A stretch of 64,000 bases of DNA from Dehalococcoidia bacterium (GTDB lineage Bacteria; Chloroflexota; Dehalococcoidia; DSTF01; JACRBR01): assembly GCA_040902505.1 (NCBI GenBank), contig JBBDXE010000032.1, forward strand, positions 261,158 to 325,157, read 5' to 3'. The notes beneath the pieces were generated by a model that saw only the letters and a list, made by a program, of their open reading frames with translations, was not told the origin of the DNA and did not search any database. Below, piece by piece: positions 1 through 64,000 of this stretch. Position numbers and translations under genes: made by a program. Position 1 is the first letter of the stretch; each line of letters starts with the position of its first letter.

Positions 1-1
1 T

Positions 2-907
2 TCGAACAAGGGTACGTTCGGGCGCGTGCTCGTCGTCGCCGGGTCATCGAGCTACGTGGGCGCCCCGCGGCTGGCGGCGGAAGCGGCGTACCGCGTGGGG
101 GCGGGGCTGGTGACGGTCGCCTGCGCGGCACAAGTACAGCCATCGATCGCGCCGGCGCTGCCGGAGGCGACGTACCTTCCGTACGAGAGCGAGTCAGGCG
201 CGCTGACCCCTGCCGCCGGACGCGAGATCATCGAGGCGCTCGACAGCTACGACGTGCTGCTGATCGGCCCCGGCCTGAGCCAGGCGCCGGGCGTGGGCGA
301 CGTGGTCGCGGGGATCCTCGCGAAGGTGCCCGAGCGAGCCGCCGCGTGCGTGATCGACGCGGACGCCCTGAACGCGCTCGCGCAGCAGCCAGCGTGGTCG
401 AAGCAGATCACCCGGCCCTGCGTGCTGACGCCGCACGCCGGCGAGATGTCCCGCTTGCTCGGCGCGACGGTCGAGGCTGTGCAGGGCGACCGGCTCGGCG
501 TCGCGGTGAAGGCGGCGGCGGAGTGGAGGCAGGCCGTCGTGCTCAAGGGCGCCCACACCGTCATCGCCGCTCCTGACGGACGCGCCTGCGTCAGCCCGCA
601 CGCCAACCCGCTGCTCGCCACCGCCGGCACGGGGGACGTGTTGGCGGGCGCCATCGCGGGCCTTCTGGCGCAGGGGATGGCGCCGTTCGAGGCGGCCTGC
701 TGCGGGGTCTTCCTGCACGGCCTGGCCGCCGAGGAAGCCGGCGACGCGCTCGGCGACCGGGGCATGCTCGCGGGCGACCTGCTCCCGGCCCTGCCCCGCG
801 CCATCCGCACCGCACGTGAGGGCAGGCTCGCCCGGTCGTTCGCACGGCCGGGGCACGGCGGACTGGGGGCGCTGGGCGGAGACGCGTCGCTGTCCGAGCC
901 GAGTTGA
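2..907 (+). CDS. NAD(P)H-hydrate dehydratase (YjeF C-terminal/Nnr domain), 5'-truncated by window edge
   Basis: Translation has the GAPRLAAEAAYRVGAGLV and GTGDVLAG motifs of the ADP-dependent NAD(P)HX dehydratase. The reading frame is open from base 2. Confidence 0.75.
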   Translation, partial: SNKGTFGRVLVVAGSSSYVGAPRLAAEAAYRVGAGLVTVACAAQVQPSIAPALPEATYLPYESESGALTPAAGREIIEALDSYDVLLIGPGLSQAPGVGDVVAGILAKVPERAAACVIDADALNALAQQPAWSKQITRPCVLTPHAGEMSRLLGATVEAVQGDRLGVAVKAAAEWRQAVVLKGAHTVIAAPDGRACVSPHANPLLATAGTGDVLAGAIAGLLAQGMAPFEAACCGVFLHGLAAEEAGDALGDRGMLAGDLLPALPRAIRTAREGRLARSFARPGHGGLGALGGDASLSEPS

Positions 908-945
908 TCGCGACGGCGGCGACGCTTCGGCCGCGCCAGGGCCGT

Positions 946-2304
946 TCACCCCGCCATCCGCTGGATGAGCTGAATGGATACGCCATTCGCCGCGCTCTTG
1001 TTGATCCGGGCGATCATCGTCCCCGGCCACACCCCCGGCTCCGGGTCGGACACAGGGACGCCCTTCACGCGCAAGTCGGACACCGCCGCGGCGAGGTCGT
1101 CGACCGCGAGGGAGATCGAGAACATGCCAGCCCCCCGCTCCGCGATCGCCTTCGCGATGCGGTGGTCCTCGGTGAGCGGCTGCGCCAGCTCGACGAAGGC
1201 ATTCCCCGCGGGCAGCTTCGCCAGCCGCATGTGCGTGCCCTCAGGCGTCACGTCGTCTGAGACGCGCAGACCCAGCAGGTCCGCCCACTTCGCGGACGTC
1301 GCATCTACATCCGAGACGGACAGCACCACATGGTCGAGCGCGCCCAGCGTAAACGCGCGACGCTGGGCCGCGTTGTCGAACGCGCTGCCCTGTGCTTTCC
1401 GAGCCTCGGGCCGGAAGGACTCCACCGCGTGTTCGATGAGCAGCGTCGCCAGGCCGTGCGTGCGGTCGCCGCGCACGGTCGCGACGCGGGTGCCAGGCTT
1501 CGCGCCGGCACGCGGGCCCGAGACCTCGAAGCCTGCTGCGGCCAACCGCCTGCACGTCGCCTCGGCGTCGTCGACGCCCCACGCCATGCCCCACAGACGG
1601 TCCGGCCGGCTCAGCCCCTCTTCCGTCTGCACGGCACCGCCGCTGATCTCGACTGTCACGTCGCCCAGGCGGAAGAAGAGGATGCGGGCGTTGCGGTCGG
1701 GGAACGTCCGATCGAGCGCCAGCCGCGCCCCCAGCACGCCCGCCCACAGCCGCCGCGACGCCTCGAGGTCCGTCGACAGCACCACGACGTGGTCGGCGCG
1801 CCGCACCGCCGAGCTTTCGGACGCATCGAACGGCGCCACGGGCAGAGCGTCGGCGTGGGACCGATGTTCGATGAACAGCAGCCTGACGCCTCGCGTGTCC
1901 CGCAGCGGCGCCGGCGCGTTCCGCCAGTGGCGACGCTCTCCCGTCAGCTCGTCGAAACCTTCGCCATCCGCAGCGTCGTGCAGCTCGACGCCTTTTGCGC
2001 GCAGCTCGCGCACGGTTTCGTCGACGCCCGGTGTGGTGAGGGCGAGCATGAACAGCCCCTCGCCGTGCTCGTCCAGGAAGTTCCCAAGCTCGCGGGGCCA
2101 GCGGCTGGCGCTCCCACCATCCCCACCGACCCCGAGCAGCTCCACGTACGTGTTCTCGATGCGGAAGAGCACGTTGCGCGTCCCGTAGGAGGGGTGAGTG
2201 CCGCGCCAGGACGGCAGCCGGCCCAACAGCGCCGTGTAGTCGTCGGTGGCGGCGTCGAGGTCACGTACGGCGATGACGATGTGGTCCAGTCGCAGGTCGC
2301 TCAC
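946..2304 (-). CDS. VOC (glyoxalase/bleomycin-resistance/dioxygenase) family protein with at least three tandem VOC modules
   Basis: The DHIVIAV / DHVVVLS / DHVVLSV beta-alpha-beta-beta-beta module starts recur three times. The GTG start at 2304 overlaps the upstream stop as GTGA. Confidence 0.6.
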   Translation of the reverse strand: MSDLRLDHIVIAVRDLDAATDDYTALLGRLPSWRGTHPSYGTRNVLFRIENTYVELLGVGGDGGSASRWPRELGNFLDEHGEGLFMLALTTPGVDETVRELRAKGVELHDAADGEGFDELTGERRHWRNAPAPLRDTRGVRLLFIEHRSHADALPVAPFDASESSAVRRADHVVVLSTDLEASRRLWAGVLGARLALDRTFPDRNARILFFRLGDVTVEISGGAVQTEEGLSRPDRLWGMAWGVDDAEATCRRLAAAGFEVSGPRAGAKPGTRVATVRGDRTHGLATLLIEHAVESFRPEARKAQGSAFDNAAQRRAFTLGALDHVVLSVSDVDATSAKWADLLGLRVSDDVTPEGTHMRLAKLPAGNAFVELAQPLTEDHRIAKAIAERGAGMFSISLAVDDLAAAVSDLRVKGVPVSDPEPGVWPGTMIARINKSAANGVSIQLIQRMAG

Positions 2305-2706
2305 GACGCCACCGGCTCGCAAAGCTCGACCAGCGTCCCGTCGAGAGCGCTCGGGTGGAGGAAGCAGATCCGGCCGGCGAGGCCGTCGCGCGGCTCCTGG
2401 TCGATCAGCTCCACTTGCTTCTGCTTCAGTCCCGCCAGATCGGTGTCGACACTGAGCACTTCGAAGCAGAGGTGGTGCAGCCCCTCGCCGCGGCGCTCCA
2501 GATAGCGCGCGACGCCTGTATCCGGCGCCACGGGTTCCAGCAGCTCGATCTCGCTGTCGCCGAGCGTGAGGAGCGCCGCCTTCACACCCTGATCCTCGAT
2601 CATCTCCTGTCTGTGGACGTGGAGGCCGAGCGTGTCGCGGTAGAAGCGCATCGCCTGCTCCATGTCCCGCACGACGATGCCGATGTGGTGCACCTTCTTA
2701 ATCATA
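2301..2706 (-). CDS. mce: methylmalonyl-CoA epimerase (VOC fold)
   Basis: MIKKVHHIGIVVRDMEQAMRFY...GEGLHHLCFEV is a typical Mce sequence. ATG at 2706 is the first Met of the conserved N-terminus. Confidence 0.8.
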
Positions 2707-2748
2707 GTGCGCGGAGTGTAGCGGAGGGCGGCGGCTTGCGAAACGCGT

Positions 2749-4062
2749 TCAGACCCGATAGAGGCGCGCTGCCTCGCGGCGCAACTCCACGCGGAAGTCC
2801 GGATGGGCAATGGCGATCAGCTCGTCGATGCGCTTCCGCAACGACCTTCCCTTCAGCCGCGCGATGCCGTACTCGGTCACGAAGAGGTCAGCGTAGACCC
2901 GCGGCACGGTGACCGCCGTCCCCTCCGGGAGCACCGGCAGGATGCGCGACCGGCGCTCGCCGTCGACGACCGACGTAGACGGGAGGACCATCACGGAGCG
3001 CCCGTTCTTTGCGTGCAGCGCGCCGACGTGGAACGCGAATGCGCCGCCGGTCCCGCTGTAGATCTCCGGCCCGATGGTCTCGCCGTCGATCTGGCCGGTG
3101 AGGTCGACCAGCAGCGCGTTGTTCACCGCCACCATGTTCTCGTGGGCGGCGATGATGGCGATGTCGTTCGTGTGGCTCATGCAGTACAGCTCGTAGCGCA
3201 TGTCGCCGTCTACCCGCGCGAACTCCTCCTGCGAGTACGGCCCGAACGACGCCCCGACGACCTTCCCGGGATGGAGCGTCTTGCGGGCGCCGGTGACCAC
3301 GCCGGCGTCGACAAGGTCGGGGATGCCGCCGAAGATCAGCTCGGTGTGTACGCCGAGGTCTCGCCGGTGGGAGAGGAACGGCGCCAGCGCCGCCGACACT
3401 GTGCCGGTGCCCATCTGCAGCGTATCGCCGTCCTGTACGATCTCCGTGGCCACCAGCGAACAGATCACCTCGGCGATGCCGGTCTCCTCGTCAGTCCGGG
3501 GCGGACGTCGCAGATACTTCCACTCACGCGGCGCCTCGACCAGGTTCTCGAAACGCGAGACGTGGATGCGATTGTCGCCCCCGGTGCGGATCAGCCGATC
3601 GTTGACCTCGCCGATCAGATGCGTCGCCTCCCGCGCGACCTCCGGCGCTCCCCACACGCTCATGCCGAAGCTGCACCAGCCCTCCGCGTCCGGCGGCGAG
3701 ACGGCGACCAGGAAGACGTCAGGCTTGCGGTCCAGCCAGTAGCTCTGGTCGGCGCGGATCGGCGGCGCGATCACGTAGTCCAGCAGCCCCTTCCGCATGG
3801 GCGGCCGGTCTGTCGCCTGGAGGAAGAACGTCCGGACCGTGAAGCCGTTCGGCCGGTCGTCGGACCACCACGACACGAACGTCGCGATGGAGTTCTCGAT
3901 CTCGACGTCGCGCAGCTTATCGGCCCGCGCCGCCAGCGCGCGGCAGAGCGCCAGTGGCGTCTGGTAGTGCATGCCGATGACGACGCGGTCGCCGTCCCTG
4001 ACCGTGCGCACCGCCTTCTCGGGCGTGGTGACCTGCTCGGCGTAGCGTTCGCGCCAGTCCAA
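2749..4062 (-). CDS. acetyl-CoA hydrolase/transferase family protein (4-hydroxybutyrate / succinyl-CoA:acetate CoA-transferase-like)
   Basis: 437 aa with conserved CoA-transferase family motifs. A paralog lies at 16435-17748. Confidence 0.75.
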   Translation of the reverse strand: MDWRERYAEQVTTPEKAVRTVRDGDRVVIGMHYQTPLALCRALAARADKLRDVEIENSIATFVSWWSDDRPNGFTVRTFFLQATDRPPMRKGLLDYVIAPPIRADQSYWLDRKPDVFLVAVSPPDAEGWCSFGMSVWGAPEVAREATHLIGEVNDRLIRTGGDNRIHVSRFENLVEAPREWKYLRRPPRTDEETGIAEVICSLVATEIVQDGDTLQMGTGTVSAALAPFLSHRRDLGVHTELIFGGIPDLVDAGVVTGARKTLHPGKVVGASFGPYSQEEFARVDGDMRYELYCMSHTNDIAIIAAHENMVAVNNALLVDLTGQIDGETIGPEIYSGTGGAFAFHVGALHAKNGRSVMVLPSTSVVDGERRSRILPVLPEGTAVTVPRVYADLFVTEYGIARLKGRSLRKRIDELIAIAHPDFRVELRREAARLYRV

Positions 4063-4148
4063 TGCTTCCCCTCCGGTTAGGATGGGGTGAGGCTAACAGC
4101 GCCGGCCGGGCCGGGCAACGCAGTCGGCCAGACGCGATCGGAGGAGAC

Positions 4149-5372
4149 ATGGCCCACACCGAGATCACCATGTACGGCACACTCTGGTGCGGCGACTGCA
4201 AGCGCACCAAGCAGTTCTTCGGCGAGCAGCGCGTGCACTACGACTTCGTCGACATCGACGCCAATCCCGAGGGCATCGCCGTCGTGGAGCGTGCGAACGG
4301 CGGAAGGCACATCATCCCGGTGCTCCTGTTCGGCGATGGGTCGACGCTGGTCGAGCCTTCGAACGCCGAGCTGGCGGCGAAACTGGGGTTGCGGACGGCG
4401 GCGAAGCGCGTTTTCTACGACCTGATCGTCGTCGGCAGCGGGCCGGCTGGGCTGACGGCGGCGCTGTACGCCGCGCGCGAGGGTATCGATACGCTGGTGA
4501 TCGAGCGGGCGGGAGTGGGCGGGCAGGCGGGCGTCACCGAGCTGCTGGACAACTTCCCCGGCTTCCCGGAGGGGATCAGCGGGGCTGACTTCGCCGACAG
4601 GCTGCGCCGTCAGGCCGAACGCTTCGGCGTGGAGATCCTGTCGGCGCAGGAGGTGGTGTCGGTCGGCGTCGAGGAGGGATACCGCGTAGTGCGCACTGCG
4701 AGCGGCGAGGAGTACCGGGCGTGGGCCGTACTGCTCGCGCTCGGCTCGACGTACCGGCGGCTCGGCGTGGCGGGCGAGGACGACTTCATCGGGGCGGGGG
4801 TGCACTTCTGCGCCACCTGCGACGCCGCGTTCTACCGCGGCCGCGAGGTGCTGGTGGTGGGCGGGGGAAACTCCGCCGGGGAGGAGAGCATCTTCCTCAC
4901 GAAGTTCGCCAGCAAGGTCATCATCGCCACGCGTGACGGACAGCTCTCCGCCAGCCGCGTGGTCGTCGAGAAGGTGGAGGAGCACCCGCAGATCGAGGTG
5001 CTCACTCACACGACCCCCGCGGAGTTCCGCGGCGACGGCAAACTCTCCTCGGTTGTGCTGAAGGACACGCGCACCGGAGAGCTGCGGGAGATCACGCCCG
5101 CGGGCGTCTTCGTCTTCATCGGGTTGACGCCGAACACAGCCCTCGTGCGGGATCAGGTGGCCACCGACGAGATGGGCTTCATCACGACGGACTTGGGCCT
5201 GCAGGCCAGCGTCGCGGGGATTTTCGCCGCGGGGGACTGCCGCGCGGGGAGCACGAAGCAGGCGGCGTCGGCTGCGGGGGAGGGGGCCGCCGTGGCGCTC
5301 TCGATCCGCCGGTACATCCAGCCGCTTGCGGGCGGGATGCCGGTGCACGAGATGGAGCCTGCCTCGGCGTAG
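4149..5372 (+). CDS. trxB: thioredoxin-disulfide reductase with N-terminal mycoredoxin/NrdH-like glutaredoxin domain (fusion)
   Basis: N-terminal ITMYGTLWCGDCKRTK...NGGRHIIPVLLFGDGSTLVEPS resembles mycoredoxin-1 (CGxC). The remainder is canonical TrxB: FAD GxGxxG, CATCD redox motif and NADPH site. GGAGGAG RBS upstream of ATG 4149. Confidence 0.75.
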   Translation: MAHTEITMYGTLWCGDCKRTKQFFGEQRVHYDFVDIDANPEGIAVVERANGGRHIIPVLLFGDGSTLVEPSNAELAAKLGLRTAAKRVFYDLIVVGSGPAGLTAALYAAREGIDTLVIERAGVGGQAGVTELLDNFPGFPEGISGADFADRLRRQAERFGVEILSAQEVVSVGVEEGYRVVRTASGEEYRAWAVLLALGSTYRRLGVAGEDDFIGAGVHFCATCDAAFYRGREVLVVGGGNSAGEESIFLTKFASKVIIATRDGQLSASRVVVEKVEEHPQIEVLTHTTPAEFRGDGKLSSVVLKDTRTGELREITPAGVFVFIGLTPNTALVRDQVATDEMGFITTDLGLQASVAGIFAAGDCRAGSTKQAASAAGEGAAVALSIRRYIQPLAGGMPVHEMEPASA

Positions 5373-5463
5373 CGGGCTGCTGACTCGTCCTGTCAGGAGG
5401 ACGGTCAGCCCGCGTTGCCAGCGCTGATCGCGCGGGCTTACACTGCTCGCACCGATCGAACGT

Positions 5464-8400
5464 TTGTACGCGCACGCCCGACAGGTCTTTTTCGTGAATG
5501 TGCTCTCCACCTTCCACCCCGCCGTACGCACGTGGTTCGAGCGGCGCTTCCCCGCCGCTACGGAGGCACAGCTGCGCGGCTGGAGCGCCATTCGCGAAGG
5601 GCGCGACACGCTCGTCGCGGCGCCGACCGGCTCCGGCAAGACGCTCGCCGCCTTTATGTCGAGTATCGATGAGCTGCTGCGGCGCGGCATCGACGGCGAC
5701 CTGCTGGACGGCGCCATCGACGTTGTCTATGTCTCGCCGCTGAAGGCGCTCAGCAACGACATCCAGCGCAACCTCGAGACGCCGCTCCTGGAGATCCGCG
5801 AAATGGCCCGGGAGCTGGGCCTGGAGGCGCCGGAGATCCGGACCGCGCTGCGCACCGGCGACACCACCCAGGCCGAACGGGCCGCGATCTTGCGGCATGC
5901 GCCGCACATCCTCATCACCACGCCGGAATCGCTGTACCTGATGCTCACCGCCGAGCGCAGCCGCGCGCTCCTCACGAAGGTACGGACGGTGATCGTCGAC
6001 GAGCTGCACGCCCTGATGCGCGACAAGCGCGGCAGCCACCTGATGCTCACACTCGCCCGGCTCGACGCGCTCTGCGAGCGCCGGCCGCTGCGGATCGGCC
6101 TCTCGGCGACGATTCATCCTATCGAGGACGCGGCGCGCTTCCTCGTCGGCACACCCCACGTCGCCGCGGACGGGACGCCCGCCTGCACCATCGTCGACGT
6201 CGGCCACCAGCGCGACCTCGACCTCCTCGTCGAGGTACCGCCCACGGACCTGCAGGCGGTGCCTACCGGCGAACAGTGGTCGGACATCTACGACCGCCTC
6301 GCGGAGCTGATCGCGGAGCACCGCACCACGCTCGTCTTCACAAACACGCGCCGCACCGCCGAGCGCGTCGCGCATCATCTCAGCGAACGCCTGGGCGCCG
6401 AGCACGTGGGCGCACACCACGGCAGCCTCTCGAAAGAGCGCCGGCTGAAAGTCGAACAGCGGCTGAAGGCAGGCGAGATGCGCGCGATCGTGGCGACGGC
6501 ATCGCTGGAGCTGGGGATCGACGTGGGGACGGTGGACCTCGTGTGCCAGATCGGCTCGCCGCGGGCGGTCACGACGTTCCTGCAGCGCATAGGCCGTTCC
6601 GGGCACGCGCTGGGTCTGGTGTCGCGGGGGCGCCTCTTCGCCACGTCACGCGACGAGCTGGTCGAGTGTGCGGCCCTGATCCGCGCGGTGCGAGCGGGCA
6701 TGCTCGACCGCGTCGAGCCGCCGGTGGCGCCGCTCGACATCCTTGCGCAGCAGATCGTCGCCGAGTGCGCCTGCCGCCCGTGGGGCGAGGATGAGCTGTA
6801 CGAGATGGTGCAACAGGCTACGCCGTACGCCTCGCTCTCCCGCGACGACTTCGACGACGTGATCGAGATCCTGAGCGAAGGCCCGGCCGAACGCATCGGC
6901 CGGGGGCGCGGCGCCTACCTGCACCGGGACCAGATCGCCCGCACCGTTCGCGGGCGCCGCTCGGCGCGCCTCATCGCCCTCACCTGCGGCGGGGCCATCC
7001 CCGAGCTGGCCGACTACCGCGTGGTACTCGACCCGGACGAGACAGTGCTCGGCACCGTCGACGAGGACTGGGCGATCGAGAGCATGGCCGGCGACGTGTT
7101 CCTGCTTGGCACACACTCCTGGAAGATCCGGCGGATCGAGTCGGCGCGGGGAGTGGTGCGGGTGGAGGACGGGCACGGCCAGCCGCCCAGTGTGCCCTTC
7201 TGGCTCGGCGAAGCACCCTCTCGCACGTGGGAGCTGTCCGGCGAGGTCAGCCGTCTCCGCCGCGACGCGGTCGAGCGCATCGAACGGGATGAGGACGTCG
7301 TGAGCTGGCTGGCCGCGGAGTGCGCGCTGGGCCGTGCGGCGGCGATGCAAATGGCGGACTACCTCGCGGCGCAGCTCGGCGCCGTCGGCATCGTCCCGTC
7401 CGATACAGACGTGCTCTTCGAGCGCTTCTTCGACGACGCCGGCGGCATGCAGCTGGTGGTGCACGCGCCGTTCGGGGGCCGGGTGAACCGTGCGTTCGGG
7501 CTGGCGCTCCGCAAGCGGTTTTGCGTGAACTTCGACTTTGAACTGCAGGCGGCGGCCACCGACGACTCCGTCGTCCTCTCGATGGGGTCGCAGCACAGCT
7601 TCCCCCTCGAAGATGCCTTCCACTTCGTGCATTCGAACGTCCTGCGGGAATCGCTGGAGCAGGCGATCCTGGTGACGCCGATGTTCGGGGCGCGCTGGCG
7701 CTGGAACGCCACGCGGGCGCTGGCTGTGCCGCGGCAGAACGGCGGCCGTCGCGTCCCGCCTCCGATCCAGCGCATCCGCTCCGACGACCTCCTGGCCGCC
7801 GTCTTCCCGGAGCAGGTAGGGTGTCAGGAGAACATCACCGGCCCGCTGCCCATCCCCGACCATCCCCTGATCAAGCAGACGGTCGCCGACTGCCTGTACG
7901 AGGCGATGGACATCGTCCGGCTCACCGACATCCTCAAGCGGATGGAGCGCGGCGAGATCCGCCTGCACGCCCGGGACACGACAGAGCCGTCACCGTTCGC
8001 ACACGAGATCCTGAACGCGAAACCCTACGCCTTCCTCGACGACGCACCCCTGGAGGAGCGCCGCACGCGCGCGGTCTCGTTGCGCCGGACGCTGCCGGCA
8101 CACGCGCGCGACCTCGGCCAGCTCGACACCGAGGCGATCGAGCGCGTCCGGGAGGAGGCGCGCCCCGAGCCACGCGACGCCGACGAGTTGCACGACTTTC
8201 TGCTCGGTGTGACCGTCGCTCGCGCGGACCAGTGCGGCGCCTGGCGGCCATGGTTCGACGAGCTGGTCGAAGCCGGCCGGTCAGCCACCATCCGCACTGA
8301 GGCCGGCGACATGTGGTCCGCCACGGAGTGCCTCCGCGCCGCGCGGGCCCTGTACCCGGACGCCGGCATCGTCCCCGCCGTGCGCATCCCCGCGCACCTC

Positions 8401-9798
8401 GACGGGCCGCCTCCCGAGCGCGAGGAAGCCGTCCTGGCCGTCGTGCGGGGCCACGTGGAATACCGGGGGCCGGTGACGGCGGCGCAGATCGCCGAGGAGT
8501 TCGGCTTCACGCCCGGCGAGGTAACCTCGGCGATGGCCCGCCTCGAAGGCGAAGGCCTGGTGCTGCGCGGGCGCTTCACCCCCGGCACGGACGGCGAGGA
8601 GTTGTGCGACCGGCGCCTGCTGGCCCGCATCCACCGCTACACGCTCGACCGGCTGCGGCGGGAGATCGAGCCGGTGGGCGCTCAGGACTTCATGCGGTAC
8701 CTGCTGGAGCGCCAGCACGTCGCCGGGGGCCGGCGCCTCGAAGGCAAGCGCGGCCTGCTCGAGGCCATCGCGCAACTGCAGGGCTTCGAGATCGCGGCGG
8801 CGGCGTGGGAACGAGACGTGCTGCCGTCGCGGGTCGCCTCCTACAACCCGCAGTGGCTCGACGAACTGTGCCTCGCCGGTGACGTCGCCTGGGCGCGGCT
8901 CTCGCTGCGCAAGAGCAACGGTGCGACGCGCGCCGTCTCCCCCTCCCGGGGGACGCCGATCACGCTCGCACTGCGCCGCGACCTGCCGTGGCTGCTGGAG
9001 TCCGTCCGCGGCGACACCGAGCCGGAGGACCCCTCGAGCGGCGTCGCCGCCGCCGCGCTCGAAGCGCTCCGGCAGCACGGCGCGCTCTTCTTCGACGACA
9101 TTGCGGCGGCGGCGCGGCAGCTCCCCGTCCAGATCGAGGAGGCGCTCTGGGATCTGGTTTCGCGCGGCATCGTCACCGGCGACGCGTTCTCGGCGTTGCG
9201 GCGCATCATGACGCCGGCAGGATCGCGATCCCGGGCGGCACGCCGCCACGCCCGCTACGGTGCGGCGCGGCTGCCCCGGCTGGCGACGCCGCAGGGCCGC
9301 TGGTCGATCGTGCAGCGCTTTGCGGCCGCCGCCACGCCCTCCGACGAGCTGGCGGAGGCCGTCGGGATGCAGCTGCTCGCGCGCTACGGCGTCGTGTTCC
9401 GCGACCTCGTCGCAAGAGAGAACCTCGGCGTGCCCTGGCGCGACGTGTTGCGGGCGCTGCGGCGACAGGAGGCGCGCGGCGTGGTGCGCGGCGGCCGCTT
9501 CGTGTCTGGCTTCATCGGCGAGCAGTACGCGCTGCCAGACGCCGTCGAGGGGCTGCGCCGCGTGCGCAAGCAAGAGCGCACGGGCGAGACGGTGCGGGTC
9601 AACGCCTGCGACCCGCTGAACCTCTGCGGCATCATCACCCCCGGCCCGCGCGTGGCGGCACTGCACACCAACGCCGTGATCTTCCGCGATGGTGTTCCGG
9701 TCGCAGTGGAAGAGGGGCGGACCGTGCGCTCGCTCGAAGATGACGGCGAAGCGGCGCTGCGGGAGGTCCTCGCGGCTCCTCATCTCAGCGTTCCCTGA
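5464..9798 (+). CDS. lhr: Lhr-like ATP-dependent DEAD/DEAH-box helicase (large helicase-related protein)
   Basis: 1444 aa with the N-terminal FHPAVRTWF...AAPTGSGKT Walker A and DEXH helicase core, then the long Lhr C-terminal extension. The true start may be GTG 5494. Confidence 0.8.
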   Translation: MYAHARQVFFVNVLSTFHPAVRTWFERRFPAATEAQLRGWSAIREGRDTLVAAPTGSGKTLAAFMSSIDELLRRGIDGDLLDGAIDVVYVSPLKALSNDIQRNLETPLLEIREMARELGLEAPEIRTALRTGDTTQAERAAILRHAPHILITTPESLYLMLTAERSRALLTKVRTVIVDELHALMRDKRGSHLMLTLARLDALCERRPLRIGLSATIHPIEDAARFLVGTPHVAADGTPACTIVDVGHQRDLDLLVEVPPTDLQAVPTGEQWSDIYDRLAELIAEHRTTLVFTNTRRTAERVAHHLSERLGAEHVGAHHGSLSKERRLKVEQRLKAGEMRAIVATASLELGIDVGTVDLVCQIGSPRAVTTFLQRIGRSGHALGLVSRGRLFATSRDELVECAALIRAVRAGMLDRVEPPVAPLDILAQQIVAECACRPWGEDELYEMVQQATPYASLSRDDFDDVIEILSEGPAERIGRGRGAYLHRDQIARTVRGRRSARLIALTCGGAIPELADYRVVLDPDETVLGTVDEDWAIESMAGDVFLLGTHSWKIRRIESARGVVRVEDGHGQPPSVPFWLGEAPSRTWELSGEVSRLRRDAVERIERDEDVVSWLAAECALGRAAAMQMADYLAAQLGAVGIVPSDTDVLFERFFDDAGGMQLVVHAPFGGRVNRAFGLALRKRFCVNFDFELQAAATDDSVVLSMGSQHSFPLEDAFHFVHSNVLRESLEQAILVTPMFGARWRWNATRALAVPRQNGGRRVPPPIQRIRSDDLLAAVFPEQVGCQENITGPLPIPDHPLIKQTVADCLYEAMDIVRLTDILKRMERGEIRLHARDTTEPSPFAHEILNAKPYAFLDDAPLEERRTRAVSLRRTLPAHARDLGQLDTEAIERVREEARPEPRDADELHDFLLGVTVARADQCGAWRPWFDELVEAGRSATIRTEAGDMWSATECLRAARALYPDAGIVPAVRIPAHLDGPPPEREEAVLAVVRGHVEYRGPVTAAQIAEEFGFTPGEVTSAMARLEGEGLVLRGRFTPGTDGEELCDRRLLARIHRYTLDRLRREIEPVGAQDFMRYLLERQHVAGGRRLEGKRGLLEAIAQLQGFEIAAAAWERDVLPSRVASYNPQWLDELCLAGDVAWARLSLRKSNGATRAVSPSRGTPITLALRRDLPWLLESVRGDTEPEDPSSGVAAAALEALRQHGALFFDDIAAAARQLPVQIEEALWDLVSRGIVTGDAFSALRRIMTPAGSRSRAARRHARYGAARLPRLATPQGRWSIVQRFAAAATPSDELAEAVGMQLLARYGVVFRDLVARENLGVPWRDVLRALRRQEARGVVRGGRFVSGFIGEQYALPDAVEGLRRVRKQERTGETVRVNACDPLNLCGIITPGPRVAALHTNAVIFRDGVPVAVEEGRTVRSLEDDGEAALREVLAAPHLSVP

Positions 9799-9819
9799 AT
9801 TGGTCCGAGGAGGAGTACC

Positions 9820-10620
9820 GTGCCCGCTCACACCCATCTCAGCGTCGAACGCGACGGCGGCGTCGTTACGGTCACGATGAACAACCCGCCCCGCAACCTG
9901 CTCAACGCACCGATGGTCCGTGAGCTGACGTCCGTGGCGGAAGAACTCGACGGCGACGAGTCGGCGCGCGTGCTCGTCCTCACCGGCGGCGCCGATGGCA
10001 TCTTCATCACACACTACGACGTGGCGGAACTGTCGTCGGTGTCAGACGCGGCCCGGGAGCGGGATTCGGTCGGTGGCGGGTCCGACCTGCACGAGATGCA
10101 CCGCCTGCTGCTGAAGCTGCAGTCGCTGCCGCAGCCGGTGATCGCCGCCATCAATGGCACGGCGATGGGCGGCGGCTGCGAGCTGGCGCTCGCCTGCGAC
10201 TTCCGCATCATGGCCCGCCGGGGCGTCATCGGTCTGCCGGAGGTGCGCGTCGGCATCCTCCCCGGCGCAGGCGGCACGCAACGGATGACGCGGCTGCTCG
10301 GCGCGGCGAAGGCGCTGGAGCTGATGCTCCTCGGCGACGCGCTGGACGCGGATGCTGCCGCCGGCGTGGGGCTCGTGCATCGCGCCGTCGATGCCGGCCG
10401 CCTGACGGAGGAGGTGACGGCCCTGGCGCGAGAGCTGGCTTCGCGTCCGCGGATCAGCCTCGCCGAGATCAAGCAGTGCGTGCTGCGCGGCGGTGAGATG
10501 CCCCTGCTGGACGGCCTTCGCTTCGAGCAGGACGCGTTCTGGCGCACGATGCGCTCCGACGATGCCTCGCGCTTGATGCGCGCATATCTCAAGAGCGAAC
10601 GCCCGCTGAACGAACAGTAG
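9820..10620 (+). CDS. enoyl-CoA hydratase/isomerase (crotonase) family protein
   Basis: Crotonase-fold motifs INGTAMGGGCELALACDFRI and GLPEVRVGILPGAGGTQR. GTG start follows an AGGAGGAG RBS. Confidence 0.8.
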   Translation: MPAHTHLSVERDGGVVTVTMNNPPRNLLNAPMVRELTSVAEELDGDESARVLVLTGGADGIFITHYDVAELSSVSDAARERDSVGGGSDLHEMHRLLLKLQSLPQPVIAAINGTAMGGGCELALACDFRIMARRGVIGLPEVRVGILPGAGGTQRMTRLLGAAKALELMLLGDALDADAAAGVGLVHRAVDAGRLTEEVTALARELASRPRISLAEIKQCVLRGGEMPLLDGLRFEQDAFWRTMRSDDASRLMRAYLKSERPLNEQ

Positions 10621-10666
10621 ATTCAGTTAGTTGACCCTTACGAAAGCGACGGCTTAAACTACCGGC

Positions 10667-10987
10667 ATGGAAGCCGCCCTCCGCGCCATCGCCGAGCCCC
10701 GCCGCCGCCAGATTCTCGCGCTGGTGCGCGACCGCGAGCTGCCCGCCGGACAGATCGCGTCCCGTTTTCGCATCACCCGCCCCGCCATCTCGCAGCACCT
10801 TCGCGTGCTGAAGGATGCCGGGCTGTTGACCGAACGCCGCGACGGCACACGACGCTACTATCGGGCGCGTCCGGAGGGGCTGGAGGAGCTACGGAAGTTT
10901 CTCGACGCCATGTGGACATCGGGCTTCGACCGGCTCAAGGCCGCGGCCGAGGACGAGGAGAGGAGCCGCCGTGGTCGCAGACACTGA
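10667..10987 (+). CDS. ArsR/SmtB family transcriptional regulator
   Basis: wHTH sequence RRRQILALV...PAGQIASRFRITRPAISQHLRVLKDAGL. Confidence 0.8.
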   Translation: MEAALRAIAEPRRRQILALVRDRELPAGQIASRFRITRPAISQHLRVLKDAGLLTERRDGTRRYYRARPEGLEELRKFLDAMWTSGFDRLKAAAEDEERSRRGRRH

Positions 10988-11423
10988 CGCCGTTGAGCTG
11001 GAGATGCGCGTCGAAGCCAGCCCCGAGACCTTGTTCGCATTCTTCGTCGAACCGGAGAAGATGGTGCGCTGGATGGGACGCGACGCAACGCTTGAGCCAC
11101 GGCCCGGCGGCCTCTTCCGCGTCGACATCAACGGGCGAAACACTGCCCTCGGCGAATACGTCGCGGTGGAGCCGCATCGACGCGTGGTGTTCACGTTCGG
11201 ATGGGACGAAGAGGGTCACCCGATCCCTGCCGGATCGTCGACCGTGGAGGTGACCCTCACTCCTGATGGCAACGGCACGATCGTGAAGCTCTCGCACCGC
11301 GGTCTGCGCGAGGAGGCCCGCCTGGACCACCGCCACGGCTGGCAGCACTACCTCGAACGGCTGGTCGTGGCTGGCGCCGGCGGCGACGCGGGTCCGGACT
11401 CCTTCGCGGAGCCCGCATCATGA
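10971..11423 (+). CDS. SRPBCC family protein (AHSA1 / activator of Hsp90 ATPase-like)
   Basis: ArsR-adjacent small SRPBCC protein with typical size and pattern. It overlaps arsR by 17 nt and the downstream gene by ATGA. Confidence 0.6.
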   Translation: MVADTDAVELEMRVEASPETLFAFFVEPEKMVRWMGRDATLEPRPGGLFRVDINGRNTALGEYVAVEPHRRVVFTFGWDEEGHPIPAGSSTVEVTLTPDGNGTIVKLSHRGLREEARLDHRHGWQHYLERLVVAGAGGDAGPDSFAEPAS

Positions 11424-11794
11424 CCGTGCGCGCGCGCCGCATCGAAACCGTCCTGCAGTGGGTGGCGGATCCGGAGGCGTCGGCACGCTGGTACGCCGAC
11501 CTGCTGGGCGTGGAGCCTACGCCCTACCAGGCCCCCTACTTCCGGTTTAGCGAGCACGCGTATCTCATCCTCGCGCAGTCCGCGCCCGGTACGGGCCGGG
11601 GCGGCACCGGCGTCTGGTTCGAGGTCGAGAACGTCGACGAGGCCCACGCCGAGCTCACCGCCCGCGGCTATGCGTTCAACGAGCCGCCCTTCGACATCCC
11701 ACCTGGACGGCTGGTGACGCTGAAGGACCCGGACGGCAACATCATCGGCCTGATCGACAATAGCAAGGGCGGGATGCCCGGCCAGACTCCGTAG
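11420..11794 (+). CDS. VOC family protein (glyoxalase-like)
   Basis: Single VOC module of 124 aa, translationally coupled to the preceding gene. Confidence 0.6.
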   Translation: MTVRARRIETVLQWVADPEASARWYADLLGVEPTPYQAPYFRFSEHAYLILAQSAPGTGRGGTGVWFEVENVDEAHAELTARGYAFNEPPFDIPPGRLVTLKDPDGNIIGLIDNSKGGMPGQTP

Positions 11795-11831
11795 CGGAGT
11801 ACGCCCCTCGACGTCGGGGCGAGCGTGCGCT

Positions 11832-12026
11832 TTACGTCACCGGCCGCTTCGCGCGGCGGCGGCGGCGGGCGGCCTTGGCCCGCGCGATGCGCCTGCGTTC
11901 GCTCTTGGGGATAAAGTGGCGCCGCTGCTTGATCTCCCGCAGGATCCCGTCGCGCTGGACCGCCTGCCGGAAGCGAGTGATCAGGTGTTCGGGGGATTCC
12001 CCGTCTCTGAGGTCTACCGCGGTCAC
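11832..12026 (-). CDS. rpsU: 30S ribosomal protein S21
   Basis: 64 aa with the S21 pattern ...ITRFRQAVQRDGILREIKQRRHFIPKSERRRIARAKAARRRRR. Confidence 0.8.
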   Translation of the reverse strand: MTAVDLRDGESPEHLITRFRQAVQRDGILREIKQRRHFIPKSERRRIARAKAARRRRRAKRPVT

Positions 12027-12066
12027 AGCGTCTCCTGACTAGATCCCGTACGAACGGCGCAGTGTA

Positions 12067-12606
12067 TCACTCGGCGGCGGCCTTCGCCTGAAGCGCCGCA
12101 ACCCGCTTGTGCCACCCTCCGTCCCCCGCCCAGAGCGCCCGGATGGCGTCCCACTTCTCCTGCTTGGCCGCTTCGAGGACCTGGAGCTGCTCACGCAGCG
12201 TCGTCTTCGAGCCGCCTCTCAGCGCGGCGATGCGCTGGCCGATCTCCGCGATCTCGGCCAGCAGGCGCTCGTGCTCCTGCGCCTTCCACTCCATGGGCGC
12301 TCTGTCGGGCTTCTCGTGCACGGCGTCGAGCGGCTCGCCGTTCGCAGCCTTGCGAAAGATGAGCTTGCGCTTGCCGGCCTCCTCCACGCAGTCGACCGTG
12401 ATCCCCCAGAGATCCCGGGAGATGGTCTCGGAGATCACGAGCACCGTGCGTTCCTCAAAGCTGAAGGTGAGATCCTGCTCGATGGGCTCGTCGAGGATGA
12501 AGCGGTAGTTTCCCTGAAAGGTGCTGAGCCGGAGACATTGCTCGACGGCCCCGCGACGGATAAGCATCTGGCTGAGCGCTTCGCACGCCACGTCCGTTAC
12601 ATGCAC
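12067..12606 (-). CDS. HesB/IscA-like domain protein with C-terminal coiled-coil (function unknown)
   Basis: The N-terminal ~95 aa follow the IscA/HesB pattern (VHVTD.A...L......LRL.....YRF.LDE..E.D..F..E..TVLVIS) but lack the C-terminal Cys. GTG 12606 is proposed as start, and the six-frame ORF extends to 12699. Confidence 0.4.
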   Translation of the reverse strand: MHVTDVACEALSQMLIRRGAVEQCLRLSTFQGNYRFILDEPIEQDLTFSFEERTVLVISETISRDLWGITVDCVEEAGKRKLIFRKAANGEPLDAVHEKPDRAPMEWKAQEHERLLAEIAEIGQRIAALRGGSKTTLREQLQVLEAAKQEKWDAIRALWAGDGGWHKRVAALQAKAAAE

Positions 12607-12812
12607 GCTCGGAGCCTTCCCGCAGCCGGCATCCCGCGCCGGATTCACGCCGCCATCGGCGTCCCACCTCGTCGGAGACAGTCCCAGGCCGCATCGCACG
12701 CGGGCCGGACGGGCAGCCGCCGTGCACGAAGACTCGGGGCCCCGAATATATCAGATACTCGCGCCGAAGGCAATCGTTATGGTACCTGCGCAGTACCGCA
12801 GAATGAGGGCAC

Positions 12813-13250
12813 CTAACGTGACGGCCGCAGCACGTTGGCGTCCGCCCACCGGGTCAGTGCCGTGCTCACGACGGTGATGACAAGCGCACCCAGGAACGCC
12901 GCGATGAACCCGTCGACCTTGAACGCAAGGTCGAACAGGCCGGCGATCCACGCCGTCAGCCCGAGCATCGCCGCGTTGATGATGAGCGTAAAGAGCCCCA
13001 GCGTGAGCACAGTCAAGAGGCAGGAGAACATGGCGACAACGGGGCGAATCGAGGCATTGACGACGCCGAAGATGAGTGCCCCGACAACCAGCGCCGGCGC
13101 GCCTTCGATGGCGAAACCGCGCACGAGCCACTGCGCCACCCAGAGTGCGGCGATGTTGACGACGAAACGGACAGCAAGGCCGAGCGGCCCGAAGTCTTCG
13201 CGTTGGGGCCCGCGCCACTCCCAGTAGAAGAAGCCGTCGCGGCGGCGCAA
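12813..13250 (-). CDS. phage holin family 4 (YvlD-like, Phage_holin_4_2) membrane protein
   Basis: 145 aa with four predicted TM segments and a YvlD-like N-terminus LAVRFVVNIAALWVAQWL. Confidence 0.5.
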   Translation of the reverse strand: MRRRDGFFYWEWRGPQREDFGPLGLAVRFVVNIAALWVAQWLVRGFAIEGAPALVVGALIFGVVNASIRPVVAMFSCLLTVLTLGLFTLIINAAMLGLTAWIAGLFDLAFKVDGFIAAFLGALVITVVSTALTRWADANVLRPSR

Positions 13251-13254
13251 GAGC

Positions 13255-13647
13255 CTAGTCGGAGTCTACGGATGCGAGGCGGCGGGGGCGCAGGCGGATC
13301 TTGCGGAGGAGGCGCTTGTAGCGCTGCTCCCGCCCGGCCACGCGCGTCGCGTTCTCGATGTCGGCGACAGTCAGCGCCTCCAGCACGCGCTCGGGGCTTA
13401 CGCCGCTTCGCATCTTGCGGCTGATAGCAACGGCCGCCATCAGGGTCAGAGCACTCGAGACAACAGCGGCAGCACCGGCGTACGCCTTGTACTTCCCCTT
13501 CAACTCCGGAAACTTCGCGATGGCGCGGTGCGCCATGTTCAGCGTCCTGTGGGTCTCCGTGTCTGGTCGCTCACCCTCGATCGCCGACCAGTCGAAGTCG
13601 TCCTCGATCTGGTCCGGGTGCAGGACTTCGTCAGCTTTGACTGCCAC
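13255..13647 (-). CDS. hypothetical protein
   Basis: 130-aa ORF co-oriented and only 4 nt from the holin-like gene, with one hydrophobic segment. No family recognised. Confidence 0.35.
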   Translation of the reverse strand: MAVKADEVLHPDQIEDDFDWSAIEGERPDTETHRTLNMAHRAIAKFPELKGKYKAYAGAAAVVSSALTLMAAVAISRKMRSGVSPERVLEALTVADIENATRVAGREQRYKRLLRKIRLRPRRLASVDSD

Positions 13648-13689
13648 GCGTGTTGCCTCCTGTACGGCGGGGGATGAGGCCCCACTCCC

Positions 13690-14193
13690 TCACGTCTGGT
13701 CGTCCGCTCCGCGGCCCTCGCGCAGATCGCGCATCCGGTGCGCCATCTCGATCGCGGTGAGTGCCGCCTCGCGGCCCTTGTGCCCGGCGGACCCACCTGC
13801 CCGGTCGAGCGCCTGCTGCTCCGTCTCCGTCGTCAGCACCCCAAACACCACCGGTATACCCGTCGCGAGCGCCGCCTGCTGCAGCCCACTCGCCGTGGCC
13901 GACGCGACGAACTCGAAGTGCGGCGTCTCGCCCCGGATGATCGCCCCGAGACACACGACGGCGTCGAATCGGCCCGATGCCGCCAGCGTCTGCGCGGTGA
14001 CCGCCAACTCGAAGCAGCCGGGAACTTCTACCGAACGCAGACGATCCGGCCGGAGTCCGCGACCCTCGAGTTCGTCTCGGCAACCATCGTACAGGAGCGA
14101 TGTGACGTGCGGGTTGAATCGCGCTGTTACGATGGCGATCTGCAGGCCGCTTGCGTCGAGGCCGCCCTCGAAGCTGATGCCGCCTTTCGTCAC
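13690..14193 (-). CDS. ribH: 6,7-dimethyl-8-ribityllumazine synthase
   Basis: LQIAIVTARFN...FDAVVCLGAIIRGETPHFEFV is canonical RibH. Confidence 0.9.
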   Translation of the reverse strand: MTKGGISFEGGLDASGLQIAIVTARFNPHVTSLLYDGCRDELEGRGLRPDRLRSVEVPGCFELAVTAQTLAASGRFDAVVCLGAIIRGETPHFEFVASATASGLQQAALATGIPVVFGVLTTETEQQALDRAGGSAGHKGREAALTAIEMAHRMRDLREGRGADDQT

Positions 14194-14311
14194 GTGCCCT
14201 CCGGGCGATCACAGCTTAGCGGATGCGTCCGCGGCGCGAGGGGTACGAATGTACCATCTCCCACACAGACAGAATCCACAACTGCTTCTGCGTTATGTCC
14301 GATCGGGACCG

Positions 14312-15616
14312 TTATGACGACCCGTCCTGAGCGTCGAGCAGATGACCCATCTTCGTCCGCTTGGTCTCGAGATACCGCAGATTGTGCTGGTTGGCCGGCG
14401 CGATGAGCGGAACGCGCTCGACAAGCTCCAGGCCGTAGCCGAGAAGCCCGGCCCGCTTCGCGGGGTTGTTCGTGAGCAGCCGAAGGTTCTTCAGCCCTAG
14501 GTCGACGAGGATTTGCATGCCGATGCCGTAGTCGCGCCGGTCGGCGGGGAAGCCCAACGCTTCGTTCGCTTCGACGGTGTCCATTCCCCCGTCCTGCAGG
14601 TTGTAGGCGCGGATCTTGTTGTGCAGGCCGATACCCCGGCCCTCCTGCCGCATGTAGATCACAACGCCCCGTCCCACGCCGGCGATCATCTGCATGGCCA
14701 GTCGCAGCTGGTCCCCGCAGTCACAACGCTGCGACCCGAAGACGTCGCCGGTGACGCACTGACTGTGCACGCGCACCAGCACGGGCTCCTTGCCGCTCAC
14801 GTCGCCCATCACCAGCGCCACGTGCTCGTCGGGGTCGGTGAGCGCCTTATAGGCCACGCATCGCCACTCGCCAAACTCCGTCGGCAGCCGCGTTTCCACG
14901 ACCCGCCGCACCAGCTTTTCTTTGTGCAGCCGGTACTGGATGAGCTGATTGACGCTGATGATCTTCAGGTTGTGCTTCCGGGCAAACCGGCGCAGCTCCG
15001 GCAGCCGCGACATGGTGCCATCGTCGTTCATGATCTCGCAGAGCACGCCCGCCGGGTACAGCCCCGCGAGCTTGCACATGTCGACGGTCGCCTCCGTCTG
15101 GCCGGCTCGAACGAGCACTCCTCCCTCGCGCGCACGCAGCGGGAAAATGTGGCCGGGCATCACCAGGTCCTCCGGACGCGCCTTCGGGTCGATGAGCACC
15201 TGCGTTGTCCGCGCTCGGTCCGCCGCGGAGATCCCCGTCGTCACCCCCGACCGCGCCTCCACGCCGACGGTGAAGGGCGTCCCGAAGTGCGAGTCGTTGT
15301 TTGTCACCATCATCGGGATGTGCAGCTGATCCAGGCGCTCCGGCGTCATCGGCACGCAGATCAGGCCGCGACCGTAGCGCGCCATGAAGTTGATCGCCTC
15401 GGGCGTGGCGAACTGGGCGGGGATCGTCAGGTCGCCTTCGTTCTCGCGGTCCTCGTCGTCGATGATGATCACGAAGCGCCCGTTCCGGAAGTCCTCGATC
15501 GCCTCTTCGATCGTCGCCAGCCCTTTCGCGCGGCGGGCTTCGTCGACGTCGCGGTCCTTGCCGGTGGCCCTCGTGCGCCTGGCGCGTGGGGTGCTCTCTG
15601 CCTTCGCGTCCGTCAT
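14312..15616 (-). CDS. ribBA: bifunctional 3,4-dihydroxy-2-butanone-4-phosphate synthase / GTP cyclohydrolase II
   Basis: DHBP synthase motifs ([23 protein letters not shown]) followed by GCHII motifs ([23 protein letters not shown]). ATGA overlap with ribE. Confidence 0.9.
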
Positions 15617-16212
15617 GGCGTGGCTCCGTTCTCTCGCCGCTCCGTCAGCAGCTCATCAACGTAGCGGGCGATGATATCCGTCTCGAGGTTCAGGCGGTCG
15701 CCCGGCCGGCGCGTGTGCAGGTTCGTATGCTCCTGCGTGTACTGCACGAGCGACACGCTGAAGGAGCGTTCGTCCTTCGCCGTGACGGTCAGGCTGATGC
15801 CATCGATCGCCACGGGGCCCTTCACGACCATGTGGCGCAGGATGTCGGACGGCGCGTTCACCCGCAGGATGATCGCTTCGCCCTCGGGCGTGAAAGAGTC
15901 GAGCGTACCGGTCGCTTCGACCACCCCACGCACGAGATGTCCGCTGACGCGGCCCGCGAGTTGCAGTGATCGTTCGAGGTTGACCGCGTCGCCGGCTTTG
16001 AGGTCGCCGAGGTTGCTGCGGCGGTAGGTCTCCGGCATGACATTCGCGGAGAAACCTTCTTCGTCGAAGTGCTTGGCCGTGACGTCGACGCCGTTGACGG
16101 AGATGCTGTCACCGAGGTTCGTGCCCCACAGCACCCTTTTCGCTCGGATGACGAGTTCGCCTTCGCGCGCCTCGCGGACGGTTCCGACCTCTTCGATGAT
16201 GCCGGTGAACAT
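15613..16212 (-). CDS. ribE: riboflavin synthase alpha subunit
   Basis: Starts [12 protein letters not shown], with a second lumazine-binding repeat (GISLTV). Confidence 0.9.
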
Positions 16213-16434
16213 CAGCCCCTCCGAGTAAGTGTCACCTTAACACCAAGTCACGTTTCGGTCAACCAGATCGCTGAATTCTGCGAAAACAGCAGCCGATAGC
16301 CTCACAGAAGGCGAAACTCGCGAAGTGCGCTTCGGGATCGTCTCTTCCCGCTCCGCCCGGCGCCCATTGACGATCGTACCACTCTCGCGCGAAGCTGGCC
16401 CACGCAGCAGGCCGCCGCACGGAGGAGCGAACAC

Positions 16435-17748
16435 ATGGAATGGCGCACGAAGCACGCCGACAAGCTCCGGACGCCCGAGGATGCCGCGCGCATCGTGCAC
16501 TCCGGCGACAAGATCGGCTTCGGGATGTTCGGCAGCACGCCGGAGACCCTCGCCGGGGCTGTGCTCGGCCGCAAGGACGAGCTGCGGGACGTGACAGTCC
16601 ATCACTACGTCGCGCCGTTCGTCTGGGCGACGCCGGAGACGGCTGGTGCGTTCCGGTTGGTCACCGGCTTCACGACCCCGGCCGACCGCAAGCAGGTGCA
16701 GGCGGGCATGGCCGACTACTTGCCCGTCGGGAATTTCCGCGAGAGTTACGTGAAGGAGGCTGTCGGACAGTTCGACGTGTTCTTCGCGAAGACCTCGCCA
16801 CCCGACGAGCACGGCTACATGAGCTTCGGGAGCGCGCTCTGGCTGAACCGCACGTTTTGCGACATCGCGCGCCAGATCGTCTGCGAGGTCGACGAGCGGC
16901 TCATCCGCACCTTCGGCGAGAACTTCGTGCACATCTCGGAGGTGACAGCACTCGCGGAGCACCGCGCATCGGACGACCGCGAGCCACCGATCCCGCCGCG
17001 CACCGATGACGTGACCGCGGCGGCGGAGGTGATCTGCACGCTCGTCGCAGAGGAGCTGGTGCACGACGGCGACACGTTGCAGATCGGCATCGGTGACGTC
17101 ACGTCCGCCATGGCGCTCTATCTTGGCAACAAGCAGGACCTGGGCGTGCAGACAGAGCTCATCCCCGGCGGTGTCCTGGAGCTGATGGAACGGGGGGTAA
17201 TCACCGGCAAGCATAAACAGGTGGCGCCGGGGAAGGTCGTCGGGTCGGCGTTCGCGGCCGTCCCGCGCGAGGAGCTGGCGCTGGCGCACATGAATCCGAA
17301 GCTCGAGCTGTGGGATTTCTGCCACACGGACGACCTGCGCACGCTCGTCCGCGAGGACAACTTTGTGGCCATCAACAACGCGCTGCAGATCGACCTCACC
17401 GGTCAGATCACCGCGGAGACGCTGAACGGCCTCGTCTACAGCGGCCCCGGCGGGCAGACGGTGTTCGCCGTCGCCTCGTCGTACAGCGAGGGGGGTCGCT
17501 CGGTCATCGCCGTCCCCTCCAGCTCCACCGTCGGCGGCGAGCGGCACTCCCGCATCGTCGCCCAGCTCCCGCCGGGGACGGTGGTGACGGTGCCCCGCAC
17601 GTACGTCGACTACGTCGTGACGGAGCATGGCATCGCCACGCTGCGGGGGAAGACGTCACGTGAACGCGCGCGGGAGCTGATCGCCGTCGCCCACCCCGAC
17701 TTCCGGGGGGACCTCCAAAAGGAAGCCGCGAAGCTGCACCACGCGTGA
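16435..17748 (+). CDS. acetyl-CoA hydrolase/transferase family protein (paralog of 2749-4062)
   Basis: 437 aa aligning along its full length with the 2749-4062 protein. GGAGGAG RBS. It sits antisense between ribE and ribD. Confidence 0.75.
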   Translation: MEWRTKHADKLRTPEDAARIVHSGDKIGFGMFGSTPETLAGAVLGRKDELRDVTVHHYVAPFVWATPETAGAFRLVTGFTTPADRKQVQAGMADYLPVGNFRESYVKEAVGQFDVFFAKTSPPDEHGYMSFGSALWLNRTFCDIARQIVCEVDERLIRTFGENFVHISEVTALAEHRASDDREPPIPPRTDDVTAAAEVICTLVAEELVHDGDTLQIGIGDVTSAMALYLGNKQDLGVQTELIPGGVLELMERGVITGKHKQVAPGKVVGSAFAAVPREELALAHMNPKLELWDFCHTDDLRTLVREDNFVAINNALQIDLTGQITAETLNGLVYSGPGGQTVFAVASSYSEGGRSVIAVPSSSTVGGERHSRIVAQLPPGTVVTVPRTYVDYVVTEHGIATLRGKTSRERARELIAVAHPDFRGDLQKEAAKLHHA

Positions 17749-17757
17749 CGCCTGCCG

Positions 17758-18852
17758 TCAGCCTGTCGGGACGTAACCCAGGAAGGCCACGTCGTCGCCA
17801 AGACGCCGTACGTCGATGTCCTGGAGGGTGATGGCGTCCGCCATGCGTTCGGCGCCGGCCCCGGCCACGGCGGGATAGCGCTCCCCGCCGACGATCTTCG
17901 GCGCGATGATGGCGTGCACTTTGTCGACAAGGCGCGCCGCGAAGAAGCCCGCGTGCAACACGCCCCCGCCCTCGACCAGCAGCGAGAGCACGCCACGCTC
18001 CCCGAGCGTCCGAAGCAGTGCGCGCAGATCCACGCGCTCGGCGCCGTCTGTCGGGAGCACCAGCACCTCAGCACCCGCCGCCTCGATCGCGCGCCGCCAC
18101 GCCGCAGGCGATGCTTCCGTCGTCGCGATGATGGTCTTCCCGCCCGGTCCCAGCACCTTCGCGGCGAGCGGCGTCCGCCCTCGCGAGTCCGCGACGATTC
18201 GCAGCGGCTGCCGCTCCGCCACCACGCCGCCCGGGCGGGCGGTGAGCTGCGGATCGTCGAGCAAGACGTTGTTCACGCCGCACATGATGGCGTCGACGCG
18301 CGTCCGGAACTCGTGCGCCCACACCCGCGCCTCCTCCCCCGCCACCCAGCGTGAGTCGCCGCTCGCCGCCGCGATCTTCCCGTCGAGCGTCGCCGCGAAC
18401 TTGGCGATGACGAACGGCAGCCCGGTGCGGCGGTGCTTCAGGTAGGCCTCCATCGACCGCGCCGCCTCCGGCTCGCCATCCCCCACCGCTACCTCGATGC
18501 CGGCCGACCGCAGCGCCTCGATCCCCCGGCCGGAGACCTGGGAGTCGGGATCGACGACGGCCACATGCACCGCCGCCACGCCGGCCTCGATGAGCGCCGC
18601 GGCGCAGGGCGGCGTGCGTCCGTGATGCGCGCACGGCTCCAGCGTGACGTAGACCTCCGCCCCGCGGGCGGCCTCGCCGGCGCGTTGCAGCGCCACCACC
18701 TCGGCATGGGCCTCGCCCGGCGGCTGCGTTGCCCCCTCCCCCACGACCACGCCACCGCGGACGATCACGCAGCCGACGTTCGGATTGGGGCTGGTGCTGC
18801 CCAGCACCTGCAACCCCAGCCTGGCCGCCCGCCGCATGTGTTCGCTGATCAC
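17758..18852 (-). CDS. ribD: bifunctional diaminohydroxyphosphoribosylaminopyrimidine deaminase / 5-amino-6-(5-phosphoribosylamino)uracil reductase
   Basis: Deaminase zinc motifs HAEVVAL and PCAHHGRTPPC, plus a C-terminal reductase domain. Confidence 0.9.
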   Translation of the reverse strand: MISEHMRRAARLGLQVLGSTSPNPNVGCVIVRGGVVVGEGATQPPGEAHAEVVALQRAGEAARGAEVYVTLEPCAHHGRTPPCAAALIEAGVAAVHVAVVDPDSQVSGRGIEALRSAGIEVAVGDGEPEAARSMEAYLKHRRTGLPFVIAKFAATLDGKIAAASGDSRWVAGEEARVWAHEFRTRVDAIMCGVNNVLLDDPQLTARPGGVVAERQPLRIVADSRGRTPLAAKVLGPGGKTIIATTEASPAAWRRAIEAAGAEVLVLPTDGAERVDLRALLRTLGERGVLSLLVEGGGVLHAGFFAARLVDKVHAIIAPKIVGGERYPAVAGAGAERMADAITLQDIDVRRLGDDVAFLGYVPTG

Positions 18853-18880
18853 GGATCCAGCATAGCGTCCAGTCGCGCGC

Positions 18881-20059
18881 TCAGGCCGCCGGGCGATCGA
18901 GGAGCGATAGGAACAGCTCCTCCATACGGAGCATCTGCGTCTCGTTGAGCCCGCGCTCCTCCACGATGCGGCGATTCGCCTCCGCCGCCCGCCGCCGCAG
19001 CTCCGGATCGGCCAGCGCTCGCTCGATAGCCTCGGCGAGGCAACTGGAGCAGTGCAGGGGCACCCGGAAGCCGTTCACGCCGTCCTCGACCAGCTCCCGC
19101 TGCGTCGGCAGGTCCGAGACGATGGGGAAACACCCCACCGCCATCGCCTGCAACAGGGCAACCGATGTCCCGTCTGACGACGGCACGGAAACGAAGACCT
19201 CCGCATCGCTGAGCGCGTCGCGGAACGCCGCCTGGTCGAGGAAGCCCGCGAACCCCACGCGGCCACCGAGCGGCGCGGCGCGGCGGTGCAACTCCTCCGC
19301 CTCCGGCCCGCCGTGCGCGACGACGAGCCGCGTGTCTTCGATGTTCTCCGCCAGCGCGACGGCATCAATGATTTCGCCGACGTTGTACAACGCCTCGTGA
19401 GCGCGGGTGCTGATCACGGCCGGCGTCCGTCCCGGCTCCGGCGGACGCACGTTCACCGAACGCTCCCACGCGTCGAGGAAGAAGCGGTCGGCACCCAGCG
19501 TGACGACGTGGACTCGGTCGCGAGGCGCCCCCAGCGCCACGATCCGCTCCGCCATGTACGCGTTGTTCGACGTCAGCAAGTCAGCGCTCCGGGCCACGCG
19601 CCGTGCGATCATCCCCGACGCCAGGTCCCGCGACGGCTCGACGAGCACGTCCGAGCCCCACGCCGTCACCACGTACGGGTGGAAGCGCGCCGCCATCCCG
19701 TAGAAGCCGTGCTCGACCAGGAAGTGCGCGTGAAGCACGTCCGGCGCAATCTCCCTCACGACGCGCCGCAGCCCCGCCCTCCAGTACCGGACGGCGTGCA
19801 CGAGCCTGATTGCGCCGCGCGGCACCCGACTTGGCGCGGAGCGCCGCGCTGCCGCGCCACCGCTGCTCCGCCGTCCCGGCCGCAGCACGTGCAGCGTCAC
19901 GCCGTCGATCGGCTCGCGGGGCTCGTAGTAGCTGATGGCGTGCAACTCGTGGCCGCGGTCAATGAACCAGCGCAGCCAGGAGCGCGTGTGCACGCCGTCG
20001 AAGTCGCCGAGCACGGCGATGCGCAGCCGCCGCTCCGGCGGTACCCGCTCGACGCTCAC
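18881..20059 (-). CDS. glycosyltransferase family 4 (GT1/GT4 fold)
   Basis: 392 aa with GT-B fold features and the E-x7-E region near the C-terminus. 4-nt overlap with the upstream flippase gene. Confidence 0.7.
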   Translation of the reverse strand: MSVERVPPERRLRIAVLGDFDGVHTRSWLRWFIDRGHELHAISYYEPREPIDGVTLHVLRPGRRSSGGAAARRSAPSRVPRGAIRLVHAVRYWRAGLRRVVREIAPDVLHAHFLVEHGFYGMAARFHPYVVTAWGSDVLVEPSRDLASGMIARRVARSADLLTSNNAYMAERIVALGAPRDRVHVVTLGADRFFLDAWERSVNVRPPEPGRTPAVISTRAHEALYNVGEIIDAVALAENIEDTRLVVAHGGPEAEELHRRAAPLGGRVGFAGFLDQAAFRDALSDAEVFVSVPSSDGTSVALLQAMAVGCFPIVSDLPTQRELVEDGVNGFRVPLHCSSCLAEAIERALADPELRRRAAEANRRIVEERGLNETQMLRMEELFLSLLDRPAA

Positions 20060-21420
20060 GACCGGCCCGCCTCCGCCCGCCCCCGGCTGATACGAGCGAG
20101 CGCGCCGCGAAGGGCGTCACCGTAGAGCCGGCCATCGGCGGGACGAGGGATCACCGCCTCCAGCACGGGCTGGCCGGAGATCCGCCCGTAGGCGTACAGG
20201 GCCGCGGCGAAGTGCGCGCCGTACGCGAGCGAGCTGGCAGCAGCCGCGCCGTTGACGCCGAAGACGGGGATCAGCGCGAAGTCGGCGACGAGCGTCACCA
20301 CGAGCGAGACAGCGGTGATGCCGGTGTTCACCAGCGGACGCCCCCGGCTGAAGATGTAGCTGGTGAGCACCTTCGAGCCGCAGAGAGCGACCGTGCCGGG
20401 AAGCAGCCACCACAGCGCGTCCACCGATCGCTCGAACTCATCGCCGAAGACACCCGGCACGAGCACGGGTGCAACCACAGCCAGCCCCACCGCACCGCCC
20501 GCCGCCACCAGCAGCATGTTCCGGCAGGCGACCGGCGTCATCCACGCGACGTCGTCGGCGTCCGCCGACGTGAGCCGCGGCATCAGCACCAGCGCCACGG
20601 CGTTCGCCAGCACGAACAGCGCCTCCGTCATCGACGCCCCCACCGCATAGACGCCGACGGCCGCGAGGCCCGCAAAACCGCGCACCAGGTACTGGTCGAA
20701 TCGGTAGTTCAGCGCCTGCAACACGTTCCCTGCCTCGCCCTGCGCGCCGAAGTGGATCAGCCGGCGCAGCACGTCCCACCGCGGACGGACGATCTGCGTC
20801 ACGTCGATGTTCGAGACGCCGATGCGGAACAACGCGAACAGCCCCGCCGCCACGCTCGCGGCGATGAAGTAGCCGACGATCTCCTCAGGCGAGGGGTCGC
20901 CGACCGCGAACGCAACGGCTACGGCGGCGAGCAGGAGGGCCTGCTGCCCGATCGTCGTGATCCCCAGGTCGACGAAACGGCTGAGGGCCTGCAGGACCAA
21001 CCGCAGCAGGTTCAGGTAGAGCAGCGCCGGCACGGCGAGGATGAACAGCCAGGGCGCGATCCCGTCGCCGAACGCCCGCCCTGCGGCCCAAGGGGCCACG
21101 ACCGCGACGGCGAGAGCGCTCACAGCGAGCGACCCCAGCGTCGCGAGGTGCACCGCGCTGACCACGTCCCGCAGCGCCACCTCGCGACGGTTCAGGTAGT
21201 AGATCGCCGCATTGCCGATCCCCAGCCCCAGCACCAGCTGCCCCAGCGCCGTCGAGAGGATGAAGATGCCATAGGCGCCCCGCCCCTCATCGCCCAGCGC
21301 GCGGGCGACCAGCGCCGCCGTCGCGAACGCCAGCAGCCCGTCGACGGCGTAGGTCACGACGACCACGTTCACGCTCTCGAGGAAGCTCTTGCGAGTGGTC
21401 GCTTCGGAGGCGGGCTGCAT
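20056..21420 (-). CDS. polysaccharide/oligosaccharide flippase (Wzx-like, MOP superfamily)
   Basis: 454 aa, polytopic (about 12 to 14 TM) with a polysaccharide-biosynthesis-protein pattern. Confidence 0.65.
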   Translation of the reverse strand: MQPASEATTRKSFLESVNVVVVTYAVDGLLAFATAALVARALGDEGRGAYGIFILSTALGQLVLGLGIGNAAIYYLNRREVALRDVVSAVHLATLGSLAVSALAVAVVAPWAAGRAFGDGIAPWLFILAVPALLYLNLLRLVLQALSRFVDLGITTIGQQALLLAAVAVAFAVGDPSPEEIVGYFIAASVAAGLFALFRIGVSNIDVTQIVRPRWDVLRRLIHFGAQGEAGNVLQALNYRFDQYLVRGFAGLAAVGVYAVGASMTEALFVLANAVALVLMPRLTSADADDVAWMTPVACRNMLLVAAGGAVGLAVVAPVLVPGVFGDEFERSVDALWWLLPGTVALCGSKVLTSYIFSRGRPLVNTGITAVSLVVTLVADFALIPVFGVNGAAAASSLAYGAHFAAALYAYGRISGQPVLEAVIPRPADGRLYGDALRGALARISRGRAEAGRS

Positions 21421-21481
21421 CAGGTGATTCTATCCGCGAGGAGGTCGCCGAACGCGCGTGAAGGGCGAGACGAGCCTCGCT

Positions 21482-22777
21482 CTAGGGCGCCCTCGCGAGC
21501 GACTGGACCGCCTCAAGCTCCGCCGCCATGCGCTGATCCCACGTCCAGAAATGCTCGCGGGCATGGGAGGCGGCGGCACCGGCGAGGCGATGGCGCTGCG
21601 CGGGGTCGCCGGCGAGCGACACCAGCAGGTCCGCCAGGCGCTCCTCCAGCGGCCGCGCAACGCCCGACCGCTGCGAGGTGTCGACCAGCCGCCCGGTGAC
21701 GCCGTCGGCGATGAGGTCGCGCGTGTCGCCGGCATCGACCGCGACAATGCACATCCCGCAGGCCATCGCCTCGAGCAGCGGGTTGCCGACGTTCGACAGG
21801 TCGGCGACGGCCAGGAAGACGTCCGCCGCGTGCATGTAGCGCATCACGTCGGCCTGGGGCACCGCCCCCACGAAGCGCACCGCCGACGCCACGCCCACCT
21901 CGCGGGCGAGCGCCTCCAGCCGCGCCCGCTCCTCTCCGTCGCCGACGACGAGCAGCAGCGCTTCGCCGACCCAGGACTTGATGCGGGGGAGGGCGCGGAT
22001 CGCGCGGTCGACCCGCTTCCATGCCGCCAGCCGCGACGCCGTCAGCATCACCAAAGCATCGTCGCGCAGCCCGAGCGACGCCCGCGCAGTGGTGCGATCT
22101 TCGGGAGACGCCGGGCGCAACCGATCCATGTCCAGCCCGTTCCGCCAGAACTTCACCCGCCCCTTCGACGCGGGGTTCAGCCGCGCCAGTACCTCGTCAC
22201 CCCGCGTGCCGTCGTCGGTCATGATGCAGAGGTCCGCGCGGGTCTTCAGTGCCAGCACCTCCTCGTAGCGCCGGTAGTAGAGCAGCGTGTCGTTGAGCGC
22301 CGGGTGCATCACTGTGCCCTGGAAGCGCGTCACCAGCGACAGCCGGTAGCCACGGCGCCGCAGCAGGCGCGCCGCCAGCACGCCGTGCACCTCGTAGCCG
22401 TAGGTCACGTCGTAGGGCTCGGGCGCGTGACGAAGCAGCTCCTCCGCGCGACGCGCCGCCAGCCACGGGAACGCCAGCGCGAAGCGAAGCTTCTGGTCGA
22501 CCGCTGCGACCGGACCCGGCAGCGATGGCAGCGGCACATCGCGCAACGACGGCAGGTGGAACGTGTGGAACGTGACGCCCGGGGTCCGCGGACGGTCCTC
22601 CGGTGTCGCGCCCGGGCGCTTCGGGTCGTAGAAGTGGTTCGCCCCGACGTCCGGCATCACGACGTCGAGACGATGTCCGGCTTCGCCGTAGGCGCGCAGC
22701 GTGCGTTCGAGGGTCGGCGCGCCCTTCCCCCGGTCAAGCGACCACACGTCGAGCGCGCAGAGCATCAGGATGCGCAT
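21482..22777 (-). CDS. glycosyltransferase family 4
   Basis: 431 aa with GT4 signatures (C-terminal GT-B domain with VGxGxxR...ADVFLAVADLSNVGNPLLEAMACG). Confidence 0.7.
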   Translation of the reverse strand: MRILMLCALDVWSLDRGKGAPTLERTLRAYGEAGHRLDVVMPDVGANHFYDPKRPGATPEDRPRTPGVTFHTFHLPSLRDVPLPSLPGPVAAVDQKLRFALAFPWLAARRAEELLRHAPEPYDVTYGYEVHGVLAARLLRRRGYRLSLVTRFQGTVMHPALNDTLLYYRRYEEVLALKTRADLCIMTDDGTRGDEVLARLNPASKGRVKFWRNGLDMDRLRPASPEDRTTARASLGLRDDALVMLTASRLAAWKRVDRAIRALPRIKSWVGEALLLVVGDGEERARLEALAREVGVASAVRFVGAVPQADVMRYMHAADVFLAVADLSNVGNPLLEAMACGMCIVAVDAGDTRDLIADGVTGRLVDTSQRSGVARPLEERLADLLVSLAGDPAQRHRLAGAAASHAREHFWTWDQRMAAELEAVQSLARAP

Positions 22778-22880
22778 GTTGTGGTCTCTGGAGGTTGGAG
22801 GTTAGAGGTTAAACACCAGGCAGCACAGGGCGATCCCGCCTCCATCTTCCGGCCTCCAACCGCCTCGCAAGCTGAGATGC

Positions 22881-24137
22881 TCAACGAGACGCCGCCTCGG
22901 CGCTCACGTCGTCGCCGTAGGTGGCGGCTGTCCTGCTGGCGCCGGCGTTCGTCGCCACCGCTTCGCGCAGGTCCGCGAGGAACTCGTCGACGACGAGGCG
23001 GTGCCGCGGGCTGATCATGAGGTGCAGCGCGGGCGGCGTCTCCTGCCGGTCGAAGAACCATCCCTTCGCGTGCATCGCATCTCCGACGGCGAAGACGTCC
23101 TGGTCGCGTGACCCGACGGCGAACACGCTCATCTCCGGCTCGCCCCAGACGTGGATCCCGTCGATCCTTTCGATCCCGTCGAGCAGCCGCTTCGTCGCGT
23201 CCATCGTCTCCCGCGCGAGGCGGAGGTAGCCCTCCTCGCCCAGGAAGTGCATCACCGCCCACGCCGCGCCGATGGGCGCCGCCGGCTTCGTGCCCTGGAA
23301 CGCCTGCGTGCCGTACGTCCCGCCGGGCCAGTCGGCGAACTGGAAGACCTGGTAGCGCAGGTTCGCTTTGGGGCGATGCAACACCACCGACGCGCCCTTT
23401 GTCGCGTAGCCGTACTTGTGCAGGTCCGCGGAGATCGACGTGACGCCCGGCACCCGGAAGTCCCAGGGCGCCACGTCGTAACCCAGCCGCTCCAGGAAGG
23501 GCAACAGGAAGCCGCCGAGGCAGGCGTCGGTGTGGAACGGGACACCGGCATCGGACGCGATGCGCGCCATCTCCGGGATCGGGTCGATCATCCCGAACGG
23601 GTATGCCGGGGCCGATCCGACACAGAGCACCGTGTCGTCCGTCATCATCCGCGGCAGGTCCTCGGGGCGAGTGCGGAGGTCTTCGCCGAGCGGCATCTGC
23701 ACGAAGTCGAGGTCGAGCAGGTGCGCCGCCTTCGCGAACGCGGGGTGCGCCGTCCTCGGCACGACGATGCGTCCCTTGGCGATGCTACGCTCCGCCCGCG
23801 CCTTGTCGCGGGCCGTCTTCACCGCCATGAAGATCGACTCCGTCCCGCCGGAGGTCATCGCGCCGCCGCAGTCCTCGCCGCCATGGAGCAGATCCGCCGC
23901 GATCGCGATCACGTCACGCTGCATCTCGCGGAGGCTGGGGAAGACGAAGGGGTTCAGCGCGTTCTCCAGCAACACGTGGCCCGCCGCAGCCTTCAGCATC
24001 TCGTCTACGTCCGGGCCGGCGTTATAGATCAAGCCGAAGGTGCGAGCGTTGTGGTAGTCGGCGTCGTGCACCTGCATCGCCCGCAGCTGCGCCATCACGC
24101 CGTCGAGCGACGAACCGTGTTCTGGCAAGCTCTTCAT
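22881..24137 (-). CDS. PLP-dependent group II decarboxylase (sphingosine-1-phosphate lyase / glutamate decarboxylase-like)
   Basis: 418 aa with AAT-superfamily fold I. The LHKYGYATKGASVV region places the PLP-binding lysine as in SPL/GAD-like enzymes. Confidence 0.6.
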   Translation of the reverse strand: MKSLPEHGSSLDGVMAQLRAMQVHDADYHNARTFGLIYNAGPDVDEMLKAAAGHVLLENALNPFVFPSLREMQRDVIAIAADLLHGGEDCGGAMTSGGTESIFMAVKTARDKARAERSIAKGRIVVPRTAHPAFAKAAHLLDLDFVQMPLGEDLRTRPEDLPRMMTDDTVLCVGSAPAYPFGMIDPIPEMARIASDAGVPFHTDACLGGFLLPFLERLGYDVAPWDFRVPGVTSISADLHKYGYATKGASVVLHRPKANLRYQVFQFADWPGGTYGTQAFQGTKPAAPIGAAWAVMHFLGEEGYLRLARETMDATKRLLDGIERIDGIHVWGEPEMSVFAVGSRDQDVFAVGDAMHAKGWFFDRQETPPALHLMISPRHRLVVDEFLADLREAVATNAGASRTAATYGDDVSAEAASR

Positions 24138-24236
24138 GCTGCCTCCTGGTCTCGATCTGATTCCGAGGCAGCCAGAATAGCACCGCGGCAGGCATCAGAT
24201 GGTGTATGCTCTGCCCTGCTCTCCGGGAGGTGCGCT

Positions 24237-25136
24237 ATGACCACCGAGACGACGCAGGCCGGGATCACCGAGCGCGACGGCGTGCTCGTCGGGCCGATAC
24301 GACGGCCCCGCAACCTCGCCGCCACCGAACGCGCCAGCATCCATGACGACAGCGTGGCCCAGAAGCTGGGCTTCCGGGGCGGCACCGTCGCCGGCTCGAT
24401 CCACATGGAACAGTTCCCGCCGCTGCTGGTGCGCGCCTTCGGCCAGCGCTGGTTCGAGACCGGCTCCCTCTCCACGTACTTCCGCAACGCGACGATGGGT
24501 GAGGAGCCGGTGCAGGCGTTCGTGCGCACATCTGCCACGCCAGCTCCCGACACGCAGGTGGATGTCTGGATGGAACGCGACGGCGGCACGCTCGTGCTGG
24601 AGGGCACCGCGTCGGTCGGATCGCCGTCTGAGCCGTCGCTGCTGCGGCGCAAGCTGTCAGAGCCACGCGAGGCCGGCGAGCTGCGCATCCTGGCCGGCAT
24701 CGCGCCCGGCGACGCCCTCCCGGAGGCGCCTGCGCGCCTCACCGACGGCATCTCCACCCCTCGCCTGCGCGCGATCACGGAACCGCTCGACTGGTACACG
24801 GGCCCCTCGCCGTGGGGCGGGCCCGTCGTGAACCCCGGGCTGCTGGTACACCTGATGGTGCAGGCGCAGCCGGGCATCCGCACGCGAGGCCCGGCCGTGG
24901 GCCTGTACGGCGCGATCGAAGTACGCCACTTGCGGGGACCGGTCTTCGCCGAACGCGCTTATGTCGCGTCCGGCAAGGTGCTGGCCGTCGGCGACACGCC
25001 GAAGACGGAGTACATCTGGTTCGAGTCGCAGCTCACGGAGGCGGCCGGCGGCGGTCCGGTCGCGTCGATGCTGATGATGCTGCGGTTCATGAAGGGCTCG
25101 TCGCCGTTGTGGGCCAAGACGTCGACGACCCGCTGA
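24237..25136 (+). CDS. MaoC-like / double hotdog-fold dehydratase family protein (tentative)
   Basis: 299 aa. GGGAGG RBS before ATG 24237. The D..VAQKLGFRGGTVAGSIHM pattern resembles the MaoC_dehydratase N-terminal domain. Only the C-terminal part of the long six-frame ORF 23151-25136 is genuine. Confidence 0.45.
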   Translation: MTTETTQAGITERDGVLVGPIRRPRNLAATERASIHDDSVAQKLGFRGGTVAGSIHMEQFPPLLVRAFGQRWFETGSLSTYFRNATMGEEPVQAFVRTSATPAPDTQVDVWMERDGGTLVLEGTASVGSPSEPSLLRRKLSEPREAGELRILAGIAPGDALPEAPARLTDGISTPRLRAITEPLDWYTGPSPWGGPVVNPGLLVHLMVQAQPGIRTRGPAVGLYGAIEVRHLRGPVFAERAYVASGKVLAVGDTPKTEYIWFESQLTEAAGGGPVASMLMMLRFMKGSSPLWAKTSTTR

Positions 25137-25152
25137 CCGTGCCGATTGTGAA

Positions 25153-25182
25153 TTGACCTACAAGCGGCACGGTTGTTACGAT
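25153..25182 (+). promoter_or_regulatory. candidate sigma-A type promoter for the nuo operon
   Basis: TTGACC -35 box, a 17-18 nt spacer, then TACGAT/TTACGA -10-like hexamer, ~65 nt upstream of the nuoA TTG start. Confidence 0.25.
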
Positions 25183-25244
25183 GCCGCTGCTCCGGAAGAC
25201 CTCTTTCGGACCAGCCCACGACGCCGTCCGGAGGGAGTCGGCCC

Positions 25245-25622
25245 TTGCCCTTCCAGACGCTCCTCGACAACTATCTCGCCGTCTTCGTGGCGGTCAATCT
25301 GGGCATCATCCTCGTAGCTACCGCCCTTATCGCCGCGCGAGTCTTTGCGCCGTACTCCAAGGTGCCCGGGAAGTCGACCGCGTACGAGTGCGGGATGGTG
25401 CCGATCGGGCGCGTGCGCGCGCAGATCAGCATCCGGTACTACCTGTTCGCCATCCTCTTCCTCATCTTCGATGTGGAGGCAGTGTTTCTGTTTCCCTGGG
25501 CGGTGAGCTTCGCCGACGCCGGCAAGGCTGCGTTCTGGGAGATGGTGATGTTCATCGGCATCCTCGCCGCCGGGCTGGGCTACGCGTGGAAGAAGGGAGT
25601 GCTGCAATGGAGCAGACAGTGA
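25245..25622 (+). CDS. nuoA: NADH-quinone oxidoreductase subunit A
   Basis: Three TM segments with the FLFPWA motif. TTG start follows GGAGGGAG. The six-frame ORF starts further upstream at 25173. Confidence 0.8.
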
Positions 25623-26230
25623 GCGAGGCCGGCACCGAAGTCTCGACCGCGCCCGACGCGCCCGCGATCGAAGGCGCGCCCATCGTCGTGCCGCGCCGCG
25701 AGCAGACGGGCGTCGAGCGCGAGCTGGAGCGGCTGACGCCGGCGTCGTACGAACCAGGCGTCGCGATGTACCGCCAGCTGCTCCCCGGCATCCTGCAGGT
25801 ACCGGCGGACGCCGTCCTCGCCGTCTCGCGCAAGTCGTCGCTCTGGCCGCTGACGTTCGGGCTGGCCTGCTGCGCGATCGAGATGATCGCGACGTACATG
25901 TCGCACCACGACCTCGACCGCTTCGGCATCGTGCCGTGGCCTTCGCCGCGACAGTCCGACGTGATGATCGTGTCCGGAACCGTAACGAAGAAGATGGCGC
26001 CGGCGGTGAAGCTGCTGTACGAGCAGATGCCGAACCCCAAGTGGGTGATCTCCATGGGCGCTTGCGCCACCAACGGCGGGCCCTACACACGCTACGACCG
26101 CGTGCTGCAGGGCGTCGACAAGATCATCCCGGTCGACGTGTACGTGCCGGGCTGCCCGCCGCGCCCCGAGGCCCTGATCGACGGCTTCCTGGCCCTTCAG
26201 CACAAGATCATGGAAGAGCGCGGCAAGTAG
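25607..26230 (+). CDS. nuoB: NADH-quinone oxidoreductase subunit B
   Basis: [26 protein letters not shown] and VPGCPPRPE provide the N2 cluster ligands. Confidence 0.9.
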
Positions 26231-26908
26231 ATGACGACGCCCGACGGGCAGGAGACGGGCCAGCAGCCGCCGGAAGCCGCCGGAGAGGCGCCGGCCGGCG
26301 CCGCCCCGGCCGAGAAGGCGGCGGCGGAGCGGCCCGCCCGCCCCGCCCGCGAGGCGGAGCCGAAGACGGCCCCCCGCACACCACCCCCGCCCGGCAGCAT
26401 CAACGAGCTGCTCGCGGCGGCGCTCCCGGGCGTGGAGATGCAGGCGTACACCGTCCCGTCGATGACCGGCGAGAGCGTCGCCGTCGAGGTGAAGCGCGGC
26501 GACCTGGCCGCCGTCCTCACCGCTGCACGCGACGACGACCGGCTCGACCTGAAGTATCTCCGCTGCCTCTCCGGCGTCGACTGGCAGGAGGATGGGCTGG
26601 AGGTCGCGTACCACCTGGCGTCGATCGAGAAGAAGCACACGCTGACGGTGAAGACGCGCGTCACCTACGACGACCCGGTCGTGCCGAGCGCGGCGGCGAT
26701 CTTCCCCGCCGCCGACTGGCACGAGCGCGAGACGCGCGACATGTTCGGCATCGTCTTCGAGGGGCATCCGAACCTGGTGCCGCTGCTGTTGCCCGAGGAC
26801 ATGACCGACCACTTCCCCCTCCGCAAGGAGAACCCCCTGCAGGAGATCGAAGAGTGGCAGGGCGAGAACCTCCGCGAGGGCTCAGGCGACGACGAGGGCG
26901 AGGAGTAG
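26231..26908 (+). CDS. nuoC: NADH-quinone oxidoreductase subunit C (with N-terminal Ala/Pro/Glu-rich extension)
   Basis: NuoC core motifs DWHERETRDMFGI and FEGHPNL, preceded by a ~55-aa low-complexity APE-rich leader. Confidence 0.85.
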   Translation: MTTPDGQETGQQPPEAAGEAPAGAAPAEKAAAERPARPAREAEPKTAPRTPPPPGSINELLAAALPGVEMQAYTVPSMTGESVAVEVKRGDLAAVLTAARDDDRLDLKYLRCLSGVDWQEDGLEVAYHLASIEKKHTLTVKTRVTYDDPVVPSAAAIFPAADWHERETRDMFGIVFEGHPNLVPLLLPEDMTDHFPLRKENPLQEIEEWQGENLREGSGDDEGEE

Positions 26909-26910
26909 CG

Positions 26911-28035
26911 GTGGTCATCGACCAGGAAGCGCCCGAGATCGTCGACATCCCCATCAACATGGGGCCGCAGCACCCCAGCACGCACGGCGTATTCCGCATG
27001 GTGCTCGTCGTCTCGGGCGAGAAAGTCCTCGACGTGACCCCCCACATCGGCTACATGCACCGCGGCGGCGAGAAACTGATGGAAGCGATGGACTTCCGCC
27101 AGGGCATCGGCTATGCCGACCGGACGGAGTACCTCGCGCAGTTCAGCGCCGAGCTGTGTTACTGCATGGCCGTCGAGCGGCTGATGGACATCCAGGTGCC
27201 TGACCGCGCGCAGTACATACGGGTCATCCTCACCGAGCTGAACCGCCTGAGCAGTCACTTCATGTTCGCGGGCGCCTTCGGCATCGACGCCGGCCTCTTC
27301 GGCACGAGCTTCACCTACGCCTTCCGGGAGCGCGAGCACCTGCAGGACGTCTTCGAGGAGGTGTCGGGGGATCGGCTCATGTACGCCTACTTCCGCGTCG
27401 GCGGGCTTGCGTGGGAGGTGCCCGACAACTTCGTCGAGCGGGTGCATCAGGTGCTCAAGCAGACCAGGCAGGGCATCCGCGACCTCGACGACCTGATGAC
27501 GAAGAACGAGATCTTCATCGCGCGCTGCCAGAACATCGGCAACTTCTCGGCGCAGCAGGCGATCGCGCACGGCCTCAGCGGCCCGATGCTGCGAGCCTCC
27601 GGCGTACCGTGGGATCTGCGCAAAGACGAGCCGTACGGCATCTACGACCGCTTCACCTTCAAGGTGCCCGTCGGCCACTACGGCGACGTCTACGACCGCT
27701 ACCTGGTGCGGCTGGAGGAGATGCGGCAGTCCGTCGACATCGTCGAGCAGGCGCTGGAGCAGCTCCCGGCGGAAGGCCCGATCGTCCCGGAGAAGATGCC
27801 GCGCCGCCTCCGCACCCCTCCCGGCGAGGTCTACGCGAGGGTCGAGGCGCCGCGCGGCGAGTGGGGCGTGTACCTGGTCTCGAAGGGCGGCGACAAGCCC
27901 TGGCGGCTGAAGATGCGCTCGCCCTCGTTCTGTAACCTGTCGGCCCTGCGCGAGATGACGGTCGGGCAGTTCCTGGCCGACGCGGTCATGATCCTGGGCT
28001 CGATGGACATCGTGCTCTGCGACGTGGACCGGTGA
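26911..28035 (+). CDS. nuoD: NADH-quinone oxidoreductase subunit D
   Basis: INMGPQHPSTHGVFRMV...GYMHRGGEKL is canonical NuoD. GTG start directly after the nuoC stop. Confidence 0.9.
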   Translation: MVIDQEAPEIVDIPINMGPQHPSTHGVFRMVLVVSGEKVLDVTPHIGYMHRGGEKLMEAMDFRQGIGYADRTEYLAQFSAELCYCMAVERLMDIQVPDRAQYIRVILTELNRLSSHFMFAGAFGIDAGLFGTSFTYAFREREHLQDVFEEVSGDRLMYAYFRVGGLAWEVPDNFVERVHQVLKQTRQGIRDLDDLMTKNEIFIARCQNIGNFSAQQAIAHGLSGPMLRASGVPWDLRKDEPYGIYDRFTFKVPVGHYGDVYDRYLVRLEEMRQSVDIVEQALEQLPAEGPIVPEKMPRRLRTPPGEVYARVEAPRGEWGVYLVSKGGDKPWRLKMRSPSFCNLSALREMTVGQFLADAVMILGSMDIVLCDVDR

Positions 28036-28039
28036 GCGC

Positions 28040-29170
28040 ATGATCCTCGGCTCGCCATCCATCGACATCGATCAGCCCTTCTTCAGTGCGTTCCTCGCGC
28101 TCTTCGTCATGACGCTGATCATGACCGTCGCGGTGATGGTGGCGACGTGGTACGAGCGGAAGTTCGTGGCCCGCGTCCAGCAGCGGCTCGGACCGATGCG
28201 CGTCGGCCCCTACGGGCTTCTGCAGCCGTTCGCCGATACGGTGAAGCTGCTCGCGAAGGAAGATCTCCGCCCCGCCACCGCTGACCCCATCGCGTTCGAG
28301 TTGGCGGTGTTCGCGATCTTCGTCCCGGCGTTCCTGGGACTCGTGGTGGTGCCGTTCACCGCCGACTGGGTGATCAGCCCGCTGCCCCTGAGCCTGCTCT
28401 ACCTGCTCGCCGTCTCGGGCCTCTCGTTCATCGGCTTCCTGATGGCGGGATGGGGATCCGACAGCAAGTACGCCCTCCTCGGCGGCATGCGCGCCGCCGC
28501 GCAGCTCATCTCCTACGAGATCCCATTGATCCTGGCGATGATCGGCGTGGTGATGGTGGTCGCGTCGGCGGACGTGTATCAAATCATCCTCTTCCAGGAT
28601 AAGGTGCCGCTGATCGTCTGGCAGCCGCTGGGCTTCCTGATCTTCCTCATCGCTGCCATCGCCGAGCTGGAGCGCCAGCCGTTCGACATCCCCACCGGCG
28701 AGTCGGAGGTGGCGGGTGGCGTGTTCATCGAATACAGCGGCATCCGCTGGTCCATGTTCCAGCTCACGTCGTACGTGAACATGTACGTGTTCAGCCTTCT
28801 CGGGGGCTTCGTCTTCCTGGGCGGATGGGAGTGGCCGTGGGGCCGCGACGTGGGTTGGGGTTACCAGCTGCTGCTCAGCCTCGGGAAGATGTCGCTGTTC
28901 ATCGTCTTCTTCCTCTGGGTGCGGGCGAGCTTCCCCCGCCTCCGCGTCGACCAACTGATGTCGTATGCGTGGAAGGTGCTGATCCCCTTCGGCCTGCTGC
29001 AGATCTTTCTCAACGGGCTGGTGCTCGTCTATGATCTGCCGGACGTGGCGCTCTTCGTCACCTCTGGACTCGGCGCTGTTCTCCTCGCCGTCCTGATGTA
29101 CCAGACGGTACGCGTCGAGCCCCGGAGAGAGCTGGAGCTGATCAGCGTCCCGGTGAGGAGTGCGGTCTGA
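28040..29170 (+). CDS. nuoH: NADH-quinone oxidoreductase subunit H
   Basis: WYERKFVARVQQRLGP is the hallmark of NuoH/ND1, with ~8 TM segments. Confidence 0.9.
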   Translation: MILGSPSIDIDQPFFSAFLALFVMTLIMTVAVMVATWYERKFVARVQQRLGPMRVGPYGLLQPFADTVKLLAKEDLRPATADPIAFELAVFAIFVPAFLGLVVVPFTADWVISPLPLSLLYLLAVSGLSFIGFLMAGWGSDSKYALLGGMRAAAQLISYEIPLILAMIGVVMVVASADVYQIILFQDKVPLIVWQPLGFLIFLIAAIAELERQPFDIPTGESEVAGGVFIEYSGIRWSMFQLTSYVNMYVFSLLGGFVFLGGWEWPWGRDVGWGYQLLLSLGKMSLFIVFFLWVRASFPRLRVDQLMSYAWKVLIPFGLLQIFLNGLVLVYDLPDVALFVTSGLGAVLLAVLMYQTVRVEPRRELELISVPVRSAV

Positions 29171-29634
29171 TGCTGGGTATTCTGAAGAGCATGGGCATGA
29201 CGGCACGCGCCGCGCTGCGGAAGCCCGTCACCATCGAATACCCGACGGTCCATCGCGAGATCCCGAACCGCGACCGCGCCTTCCCTATCCTCATCTGGGA
29301 CTTCGACCAGGACGAGCCCTTCTGCACGGGCTGCCACGCCTGCGAGCGCGCCTGCCCGGTCGAGTGCATGACCGTCGTGATGAAGGACAACCCGAAGCAC
29401 GCCGCCGGCGAGAGCAAGCGGCGCAAGATCATCGATGAGTTCTGGATCGACTACGGGCGCTGCATGCGCTGCAACATCTGCGTCGAGGTGTGCAACTTCG
29501 AGGCGATCGGGATGAACAACACGTGGGCCGGGCACGAACTCTCCAGGTACGACCGCTCGGAACTGGTGCTGGATCTGGACCAGTTGATGGCGCAGTCCAA
29601 AGCCGGGAAGGTGGAGCCCGGCTTGCGCGCATGA
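29170..29634 (+). CDS. nuoI: NADH-quinone oxidoreductase subunit I (2x[4Fe-4S] ferredoxin)
   Basis: Two CxxCxxCxxxCP motifs: CTGCHACERACP and CMRCNICVEVCN. Confidence 0.9.
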   Translation: MLGILKSMGMTARAALRKPVTIEYPTVHREIPNRDRAFPILIWDFDQDEPFCTGCHACERACPVECMTVVMKDNPKHAAGESKRRKIIDEFWIDYGRCMRCNICVEVCNFEAIGMNNTWAGHELSRYDRSELVLDLDQLMAQSKAGKVEPGLRA

Positions 29635-30125
29635 TCCAGGTATTTTTCTACCTCTTCGCGACGACCGTCATCGCGGGAGCCCTGGGTGTGGTCCTGCTGC
29701 GAAACACCGTCTACGCCGCCCTCTCGCTGATCGGGGCACTCCTTGGCGTGGCGGCGGTCTACATCCTGCTCTCCGTCGAATTCCTGGCGCTGGTGCAGAT
29801 CCTCATCTATGCCGGCGCCGTGACCGTGCTGCTGCTGTTCGCGCTGATGCTCACCCGCGCCCGGGAGCTCCAGGAGCGCCTCGACGGCGACCAGAAGCCG
29901 CTGGCAGCCGTGGCCGCGCTGGTACTCCTGGGCGCCTTCATCACCGTTATGGACCAGACAACCTGGCCCCGCGACGTCGGTGAAATCACGACCGTACCGT
30001 TCGCGACCATCGGCGACGCGCTGCTGACCCGCTGGGCTGTCCCGTTCGAGCTGGTCTCCGGAGTGCTGCTGGTGGCGCTGGTCGGCGCCATCATCCTCGC
30101 GATGCAGGAAGAGGGGGAGCCCTAG
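29631..30125 (+). CDS. nuoJ: NADH-quinone oxidoreductase subunit J
   Basis: ATGA overlap with nuoI. Five TM segments with the VQILIYAGAV motif. Confidence 0.85.
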   Translation: MIQVFFYLFATTVIAGALGVVLLRNTVYAALSLIGALLGVAAVYILLSVEFLALVQILIYAGAVTVLLLFALMLTRARELQERLDGDQKPLAAVAALVLLGAFITVMDQTTWPRDVGEITTVPFATIGDALLTRWAVPFELVSGVLLVALVGAIILAMQEEGEP

Positions 30126-30452
30126 TTGGAGTCGGTCACCCAGGAGATCCCGCTCGAGCACTTCCTGATGCTCAGCTTCATCCTGTTCACCATTGGGGTG
30201 TACGGGGTCCTGGCGCGGCGCAACGCTGTGATCGTCCTCATGTCGGTGGAGCTGATGCTCAACGCCGTCAGCATCAACATGGTGGCGTTCGCGGTGTATA
30301 CGGCGCCTTCACTGTTCGCCGGCATTATCTTCGCGATCTTCATCATCGCCGTGGCTGCCGCCGAGGTTGGGCTGGCGCTGGCGGTGATCCTGCGCCTGTT
30401 CCGGAATCGCGGGACCGCGAACATCGACGAAGTCGACACATTGAAGTGGTGA
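30126..30452 (+). CDS. nuoK: NADH-quinone oxidoreductase subunit K
   Basis: IPLEHFLMLSFILFTIGVYGVLARRN...MLNAV is typical NuoK. TTG start assumed. Confidence 0.85.
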   Translation: MESVTQEIPLEHFLMLSFILFTIGVYGVLARRNAVIVLMSVELMLNAVSINMVAFAVYTAPSLFAGIIFAIFIIAVAAAEVGLALAVILRLFRNRGTANIDEVDTLKW

Positions 30453-30483
30453 CGAGGGGGAGCTAGCCATCAGCGGATTCGGC

Positions 30484-32394
30484 ATGAGCGACGCGTGGGT
30501 GATCCCGCTGCTGCCGGTGGCGGGCTTCGTGCTGCTGCTCCTGTTCAGCCCCTGGCTCCCACGCAAGGGCGACTGGCTCGCCATCGGGCTCATGGCCGCA
30601 TCCTTTGTGCTCGCCTGCCTCGTGGCCGCCGACCTCGCGGACGCTATCGGCGAAGCTGGCGTCGGGAGCTTCGCGGGCATATCCGAGAGCCGCGAGTGGT
30701 TCAACGTCGAGGGTTACATCGAGATCCGTATGGGCACCTACGTCGACCAGATCACGGTCGTGATGCTCTTCGTCGTCAGCTTCATCGCCCTGCTGGTCAT
30801 GATCTACTCCACCGGCTACATGCGGGGTGACCGCCGCTACGGCTGGTTCTACTCCATCATTTCGCTGTTCACCGCCTCCATGCTCACGCTGGTGGTAGCA
30901 GACAACCTGTTGCTGCTGTACTTCGCGTGGGAGCTCGTCGGCCTCTGCTCGATGTTGCTCATCGGCCACTACAACGACAAGCAGTCGGCGGCCGAGGCGG
31001 CGAAGAAGGCGTTCATCACCACCCGCGTAGGGGACGTCGGCCTGCTCATCGGCATCATCATCCTGTTCACCCAGACCGGCACCTTCAACATCGGCGAGAT
31101 CCTTCGCGCGGCCGAAGAGGGCGAGATCGCCCGCGAGTGGCTGACCGCCGCGGCGGTGTGCGTGTTCGCCGGCGCCGTCGGCAAGTCAGCGCAGTTCCCG
31201 CTGCACGTCTGGCTGCCCGACGCCATGGAGGGCCCCACGCCCGTTTCGGCGCTGATCCACGCCGCCACGATGGTAGTCGCCGGCGTGTACCTGGTCGCCC
31301 GGATGCTGCCGCTGTTCGAAGTGGTGCGCGGCATGCCCGAGCTGATCACCGCCCTCGGCCTGACGACGGCTGTGCTATCCGCGCTCATGGGGCTCGCCCA
31401 GCGCGACATCAAGCGCGTCGTCGCCTACTCGACACTCAATAGCCTCGGCCTGATGTTCGTGGCGCTCGGATCGGGAGCGGTGGGCGCGGCGATGCTCTAC
31501 CTGTTCGCCCACGCCTTCTTCAAGGCGCTGCTCTTCCTCGCCTGCGGCTCGGTCATCCACGCGACGGAGGAACAGGAGGTGGACAAGCTCGGCGGCCTCT
31601 GGTCCAAGATGCCCATCACCGCGCCGATGTTCATCGTCGGCGCGCTGGCGATGGCGGGCCTGATCCCATTGTCCGGCTTCTGGGCGAAGGACGAGATCCT
31701 CGTCGGCATCCGCCACGGTCACCTGAACGACATCGTCGCCATCACCGTCTTCGCGACATTGCCCATCACCTCGCTCTACATGGTGCGGTTGGTGATGCTC
31801 ACGTTCTTCGGCGAGCCGAAGGACCAGCACGTGCACGAGCACGCTCACGAGTCGGAGGCGTCGATGAGCTGGCCGCTGATGCTGCTAGGCGCGCTCGCGG
31901 CGGTCGCCGGCTTCGTCGTCTTCGAGGGCGTCGGCGAGGCGCTGGGGTTCCACAGCGGGTGGCTGGGCTTCGTCTACAACCTCGCAGAGGGTCCGGAGGA
32001 GTTCCACGTCAACTGGGGCATCAGCATCCTCTCCGTCGTCCTCGTGTCGGCTGGGCTGGTCGCGGGCCTCTGGATCTGGGCCGGGAAAGCCGAGCCCGCA
32101 CGGCGCGCCGCCGCCTTCTCGCCGTTCCTGTACCGGATGTTCCTCAACCGGTTCTACATCGACGAGGTGTACCAGGCCGCGGTCGACTACTTCGTCCTCG
32201 CCGCCGGCCGCGTGGTCGCCTGGTTCGACCGGAGCATCGTCAACGACACCGGCGTGAACGGCGCCGGCGAGACGGCGTGGTACGCGGGGTGGCTCGGGAA
32301 ATTCGCGCAGACCGGCAAGCTGCCGAACTACGCGCTGGCGATCGTCGTCGGCGTGATCGTGATGGCCATCGTGGCCTTCGGCTACCGGACGTAG
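30484..32394 (+). CDS. nuoL: NADH-quinone oxidoreductase subunit L
   Basis: 636-aa antiporter-like subunit with the NuoL pattern, including a C-terminal long amphipathic helix region. Confidence 0.9.
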   Translation: MSDAWVIPLLPVAGFVLLLLFSPWLPRKGDWLAIGLMAASFVLACLVAADLADAIGEAGVGSFAGISESREWFNVEGYIEIRMGTYVDQITVVMLFVVSFIALLVMIYSTGYMRGDRRYGWFYSIISLFTASMLTLVVADNLLLLYFAWELVGLCSMLLIGHYNDKQSAAEAAKKAFITTRVGDVGLLIGIIILFTQTGTFNIGEILRAAEEGEIAREWLTAAAVCVFAGAVGKSAQFPLHVWLPDAMEGPTPVSALIHAATMVVAGVYLVARMLPLFEVVRGMPELITALGLTTAVLSALMGLAQRDIKRVVAYSTLNSLGLMFVALGSGAVGAAMLYLFAHAFFKALLFLACGSVIHATEEQEVDKLGGLWSKMPITAPMFIVGALAMAGLIPLSGFWAKDEILVGIRHGHLNDIVAITVFATLPITSLYMVRLVMLTFFGEPKDQHVHEHAHESEASMSWPLMLLGALAAVAGFVVFEGVGEALGFHSGWLGFVYNLAEGPEEFHVNWGISILSVVLVSAGLVAGLWIWAGKAEPARRAAAFSPFLYRMFLNRFYIDEVYQAAVDYFVLAAGRVVAWFDRSIVNDTGVNGAGETAWYAGWLGKFAQTGKLPNYALAIVVGVIVMAIVAFGYRT

Positions 32395-32401
32395 GGGGCG
32401 C

Positions 32402-33910
32402 ATGCACTCCGGCTACTGGATGATCGCGACCATCGCCATCCCGCTGTTCACGGCGGCGATCCTGGTGTGCGTACCGGACTCCCGCCGGGACGTCGTGCGC
32501 TGGATCAGCGCTGGCGTCGGCGCCGCCCTCTTCGCCATCTCGATGTACATCTTCTTCGCCTACGAGGTCGACAAGGGCGAAGGCTACCAGTTCTTCATCC
32601 GATGGGACTGGCTGGAGAACGTGGGCTTCCTGAAAGACCATGGCATCTCGCTCGCCTTCGGCGTCGACGGCATCGCCGCGCCGATGGTGCTGCTGACCGG
32701 CGTCGTCGCCTTCGGTGGCACCCTCATCTCCTGGAAGATCGAGCATCACAACAAGGACTTCTTCGTGCTGTTCTGGGTGCTGGTCTCCGGCGTCTACGGC
32801 ACCTTCCAGTCGCTCGACCTGTTCTTCTTCTTCTTCTGGTACGAGGTCGCTGTGCTACCGATGTACCTGCTGATCGCCGTCTGGGGCTCCAGCAGCGTCT
32901 TCCCGACATTCGCGCGCACCAAGGAATACAGCGCGATGAAGCTCACCATCATGCTGGTGGCGGCGTCGATCCTGATCTTCCTAGGCATCTTTGCGGCCTT
33001 CCACGAGGCGGGGCTGGGGACGTTCGACCTGCAACGGCTGTACGAGCCAGGCACGTTCGACGAGGACTTCCAGAAACTTGTCTTCCCGCTGTTCGTCATC
33101 GGCTGCGGCGTGCTCGCCGGCCTCTGGCCGTTCCACACGTGGTCCCCCGACGGCCACGTCGCCGCCCCCACGGCGGTCTCGATGCTTCACGCCGGTGTGC
33201 TGATGAAACTTGGCGCTTTCGGGATCATCCGGCTGGGCATACAGCTCCTCCCTGAGGGCGCGGCGTTCTGGATGCCCGGGCTGATGGTTCTGGCGACGAC
33301 GAACGTGGTCTACGGCGCCTTCGCCGCCACCGCCCAGCGCGACTTCAAGTACATGATCGGGTACTCGTCAGTCAGCCACATGGGCTACGTCCTCATGGGA
33401 CTGGCGACGATGAACGTCATCGGCATCAACGGCGCCGTGCTGCAAATGTTCTCGCACGGGATCATGACGGCCCTGTTCTTCGCCATGGTCGGAGCCATCT
33501 ACGACCAGGCGCACACCCGCGACATGGCGCTGTTCAAGGGCCTCGCGAACAAGATGCCCCTGTTCACGTTCTTCTTCGGCGTCGCCGGGCTGGCGTCGCT
33601 CGGTCTCCCAGGGCTCTCCGGCTTCGTCGCGGAGTTCAACGTCTTCGTTGGCACGTTCCGCACGTACCCGTGGGCGGGTGCGCTCGGCATCTTCGCGGCC
33701 GCCATGACGGCCGTCTACATCCTGCGCATGATGTCGATGTCGTTCTTCGGGCCTTTCAACGAGCGCTGGGCCGATCTGAAGGATATGACGCGGCTCGAGA
33801 TGGCCACGGGCGTCCTGCTGCTCTCGTTCCTGCTGTTCATGGGCCTCTGGCCCGCCCCGTTCATCGACCGCATCAGTGAGAGCGTCATCGCGCTCCCCGG
33901 GGTGACATGA
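32402..33910 (+). CDS. nuoM: NADH-quinone oxidoreductase subunit M
   Basis: 502-aa antiporter-like subunit with the HAGVLMKLGAFGIIR motif. Confidence 0.9.
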   Translation: MHSGYWMIATIAIPLFTAAILVCVPDSRRDVVRWISAGVGAALFAISMYIFFAYEVDKGEGYQFFIRWDWLENVGFLKDHGISLAFGVDGIAAPMVLLTGVVAFGGTLISWKIEHHNKDFFVLFWVLVSGVYGTFQSLDLFFFFFWYEVAVLPMYLLIAVWGSSSVFPTFARTKEYSAMKLTIMLVAASILIFLGIFAAFHEAGLGTFDLQRLYEPGTFDEDFQKLVFPLFVIGCGVLAGLWPFHTWSPDGHVAAPTAVSMLHAGVLMKLGAFGIIRLGIQLLPEGAAFWMPGLMVLATTNVVYGAFAATAQRDFKYMIGYSSVSHMGYVLMGLATMNVIGINGAVLQMFSHGIMTALFFAMVGAIYDQAHTRDMALFKGLANKMPLFTFFFGVAGLASLGLPGLSGFVAEFNVFVGTFRTYPWAGALGIFAAAMTAVYILRMMSMSFFGPFNERWADLKDMTRLEMATGVLLLSFLLFMGLWPAPFIDRISESVIALPGVT

Positions 33911-35355
33911 GCGCAGGTCTGAACATGGACTACACCGCGTTCATCCCGGAGTTCATGCTCGTAGGGCTGGCGGCGCTCGTCGTCGCGCTCGACCTCTTCG
34001 TCCCGCAGTTCCGCAAGTCGTGGCTTCCGTACGTCGCCGCCTCCGGGTTGCTGGTGACAGCCGGCGTTTCCTGCGCCTGGATCGACAAGCAGGTCGACTT
34101 CGCGCGCCTCGTGACGGTCGATGACTTCACGACGTACTTCCGCGTGTTCTTCATGGCCATCGCCGCCGTCGTGTGTCTGGCGTCGGGCAGGCTGGTGGAG
34201 GAGCGCCTGCGCCATCCGGGCGAATACTACGCGCTCATCATCATCTCCACCGTCGGCGCTATCGGTATGGCGGCGGCCCGCGAGCTGATGACGGCGTATC
34301 TGTCGCTGGAGCTGCTGAGCTTCAGCCTCTACATCCTCGTCTCGTTCCAGAAGTACGAGGGGCGCTCGAACGAGGCCGGGATCAAGTACCTGCTGCTGGG
34401 CGCCTTCTCGTCCGCGTGGTTCCTGTATGGCCTGAGCCTGCTCTACGGCGTCGCCGGCTCCACCTACTACGACGACATCGCCCGCGCCCTGAGCGAGGAC
34501 ACCAGCGCCTACGACTTCGCGCTGCTGATGGGACTCGTGCTTATCGTCACCGGCCTCGGCTTCAAGGTGGCCGCCGTCCCCTTCCACATGTGGACGCCCG
34601 ACGCCTACGAGGGGGCGCCCGTGGCCGTCACGGCGTACCTCTCGACAACCTCCAAGGCTGCCGGCTTCGCGTTGCTGCTGCGACTCTTCAGCAGCGCACT
34701 CGACGTCGTCCACGACGACTGGAGCTGGATGATCGCAGGCATGGCCGCGGCCACGATGCTGCTGGGGAACCTCGTCGCCCTCCAGCAGCACAACATCAAG
34801 CGGCTGATGGCCTACTCGTCGATCGGGCAGGTCGGCTACATGCTGATGGGGATCGCCGGGCTCTCGCACGATACCGCCTCCGCGATCGTGCTGCACCTCA
34901 CCGGCTATATGGTCACGAACCTCGTGGTCTTCGTGGTGATCATCGCCTGGTACAACATGACCGGCCGCGAGGAGATCGCCGACTTCCGGGGCATGCGCGA
35001 GCGGGCGCCGCTGCTGGCCGCGGCGCTCGCCGCGGCCCTCTTCTCCCTCGCCGGGCTGCCGTTGTTCGCCGGCTTCGTCACGAAGTTTATCCTCTTCCAG
35101 GCCGCGACGGAGGAGGGCTACTTCTGGCTCGCGGGGATCGGCGTCGTCACCAGCGTCATCTCGCTGTACTACTACCTCCAGATCATGCGCGAGGCGTTCG
35201 TGAGCGCGCCGGAAGAGGGCGCGGAGCCGCTGCGCGTCCCCTACCTGATGCAGGGGCTCACGGTGGCGCTCATGCTCGGCGTGTTCTACATCGGCCTCTA
35301 CCCGCAGCAGCTGTTCGAGGCGATCGATGAGGCCACGCGCGTCCTGTTCGTCTGA
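33907..35355 (+). CDS. nuoN: NADH-quinone oxidoreductase subunit N
   Basis: 482 aa with ATGA overlap to nuoM and the NuoN pattern (FKVAAVPFHMWTPDAYEGAP). Confidence 0.9.
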   Translation: MSAGLNMDYTAFIPEFMLVGLAALVVALDLFVPQFRKSWLPYVAASGLLVTAGVSCAWIDKQVDFARLVTVDDFTTYFRVFFMAIAAVVCLASGRLVEERLRHPGEYYALIIISTVGAIGMAAARELMTAYLSLELLSFSLYILVSFQKYEGRSNEAGIKYLLLGAFSSAWFLYGLSLLYGVAGSTYYDDIARALSEDTSAYDFALLMGLVLIVTGLGFKVAAVPFHMWTPDAYEGAPVAVTAYLSTTSKAAGFALLLRLFSSALDVVHDDWSWMIAGMAAATMLLGNLVALQQHNIKRLMAYSSIGQVGYMLMGIAGLSHDTASAIVLHLTGYMVTNLVVFVVIIAWYNMTGREEIADFRGMRERAPLLAAALAAALFSLAGLPLFAGFVTKFILFQAATEEGYFWLAGIGVVTSVISLYYYLQIMREAFVSAPEEGAEPLRVPYLMQGLTVALMLGVFYIGLYPQQLFEAIDEATRVLFV

Positions 35356-35397
35356 TCCCTCCCGGTACGCCGCGTCAGATGCCACACTCGTCGCGAG

Positions 35398-35874
35398 ATG
35401 ATCCGCCCCGCGACGCCCGCTGACACTCCCACTATCGCCCGCCTGATCCGCGAGTTGGCGGCGTACGAGCGCCTCACGCACGAGGTCACGCTCGACGAGG
35501 CGGAGCTGCGCGAGCACCTGTTCGGCGAGCACCCGTACGTGGAGGCGCTCATCGCCGAGCACGCGGGTGAGGCCGTCGGATTCGCGCTGTTCTTCCACAA
35601 CTACTCGACGTTCCTCGGAAAGCCGGGCATCTACCTCGAGGACCTCTTCGTGCCCCCCGACCCCGGGGGCGCCGGCCACGGGAAGGCGCTCCTCGCCGCG
35701 CTGGCCCGAATCGCCGTCGAGCGCGGCTGCGGGCGGCTTGAGTGGTCGGTGCTGGACTGGAACGAGCCCTCGATCGCCTTCTATCGTTCGCTGGGCGCGG
35801 TCGCCATGGACGAGTGGACGGCCTACCGTCTGCAGGGCGCGGCACTCGAACTCCTGGCGGGCGGCCCGCCCTGA
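35398..35874 (+). CDS. GNAT family N-acetyltransferase
   Basis: 158 aa with acetyl-CoA binding motif A, RGCGRLEW..L. Confidence 0.75.
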   Translation: MIRPATPADTPTIARLIRELAAYERLTHEVTLDEAELREHLFGEHPYVEALIAEHAGEAVGFALFFHNYSTFLGKPGIYLEDLFVPPDPGGAGHGKALLAALARIAVERGCGRLEWSVLDWNEPSIAFYRSLGAVAMDEWTAYRLQGAALELLAGGPP

Positions 35875-35982
35875 ATGGGTTGACATACCGTCCGGATGAG
35901 TCATCCGCGTAGTAGGATTGTCTCTTGCCGTTAACGCCCGGCGGTGCTGTGATAGGATCGAAGGGCCGAGGGTTGGTGGGGC

Positions 35983-36834
35983 ATGGATGTCACGTCCGCG
36001 CTGAGCGAAGGCGTCCTGTCGTGGGGCCGCTGGCTGCTGGTCGCAGCCCTGCTCTTGCTTGTGCTGTACCGGGGCCGGCAGGCCGTGAACGTCCCGCGCT
36101 TCTTGCGCGAGCTGGCTCTCGTCGTGTTCGCCTACTTCGCGTACTTCCTGGTGCGCGGCTACACCGAGGGGAACGAGACACGCGCGATCGATAACGCTGA
36201 GGATCTGATCCGCGCCGAGCGGGCGCTCGGCATCCTCTGGGAACCCCATCTGCAGTCGCTCATCCTCGACAGCCACCACCTTGTCACCGTCGCGAACTGG
36301 ATGTACATCTGGGGCCACTGGCCGCTGATCGTGCTGGTGGCGGCGTGGCTGTACGTCTGGCGCCCGGACACCTACCGGCTGTTCCGCAACGCGTTCATCA
36401 TCTCGGGCGCCATCGGGCTGGTGATCTTCATGATGTTCCCGGTCGCGCCCCCTCGCCTCACGGACCTCAGCGTCGTCGATACGGTCACGCAGTATTCTCG
36501 CGCGTACCGCGTGCTCCAGCCTCCCGCGCTGGTGAACCAGTACGCCGCCGTCCCCAGCCTGCACTTCGGGTGGAATCTGCTCATAGGCATCGCGCTCATC
36601 CGGGAGTCGCGGTCGTTCATGATGCGGGCGTTCGGCGTGCTGCTGCCGGGCATCATGTTCCTGGCGATCGTGCTCACGGCTAACCATTACATCCTCGATG
36701 CTGTGGCCGGGGGGGCCGTGGCGCTGGCGGGGCTTCTGATCTCCGCCAACCTCGCGGCGCTCTCCTCTGCCCGCTCGCGGACGGAGACGTCGATGACGCC
36801 GATCGGGCCCACGAGGAGCGGCGGCACATCGTGA
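35983..36834 (+). CDS. PAP2 superfamily membrane protein (AUR1/inositol-phosphorylceramide synthase-like phosphatase fold)
   Basis: Polytopic membrane protein. PAP2 motifs PSLHFGW and NHYILDAVAG lie in the C-terminal half. Confidence 0.6.
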   Translation: MDVTSALSEGVLSWGRWLLVAALLLLVLYRGRQAVNVPRFLRELALVVFAYFAYFLVRGYTEGNETRAIDNAEDLIRAERALGILWEPHLQSLILDSHHLVTVANWMYIWGHWPLIVLVAAWLYVWRPDTYRLFRNAFIISGAIGLVIFMMFPVAPPRLTDLSVVDTVTQYSRAYRVLQPPALVNQYAAVPSLHFGWNLLIGIALIRESRSFMMRAFGVLLPGIMFLAIVLTANHYILDAVAGGAVALAGLLISANLAALSSARSRTETSMTPIGPTRSGGTS

Positions 36835-37508
36835 GGGATGCCCTGGCCGGGGCCCCCCGGCCGATCGCCATCGCGCACCGCGCGGGCAATTCTCTGACAC
36901 AGCTCCGGACCGCCGAGAGGGGCGGCGTCGACTTCGTGGAGGCGGACGTCTGGCTGCACCACGGGCGGCTGGAGGTGCGGCACCTGAAGTCGCTCTCGCC
37001 GCTGCCTGTCCTCTGGGACCGCTGGAAGCTGGCGCCCGCCTGGCGTCCCCGCCTGCACCTCGACGCGCTGCTGGCGGCGCTGGCTGCGGGGACGGGGCTG
37101 ATGCTCGACCTGAAGGGGCGCGAGCCGCGGCTGCCCGAAGCGCTGGTCGCCGCGGTGAGGGACGCCGGCAGGCCGGTCCTCGTGTGCGGGCAGAACTGGC
37201 GCATGGTCGACGCCTGCGCGGCCGGCGGCATCACGGTCGTCCACTCGGTGGGGACAGCGGGGCAGCTGGCGGCGCTGCAGCCGCACCTCGATGGGCACGA
37301 AGGGCACGCCATCTCGGTCCAGCGGCGGCTGCTGGACAGGGAGGTGGTGCGGGGGCTCAAGGAGCGGGCGAGCGCCGTCGTGACGTGGCCGGTGAACGAC
37401 GACGCCACGCTGCGGCAGGTGCTGGGTTGGGGGGTGGACGGGGTGACCAGCGACAACCTGGAGCTGCTCCGGCGCCTGGTGGCGGGCCGGGCCGGGCCGG
37501 CGGCGTAG
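36831..37508 (+). CDS. glycerophosphodiester phosphodiesterase (GDPD) family protein
   Basis: IAHRAGN...E.D near the N-terminus and VVTWPVND at the C-terminus are GDPD TIM-barrel signatures. GTG start overlaps the PAP2 gene stop. Confidence 0.65.
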   Translation: MRDALAGAPRPIAIAHRAGNSLTQLRTAERGGVDFVEADVWLHHGRLEVRHLKSLSPLPVLWDRWKLAPAWRPRLHLDALLAALAAGTGLMLDLKGREPRLPEALVAAVRDAGRPVLVCGQNWRMVDACAAGGITVVHSVGTAGQLAALQPHLDGHEGHAISVQRRLLDREVVRGLKERASAVVTWPVNDDATLRQVLGWGVDGVTSDNLELLRRLVAGRAGPAA

Positions 37509-37850
37509 CGCGCTGTCGGGGCTTTGATTGCGGGATTGTTTCTCGGAAAAACGCACGTCCCCAGTGCGCTCTTTCGAGTCTGCGCAAAACGCACCGTGGC
37601 TGATTGTTCTGGCGCGGATGCGCTGTACTCCCCGGGAGGAGCGGGCGGCGGCGGCGGTCCATGGCGCGAGCGTAGCGGCGTCGCGGGAGAGCTCCGAGCG
37701 TTCGGTGTCACGCAGGGATGCGGGAGGCGGGATGCCCCGCGCCGCCGCCCGCGGGTGTATGGGGGATCGGCGCGCGAGGATTCTTCGCTGCGCTCAGAAT
37801 GACAAGTGGTGGCGAGTTGCAGTGGAGGACGAGGGGGGCGGGCGGGCGGC

Positions 37851-39179
37851 CTAGAGGACGGCCAGGTAGCGGTCCATCTCGAAGTCGGAGACGTGCTTGC
37901 GGTAGGCGTCCCACTCGATGGTCTTGTTGCGGATCAGGCTCTCGAAGACGTGGTCGCCGAGGGCGCGGCGGGCGAAGTCGCTCTCGGAGAAGCGGAGGAT
38001 GGCCTCCTTGAGGCTGCCGGGGAGCACGTCGATGCCGCGTTCCTTGCGCTCGGCGTCTGACATCTCGAAGACGTTCTCTTCGACCGGGTGGCCGAGCGGG
38101 TACTCCCGCGCGATGCCTTCGAGGCCGGCCGCCAGCATGATGGCGAACGCGAGGTAGGGGTTGCAGGCGGGGTCGGGCGCGCGGTATTCGATGCGCGTCG
38201 CCACCTCCTTGCCCGGCTTGTACTCCGGCACCCGGATGAGGTCGGAGCGGTTGCGGCGGGCCCAGGTGATGTAGACCGGGGCCTCGTAGCCGGGGACGAG
38301 CCGCTTGTAGCTGTTGATCCACTGGTTCGTGACGAGCGTGAACTCCGGCGCATGGTGCAGGAGCCCCGCCATGTAGGACTTCGCGATGGCGGAGAGGTGA
38401 TACGGGTCCTCCGGGTCGAAGAAGGCGTTGCGGTCGCCCTTGAAGAGCGACTGGTGCGTGTGCATGCCGGAGCCGTTCTCGTTGGCAAGAGGCTTGGGCA
38501 TGAAGGTGGCGTAGACGCCGTTCGCCAGCGCCACTTCTTTCACGACGAGACGATAGGTCATGGCATTGTCGGCCATGGTGAGGGCGTCGGTGTAGCGCAG
38601 GTCGATCTCGTGCTGGCTCGGCGCCACCTCGTGGTGGCTGTACTCCACGCCGATGCCCATGTCCTCGAGCGTGAGGACGGTCTGCCGGCGGAGGTCGCTG
38701 GCGACGTCGAGCGGCGTCAGGTCGAAGTAGCCGCCCTTGTCGAGCCCTTCCGGCGCGTCGGCGGTCTTGAAGTAGAAGAACTCCAGCTCGGGCCCGACGT
38801 AGAACGTGTAGCCGAGGTCGGCGGCGCGCTTGAGCTGCTTCTTGAGGACGAAACGCGGGTCGCCCTCGAAGGGGGCGCCGTCGGGGTGCTGGATGTCGCA
38901 GAACATGCGGGCGACGCCGCGCTCTTTCGGGCGCCACGGGAGCATCTGGAACGTCGCCGGGTCGGGCATGGCGATCATGTCCGACTCGTCGATGCGGGCG
39001 AACCCCTCGATGCTGGAGCCGTCGAAGCCCTGCCCTTCGTCGAGGGCCTCCTCCAGCTCCTCGACGGTGATGGCGAAGCTCTTGAGCGAGCCCAGGATGT
39101 CGGTGAACCAGAGCCGGATGAACTTGATGTCCTGGTCGCGGCAGGTCTGGAGGACGAAGTCTCGCTGGTCGTCGATCAT
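37851..39179 (-). CDS. glnA: glutamine synthetase type I
   Basis: 442 aa with GS catalytic-domain motifs (GPELEFF, NGSGMHTHQS, the N..Y.R...G.E.P region). Confidence 0.9.
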   Translation of the reverse strand: MIDDQRDFVLQTCRDQDIKFIRLWFTDILGSLKSFAITVEELEEALDEGQGFDGSSIEGFARIDESDMIAMPDPATFQMLPWRPKERGVARMFCDIQHPDGAPFEGDPRFVLKKQLKRAADLGYTFYVGPELEFFYFKTADAPEGLDKGGYFDLTPLDVASDLRRQTVLTLEDMGIGVEYSHHEVAPSQHEIDLRYTDALTMADNAMTYRLVVKEVALANGVYATFMPKPLANENGSGMHTHQSLFKGDRNAFFDPEDPYHLSAIAKSYMAGLLHHAPEFTLVTNQWINSYKRLVPGYEAPVYITWARRNRSDLIRVPEYKPGKEVATRIEYRAPDPACNPYLAFAIMLAAGLEGIAREYPLGHPVEENVFEMSDAERKERGIDVLPGSLKEAILRFSESDFARRALGDHVFESLIRNKTIEWDAYRKHVSDFEMDRYLAVL

Positions 39180-39438
39180 GTGCGCCTTTCCCGTGCGTCC
39201 ATTCTATCGACGTGAGGGTGGGGGATCGCTGGGTGGGGGTGCAGGTGGACGGGGCGTAACACAGTCTTAATCGACGCGGCGACCTCTCCGGCTTCGCGGA
39301 GGGGGTGACGGCGATGAGGCGGTGGTGGGCGAGGCAAGCCTCGCCCCGTATAAGCTCAATTGACGCGACAGGCGATGATAATGCATGTCGTCTCGAGTTG
39401 GGGGCTCCCCCGGCCCACCAGCCTTGCCCCCTAGTCGA

Positions 39439-40227
39439 CTATCTATCAAGACCAAGCCCTTTGTGGACATTCACGGAGAACTCATCCAGAGAAGATGCAG
39501 GAGAACCGACGCTCAGGCAGAGATCCATCTTGCTAGCATTCGCGCCACTCGTGTCGAGTACAGCTATCGTGAGTACCCCCAAACTACTGATTGCCCGAGC
39601 GAGATCCCACGCATGACCGCGTATCTCTTCGTTGTCTTGGTAGTAGATCACGTACACGCCCCGGCGCGGTGGGAAGTGCATCGTGTCGGTTCTGTGAGCA
39701 TCCGTGATGCACCCCAGCGACTTCAATTCGTCGCGCACCTCCTCTGCAAAGGCATCAGCCTCACCACTCCCCATCAAAGAATCAAAGCCAATTCGTAGGC
39801 CTCTGAGTTGCTGTAGGCTGCCGATCACTTCACGCGCGGCTGTTCCTCGCAGTGTGCGGGGTTGAGGGCCGATGTTCGTGATGGCCGCTGCTGTCTGACC
39901 CCCACGCTGACTTTCTGACTTGACGCTGACAGGCGCGTTGAATTGCACGCCCCGCTGCGCCCCGGGGGTCGACGGTGGCGGTGAGTCATGAGGGATGCCT
40001 CGTCGACGCTCTCTCAGCCAGACCGTTCCAAGCGCCATAACAAGTACGACTGCGACTAGGCCGCCTATGATTGTGGCTAGCTCAAGCCCACGTAGCCCGG
40101 CTAACCAAGCCCAATAGCCAATGCCGCCGATAAACCCGACGATCGCAACTGTTGCCACGACGGCGATGCCAGCCACGTACTGCGCCGAAAAGTCGTGCAG
40201 CCATCTTCGCCGTGCGTGAAAGTTCAT
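39439..40227 (-). CDS. membrane-anchored protein of unknown function, paralog A (shared QRGGQTAA-ITN motif)
   Basis: 262 aa with two N-terminal TM helices then a soluble domain. It shares the SESQRGGQTAAAITNIGPQPRT motif and a downstream ~50-aa module with the adjacent gene. Local GC is ~52-55% against a ~70% background. Confidence 0.55.
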   Translation of the reverse strand: MNFHARRRWLHDFSAQYVAGIAVVATVAIVGFIGGIGYWAWLAGLRGLELATIIGGLVAVVLVMALGTVWLRERRRGIPHDSPPPSTPGAQRGVQFNAPVSVKSESQRGGQTAAAITNIGPQPRTLRGTAAREVIGSLQQLRGLRIGFDSLMGSGEADAFAEEVRDELKSLGCITDAHRTDTMHFPPRRGVYVIYYQDNEEIRGHAWDLARAISSLGVLTIAVLDTSGANASKMDLCLSVGSPASSLDEFSVNVHKGLGLDR

Positions 40228-41039
40228 ATGAATCCACCCACTTCGATCCCAATGACGGCCATTCGTTGTTCTGCGGTGCGACGTCGGGCGGAAAAACCCA
40301 TCGCTTGGAGTTCTCGAACAAGAAGATCAGCAACCGACTGTCGTTGAACGTTAGCCCAGATGATCACAGGGCCATTGTCCGGGAAGATCGCGGCGCGTTC
40401 GTGTGCTATAGACCACCCTGCCTCGCGCAGCGTCTGGCTCAGTTCAAGGGCAAACGCCTTTGCCTCTGGATTCCCCAGATACCACGTCACTGTAGCGGGT
40501 GCTGTCGCGCCTGATAGGCGTTCGACGGCGCCCGTTCGATCTACATTGGCGAATGTCCTTCTCTGCGCACCTTGGTTCGTGATCGTGGCAGCAGTCTGTC
40601 CGCCCCGTTGATTGACCGACGTGACCTGAATCGGAGCAGTAGTTTGGATGCTTCCAGCACCCGCGATGTTTACTCCAGCGGACGGCAACGTTGGGGTCGC
40701 CGTCTTGGCAAAGGGAGGATTCGGTACGAGCCTTAAGACACCCTCAAAGAGCACAAAAGCGATTGCGATGGTTAACGGGACTAGAATGGGGTAAGCCTGC
40801 CATGGCACGTTTTGTGCGACCGAGAGTGCAACGACGCAACCTGTACTGATCACAGGTAGTGCTGTCGCGATCAACCATGGCCACAGATACTGGTATGAGA
40901 ACTGGGCATCGCTGCCAAGGCCGATAGCTCCCAGCACCCAGCGGCCGAACTGTCGAAGCCGCTTGCGCATGGCGTGATCCTCCTGATCCTGCGGGGGCTT
41001 GCGGTTGCCTCTCCCCGGACAAAGAGGCACCGGGCGCAA
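40224..41039 (-). CDS. membrane-anchored protein of unknown function, paralog B
   Basis: 271 aa (the start may be M23 at 40973). It has 2-3 TM helices and the VNQRGGQTAATITNQGAQRRT motif, and overlaps paralog A by 4 nt. Confidence 0.55.
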   Translation of the reverse strand: MRPVPLCPGRGNRKPPQDQEDHAMRKRLRQFGRWVLGAIGLGSDAQFSYQYLWPWLIATALPVISTGCVVALSVAQNVPWQAYPILVPLTIAIAFVLFEGVLRLVPNPPFAKTATPTLPSAGVNIAGAGSIQTTAPIQVTSVNQRGGQTAATITNQGAQRRTFANVDRTGAVERLSGATAPATVTWYLGNPEAKAFALELSQTLREAGWSIAHERAAIFPDNGPVIIWANVQRQSVADLLVRELQAMGFSARRRTAEQRMAVIGIEVGGFI

Positions 41040-41126
41040 GCGGCGTAATCCGCTGCGTCCATCGTCGCGGATCGGCTACCTCGCCCTCAAGTCCGCAATC
41101 GCACGCCGCCCCGCGCCGCCCCGAGC

Positions 41127-41160
41127 TAACCCCTGCCCCTTCCCTGAAGGGAAGGGGTTG
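41127..41160. repeat. perfect inverted repeat/hairpin (CCCCTTCCC-TGA-GGGAAGGGG) in a divergent intergenic region
   Basis: AACCCCTGCCCCTTCCCTGAAGGGAAGGGGTTG read directly, between paralog B and the LLM oxidoreductase gene. Confidence 0.4.
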
Positions 41161-41256
41161 TGTGGGTTGGCTGGTGCGAGTTTCGGCGCGGGTGCTCCAG
41201 CATGAGCGCTCCGCTATGATCGCCGCACGTCCGGCGCATCGACGAAGGAGGGACGC

Positions 41257-42282
41257 ATGAAGCTCGGCTACGCCATCGGCTACTGGGGGGCGGGACCGCC
41301 CGCGGGCGCCGAGGAGGGAATCCTGGAGGCGGAGCGCCTCGGCTTCGAGACCGCGTGGACGGCGGAGGCCTACGGCTCCGACGCGCTGACGCCGCTCGCC
41401 TGGTGGGGCGCGAAGACGTCGAAGATCAAGCTGGGCACGTCCATCGCGCAGATCTCGGCGCGCACGCCGACGGCGATGGCGATGGCGGCGTTGACGCTGG
41501 ACTATCTGTCGGAGGGGCGGTTCATCCTGGGGCTGGGGGCGTCGGGGCCGCAGGTGGTGGAGGGGTGGTACGGGCAGCCGTATCCGCGGCCGCTCGAGCG
41601 CACGCGCGAATACATCGACATCATCCGGATGGTGCTGGCGCGCGAGGCGCCGGTGGCGTACGCCGGCAAGCAGTACCAGCTGCCGTACCCGGGCGGGATG
41701 GGGCTGGGCAAGCCGCTGAAGTCGACGGTGCACCCGCTGCGCGCGAACCTGCCGATCTATCTGGCGGCGGAGGGGCCGAAGAACGTGGCGCTGGCGGCGG
41801 AGATCGCCGACGGGTGGCTGCCGCTGTTCTTCTCGCCGAAGAGCGACGCGTTCTACCGGAAGGCGCTCGGCGAGGGCTCCGCGCGGCCGGGGGCGCGGAG
41901 CCCGGCGGCGGAGTTCGAGGTGGTGGCGCCGGTCTCGATCGTGATCAACGACGACATCGACGCGGCGGCGAACACGATCCGGCCGATGCTGGCGCTGTAT
42001 GTGGGCGGGATGGGGGCGAAGGGGGCGAACTTCCACTATGACGTGCTGGCGCGGCTGGGGTACGACGAGGAGTGCGCGCACATCCAGTCGCTGTACCTGG
42101 CGGGGAAGCGGGCGGAGGCGATGGCGGCGATCCCGCGGGAGATGATCGAGGACGTGGCGCTGGTGGGGCCGGCGGAGAAGATCCGGGACGAGCTTGGGGC
42201 GTGGAAGCAGACGGCGCTGACGACGATGCTGGTGGGCGGCCCGCCGCGGCACCTGGAGCAGGTAGCGAAGCTGGTGCTGTAG
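41257..42282 (+). CDS. LLM class F420-dependent oxidoreductase (luciferase-like)
   Basis: 341 aa with luciferase-like TIM-barrel patterns typical of F420-dependent LLMs. AAGGAGGG RBS. Confidence 0.7.
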   Translation: MKLGYAIGYWGAGPPAGAEEGILEAERLGFETAWTAEAYGSDALTPLAWWGAKTSKIKLGTSIAQISARTPTAMAMAALTLDYLSEGRFILGLGASGPQVVEGWYGQPYPRPLERTREYIDIIRMVLAREAPVAYAGKQYQLPYPGGMGLGKPLKSTVHPLRANLPIYLAAEGPKNVALAAEIADGWLPLFFSPKSDAFYRKALGEGSARPGARSPAAEFEVVAPVSIVINDDIDAAANTIRPMLALYVGGMGAKGANFHYDVLARLGYDEECAHIQSLYLAGKRAEAMAAIPREMIEDVALVGPAEKIRDELGAWKQTALTTMLVGGPPRHLEQVAKLVL

Positions 42283-42300
42283 CCGCCCAGAGCGGGGACG

Positions 42301-43026
42301 ATGCAACCCGCCTCGATCATTCGCACAGGGCGCGCGGAGTTCCTCGCGGGGGTGCGGGCGGAGCTGCCGCTGCTGCTCGGCGTGGTGCCGTTCGGGGCGG
42401 CGTACGGCGCGACCGCGGTCGATTCGGGGCTCTCGTCCGGGCTCGCGCAGTCGATGTCGTTCATCATCTTCGGCGGGGCGAGCCAGTTCGTGGCGGTGGA
42501 GCTGTTCGCGGCGAGCGTGCCGGGGATCGTCGTGGCGCTGACGGTGGCGCTGGTGAACCTGCGTCACCTGCTGTACAGCGCGTCGCTGGCGCCGCACGTC
42601 GCGCACCTGCCGCCGCGTTGGCGCTGGTTCCTCGCGTATCTGCTGACGGATGAGGCGTACGCCGTCGGCATCACGCGCTACCGGGACGGCACGGACGCGC
42701 CGGGGAAGCACTGGTACCTGCTGGGCGCGGGGTGCGCGCTGTGGGCGTCGTGGCAGGTCAGCACGGGCGTGGGTGTGTTTGCGGGCGCCGTTGTGCCGGA
42801 CAGCTGGTCGCTGGACTTCGCGCTGCCGCTGACGTTCATCGCGCTGCTCGTGCCGGCGCTGACGGGGCGGGGGGCGCTGGCGGCGGCGGTGGTCGCGGGG
42901 GCGGTGGCGGTGGCGGCGCACGGGTGGCCGTACGGGACGTGGCTGATCACGGCGGCGCTGGCGGGCATCGTCGCGGGGATGGCGGCGGAGCGGACGGCGA
43001 CGGAGCGGGCGCGGGAGGCGGCGTGA
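42301..43026 (+). CDS. azlC: AzlC family branched-chain amino acid permease component
   Basis: 241-aa polytopic membrane protein with the AzlC pattern (GVVPFGAAYG...FGGASQF). Confidence 0.75.
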   Translation: MQPASIIRTGRAEFLAGVRAELPLLLGVVPFGAAYGATAVDSGLSSGLAQSMSFIIFGGASQFVAVELFAASVPGIVVALTVALVNLRHLLYSASLAPHVAHLPPRWRWFLAYLLTDEAYAVGITRYRDGTDAPGKHWYLLGAGCALWASWQVSTGVGVFAGAVVPDSWSLDFALPLTFIALLVPALTGRGALAAAVVAGAVAVAAHGWPYGTWLITAALAGIVAGMAAERTATERAREAA

Positions 43027-43343
43027 CGCTGTGGCTCGTCGTGGCCGGCGCGGGGGTGCTGACGTACGGGATCCGGCTGTCGATGCTGGTGTTCGTGAGC
43101 CACGACGCGCTGCCGGACGCGGCGCGCAACGCGCTGCGCTTCGTGACGCCGGCGATCCTCTGCGCCATCATCCTGCCGAACGTGCTCTACCTGGGGGATG
43201 ACGATACGCTGAGCGCCGGTATCGGCAACGAGCGGCTGATCGCGGCGGTGGCGGCGGCGGCGGTGTCGCTGATCGGCCGGAACGTGTGGCTGACGATCGG
43301 GACGGGGATGGGTGTGCTGTGGGTGTTGCAGTGGGCGACGTGA
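43023..43343 (+). CDS. azlD: AzlD family branched-chain amino acid transport protein
   Basis: 106 aa with four TM segments. GTGA overlap with azlC. Typical AzlD N-terminus WLVVAGAGVLTYGIRLS. Confidence 0.7.
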   Translation: MTLWLVVAGAGVLTYGIRLSMLVFVSHDALPDAARNALRFVTPAILCAIILPNVLYLGDDDTLSAGIGNERLIAAVAAAAVSLIGRNVWLTIGTGMGVLWVLQWAT

Positions 43344-43352
43344 AACGCGGAG

Positions 43353-43976
43353 GTGCGCATGGCTGACGACCTGATCGCGACGCTGCAGCGCATGACGGAC
43401 GGGCTGTTCGCCGGGGCGCTCGGCGTGCGGTTCCTGGAGGCGGGGCCGGAGCGGGTGGTGGCGGAGCTGGACGTGCGCGACGAGCTGTGCACGACGCCGG
43501 GGATCCTCCACGGCGGGGCGATCATGGCGTTCGCGGACACGCTGGGCGGGCATGCGACGGGGATCAACCTTCCGCAGGGCGCGGGGACGACGACGGTGGA
43601 GTCGAAGACGAACTTCTTCGCGCCGGCGCGGACGGGGACGACGATCCGGGGCGAGTGCATCGCGCTGCACCGGGGGAAGCGGACCATGGTGTGGCAGACG
43701 CGCGTGACGTCGCCGGAGGGGCGGCTGATCGCGATCATCACGCAGACGCAGATCGTGCTGGAGCCGCAGCGGACGGAGGAGCAGCAGCTGGCGGCGCTGT
43801 TCGCGGGGAAGCCGATCGAGGAGCAGCATGCGCTGCTGGCGCGGCTGGAGCGCAGCGGGGCGGCGCTGTATCGCGCGTTCGCGGAGCAGGAGGGGGATGC
43901 GTCGGCGCGGGCGGAGCTGCTGGCGGCGGCGGAGCGGGAGGAGGAGAACGCCCGCCTGCTCGAAGGGCCGGCGTAG
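43353..43976 (+). CDS. PaaI-family hotdog thioesterase with C-terminal helical extension
   Basis: Hotdog thioesterase motif [19 protein letters not shown]. The C-terminal ~70 aa are Ala/Glu/Arg-rich and helical. Confidence 0.65.
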
Positions 43977-43978
43977 CC

Positions 43979-44323
43979 ATGAGCGGCGACGCAGCCGCTT
44001 CCGTCTCCATCGAGCGGGCGATCGCCGCGCTGCCGGGGCCCTGGCGCCCGGCCGACCTCGCCGTCGCCAACGACACCGTCGTGCGCGTGGCGCGCCTCGA
44101 AGGTGACTTCCCGTGGCACACGCACGAAGAGGACGAGCTGTTCCTGTGCTGGGACGGGACGTTTCGCATCGAGATGGAGGGGCGGGAGGCGGTGGCGCTC
44201 AGCGCCGGGGAGCTGTTCGTGGTGCGGCGCGGCGTGCGTCATCGGCCGGTGGCGGGGGCGCGCGCGCACGCGATCCTCATCGAAAAGCCGGAGACGAAGC
44301 AGTACGGGGACGCCAACGGCTAG
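43979..44323 (+). CDS. cupin domain protein
   Basis: 114 aa with the cupin motif [10 protein letters not shown]...G followed by a second His-containing motif. Confidence 0.6.
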
Positions 44324-44487
44324 CCAGGGCGCGCTGCGCTCCGGTTGGCTGTAAACCGACGCGTGCCGCCAGAAGCCAGCCGGTAGACTGGAGCCAAGGC
44401 AGTCGCGGAACTCTCCACCCCACCCCCGCGAGAGAAAGAGGCCGCCATCCGCCGCTGAGCGAACGGCGGCAGCCGGAGGGCTCGCGG

Positions 44488-47250
44488 GTGAAGGATCCAA
44501 CGGGGAGCGTGCGACCTCGACGGCGTGGCGCGTCGGGACGGCTGAGCCTTGCCATCGCGGCAGCTCTCACGCTCGGCGTGGTGGTCGCGGTCGATCCGGC
44601 AACGGAGTCTACGGCGTCGGTGGGCACGGTCCAGTTTTCGACGACGCCGGCGCTCTATCCTGCGTTCAGCACAGCGGTGAGCGATTACGTGGTCCGCTGC
44701 ACGGCCAGCACTGCGGTGCAGGTCTCCGTCTCGAATTCTGATGCTTCCGATACGACGACGCAGGTGTCGGTGGACGGACAGGCGGCGCGACAGGGTGCGT
44801 TCAACGCCCAGGTCAGCCTCGGCCTCGGTCAGGGCTTCACGATCACGGTCACGCAGGGCACCACGTCGAAGGACTACTACGTCCGCTGCCTGCCGACCGG
44901 CTATCCGACCTGGACGAGCCAGCGGCCGGGTTCGCCGCAGGCAGAGTATTACGTGGTAGCTCCCGTCCCCAACACGGCAACCGGGCAAGCCAACCGGTAC
45001 ATCACTATGTTCGACACGAACGGTGTGCCGATCTGGTGGACGCGGCCTCCCAATCCGTACCGGCCGGTGGACGCGAAACTTCTCCCGAACGGCGACATCC
45101 TCTGGGCGGATACCGAGGGCACCAGCACCCTCAGTGGCCACAACGCCCAGCACCGCCGTCTCGACGGCTCAGTAGTCGACGACACGATCAGCCTGGACGG
45201 CTATCAACTGGATGCTCACGAGGTCCAGCGCCTGGCGAACGGGAACTACCTGGTGATCGGCACCAACCCAAGGTGCTGCTACAACCTGAGCAGCCACGGC
45301 GGGACGTCGAGCGCGACGATCCGGGACAGCGTGATCCAGGAGGTCACGCCCGGCGGTACAGCCGTGTGGACGTGGTTCGCCGCCGATCACATCGGCCTCG
45401 ACGAGGTGCAGCAGCAGTGGTGGCAGCTCATCGTGCAGGTCGGGAGTCCGTACGACGTCTTCCACATGAACTCGGCGGTGACGGACGCGGCGGGCGACGT
45501 CCTCATCTCGTTCAGGTATACGAACTCGATCTACAAGATCACCAATCCCGCCGCGCCGGCGGACGCGGGGGACATCATCTGGAAGCTCGGCGGTTCCGCC
45601 CCGACGATGGAACCGGGCACGCGGCTGACGGTCTCCGGCGACCCGGTCTTCGCCTCCGGCGGGGGGTTCGGCGGGCAGCACTACCCGCGTTACTTCGACG
45701 CCGGCGACGGGGAACTCTATGTGACGCTCCACGACAACGGCAGCAGCCTCGGCCGGCCGCCGCGAGGCGTGCGCTATCGGATCAACGAAGCAGCCGGGAC
45801 GGCCACCCTCGTCGAGGACGTCCGGGATACGGCTTCTCCGAACCTGAGGTCGGCGTGCTGCGGCAGCGCCGGCAAGCTCCCCGGCGGCAACTGGGTCATG
45901 TCCTGGGGCGGGAATGCGCTCATGACGGAGCTGACGCCCTCGGGCAGCCGCGCCTTCGTCCTCACGTTCACGGCCCCCTCGTATCGCGTCGAACCCGTGT
46001 TGCCCGGCGCGGCGACGCGGCAGCAACTGCGGGATGGGATGAACGCGCAGTATCCGCGTTCGCCTGCGTCGACGCCTACGCCAACGGCTACGCCAACACG
46101 CACGCCCACGGCAACGCCAACGCGCACGCCGACACGCACTCCCACCCGGACGAGCACGGCGACGCCCACGGCGACACGGACGGCCACGAGCACTCCGACG
46201 CCCACGGCGACGACTACCTCCGTACCCACGTCCACCGCTCCGCCGACCGAGACGCCGACGCCGACTGCCACCAGCACGCCGACTCACACGCCGACCGCGA
46301 CCAGCACCGCGACCGACACGCCGGCCAGCACACCGACCGCGACGAGGACGCCCGTGCCAACAGCGACCGAGACGTTGGTGCCGACTCACACGCCGACTAC
46401 GACCAGCACCGCGACAGACACGCCGACCCACACGCCGACAGCGACATCGACCGCCACCAGTACGCCGACAGTCACCCCAACCGGCGTCCCCACCGCCACC
46501 CACACGCCCGATCCCACCAGCACGCCGCCCCCCGCGGACACGTCCACCCCGGATGCGACGGGCACGCCGGCCGCCACCGCCACCCCGACGCCCTGCAGCG
46601 GCGACCTCGACTGCGACGGCGTCGCGGACGGCGTCGACAACTGCCCCACCGACGCGAACCTTGGCCAGGAGAACTTCGACTCGGAGGAGATCGGCAACGG
46701 TCCGGGCATCCCGGACGAGGACGTGACGGTGCCGAACGGCGACGCCTTCGGCGACGACTGCGACGAAGACGACGACAACGATGGCATCCCGGACGCGTTG
46801 GACGGCGACCCCCGCGGCGACATCACCTACGACGACGACGGCGACGGCGACCCGGCCTCAGGCTGCTACGGCGGCGCGGACGCGGCGGACGATGGTCCGA
46901 GCTGGGATACGGACTGCGACGGGAAGCGCGACGGGGCGCCGTCGGACTGCGGATCGGCGGCGCTCGATAGCGACGGCGACGGGCTGATCGATGCGTGGGA
47001 GACGTGCCACTGGGGGACGTCGAACGCGAGTGCGGATTCGGATGGGGACGGGTTGGGGGACTGCGTGGAGGCGATGGACGTGAACGGCAATGGGCTCGCC
47101 AATGCCGCCGACGCTACGCTCATCGCACAGGCGTTCTTTGGAATCATCGGGAGCGACGGCGCCTTCGACATCAACGGGAACGGCGTGATCACGGCCGGCG
47201 ACCGGACGCTCGTGCTGCGCGGGTTTTTCGATGTGAGTCCCTGCCTGTGA
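44488..47250 (+). CDS. secreted multidomain protein: ASST-like (arylsulfotransferase family) beta-propeller + Pro/Thr-rich linker + thrombospondin type-3-like Ca-binding repeats + C-terminal dockerin
   Basis: GTG start after GGAGGG, with signal peptide [29 protein letters not shown]_2-like motifs [15 protein letters not shown] and [30 protein letters not shown] ~180-aa PT repeat. A DxDxDG-rich TSP3-like region. Two dockerin repeats, [22 protein letters not shown] and [21 protein letters not shown]. Confidence 0.65.
46068..46596 (+). repeat. tandem Pro/Thr-coding low-complexity repeat (TPTATPT units) inside the CDS
   Basis: Degenerate ACG CCC ACG GCG/ACC units repeated directly in the DNA. 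They encode the PT linker. Confidence 0.8.
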
Positions 47251-47332
47251 TCCCGGGACACGACAGTCCCATGGTGTAAGTCTCGGATCTCGAGTGACAT
47301 CCGCTCGTCGGGCCGTATGGCGATGCGAGCGG

Positions 47333-48280
47333 CTACGGCCTGGTGGTCTCGGTCAGCGTCGTCACCGGGCGGGGGAGCGGTTCGGACCCGTCACAGAAGC
47401 CGCGGCCGGGGTTGTAGGTGAAGAGCAGTCGCGTGCCGCTCTGGTTGAAGCCGACGGGGATCAGCTCTCCCTCGCGGTCGATCTCCAGCAGCGTGGTCAT
47501 CGCGCCGCCGTCCAGTTGGACCAGGCCGATCGCGCGGCGTGGGCTGGCGTCCGCGCCGGGGATGAGGTCTACGGCCAGGGCAACGCCGTCCGGCCGCCAG
47601 GCGTACTCCACGATGACGGCATCGTCGTCCGGCGTGAGGTTGCGCAGCACGCCGGTCGTTGGATCGAACACGAACAGGTCGAAGCCGGCGCAGAGGTTGC
47701 CCAGCAGCGCCAGCGGGCCGTTCTGCGGCGACCACTTCGGCTCGGCGGCGTTCGAGATGCTCCATGACCGGCCGCCGCCTGTGCGCGCGACCAGCGTTGC
47801 CACGACGCCGGATGTATCGACCGACGCCGACCAGAGCCCGTCCGGCGAGAGTCCGCCGATCTCCTCGGGCGCGCAGCCGGCGCTCCCGGACGAGATCTTC
47901 CCGTCGTCCCCCACGTAGTACTCGCCGCCGACGCTGAGCACTTCGCCGCACCAGGCCGCGCGGACGTCCAACACGCGGACCAGCCCTGTCTCGATGTCAA
48001 GGACGAAGAATGACGAACCGTTCAGATAGCGGTCACTGAGTGCCTCGTCCTGCGGCAGCGGAGGGGTGACGATGAACGGAGGGCCATCCGACGGCGCCGG
48101 CGATGCTGCCGGGCGCGCGGTCGGCGCAATGACGCCTGGGGTGGACGATCCGGCAAGGGGCGCGGTGGTGGGTTCGCTGGCGGTGCCATCGTCGCAGGCT
48201 GCAACTGCGACAGCGACGGCGATGAGAAGCGCTGCGAGACATCGGCGGGATCGAAGTGGGAGCGGCCCGACGCGGGCCAC
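47333..48280 (-). CDS. lipoprotein with beta-propeller-like (TolB/WD40-like) domain, function unknown
   Basis: Lipobox LIAVAVAVAAC after a basic n-region. GTG 48280 (or 48286) is proposed, because the six-frame ORF N-terminus (48287-48364) overlaps the tRNA. Confidence 0.5.
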   Translation of the reverse strand: MARVGPLPLRSRRCLAALLIAVAVAVAACDDGTASEPTTAPLAGSSTPGVIAPTARPAASPAPSDGPPFIVTPPLPQDEALSDRYLNGSSFFVLDIETGLVRVLDVRAAWCGEVLSVGGEYYVGDDGKISSGSAGCAPEEIGGLSPDGLWSASVDTSGVVATLVARTGGGRSWSISNAAEPKWSPQNGPLALLGNLCAGFDLFVFDPTTGVLRNLTPDDDAVIVEYAWRPDGVALAVDLIPGADASPRRAIGLVQLDGGAMTTLLEIDREGELIPVGFNQSGTRLLFTYNPGRGFCDGSEPLPRPVTTLTETTRP

Positions 48281-48303
48281 TCCCACTTCAGAGTTTCCGG
48301 GGC

Positions 48304-48379
<76 letters not shown>

Positions 48380-48424
48380 GTGGTGCCAGTATACCCAGCG
48401 GCCTCAGGGCGCCTCAACGCATGT

Positions 48425-48925
48425 TCAGCGCCACTCAGGTGGGTCGGCGACGATGCGCTTCGCTGCGAGATCGACCGAGACGATCACGTCGTCGAGCGCG
48501 GGGAGGAGGAGGTCCGTGCCGTCCGGCGTGCGCACGCGATAGACGTCGTTCGCGCCCGTCTCGATCACCTCCGCGAGCGTGCCGAGCGCGCGGCCCTCGC
48601 GGTCGAACACGTGCAGGCCGATGAGCTGGTAGCGGTAGTACTCGCCGGGCGGGAGCGCGGGGAGCGACTCCTCCGGCACCTGCAGGATGTGGTGGCGCAG
48701 CCGCTCGACGCTGGTGCGGTCGGGGTATCCCTCGAACGTAAGGTAGAGGTGCCCGGAGGCGCGCCGCGACCGCGCGACCGTCACCTCCTCGCGTCCGGCG
48801 AAGAGCTTCGACTTCGGGGCGAAACGCTGCGGGTTGTCGGTGAGCGCCTGCACCTTCAGCTCGCCCTTCAGGCCGAACGGGCCGAGCAGGCGCCCGACGG
48901 CGACGAAGCCGGGGTCGGGGTCCAT
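48425..48925 (-). CDS. rimM: ribosome maturation factor RimM
   Basis: FVAVGRLLGPFGLKGELKV and a PRC-barrel C-terminus. ATG 48925 gives the typical ~167 aa. The ORF could extend to GTG 49165, adding a Pro/Arg-rich extension. Confidence 0.65.
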   Translation of the reverse strand: MDPDPGFVAVGRLLGPFGLKGELKVQALTDNPQRFAPKSKLFAGREEVTVARSRRASGHLYLTFEGYPDRTSVERLRHHILQVPEESLPALPPGEYYRYQLIGLHVFDREGRALGTLAEVIETGANDVYRVRTPDGTDLLLPALDDVIVSVDLAAKRIVADPPEWR

Positions 48926-49170
48926 CTGCGGCTTCGTGAGAGCAGGTTGCTTCCTTGGGGCGGCTGGAGGCGGCGGCTCACCCGGCGTCTTCTCTCGCTG
49001 CGCCATGGGGACTGGAGGCTGGAGGATGGAGGATGGAGGGGACGCGGGCAGCCGGGACTTCGCTCGCTGTTTCGTGGCGGCTGGGGGCGGGATGCGGGGT
49101 GCGGGACGGCGGGTGGGCCGCTTGGCGAAAGGCGACTTGCGAGAGGCGGGTTCCCGGGGGGGCACGCGCC

Positions 49171-49401
49171 CTACTCGCCGATCTCCAGCGACGCGTACTC
49201 TTCGTGGCGGATGGCGGAGACTTTCAGGAGCGCGCGCATAGCCTGCGCGACGCGGCCGCCCTTCCCGATCACCTTCCCGTAGTCGTCTTCGCCGACCTTG
49301 AGGCGGACGAGGACGCGGCCGCGCTCTTCCTCTTCGGTGACGCTCACGTCGTCGGGGGCGTCGACGATGGCCTTGGCGATGTACTCGATCAGCTCTTTCA
49401 T
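49171..49401 (-). CDS. KH-domain RNA-binding protein (YlqC/UPF0109 family)
   Basis: 76 aa with KH GxxG motif VIGKGGRVAQAMRAL. Conserved position between rpsP and rimM. Confidence 0.8.
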   Translation of the reverse strand: MKELIEYIAKAIVDAPDDVSVTEEEERGRVLVRLKVGEDDYGKVIGKGGRVAQAMRALLKVSAIRHEEYASLEIGE

Positions 49402-49407
49402 CGCCGG

Positions 49408-49896
49408 CTACGCCTCCGCTGGAGCGGCATCAACGCCGGGTGCGGCCGTCTCGGCCGACGCGGGTGCCTCCGCGGGCGCGGCATCAGCCTCGGGGGCGGG
49501 CTCGTCGGCCGGCGCGGGCGCCTCTGCGGGTGCGGCTGCTTCGGGAGCCGGTGCCTCGGCGACGGCCGTCGCGGCGGGCGCGGAAGCTGCTGCCGGAGCC
49601 GCTGTCGGTGTCTCTTCGGCGACGGCCTTCTCTGCGCGGACCGGCGGCGGCGGCACTTCGCCGATGCCCTTGCTGGCGAGGATGCGCACCACGCGGTCGG
49701 AGGGGGCGGCGCCCTTCGACAGCCAGAAGCGCGCCTTCTCCTCGTCGAGGGTGATGCTGGCCGGCTCGGTCAGCGGGTTGTAGGTGCCGATGATCTCGAC
49801 GTAGGCGCCGTCACGCGGCGCGCGCGAGTCGGCAACCACCACGCGGTAGCTGGGCTGCTTCTTCTTTCCTGTACGACGCAAACGAATCCTCAGCAC
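49408..49896 (-). CDS. rpsP: 30S ribosomal protein S16 with C-terminal Ala/Pro/Glu-rich extension
   Basis: GTG start after GGAGGGAG. The N-terminus LRIRLRRTGKKKQPSYRVVVAD is canonical S16. The ~80-aa APE-rich tail resembles the long S16 forms of actinobacteria. Confidence 0.85.
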   Translation of the reverse strand: MLRIRLRRTGKKKQPSYRVVVADSRAPRDGAYVEIIGTYNPLTEPASITLDEEKARFWLSKGAAPSDRVVRILASKGIGEVPPPPVRAEKAVAEETPTAAPAAASAPAATAVAEAPAPEAAAPAEAPAPADEPAPEADAAPAEAPASAETAAPGVDAAPAEA

Positions 49897-49898
49897 GC

Positions 49899-51230
49899 TT
49901 ATCTCCCTCCGAACATGTTCAGGAATCCGGAACGGCCGCTGGCGAAGCCCTGCATGATCTTCTTCGCCTCTTTCCACTGGTTCAGCAGCCGGTTGACCTC
50001 CTGGGGCGTGGTGCCGCTCCCCGCGGCGATCCGGCGGCGGCGGCTTCCGTTGATGATCTCCGGGTGCTTGCGCTCCTCCGGCGTCATAGCGTACACGACA
50101 GCCTCGGCTCGTTTCCAGAAGTCGTCATCCAGGCTGTCCGTGTTGAGCTGGCGCTTCATCTGGGAGACGCCGGGGAGCATCTCGACGAGCTGGTTCAGGG
50201 GCCCCATCTTCTTAATGCGCTGGAACTGCAGGAGGAAGTCCTCCAGGTCCAGCGTCTTGGCCTTCATCTTCTTCTCGATGGCCTGGACGTCCTGCTCGCT
50301 GATGGCGTCCTTGGCCCGCTCGATCAAGCCCAGCATGTCGCCCATGCCGAGGATGCGCGAGGCGAAGCGGTCGGGGTAGAAGGGTTCGAGCGCGTCGGCC
50401 TTCTCGCCGGTGCCGATGAACTTCACGGGCAGACCGGTAACGGCGCGGATCGAGAGCACGGCGCCGCCGCGGGCGTCGCCATCCATCTTCGAGACGACGA
50501 TGCCCGTCACGCCGAGCTGCTCGTGGAACTGCTGGGCGACGTTCACGGCTTCCTGTCCGGTCATGGCGTCGAGCACCAGGATGACTTCGTTCGGGTTGAG
50601 GGTGCTGCGCATCGCGGACACCTCGGCCATCATCTCCTCGTCGATGGTCGAGCGGCCGGCGGTATCGACGATGACGACGCTGGCGGCCTGCCGCTTCGCC
50701 TCGCCGAGGGATGCGGCGCAGAGGTCGGTGAGCTTCTGTTGATCCTCGCCCTGGAAGACGGCCATGTTGAGCTGCTTGCCCAGGGAGCGGAGCTGCTCGC
50801 CGGCGGCCATGCGGTAGGGGTCGGCGGCGACGAGCAGCGGCTTCTGCCCCTGCTTTCGCATGTGCAGGCCGAGCTTCGCGGCGGTGGTGGTCTTGCCGGA
50901 GCCCTTCAGCCCGACGAGCATGATCACCGTGGGCGCCTTCGAGGCCAGCTGGAGCGTCGAGGGGCTGCCGCCGAGGATGCCGACCAGCTCCTCGTTGACG
51001 ATGCCGATGACCTGCTGGGGGCCGGTGAGGCTCTTCAGCACCTCGCCGCCGAGCGCGCGTTCGCGGACGGAGGCGATGAACTGGCGGACGACCTTGAAGT
51101 TGACGTCGGCTTCGAGCAGCGCGATGCGGACCTCGCGCATGGCTTCGTCGAGGTCCTTTTCGGAGATGGTGCCGCGAGACCCGAGCTTCTGGAAGACGCC
51201 CGAGAGTTTGTCACTGAGGGCTTCGAGCAT
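49899..51230 (-). CDS. ffh: signal recognition particle protein Ffh
   Basis: NG domain (GLKGSGKTTTAAKL, DTAGR) and M domain (Met-rich). Stop is 2 nt before the rpsP start. Confidence 0.95.
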   Translation of the reverse strand: MLEALSDKLSGVFQKLGSRGTISEKDLDEAMREVRIALLEADVNFKVVRQFIASVRERALGGEVLKSLTGPQQVIGIVNEELVGILGGSPSTLQLASKAPTVIMLVGLKGSGKTTTAAKLGLHMRKQGQKPLLVAADPYRMAAGEQLRSLGKQLNMAVFQGEDQQKLTDLCAASLGEAKRQAASVVIVDTAGRSTIDEEMMAEVSAMRSTLNPNEVILVLDAMTGQEAVNVAQQFHEQLGVTGIVVSKMDGDARGGAVLSIRAVTGLPVKFIGTGEKADALEPFYPDRFASRILGMGDMLGLIERAKDAISEQDVQAIEKKMKAKTLDLEDFLLQFQRIKKMGPLNQLVEMLPGVSQMKRQLNTDSLDDDFWKRAEAVVYAMTPEERKHPEIINGSRRRRIAAGSGTTPQEVNRLLNQWKEAKKIMQGFASGRSGFLNMFGGR

Positions 51231-51313
51231 AAGCGCTGTATTGTATCATCAGACCAGACTGCAGACTGCTCGGCCAGTGGCCCTTGCACGCAGAGCCGTA
51301 CGTGAGGATGGCC

Positions 51314-51541
51314 ATGACAAGAACGATTTACCTGACAGCGGTCATCGAGAGGGAGGGCGACGGTTACGTCGCGCCCTGCCCTGAACTCGACATCGCCAGT
51401 CAGGGCGACTCGGTGGATGAGGCGCGAAGCAACCTGGTCGAGGCGCTCGAAGGGTTCTTTGCGGTTGCGAGTCAGTCAGAAATTCGCGAGAGCCTGCCCA
51501 CGGAGATGTATGTAGAACGGCTCGAACTGGCCATTGGGTAG
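51314..51541 (+). CDS. hicB: HicB family antitoxin (UPF0150 fold)
   Basis: MTRTIYLTAVIEREGDGYVAPCPELDIASQGDSVDEARSNLVEALEGFF matches the HicB N-terminal domain. ATG 51314 lies 5 nt after GAGGA. The six-frame ORF begins at TTG 51284. Confidence 0.7.
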   Translation: MTRTIYLTAVIEREGDGYVAPCPELDIASQGDSVDEARSNLVEALEGFFAVASQSEIRESLPTEMYVERLELAIG

Positions 51542-51567
51542 GCTGCGCGTTCTTTTCCGGCAGAGAC

Positions 51568-51755
51568 GTGCGGCGAATCCTGGAACAACACGGCTTTGTC
51601 TTCGCCCGTCAGCAGGGCAGTCACATGATGATGCTCCGTCAGGTGGGCGAGAGCACTATTACCGTTTCCGACCTGACCATCGAGAACTGCGCGCGGGTAC
51701 GCTCAGGGCGATCATCAAACGGTCGCGCCTTCAGCGCGAACTGTTCGAGGAATAG
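51568..51755 (+). pseudogene. hicA: HicA toxin gene disrupted by a frameshift
   Basis: The N-terminal half of HicA (RRILEQHGFVFARQQGSHMMMLRQVGESTITV) reads from GTG 51568. The conserved C-terminal half (HRELRAGTLRAIIKRSRLQRELFEE, stop 51755) is in another frame. The junction near 51672-51690 (ccgacctgaccatcgag) looks like a 5-nt insertion. Confidence 0.6.
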
Positions 51756-51831
51756 CCCGAGGCGCGCGCTGAGGGGCTCCGTGGGGGGGGAAGAGCGGGT
51801 TCGTCTGCTACGTCAGCTGGAAGCGGCCTCC

Positions 51832-52653
51832 TCAAGACGGGACACTGGCGACGAAGAGCGAGCGCCGGAGCAGCCCTGCCTCGATTGCGGCGACGCCCTT
51901 CCGGCGGTCCCTCTGCCGCTCTTCGTAGCGGACATCTCCTTCGAGGCCGCGCATCCCTGCCTCGTGGCGCAGGTTCGCCTCGAGGTACGCGCGGGCGATG
52001 CGCAGGTACTCCGCGGTCACGTCCGCTTCCTCCATGGCGGTGAACCCGGCCGCGCGCAGCAGGTCGCCCTGGTCGAGGCGCGATGCCACCGCCGGCGGCC
52101 CCGCGTCGACGGCGCGCCGGCGGCCGGCCGGCGACAGGCCCGGCGCCACGAAGATCGTGTAGAAGGCCATGCGTCCGCCCGGGCGGAGGAGACGCCTGCA
52201 CGTCTTCAGCACGGCGAGCTTCGGACGCAGGCAGCACAGTACGTCGGTGTGCACGACGCGGTCGAACGAGCGGGAGCGAAACGGCTGAGCCTGGCCGCTG
52301 GCCACGACGCACGCACTGCGACGGGAGATCCCGGCTGCGGCGGCCCGCTGGGCGGCCTTCCGCATCGCCGGCACCGGCACGTCGGTGAGTACGACGTTAC
52401 AGCCCGTCTTCGATGCGAGGTAGAGCCCCGGCCAGCCAAGCCCGGCACCGAGGTCGAGCAACGCCATCCCGCCCCGCAGGTCAAGCGCGGGGGCCAATGT
52501 GTCGGCCTGCGCCGGGGTGGTGTAGCCGCTGACCCCCGTGGACGCGCCCATCACGTCGAGCTCGACCGCCTGCATCGCGGGAGCGCCCGCCAGCTCGTAC
52601 CAGGCAGCGAATGTCTGGACGCACTCGGTGTCACGCTCGCACGCGCGCGTCAT
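51832..52653 (-). CDS. class I SAM-dependent methyltransferase
   Basis: ATG 52653 follows GGGGAGG. Motif I is LLDLGAGLGWPGLYLA, with a post-I acidic residue and motif II. The remainder of the longer six-frame ORF is rejected. Confidence 0.7.
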   Translation of the reverse strand: MTRACERDTECVQTFAAWYELAGAPAMQAVELDVMGASTGVSGYTTPAQADTLAPALDLRGGMALLDLGAGLGWPGLYLASKTGCNVVLTDVPVPAMRKAAQRAAAAGISRRSACVVASGQAQPFRSRSFDRVVHTDVLCCLRPKLAVLKTCRRLLRPGGRMAFYTIFVAPGLSPAGRRRAVDAGPPAVASRLDQGDLLRAAGFTAMEEADVTAEYLRIARAYLEANLRHEAGMRGLEGDVRYEERQRDRRKGVAAIEAGLLRRSLFVASVPS

Positions 52654-52699
52654 CGAACCTCCCCGGCCGTGACAGCACCGGGCGCCGGCGAACCCGACG

Positions 52700-55600
52700 C
52701 TAGCGGGCCGTGGCGCTCGCCCGCTCCAGCTCCTCGTCCGGAATGACGTGCCAGATCTGGACGCCGGGGTTCTGGTACGCCAGTTCCAGCGCCCCGCTGA
52801 GGCCATCGTCGAACTTCTCCAGCCCGCCCTCGGAGTAGTAGTTGCGCTCGACGTCGCCGACGATCACCCATTCGACGCCGTATTTCTGCAGGATGTCGCG
52901 GGCCTGCTGCACGTCGCCCGTGTCGTAGAACTGGTTCACGTCGGCCTTGCGGGCCTCGACGGTCTGGGCGAACTTCACGCGCTGCTGCGCCTGATGCCAG
53001 TCCCAGCCGAGGACGGTCGGTAGGCCTGTGTAGATCGCGAAGCGGCTGCCGAAGTGGTAGATGCCGGTCACCGCCTCGATCGTCGTGGGGGTGCCGTCGA
53101 TGTTCGCCCGCATCCAGTTGATGGCGTCCCGGGTGGAGGCGAAGTCCGTCTCGCCGCCGCGGCCGCTGCGGTCGTCGAAGTCGACGTACGCCGCCCTGGG
53201 GCTGTCCATGTAGTCCATGCCGTTGATCCCGGTGCCCTGGGCGGGGTCGAAGCGCTCGTGCAGGCGGGCGCGCGTGCCGACATAGGGGAAGACCAACGTC
53301 AGCGCGAGCAGCACCGCGGCCAGGGTGGCGAAGGCGAAGCGCGGCGCGCGCACCATCGACGCGTCGAGGGAGCCGACGCGCTGGAAGAACGCTTCCTGGG
53401 GGCGCATGACGGCGAAGATGTACCAGAGCGCGTAGGCGCCGGCGACGCCCCAGAGGATCCACACGTGCAGGTAGAACTTGAACACGGTGTTCATGCGCCC
53501 GATATCGCCGTCGAGGGTGAGCAACTCCACGCCGCCGGTGAGGCCAAGGCCGAGCGCGATCATCGCGTAGACGAAGAGCAGGACGGGAGCGGAGGGGGCG
53601 GGGCTGCGGACCGCGCGGTAGGCCGCCAGCAGGACGGCCATAAGCCCCACGAGGGAGAATACGGTCACGCCCCAGCGCTGCATGGTGCCGGCCCACACCA
53701 GGACTCCGCCGGCGGCGATGAGCGCGAGCATGACCGGGGCGGTCTCGATGGGGCGGCGGCGCCCGCGGCCGAAGAAGATCATCCGGGTGAGCCAGGCACG
53801 CGTGATCACGCGGTTCAGCTGGAAGACCACCAGCCCGCCGATGAGGAAGAGCAGCACGCCGAAGTGGCTGAGGAAGTCGCCGAGGGCCGACGTCTGCTCC
53901 GACTGGCTGACGCCGGCGTACGCCTGGTTGTAGTTGGCGATGAAGGGGGCGAAGAACACGAAGCTCAGGCCCACCATCACGAGCGACTTGAAGGCGCCGA
54001 CGCCCAGGCCACGCAGAGTGACGCGGCCGTCCTTCGCGCGTTCGGCGACGAGGATCGCCCCGGCGCCGAGCAGCAGGAACGGCGGGTAGTCCCAGGAGTT
54101 GATCCAACGCAACGCGCCGACGATCAGCGCCAACACGACGACCATCAGCCAGCTGGCGATCTCGCGGGAGCGGGCATCGGCGCGGGCGAGCCGCGTGAAG
54201 TTCGTGACGGCGCCGAATGCCACGGCGGCGGCCGTGATCGCGAAGGGGATGGCCATCAGATGGGCGTGCAGGTCGGCGAAGAGGAACGTCCAGTACGGGA
54301 ACTCAGTGATCGGCAGCACCTCGCCGGGCTCGTTCGTGCTGACCGCCCGGCTGGGCTCCCACCAGTTGTAGCCGTAGACGAACTCCCGGAGTGAGACATC
54401 TCCGACGGCGACTTCCTTGAGCGCACCGGCTATGGTGAGCGCCCCGCCGATCATCGGCACGCCGTCGCCCCATGAGCTGTAGCGCGAAGCCGTGACCTGC
54501 AGTTCCGAGAGCGCGTTGAGGTTCCCCGCGATGAGCACGAGGAAGACGCCGGCAAGCCCGGCGACGATCGGGCCGGCGACGCCGATCGGCAGGCCGCCAG
54601 GGCGGCGCTTCATGAGCCGCCGCGTCGTCTCGGCGAGGTTGTAGGTGAGCGAGAAGACCGCGGCCGCCGAGAGCGCGAAGAACATCGGCACAAGCAGGTT
54701 GTAGGCGACTTCTGGCACGATGCCGGTGAGCTTCACGAAGGTCCCGGAGATGAACTGGCCATAGTAGTAGTAGTTCAGGTAGCCGTCGGCGTACCAGGGG
54801 TCGATGGCGCCCTGAGTCATGTCGGTCGTGCGGATGACGCCGTTCAGATAGGCGAGTTCCATCGGCTTCTCGCCGCCGCGCGATCCGTGCCAGAGGTCGG
54901 GGTTGTGGAGCCGCAGCCAGAACGCGAAGAGGAACGCCAGCAGGAAGAGCGCCTCGGCGAAGAGCAGGAAGCGCCAGCGCTCGCGGACGAACGCCGAGAT
55001 CTCGTCGCGCCAGCGCCACGCCCCGAGCGCGCCGGCGGCGACCAGCACGAGCATCGCGGCGACGATCCAGCCGCGGGTGAAGTCCGTGATGCCCTGCGTC
55101 GCCGGCGCGTACACGAGGTACGAGAGCGCCAGCACGCCCAGTGGCTTCGAGAGCAGGAAGCCGCGGTCGGGCAGGGCACGGAAGAGCACGATCGCCAGGG
55201 GCGCCACGGCGAACGCGGCCAGCTCGATCGCGAACAGCCACACCAGCAACGGGTGCTGGTTCGCGAAGCTCGATGCGTCGAAGATATCGGTCCAGGTGCC
55301 GCCGGCATGTTGCCGCGCCCGCACGTTCGGTGTGAAGAGCAGTCCGTTCTGCGCGGCGTCCTTCGGGAGGATGCTCATCCCGGGCAGGAAGGCGTCGACG
55401 CCCAGCACCTCCCGCGCGCGCTCGACGGAGAACGCGTCGGTCTTCTTGTAGACCGTGACCTTCGGGTGGTCGTACACCGAGTACGACTCCTCGGCGCCGG
55501 TGTCGTCCAGCTCGAAGCCGAAGATCGACGGGTACGAAGTGAACTCGGCGGCCTTCTCGAACCCCAGCTCGCCGGACTCGAGGGCTTCGTAGTAGCGCGA

Positions 55601-57421
55601 GGTCACGGGCCAGACCGCGGGCACGCGCGGGATCGTCCCCGAGAGGCGGGCGCTGCTGAGCGCGATGTAGTCGACGGCGTCGAGGTTGGAGATCAGCTGC
55701 TCGGCGTGTTCGGGCGTATCGCCGTCGTAGTTGTTGAAGGTGACGCTGCCGAACTGGCGCGGGGGGACGCCCTGCACGGTGAACGGCACTTCGTCGTCCC
55801 AGTGCTCGTGACCGACGACGGCGCCCGCCTCGACGTTCGCGTGGAACCATCTCGACGCGGCGAAGCGGGTCACCTCCTGCGTATAGATGTGGTAGAACGC
55901 CAGCCCCATCAGGAGCGTCATCAGCACGACCACGCCGACGCCCGCGCGCGTCGCGTAGGAAAGGCTCGCGCGCGCGGGCGCCAGACGTTCGCCGAATCGG
56001 CCAAACGCCGCCAGCGGGGCGCCGTCCGACCCCCACTGCCAGGCGCGATAGAGCAGCGCCGCGCCGAGGACGGTCAGCGTCGGATAGAGCGGCAGGAAGT
56101 ACCGCATGTAGAGCGAGAACTGCGCGCCCATGAAGCCGAAGTAACCCAGGACCCAGGCCAGCGGCACCAGCCACACGCCCTCCCGCCGGCGGACGGCCCA
56201 GAACGCCGCGAAGGCCACACCGAGCCAGGCGGTCACGCCGAGCGCCGGGCCCATGCCCCAGGCCATCATCTGCTGGGCGGGCCAGAGCCACTTCGAGCGG
56301 CCGATCCACTGCACGTTCGGCGGGAAGGCGCCCCCGCCGAGCAGTTCTCGCTGCTTCACCTGATCGTCCAGCCACTGCTGGTTCATGATGTCGGGGTAGA
56401 CGAGCGGAACCTTCAGGACGGTGCCCTCGGTGGGCGTGACCACGTCCGTCAGGCTCGGCGTCTTGAACGCGTAGGGCATGGCGAGGCGGAAGACGAGGAA
56501 CGCCGCTACCAGCGCCAGCATCGAGCCGAGGAAGAACGTCGCGACGGCGGAGTCGAGCCGATGGCCGTCCTGCTGGCGGTCGTACTCCCGGCGCGGGCCG
56601 TACCACCAGGGCGCGACGAAGGGCTTGACGCCGGGCCAGGCGCGCACACCGATCGCGAGGACGACGACGGGGAGCAGCGAGACGGCGGTGATCTTCGTCG
56701 CGGCGGCGAGCCCGGCACAGGCGCCCGCGAGGGCGAAGTTGCGCCAGCCTCCCGACTGCGCCGACCGCACGGCGTAGTAGATCGCGCCGGTGGCGAAGAA
56801 GGTGAGGAACGGGTCGACGACGAAGAAGTGGGCGTTCTGGATCGGGAACGCCGAGACCGCGTAGAGGAACGCCGCCAGCAGTCCCACGCCTCGCGAGACC
56901 AGCGCCCGTCCGAGGAGGAAGACGAAGATGATCGTGCCAAGGTCAAACAGGGCAGCCAGCGCGCGGCCGCTCAGGTTGTAGTGGTCGTAGTTGTCGTAGT
57001 TGTCGAGCGTCCCGAGGGAGAGGGTGTGGAGGTTGGTGGCGACGAACTTGTTCAGGAAGAGCGGCAGCGTGCCGTAAACGAACGTCCCCTGGCGGCTGCC
57101 GTCGTCGCGCTCGATGTTGTAGGGGTTGAGGGCGGAGGTGTCGGTATCGAAGTAGTTGGCGATGCTGCTCGGTGCGCGGATGTCGCCGCTGATCGAGGTG
57201 ATGAAGCGTTCGTCCGGGTGGAGGTGGCCGGTGTTGTCCCAGTTGAGGTGGTTGAGTCGCAGGAAGCCGGCCAGCAGCAGGATGCCGGCCAGGGCGAGGA
57301 TGGTGGCCGCGCGGCTCCACTCCCCCGCGAACACGTCGAGGCGCAGGCTGGGGATGACCCGGCCGGGAGCGGCGGGCGCAGCCGCGGTCTGGCTCTGGAT
57401 CCGGGAGACTTCTTCTCTCAT
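52700..57421 (-). CDS. DUF2298 / Chlor_Arch_YYY-domain giant polytopic membrane protein with N-terminal GT-C (PMT/ArnT-like) glycosyltransferase module
   Basis: 1573 aa with at least 25 predicted TM segments. HPDERF (a DE-type motif) sits in the first extracytoplasmic loop. GYLNYYYYGQF is the tyrosine run that gives the Chloroflexi/Archaea YYY domain its name. Soluble regions are large. Confidence 0.65.
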   Translation of the reverse strand: MREEVSRIQSQTAAAPAAPGRVIPSLRLDVFAGEWSRAATILALAGILLLAGFLRLNHLNWDNTGHLHPDERFITSISGDIRAPSSIANYFDTDTSALNPYNIERDDGSRQGTFVYGTLPLFLNKFVATNLHTLSLGTLDNYDNYDHYNLSGRALAALFDLGTIIFVFLLGRALVSRGVGLLAAFLYAVSAFPIQNAHFFVVDPFLTFFATGAIYYAVRSAQSGGWRNFALAGACAGLAAATKITAVSLLPVVVLAIGVRAWPGVKPFVAPWWYGPRREYDRQQDGHRLDSAVATFFLGSMLALVAAFLVFRLAMPYAFKTPSLTDVVTPTEGTVLKVPLVYPDIMNQQWLDDQVKQRELLGGGAFPPNVQWIGRSKWLWPAQQMMAWGMGPALGVTAWLGVAFAAFWAVRRREGVWLVPLAWVLGYFGFMGAQFSLYMRYFLPLYPTLTVLGAALLYRAWQWGSDGAPLAAFGRFGERLAPARASLSYATRAGVGVVVLMTLLMGLAFYHIYTQEVTRFAASRWFHANVEAGAVVGHEHWDDEVPFTVQGVPPRQFGSVTFNNYDGDTPEHAEQLISNLDAVDYIALSSARLSGTIPRVPAVWPVTSRYYEALESGELGFEKAAEFTSYPSIFGFELDDTGAEESYSVYDHPKVTVYKKTDAFSVERAREVLGVDAFLPGMSILPKDAAQNGLLFTPNVRARQHAGGTWTDIFDASSFANQHPLLVWLFAIELAAFAVAPLAIVLFRALPDRGFLLSKPLGVLALSYLVYAPATQGITDFTRGWIVAAMLVLVAAGALGAWRWRDEISAFVRERWRFLLFAEALFLLAFLFAFWLRLHNPDLWHGSRGGEKPMELAYLNGVIRTTDMTQGAIDPWYADGYLNYYYYGQFISGTFVKLTGIVPEVAYNLLVPMFFALSAAAVFSLTYNLAETTRRLMKRRPGGLPIGVAGPIVAGLAGVFLVLIAGNLNALSELQVTASRYSSWGDGVPMIGGALTIAGALKEVAVGDVSLREFVYGYNWWEPSRAVSTNEPGEVLPITEFPYWTFLFADLHAHLMAIPFAITAAAVAFGAVTNFTRLARADARSREIASWLMVVVLALIVGALRWINSWDYPPFLLLGAGAILVAERAKDGRVTLRGLGVGAFKSLVMVGLSFVFFAPFIANYNQAYAGVSQSEQTSALGDFLSHFGVLLFLIGGLVVFQLNRVITRAWLTRMIFFGRGRRRPIETAPVMLALIAAGGVLVWAGTMQRWGVTVFSLVGLMAVLLAAYRAVRSPAPSAPVLLFVYAMIALGLGLTGGVELLTLDGDIGRMNTVFKFYLHVWILWGVAGAYALWYIFAVMRPQEAFFQRVGSLDASMVRAPRFAFATLAAVLLALTLVFPYVGTRARLHERFDPAQGTGINGMDYMDSPRAAYVDFDDRSGRGGETDFASTRDAINWMRANIDGTPTTIEAVTGIYHFGSRFAIYTGLPTVLGWDWHQAQQRVKFAQTVEARKADVNQFYDTGDVQQARDILQKYGVEWVIVGDVERNYYSEGGLEKFDDGLSGALELAYQNPGVQIWHVIPDEELERASATAR

Positions 57422-57618
57422 TCGGTCGAATCGCCGGAGTGCGGGGTGCGGATCACGCCTGGAGTCTCAGTAATATAGCAGTTGTTCTTATGTCACAGCC
57501 GCAGATACGGATGCGCTCCTACGCCCGATAGAACGCAGTCCCGTGGCCTGCGATACACCTACGCACACCGGGCTGGGACGGATGATCCTGTACCGAGACC
57601 CCTGACAAGAGAAGATGC

Positions 57619-59139
57619 CTAGCCTTCGACGGGGCGGTCGCGCATCGGGCCGGGGCGGGGCCGCTCCGTGCTGTCGGGGGCGGCGGCGTGCGCGCCCATG
57701 GTGCCGGGCAGCGTGAACCGGAAGGTCGTGCCGCCGCCCGGGCGAGCCTCGGCGCTGATCTCGCCGCCGTGGGCGCGCACGATCTCGCGGGAGATGGCCA
57801 GACCGAGCCCGCTGCCGGGCTGGGCGGCCTCCGCGCCTTCGCCGCGATAGAAGCGGTCGAACACGTGCGGCAGGTCGTCCGCCGGGATGCCCTCGCCGTC
57901 GTCCGAAACGTACAGCTCGACGAAGGCGGCGGCGCCCGCGCGCGCGCCAGCCTCGATGCGGCCGCCGCGCGGAGTGTGGCGGAAGGCGTTATCGAAGAGG
58001 TTGCCGAGGACCTGCTCGATGCGGTCGAAGTCGGCGGTGCAGGTTGCGGCGAGGGGCGCGGCGGCGACGGCCAGCGTCACGCCGGCCTCTTCGGCGCGGC
58101 GCGCGAAGACGTCGCCCACGTGCGCCAGCAGCTCGGGCAGTCGCACCTCCGCCAGCTCCATGCGCTGCTGCCCGGACTGGATCCGCGAGAGGTCGAGCAG
58201 CTCCTCGACGAGGTGGAGCACGCGCCGGGACTCGGCGTCGATGACGCGGGCGGCGCGGGCGCGCTCGTCGGGGCTCTCGAGGGTGCCGTCGAGCATCGCC
58301 TGCGAAAAGCCGCGGATCGACGTGAGGGGCGTCTTCAGCTCGTGGGAGACGTTGGCCAGGAAGTCGCGCAGTGTGCGCTGCGACGCTTCGACGGAGTCGG
58401 CCATGCGGTTCACGTCGGCGGCGAGGGTGCGCACTTCGGACGGGCCCTCGACGGGCACGCGCTGGCGATAGTCGCCGCCGGCCACGGCGCGGATGCCGCC
58501 CGTAACCTTGCGCAGCGGAGGGTAGAGCGATCCGAGCAGCACGCCACCGACGACCACCGCGGCCAGCCCGCCGACGATAGCGGCGAAGGTGAGGCGCGGG
58601 AGCAGATCGCCCCAGACGTCGCGGCGGGAGGTCTCGGGCATGGCGATCACGATCGACGCGATGCCGCCGGGCAGCGCGCGGACGGCGCGGGTGGTGGGGA
58701 CGGTGACGTACACCAGGTCCTGTCCGTCGCTCGTGGTGTGGCGGTTGAGGGCCAGCTCCTCGAACTGGGGGCCGAGCTGGGGCGCGGCGGGGACGCCGAA
58801 CCGCTCGTCGAGGAGGGCGGCGTCGGTGGTGCTCTCCGGGATCACGCGGCCGTTGGCGTCGATGAGCAGCACGATGACGCCGGAGTTCTCGCGCTGCAGC
58901 TCGAGGTACTGCGTCAGCTCGCTGCGCAGCTGCCGCGCCGGGGCGGGGACGCCGGGCTGGGCGGAGAAGAGCGTAAGGTTGTAATAGATGGGCGAGGCCA
59001 CCTGACGCAGCGTCGTCTCGGTGAGGTCGTCGCGGTAGCTGCCGAGCCGCGCGAACAGCGCCACGGCGGCGGCGAACAGCGTCACCAGCACGATGAGCGC
59101 GAAGGATGCGACGAGGCGGAAGCGGAGACTTCGGAACAC
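57619..59139 (-). CDS. sensor histidine kinase (HisKA + HATPase_c)
   Basis: GTG start after GGGGGAG. Two TM segments flank a periplasmic domain. H-box HELKTPLTSIRGF, with N, G1 and G2 boxes (GLGLAISREIV). Confidence 0.85.
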   Translation of the reverse strand: MFRSLRFRLVASFALIVLVTLFAAAVALFARLGSYRDDLTETTLRQVASPIYYNLTLFSAQPGVPAPARQLRSELTQYLELQRENSGVIVLLIDANGRVIPESTTDAALLDERFGVPAAPQLGPQFEELALNRHTTSDGQDLVYVTVPTTRAVRALPGGIASIVIAMPETSRRDVWGDLLPRLTFAAIVGGLAAVVVGGVLLGSLYPPLRKVTGGIRAVAGGDYRQRVPVEGPSEVRTLAADVNRMADSVEASQRTLRDFLANVSHELKTPLTSIRGFSQAMLDGTLESPDERARAARVIDAESRRVLHLVEELLDLSRIQSGQQRMELAEVRLPELLAHVGDVFARRAEEAGVTLAVAAAPLAATCTADFDRIEQVLGNLFDNAFRHTPRGGRIEAGARAGAAAFVELYVSDDGEGIPADDLPHVFDRFYRGEGAEAAQPGSGLGLAISREIVRAHGGEISAEARPGGGTTFRFTLPGTMGAHAAAPDSTERPRPGPMRDRPVEG

Positions 59140-59153
59140 GGGCGCTCCCCCGG

Positions 59154-59849
59154 CTACGCGGCGGGCTCCTCGACGAGCTTGTAGCCGACGCCACGGACGG
59201 TCATGATGCTGATCCCCGAATCGCCGAGCTTCGCGCGGACGTGCTGCACGTGCACGTCGACTGTCCGCGTCTCGCCGTAGAAGTTGTAGCCCCACACGCG
59301 GTCCAGCAACGCCTCGCGCGTCAGCACGATGCCGGCGTTCTCGGCGAAGGCGGCGAGCAGGTCGAACTCCTTCGCGCGCAGGGGGAGGTCCTGTCCCGCC
59401 AGCTTGACCTCGCGGCGCTGCCGGTCGATGGCCAGCTCGCCGACGCGAATCACCTGTCCGGCGGGCTTGTCGTGCGCGCCATCGGCGCGGCGCAGCACGG
59501 CCTTCACGCGCGCCACCAGCTCGCGGGGGTTGAACGGCTTGGTGAGGTAGTCGTCGGCGCCCAACTCCAGCCCGACGATCTTGTCGACGTCCTCATCGCG
59601 GGCGGTGAGCATGATGATGGGGACGTTGCTGCTTTCGCGGACGGCGCGGCAGACGTCGTAGCCGCTCATGCCCGGCAGCATCAGGTCGAGGATGATAAGA
59701 CTCGGCTGCTCCCGGGCGATGGTCTCGACGGCGGACGTGCCATCGACGGCACAGGCGACCTGGAAGCCCTCCTTCTCGAGGTAGAGCGAAGCCAGCTCGC
59801 GGATGTGCGCGTCGTCGTCGACGATGACCACTTTGGCTGCGGCTGGCAT
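59154..59849 (-). CDS. OmpR-family response regulator
   Basis: ATG 59849 follows GGAGGAG. Receiver domain (VVIVDDD...D...K) and winged-helix output (RVWGYNFYGETRTVDVHV). Confidence 0.85.
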   Translation of the reverse strand: MPAAAKVVIVDDDAHIRELASLYLEKEGFQVACAVDGTSAVETIAREQPSLIILDLMLPGMSGYDVCRAVRESSNVPIIMLTARDEDVDKIVGLELGADDYLTKPFNPRELVARVKAVLRRADGAHDKPAGQVIRVGELAIDRQRREVKLAGQDLPLRAKEFDLLAAFAENAGIVLTREALLDRVWGYNFYGETRTVDVHVQHVRAKLGDSGISIMTVRGVGYKLVEEPAA

Positions 59850-60005
59850 GTGCGGCTCCTCCGGGGCTGGCCCTTGCCTGCCCGTAAGTATCGTCGCCGG
59901 TGGTGGAGATTCGGGGGACAAGTCTTTGTAAAACGCGTGTGAAATCGCCGCAAAGCGAGAGGGGCGCCCGAGTGGCGCCCTTCTCCAGCCATGACCCGGC
60001 GGAGC

Positions 60006-60506
60006 CTACTCGTCCGCCGTCTCTTCGAACCAGGCGAAGGCGCCGGCTTCCGTCCAGCGGAAGGGGCCGCGGCCGTTCACCTCGAAGGTGCCCTGGCCCT
60101 TCAGGAACGCCCATCCCTTGCCCGCGACGTGCAGGTCGATGTTCCGGCCCACCACCACCACGCTCACGTCGCCGCCGATGATGTGGGCCTCGCCCTCGAA
60201 GCCGTAGTAGATGGTGAAGCCGCGCCACTCGACCGTCCCCTCGTAGCCGGTGACCTCGATGTCAGCGTTGCCGTTGTGATCCTGGACCAGCAGCGCGCCG
60301 GCGTCCGCGGAGACGTCGTAGTCCATGCGGCCCTTCACCGCCGCCACCCCGTCGCCCTGGGCGTCGAGGACGCCGCGGCCGTGCAGCAGCACGCGCCCCC
60401 GGCGCTCTTCTTCCGTCTCCTGGGCTGACGCCGCGGGGGCGAGCGCCCCGAACGCCGTCGCCGCGACGGCCAGCACCACCCCGATGATGGCGATCTTCCT
60501 GAACAT
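60006..60506 (-). CDS. small secreted beta-rich protein (DUF4097/LiaG-like putative adhesin fold, tentative)
   Basis: ATG 60506 follows AGGAGGAGGA. Signal peptide MFRKIAIIGVVLAVAATAFGALAPAASA. The remainder has repeated V.V.G...V beta-strand motifs. Confidence 0.55.
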   Translation of the reverse strand: MFRKIAIIGVVLAVAATAFGALAPAASAQETEEERRGRVLLHGRGVLDAQGDGVAAVKGRMDYDVSADAGALLVQDHNGNADIEVTGYEGTVEWRGFTIYYGFEGEAHIIGGDVSVVVVGRNIDLHVAGKGWAFLKGQGTFEVNGRGPFRWTEAGAFAWFEETADE

Positions 60507-60965
60507 GCATCCTCCTCCTGGATACGGCGCTGTGCGCGCCTCGCGTGTCTCATCAGCACTATCGGGGGCGAAGGGGCATCCGGTGTTAAGGCACGGTCGC
60601 GGGGACGGAAACTCTCCGTAAAGCCTCCGTAAAGGCGTGCGGGGTCCCTCACCCCGTTCGCGGCGGGCTGAAAAGCCCGCCCTGCAGCAGGTGACGCGGA
60701 GAGAGGGGCATGGGCGCACAGGCCGTTGAAGGGATGCGGGAGAACCCTGATGGCTCGCCGGGGCTGCGTCGGGGAGAATCGTCCGCATGGAACACGAACG
60801 CGAGTTCAGCAGCGAACCGGCGGCCAGCGAGAACATCGTGGCGTTCGCGGAGCGTGCCGCCGATCGCCTCGACCAGCGGGACGAGATCATCCGGGAGCTG
60901 ACAGAAGCCCTGGCGCGGGCGTTCCACGACCTGGACGAGCACGACCTGGCGGCGTAGCCGGGCGT

Positions 60966-62171
60966 TCAGTCCACGCGTTCGAAGCGGCTCTCCCGCACGC
61001 GGTAGATCGCCAGCCCCACCTCGATCGGCAGATCGCCCTTGCGGTCGCCGCGCTCGTCGAACGCGATGACGCCGGTGAGGCCGATGGACGCCTGCGTGTG
61101 CAGCTGCCGCGCCAGCGCGGCCCGGTCGATCGTCAGGGCGCCATCCGCACCGACGACAGCGACTGCATCGAGCGCGGTCAGCAGCACCTTCACGGCGTCG
61201 TAGGCCTGCAGGACGAATGGCGTGGACGGCACGCGCCCGAACGCCTCCTGGTAGTGCTGCCCGAACAGCTCGTCCGGCGATGGTCCGCCGGTGATCACCG
61301 CCTGCTCGGCGTTCACCCCGGCGGCGCCGATGAAGTCGCGCAGGCTGAGCAGTCCGTCCGGCCCCAGGAAGCTGCCGGCGTACTGCTCCTCGCGCAGCCG
61401 GCGGACGATGAGCGCGCCCTCCGGGTTCAGCCCCTCGAAGACGACGACGTCCGGGTCCTGATTTCTGACCGTCGCGGCGAGCGACGAGAAGTCGACTTCT
61501 CCGCGTTCGATGCGCTGGCGCGAGACCACCTGGCCGCCCGCCTGCAGGAACGCCGCCTCGAACGCGTCCGCGAGGGTCACGCCATACGCCTCCCCGTCGT
61601 CGACGACGGCGGCGGTATCCGCGTGCATGGTGCCGACGGCGAAGTCCGCCTGCTCGCGGGCCTGGACGTCGTCGCGCCAGGCCATGCGGAAGAAGAACGC
61701 CTCGCCCTGCTCCGAAAGGGCGACGCGCGTCGCGGCGGGGGAGATGTGCACGACGTGCGCTGCCTCGTAGACGCTGTCGGCGGCCTGGGCGCCGGTCGTG
61801 CACATGGGGCCGATGACGGCGGCCAGCGTGGGGACGTCGATCAGCCGCCCGGCGGCGCGCACAGCCTGCTCGGCATCGGCGCACCCGTCGTCCTCGGGCC
61901 GGATGGCGACGGGGAAGCCCTTGAGGCTGGCGCCGGCGTCCCGCAGCCCCAGCTCGGCCGCGTCGGCAACGTCCTGTCCGAGCTGCTGCTGGTCGCCGCT
62001 GAGGGGGGCGGACACGCCGATCGTGAGCGTGCCGCCGGCGGGGACGGTGATCGCCCCGGGGGGCCGGGCTGTGGCTTCGGGGATGGGTGTGGGGTCCGCC
62101 GAGCCGCCGGAGCAGGCGACGAGCATGACCGCCGCGATGGCCGCGACGAGCCGGGCGCAGGTTCGCTGCAT
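60966..62171 (-). CDS. branched-chain amino acid ABC transporter substrate-binding lipoprotein (LivJ/K-like, type I PBP)
   Basis: Lipobox MLVAC. Type I periplasmic binding protein pattern. No cognate permease or ATPase genes are adjacent. Confidence 0.7.
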   Translation of the reverse strand: MQRTCARLVAAIAAVMLVACSGGSADPTPIPEATARPPGAITVPAGGTLTIGVSAPLSGDQQQLGQDVADAAELGLRDAGASLKGFPVAIRPEDDGCADAEQAVRAAGRLIDVPTLAAVIGPMCTTGAQAADSVYEAAHVVHISPAATRVALSEQGEAFFFRMAWRDDVQAREQADFAVGTMHADTAAVVDDGEAYGVTLADAFEAAFLQAGGQVVSRQRIERGEVDFSSLAATVRNQDPDVVVFEGLNPEGALIVRRLREEQYAGSFLGPDGLLSLRDFIGAAGVNAEQAVITGGPSPDELFGQHYQEAFGRVPSTPFVLQAYDAVKVLLTALDAVAVVGADGALTIDRAALARQLHTQASIGLTGVIAFDERGDRKGDLPIEVGLAIYRVRESRFERVD

Positions 62172-62258
62172 CTCTCCCCTTCCGGCCCGAGAGGCCCGCT
62201 GGGCGTATTATCTCGACAGGGGCGGCGCGCCGCCACCGGCACCACGGGAGGCGCTGGC

Positions 62259-62669
62259 TTGTCCATCGAGAAGGCGTTCGCGATAGAAGCGCCACCGCAC
62301 GAGATCTTCGCCGCGATCGAGCGCGAGCTGGCGGAGGCCTCGCCGGACGACGGTGAGACGTTCGAGGTGCTGCGCCGCGACCCGGGACGCTCGCTGGAGC
62401 TGCGGGTGACGATCTCCGGCATGCCGTGCTGGCTGACATACCGGCTGGAGCCGCGCGAAGGGCACACCGAGGTGATCGCCGACCTGACGCCGTACGGCTG
62501 GAAGCATGCCTTGTTCCGGATCATGACATTCGGGATGCGCGACCAGGGGTTCCAGCTGGCGCTGGTGCAGGGGCTGGCGAACCTCAAGGAGGCGGTGGAG
62601 TCGGAGCGGGCGGGAGGCGCGCAGCAGCTGCCGCGCGACGACGAAGCGCAGATCGCCAGTGAGGAGTAG
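62259..62669 (+). CDS. SRPBCC (polyketide cyclase/START-like) family protein
   Basis: 136 aa. TTG start after GGGAGG. Only the C-terminal part of the long six-frame ORF 60726-62669 is genuine. Confidence 0.5.
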   Translation: MSIEKAFAIEAPPHEIFAAIERELAEASPDDGETFEVLRRDPGRSLELRVTISGMPCWLTYRLEPREGHTEVIADLTPYGWKHALFRIMTFGMRDQGFQLALVQGLANLKEAVESERAGGAQQLPRDDEAQIASEE

Positions 62670-62717
62670 GGCCGTCCGGCCCCGGCGCGCGCGTCCCCGC
62701 GCACCTAGAATGTGCGC

Positions 62718-64000
62718 GTGAGCCACCCGCTCGACGCGTTCTTCCAGCCGCGGAGCATCGCCGTCGTCGGGGCGTCGCGCAACCCGCTGAAGCTGGGGTA
62801 CGTGATGCTCGACAACATCACGCGCGCCCGGTTTGGAGGGCCCGTGTACGCCGTGAACGTCTGCACGGAGACCGTGCTCGGGCTTCCGGCGTATCCGCGC
62901 GTGACGGACATCCCCGGCCCCATCGACCTGGCGGTGCTGACGGTGCCGGCCGCCGCCGTCGCGGACGTCATCGAGGACTGCGGCCGGAAGGGCGTGCCGG
63001 CGGCTGTGATCATCACCGCCGGCTTTCGTGAAGCCGGAGCGGACGGGGTTGCGCGCGAGCGTGCTCTGGCCGCCCGGGCTCGGGCGGCAGGCGTGCGGAT
63101 CATCGGGCCCAACTCGCTCGGCATCATCAACACCTTCGCGAACCTGAACGCCACGTTCTCCGAGGCTGCGCCTCACCGCGACGAGGTGGCGGTGGTGAGC
63201 CAGTCGGGCGCCATGGCCACGGCGGTGCTCGACTGGGCACGCGCCACCGGCGTCGGGTTCTCGAAGTTCGTGTCGCTCGGCAACATGGCCGACGTCACCG
63301 AGGTCGACCTGCTCGAATACCTGTGCCAGGACCCCCAGACGAGGCTCGCGGTCGGCTACTTCGAGGGGTTCAGCGACGGCCGGCGGTTCCTCGAGGCTGC
63401 GCGCCGACTGACCATACGCAAGCCGCTCATCGCGATGAAAGTCGGGAGGAGCGCCGCCGGCGCGCGGGCGGCGCGGTCGCACACAGGCGCTCTCGCGTCG
63501 TCGGACGCTGTCGTCGACGCGGCGTTCCGGCAGGCTGGCATCGTACGGGCGTACACGATGGAGGAGCTGTTCGACTTCACGCTGGCGTTCTCGTACCTTC
63601 CGCTCCCGGCGGGACGGCGCATGGCGATCGTCACCAACGCCGGTGGCCCCGGTGTGATGGCGACGGACGCCATCGAGCGCTGCGGGCTGGAGCTGGCGAC
63701 GTTCTCCGCCTCGACCGCGAAGCGGCTCACGAGCGTACTCCCGGCGGCGGCCGCGACGGCCAACCCTGTCGACGTGCTGGGCGACGCCGTCGCCGGCCGC
63801 TACGGCGACGCGCTCGAAGCCGTACTGGAGGATGCGGGCGTGGATGCGGCGCTGGTGCTGCTGACGCCGCAGGCGGTGACCGAGCCGGAACAGACGGCGC
63901 GGACGATCATCCACCTGGCGCGGCTGCATCGGAAGCCGGTGATGGGGGTGTACATGGGAGGCGACGCCGTCGCGCGCGGATGCCTGATGCTCGACGAGGC
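62718..64000 (+). CDS. acetate--CoA ligase (ADP-forming) / NDP-forming acyl-CoA synthetase, 3'-truncated by window edge
   Basis: GTG start. PRSIAVVGASRNP..LGY is the CoA-binding domain, followed by a succinyl-CoA-synthetase-alpha-like domain with phospho-His motif SQSGAM. The reading frame is open to base 64000. Confidence 0.8.
   Translation, partial: MSHPLDAFFQPRSIAVVGASRNPLKLGYVMLDNITRARFGGPVYAVNVCTETVLGLPAYPRVTDIPGPIDLAVLTVPAAAVADVIEDCGRKGVPAAVIITAGFREAGADGVARERALAARARAAGVRIIGPNSLGIINTFANLNATFSEAAPHRDEVAVVSQSGAMATAVLDWARATGVGFSKFVSLGNMADVTEVDLLEYLCQDPQTRLAVGYFEGFSDGRRFLEAARRLTIRKPLIAMKVGRSAAGARAARSHTGALASSDAVVDAAFRQAGIVRAYTMEELFDFTLAFSYLPLPAGRRMAIVTNAGGPGVMATDAIERCGLELATFSASTAKRLTSVLPAAAATANPVDVLGDAVAGRYGDALEAVLEDAGVDAALVLLTPQAVTEPEQTARTIIHLARLHRKPVMGVYMGGDAVARGCLMLDE

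Follow-up and report, generated by a model that had tools for sequence, protein, structure and literature searches.

Locus and gene

A single open reading frame, which starts with ATG and encodes a membrane protein of 1573 amino acids, occupies positions 52700 to 57421 on the minus strand of the window (the whole stretch of 64,000 nucleotides analyzed here). The features of the locus are as follows.

57422..57618, minus strand: leader of 197 nt, 58.9% GC (window, 68.7%)
52700..57421, minus strand: gene for the fusion protein, with PMT_2-like and Chlor_Arch_YYY/DUF2298 modules (ORF, Pfam and NCBIfam matches)
52654..52699, minus strand: 46-nt spacer from the glycosyltransferase stop to the methyltransferase start, containing GGGGAGG
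51832..52653, minus strand: class I SAM methyltransferase, 273 aa (Methyltransf_11/25/12 matches)
51284..51755, plus strand: HicB-like gene and HicA-like frame split over two frames (UPF0150 match, ORF translations)
49899..51230, minus strand: ffh (SRP54; TIGR00959, 572 bits), the conserved downstream neighbor in several close relatives

The 1573-aa protein is a real gene product and not a mis-joined frame. It is 100% identical to the NCBI entry [quoted passage not shown], which lies on a contig of 620,697 bp. The homologues found at NCBI number more than 600 in total, and most of the >100 listed at 41 to 66% identity cover 96 to 100% of the length. The GC3 of the gene (0.94) is like that of adjacent genes. 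The giant ORF proposed in the first-pass annotation, which had itself raised the possibility of a misjoined frame, is thus upheld.

The protein is an ordinary member of an already known, uncharacterized family, a type that is common among Chloroflexota bacteria. Most of the 120 homologues listed have the same PMT_2 and DUF2298 make-up and a length of 1465 to 1700 aa, and, of the 150 top-scoring library representatives, 114 reach 1343 aa or more, with the YYY part starting from about residue 620 to 970. At 50% identity, the family comprises 6454 representatives with an E value of ≤0.001 (1944 with an E value of ≤1e-30), and relatives are present in at least 542 species genomes; a homologue is also encoded by Thermoflexus hugenholtzii (L068), a cultured species. 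Searches of the literature on DUF2298, TIGR03662, YYY, and GT-C surveys found two incidental mentions and no characterization or experimental study, in agreement with the earlier description of the family as essentially uncharacterized. Literature matches to “YYY domain” concern the unrelated Y_Y_Y domain and were discarded.

Two fused GT-C modules

The chain is a fusion of two different GT-C modules and not a single YYY domain. Module 1 (N-terminal, aa 1 to 723) is PMT_2/ArnT-like and carries HPDERF, while module 2 (C-terminal, aa 724 to 1573) is the YYY/DUF2298 module and carries YYYYG. The first-pass annotation had noted HPDERF and the YYYY run in one protein; both are present, but they belong to separate fused modules rather than to one domain. 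In both modules, the first outward loop contains invariant acidic residues and an extracytoplasmic domain forms the end.

55886..57340, minus strand: module 1 membrane part, aa 28 to 512, 11 transmembrane (TM) helices, PMT_2/ArnT-like GT-C core
57203..57220, minus strand: HPDERF, aa 68 to 73, first extracytoplasmic loop of module 1, after TM1
55253..55885, minus strand: module 1 extracytoplasmic alpha/beta domain, aa 513 to 723 (AF2 secondary structure, residue composition, conservation)
53300..55252, minus strand: module 2 membrane part, aa 724 to 1374, 16 TM helices, YYY/DUF2298
54860..54904, minus strand: NPDLWHGSRGGEKPM, aa 840 to 854, first outward loop of module 2, candidate catalytic acidic motif
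54758..54772, minus strand: YYYYG signature of module 2, aa 884 to 888
54260..54310, minus strand: ITEFPYWTFLFADLHAH, aa 1038 to 1054, outward loop, candidate metal or phosphate site
54089..54100, minus strand: NSWD, aa 1108 to 1111, short outward loop of module 2
53477..53506, minus strand: DIGRMNTVFK, aa 1306 to 1315, outward loop leading into a TM helix
52703..53299, minus strand: module 2 C-terminal extracytoplasmic domain, aa 1375 to 1573 (199 residues)
52979-53008, minus strand: GWDWHQAQQR, in the module 2 C-terminal extracytoplasmic domain

Profile searches confirmed the YYY/DUF2298 membership that had been proposed. TIGR03662 (Chlor_Arch_YYY) scored 491.2 bits (cutoff, 300.25) over aa 725 to 1559 (model positions 5 to 726 of 727), and PF10060 (DUF2298) gave an E value of 4.2e-99 (333.1 bits; gathering threshold, 27.8) over aa 767 to 1324 (profile positions 3 to 488 of 488). 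The GT-C character of the protein was likewise borne out, by the structure models described below and by matches of aa 148 to 257 to PMT_2 (E value of 1.6e-10; 41.8 bits against 26.1; profile positions 22 to 129 of 160) and PMT (E value of 2e-9; 37.8 bits against 22.7; profile positions 81 to 197 of 245).

An internal duplication was considered and rejected, as the hhalign probability was 4.6% when the membrane parts of the two modules were compared and 2.2% when their soluble domains were. Judged by sequence comparison, the modules did not arise by a recent duplication and have no detectable similarity to each other. In some relatives (L019 and L028), a second DUF2298 copy is joined to the same chain, and in others it is a separate gene downstream.

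Topology, structure models, and conserved residues

About 27 TM helices were counted in the whole protein from AlphaFold helices and hydropathy, where dozens had been claimed. Module 2, with 16 of them in aa 724 to 1374 and its 199-residue C-terminal domain, agrees with the strongly hydrophobic polytopic region of about 700 to 900 residues that typifies Chlor_Arch_YYY. K+R account for 25 of 130 residues (19%) in the short loops placed inside, compared with 2 of 58 (3%) in those placed outside; the modeled topology is consistent with the positive-inside rule. With the exception of LPDRG (aa 750 to 754), the invariant polar motifs all lie on the side assigned outside.

Structural modeling had been proposed for the N-terminal ~500 aa; here the two halves of the protein were modeled separately with AlphaFold (AF2) from a 34-sequence alignment, and both models were confident (pLDDT of 84.5 each; pTM of 0.84 and 0.90). 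Compared with the PDB, the models of both halves matched GT-C enzymes only, and a Foldseek search with the C half agreed. Both halves have the GT-C fold, whose hallmarks are a conserved bundle of helices at the N terminus and a long first extracytoplasmic loop. The best whole-chain matches were ALG12, ArnT, AglB, PMT, STT3, AftA, and DPY19. PDB profile searches with the full alignment, the C-terminal domain, and a subregion gave no sequence link to solved structures and chance matches only; matches to Plasmodium triosephosphate isomerase (via YVIVGxxER) and to TAF4 were dismissed as such.

Conservation was assessed in 66 near-complete relatives of 28 to 64% identity and, for the motifs of module 2, also in 14 DUF2298 paralogues that stand alone. 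The near-complete relatives show no variation at the acidic and histidine positions of either module. In module 1, the acidic PMT/ArnT-like motif HPDERF lies in the first loop, as had been reported, and is immediately preceded by W61-D62; D62, D70, and E71 are kept in all 63 aligned members. The extracytoplasmic domain of this module is acidic in composition (30 D+E compared with 15 K+R), and its conserved positions include the invariant W541, acidic residues at 542 and 543, and D651-H652-P653.

In the NPDLWHGSRGGEKPM loop of module 2, P841, D842, L843, and G849 to M854, and hence both D842 and E851, are kept in 66/66 members; among the stand-alone paralogues, position 842 is acidic in 13/14 and E851-K852 is present in all 14. 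The YYYY run held to be typical of the YYY domain proved to be YYYYG, which matches the YYYxG motif: N883, Y884, Y885, and G888 are kept in every member, and the YYY and G of the signature are kept in 14/14 paralogues. The ITEFPYWTFLFADLHAH loop, placed outside by the topology count, contains E1040, D1050, H1052, and H1054, all of which are retained in the 66 members and the 14 paralogues. Conservation of NSWD is slightly lower among members (N1108 in 66/66, W1110 in 63/66, and D1111 in 61/66), with retention in 14/14 paralogues. D1306, R1309, N1311, T1312, and K1315 of DIGRMNTVFK are kept in all 66 members. We infer from sequence position, and not from superposition, that D70 and D842 lie in the active-site pocket.

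Comparison with known systems

Among fusions of Chlor_Arch_YYY/DUF2298 to PMT_2, nothing is structurally different in the source protein. ArnT (GT83) is the undecaprenyl-phosphate-L-Ara4N:lipid A transferase, and module 1 resembles it in having a PDExR[YF] motif just past TM1 (HPDERF here and WQPDETRY in Escherichia coli ArnT), a VVDPF that aligns with VLDPF of ArnT, and a C-terminal periplasmic alpha/beta domain. In contrast, the hhalign alignment to E. coli ArnT covers only aa 169 to 252 (about 85 residues; probability, 22%), and module 1 is fused to a second GT-C. Since hhalign aligned the PMT_2 core alone and an alignment of the DE motif was not obtained in this way, the equivalence of HPDERF and WQPDETRY rests on position. 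No arn-type genes (arnC/arnE/arnF or arnBCADEF) lie near the gene in the window. By most descriptions, Chloroflexota do not have lipid A, and the acceptor must therefore differ from that of ArnT.

The protein differs from PMT (GT39) in that the core helices alone match PMT models, no MIR domain, a trait of that family, was matched in the 1573 aa even at an E value of ≤10, and a protein acceptor is here putative. It differs from the GT66 enzymes (AglB, PglB, and STT3) in that neither half matches STT3 (PF02516) at an E value of ≤10, profile searches found no sequence-level relation to module 2, and there is no exact WWDYG; GWDWH is found in the C-terminal domain of module 2. In mycobacteria, a single wall polysaccharide is the product of several GT-C enzymes, the Emb and Aft arabinosyltransferases, but these have no sequence relation to the present protein, in which no carbohydrate-binding modules were detected.

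Three-component extracytoplasmic systems, e.g., Gtr and the GT136 system, consist of a polyprenyl-phosphate sugar synthase, a flippase, and a GT-C (PMC11127046). The expected logic is shared: production of a lipid-linked donor in the cytoplasm would be followed by flipping and by its use outside by the GT-C (PMC11127046). In Anaerolineae-type loci, the gene lies among further PMT_2 and GT4 genes, with a flippase-like LPG_synthase_TM gene and a sugar epimerase/dehydratase gene, and these distant clusters with their flippase-like and cytoplasmic GT genes fit the pattern of lipid-linked donor, flippase, and GT-C (PMC11127046); no GT2-type synthase was identified in related clusters. The copy here is without the multi-GT-C cluster, which was either lost or never acquired. 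In the window, neither a gene for a polyprenyl-phosphate sugar synthase nor one for a flippase adjoins it, the sole glycan genes (GT4, Wzx-like, and GT4) being 30 kb away, and two or three GT-C modules are fused in this family rather than one standing alone.

Downstream methyltransferase

The SAM methyltransferase gene lies, as first noted, 46 nt downstream on the same strand. Its product has no visible TM segment in its 273-aa sequence, and no NCBIfam model matched it above its own cutoff. GGGGAGG, 5 nt ahead of the ATG, is a strong ribosome-binding site of its own, and no terminator-like site was found in the spacer; because of the short gap and the lack of a predicted terminator, the two genes are probably cotranscribed.

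To assess the conservation of this neighborhood, 80 related loci, drawn from different species, were examined; at least 1.5 kb of downstream sequence is available for 64. In none of the 80 does an orthologue of the methyltransferase adjoin the glycosyltransferase gene. A tblastn search of these loci gave only matches of 25 to 34% identity in the SAM-binding region, all in GT4-linked genes. In relatives of 54 to 63% identity, ffh directly follows the glycosyltransferase gene, an arrangement seen in L007, L008, L009, L081, and L085. It follows after 0.5 kb in L045 and in L004, which also has HicB at the same position as here, and 3 to 4 kb downstream in L011, L013, and L014. The downstream gene in other close relatives is DinB, Wzy_C, BNR, or PRC-barrel. 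In the window, the methyltransferase and the HicB/HicA remnant together part the glycosyltransferase gene from ffh, and the remnant suggests an insertion hotspot. Measured by the best nonself identity, the methyltransferase (55 to 56%) ranks below the glycosyltransferase (66%) and ffh (84%). The three methyltransferase homologues with readable context lie among stress and detoxification genes (AhpC, OsmC, glyoxalase, and other methyltransferases), with no GT-C gene nearby. The methyltransferase is apparently a local, lineage-specific insertion and not a conserved partner of the glycosyltransferase gene.

Proposed mechanism and alternatives

We regard it as probable that the protein is a bimodular GT-C, both modules of which transfer polyprenyl-phosphate-linked sugar to one acceptor, and that the methyltransferase is an unrelated insertion; the donor type, catalysis by both modules, and the shared acceptor are what we infer. 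Modules 1 and 2 would each take a sugar from a polyprenyl-phosphate-linked donor at the outer face of the cytoplasmic membrane. The putative catalytic residues are D62 and D70-E71 in module 1 and D842 and E851 in module 2, in the first outward loops, and E1040, D1050, H1052, and H1054 of module 2 would form a likely metal or phosphate site. The two modules may act on one envelope acceptor, either a surface protein or a wall glycan, to which they would add in successive or complementary steps. The methyltransferase would be an unrelated cytoplasmic enzyme that was inserted, with the HicB/HicA remnant, before ffh in the source lineage and is probably on a shared transcript, outside the conserved machinery.

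The first-pass annotation had instead suggested a glycosylation-plus-methylation module dedicated to a methylated envelope glycoconjugate; a lipid-linked sugar might, e.g., be methylated in the cytoplasm before flipping. The shared strand, the short gap with its ribosome-binding site, and the lack of a terminator-like site would suit this arrangement, and in 20 of the 80 loci, all distant, a different Methyltransf_11 gene occurs in the giant GT-C cluster together with a GT4 gene (it directly follows GT4 in 17 loci, and the two are fused in L077, L062, and L035). Nevertheless, the 80 loci without an adjoining orthologue, the position of ffh or a variable gene directly downstream in the closest relatives, the identity of the methyltransferase homologues below that of both neighbors, the occurrence of these homologues away from GT-C genes, and the adjacent HicB/HicA remnant all count against a dedicated module, which we consider improbable and do not find supported. 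It is also unlikely, if somewhat less so, that sugar transfer is the task of PMT_2 alone. In this alternative, one of the modules (most probably YYY/DUF2298) would have the GT-C fold but act as a scaffold, a polymerase, a ligase, or a subunit that binds the substrate, in the way of PIG-U in the GPI transamidase or of Wzy/WaaL-type enzymes. Module 2 has no sequence-level match to any solved GT-C, and a Wzy_C ligase-like gene lies directly downstream in one close relative. However, its invariant acidic residue stands a few residues past the TM helix that opens the first outward loop, as in catalytic GT-C enzymes, the invariant E/D/H/H cluster is on the same side, and the best whole-chain structural matches are active transferases.

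Module 2 could also be an oligosaccharyltransferase (OST) of the STT3/AglB type, which would move a preassembled glycan from polyprenyl diphosphate to surface proteins while module 1 adds single sugars. AglB (AfAglB) and STT3 rank near the top of the whole-chain Foldseek matches, the GT4 and flippase-like genes of the distant loci could build and flip an oligosaccharide, and the outward C-terminal domain of module 2 resembles the globular core of AglB. We hold this to be doubtful, to about the same degree as the methylation module, as module 2 has no STT3 Pfam match and the lone STT3 match, in the relative P0107, lies within module 1, where it overlaps PMT_2. Profile matches to the AglB domain reached only E values of 0.19 and 1 and were not seen again in a second search. 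The small periplasmic alpha/beta domain of ArnT is also described as resembling that of OSTs, and the domain match may therefore be unspecific. A related and similarly improbable reading takes the YYY/DUF2298 module for an unrecognized, highly diverged relative of STT3/AglB. It is suggested by the AglB-like C-terminal core, by GWDWH in the place of WWDYG, and by I-T-E and D-x-H-x-H as an outward metal site; GWDWH and the I-T-E of an outward loop presumably recall the WWDYG and TIxE of OSTs. If this were true, the fusion to a PMT/ArnT-like module would be a dedicated surface-protein glycosylation machine of Chloroflexota, and the relationship of a family with thousands of members to OSTs would have been missed because no sequence method links the two.

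The window itself offers little beyond one more copy of the family. What is added is that two distinct GT-C modules, or three in some relatives, share one chain; further, a list of residues for mutagenesis is provided, and the methyltransferase is dropped from the model. Characterization would give some concrete information on how Chloroflexota make their unusual envelope and would probably lead to a new GT family in CAZy, as was the case for GT136 (PMC11127046).

Leader and upstream region

The description of the leader as low in GC and promoter-like was correct for its GC content, which is below that of the window; a scan of 57422 to 57618 for sigma-70 consensus promoters found none, and an extended −10-like site, TGcTATATT (57480-57472), was recognized by eye. 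A role for the leader as a regulatory RNA was rejected (fold z score of 0.40 compared with shuffled sequences; no Rfam match).

Compared with other PMT_2-DUF2298 loci, the present one is distinguished by the lineage-specific methyltransferase and HicB/HicA remnant downstream and by a two-component system upstream. The latter was rejected as a conserved regulator, since a similar histidine kinase and response regulator occur in just one of the related loci (L079), neither adjoining the gene. Close relatives instead have a divergent SBP_bac_5/Opp operon upstream.

Family membership and architecture

The giant gene is a single open reading frame with an ATG start:

52700..57421, minus strand: bimodular GT-C fusion protein, 1573 residues

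Its product is a member of the TIGR03662 (491.2 bits against a cutoff of 300.25) and PF10060 (333 bits, E = 4e-99) families and of the GT-C fold class. The HPDERF motif and tyrosine run that the first-pass annotation had picked out lie at residues 68 to 73 and 884 to 888 (YYYYG). Neither outcome that the first-pass annotation had set as refuting (no HMM match, or a mis-joined frame) was seen. The ORF is not the product of a mis-joined frame, since an identical protein exists in NCBI (“DUF2298 domain-containing protein” from a Dehalococcoidia MAG) and >100 homologues are among the matches listed (41 to 66% identity, with 96 to 100% of the length covered in most). The finding is real and was correctly named; the protein belongs, as an ordinary member, to a family that is known but uncharacterized. 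This family has 6,454 representatives at an E value of ≤0.001, 114 of the best 150 being ≥1,343 aa long, and at least 542 genomes contain a relative of the giant gene. No study of TIGR03662/PF10060 was found in the searchable literature, which agrees with its earlier description as essentially uncharacterized.

The view of this product as one YYY protein holds for family membership but not for a single domain, as two modules are present. PMT_2 and PMT matches fall within residues 148 to 257 (module 1, residues 1 to 723), and the DUF2298/YYY match spans residues 725 to 1559 (module 2). Neither the two membrane parts (hhalign probability, 4.6%) nor the two soluble parts (2.2%) were related when compared by hhalign; internal duplication is therefore ruled out in favor of a fusion of two distinct families. 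Confident AlphaFold2 models of residues 1 to 730 (pLDDT 84.5, pTM 0.84) and 715 to 1573 (pLDDT 84.5, pTM 0.90) were compared with known structures. The N-terminal half scored 26.3 with STT3B, 26.3 with ALG12, 25.6 with AglB, 25.3 with ArnT, and 24.6 with Pmt2, and the C-terminal half scored 15.3 with ALG12, 13.5 with ArnT and AglB, 13.4 with Pmt4, Pmt2, and STT3B, and 12.9 with AftA; Foldseek ranked DPY19, AfAglB, STT3, and AftA highest for the C-terminal half.

Predicted active sites

Helices taken from the AlphaFold2 models, with hydropathy from sequence, give a total of 27 transmembrane segments (11 + 16). With the N terminus set inside, lysine and arginine make up 25 of 130 residues in short inside loops versus 2 of 58 in short outside loops. 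On this topology, the two soluble domains lie outside, as do almost all of the invariant polar residues. Conservation was assessed in 66 near-complete relatives (28 to 64% identity) from 80 species loci. In module 1, D62, D70, and E71 are kept in 63/63 sequences aligned at those columns, and D203 is kept in 62 relatives and replaced by E in 3. In module 2, P841-D842-L843, G849-M854, N883-Y884-Y885, G888, E1040, D1050, H1052, H1054, N1108, D1306, R1309, N1311, and K1315 are present in all 66, and W1473 and H1476 in 63/63. This module 2 set is retained in 14 stand-alone DUF2298 paralogues encoded by neighboring genes, 13 of which have an acidic residue (D or E) at position 842. Judged by residue position and conservation, both modules look like working GT-C active sites. 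Only one strongly conserved motif, LPDRGxLLxKP (residues 750 to 760; 55142-55174), is predicted to lie on the cytoplasmic side. It sits between the first two YYY-module helices and is retained in the stand-alone DUF2298 proteins too, with D752 in 13 of 14.

Module 1 is most like ArnT or PMT in its working. Escherichia coli ArnT carries WQPDETRY directly after its first helix, and its VLDPF is aligned by hhalign to VVDPF of the giant-gene protein; orthology with ArnT was nevertheless rejected on the same hhalign comparison, and a canonical GT39 enzyme is ruled out because the MIR domain is absent. For module 2, an AglB-like C-terminal domain and a GWDWH motif would point to an oligosaccharyltransferase, but this reading has a low probability, and the module was not assigned to that class because an STT3 HMM search gave no match.

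Gene neighborhood

Other features of the window are as follows.

51284-51755, plus strand: HicB-like antitoxin gene (UPF0150), then split HicA-like frame (parts 51568.. and 51534..51755)
57619-59921, minus strand: OmpR-type response regulator and HAMP-HisKA-HATPase histidine kinase, directly upstream of the giant gene
18881-22777, minus strand: GT4, Wzx-like flippase (Polysacc_synt_3), and GT4 polysaccharide group, 30 kb from the giant gene

As first annotated, the gene for a class I SAM methyltransferase (273 residues) lies on the same strand and begins 46 nt past the giant-gene stop codon; GGGGAGG precedes its ATG by five bases. The proposed coupling of glycosylation and methylation did not hold. 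A tblastn search of 80 related loci (L numbers) from 80 species genomes found no orthologue of this enzyme, and the downstream slot is variable, as close relatives carry differing genes there. ffh lies 61 to 145 nt past the giant gene in L007, L008, L009, L081, and L085 (54 to 63% identical) and ∼0.5 kb past it in L045 and in L004, where a HicB gene intervenes; DinB, Wzy_C, BNR, or PRC-barrel genes follow in other close relatives. The ffh-rpsP-KH-rimM block is also present in the window, separated from the giant gene by the methyltransferase gene and the HicB-like gene with its frameshifted HicA-like remnant. The best nonself homologue of the methyltransferase is 55 to 56% identical. The three homologues whose context could be read are surrounded by stress or detoxification genes and have no GT-C gene nearby. 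Pairing of the methyltransferase with the giant gene is not conserved.

The L004 HicB, likewise located between the giant gene and ffh, is 67% identical to that of the window; the split HicA-like frame reflects either frameshifting in a pseudogene or a mistake in the assembly. A Wzy_C O-antigen-ligase-like membrane protein gene directly follows the giant gene of one close relative (64% identity; L012:14756-16258). In L085 (16489-17939), a cytochrome P450 gene and a ferredoxin gene have been inserted between ffh and rpsP, and the surroundings of ffh look like a hotspot for insertions in this lineage.

Upstream, the 197-nt leader described as low-GC and promoter-like is indeed low in GC (58.9%, versus 68.7% for the window), but a scan for sigma-70 promoters yielded no consensus match. 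An extended −10-like site, TGcTATATT (57480-57472), was spotted by eye, the predicted RNA fold was no better than that of shuffled sequence (z = 0.40), and an Rfam search matched no family. The leader amounts to ordinary intergenic DNA and may contain the promoter. The adjacent kinase is most similar in NCBIfam to WalK-type kinases, below the cutoff, and the regulator/kinase pair is absent from that position in related loci. Among the scanned window genes, no glycan genes were found beyond the 18881-22777 group.

Glycan clusters in the wider family

In Anaerolineae-type loci (33 to 37% identity), the giant gene lies within a glycan cluster.

Genes of the Anaerolineae-type clusters
678-aa PMT_2 gene, directly upstream of the giant gene: 25 loci
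PMT_2-NHL gene, downstream: 22 loci
Stand-alone DUF2298 gene, downstream: 14 loci
LPG_synthase_TM flippase-like gene: 19 loci
Epimerase/dehydratase gene: 9 loci
GT4 gene then Methyltransf_11 gene, separate: 17 loci (L017, L019, L020, L024, L028, L038, L040, L041, L048, L049, L053, L054, L067, L069, L073, L076, L078)
GT4-Methyltransf_11 fusion: 3 loci (L077:5361-7529, L062:3544-5637, L035:14966-16975)

Two loci encode three GT-C modules in one polypeptide, with two DUF2298 stretches (L019:10001-16954, 2,318 aa; L028:10001-15943, 1,981 aa, in which an N-terminal PMT_2 match is also seen); elsewhere, the additional DUF2298 copy has its own gene downstream. Such a pattern of modular fusion argues for action of the GT-C modules in one pathway and fits the established scheme in which a lipid-linked donor and a flippase serve an extracytoplasmic GT-C enzyme (PMC11127046).

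The GT4-methyltransferase pair is recurrent and in most of these loci shares the strand of the giant gene, 0.1 to 5 kb upstream of it; L035 has the pair downstream, and in L017 and L040 it is on the opposite strand. Each of the 17 unfused methyltransferase genes matches Methyltransf_11, with an overall identity to the window enzyme of only ∼20%. In some lineages methylation may therefore be a theme, but one served by a different enzyme, linked to the cytoplasmic GT4 step.

Relatives also occur in MAGs labeled Nitrosopelagicus (an archaeon; L064), Planctomycetota (L067), Deltaproteobacteria (L044), Syntrophothermus (L021), Thermoanaerobaculia (L035), and Vulcanimicrobiota (L056), which could reflect misbinned Chloroflexota contigs or horizontal transfer.
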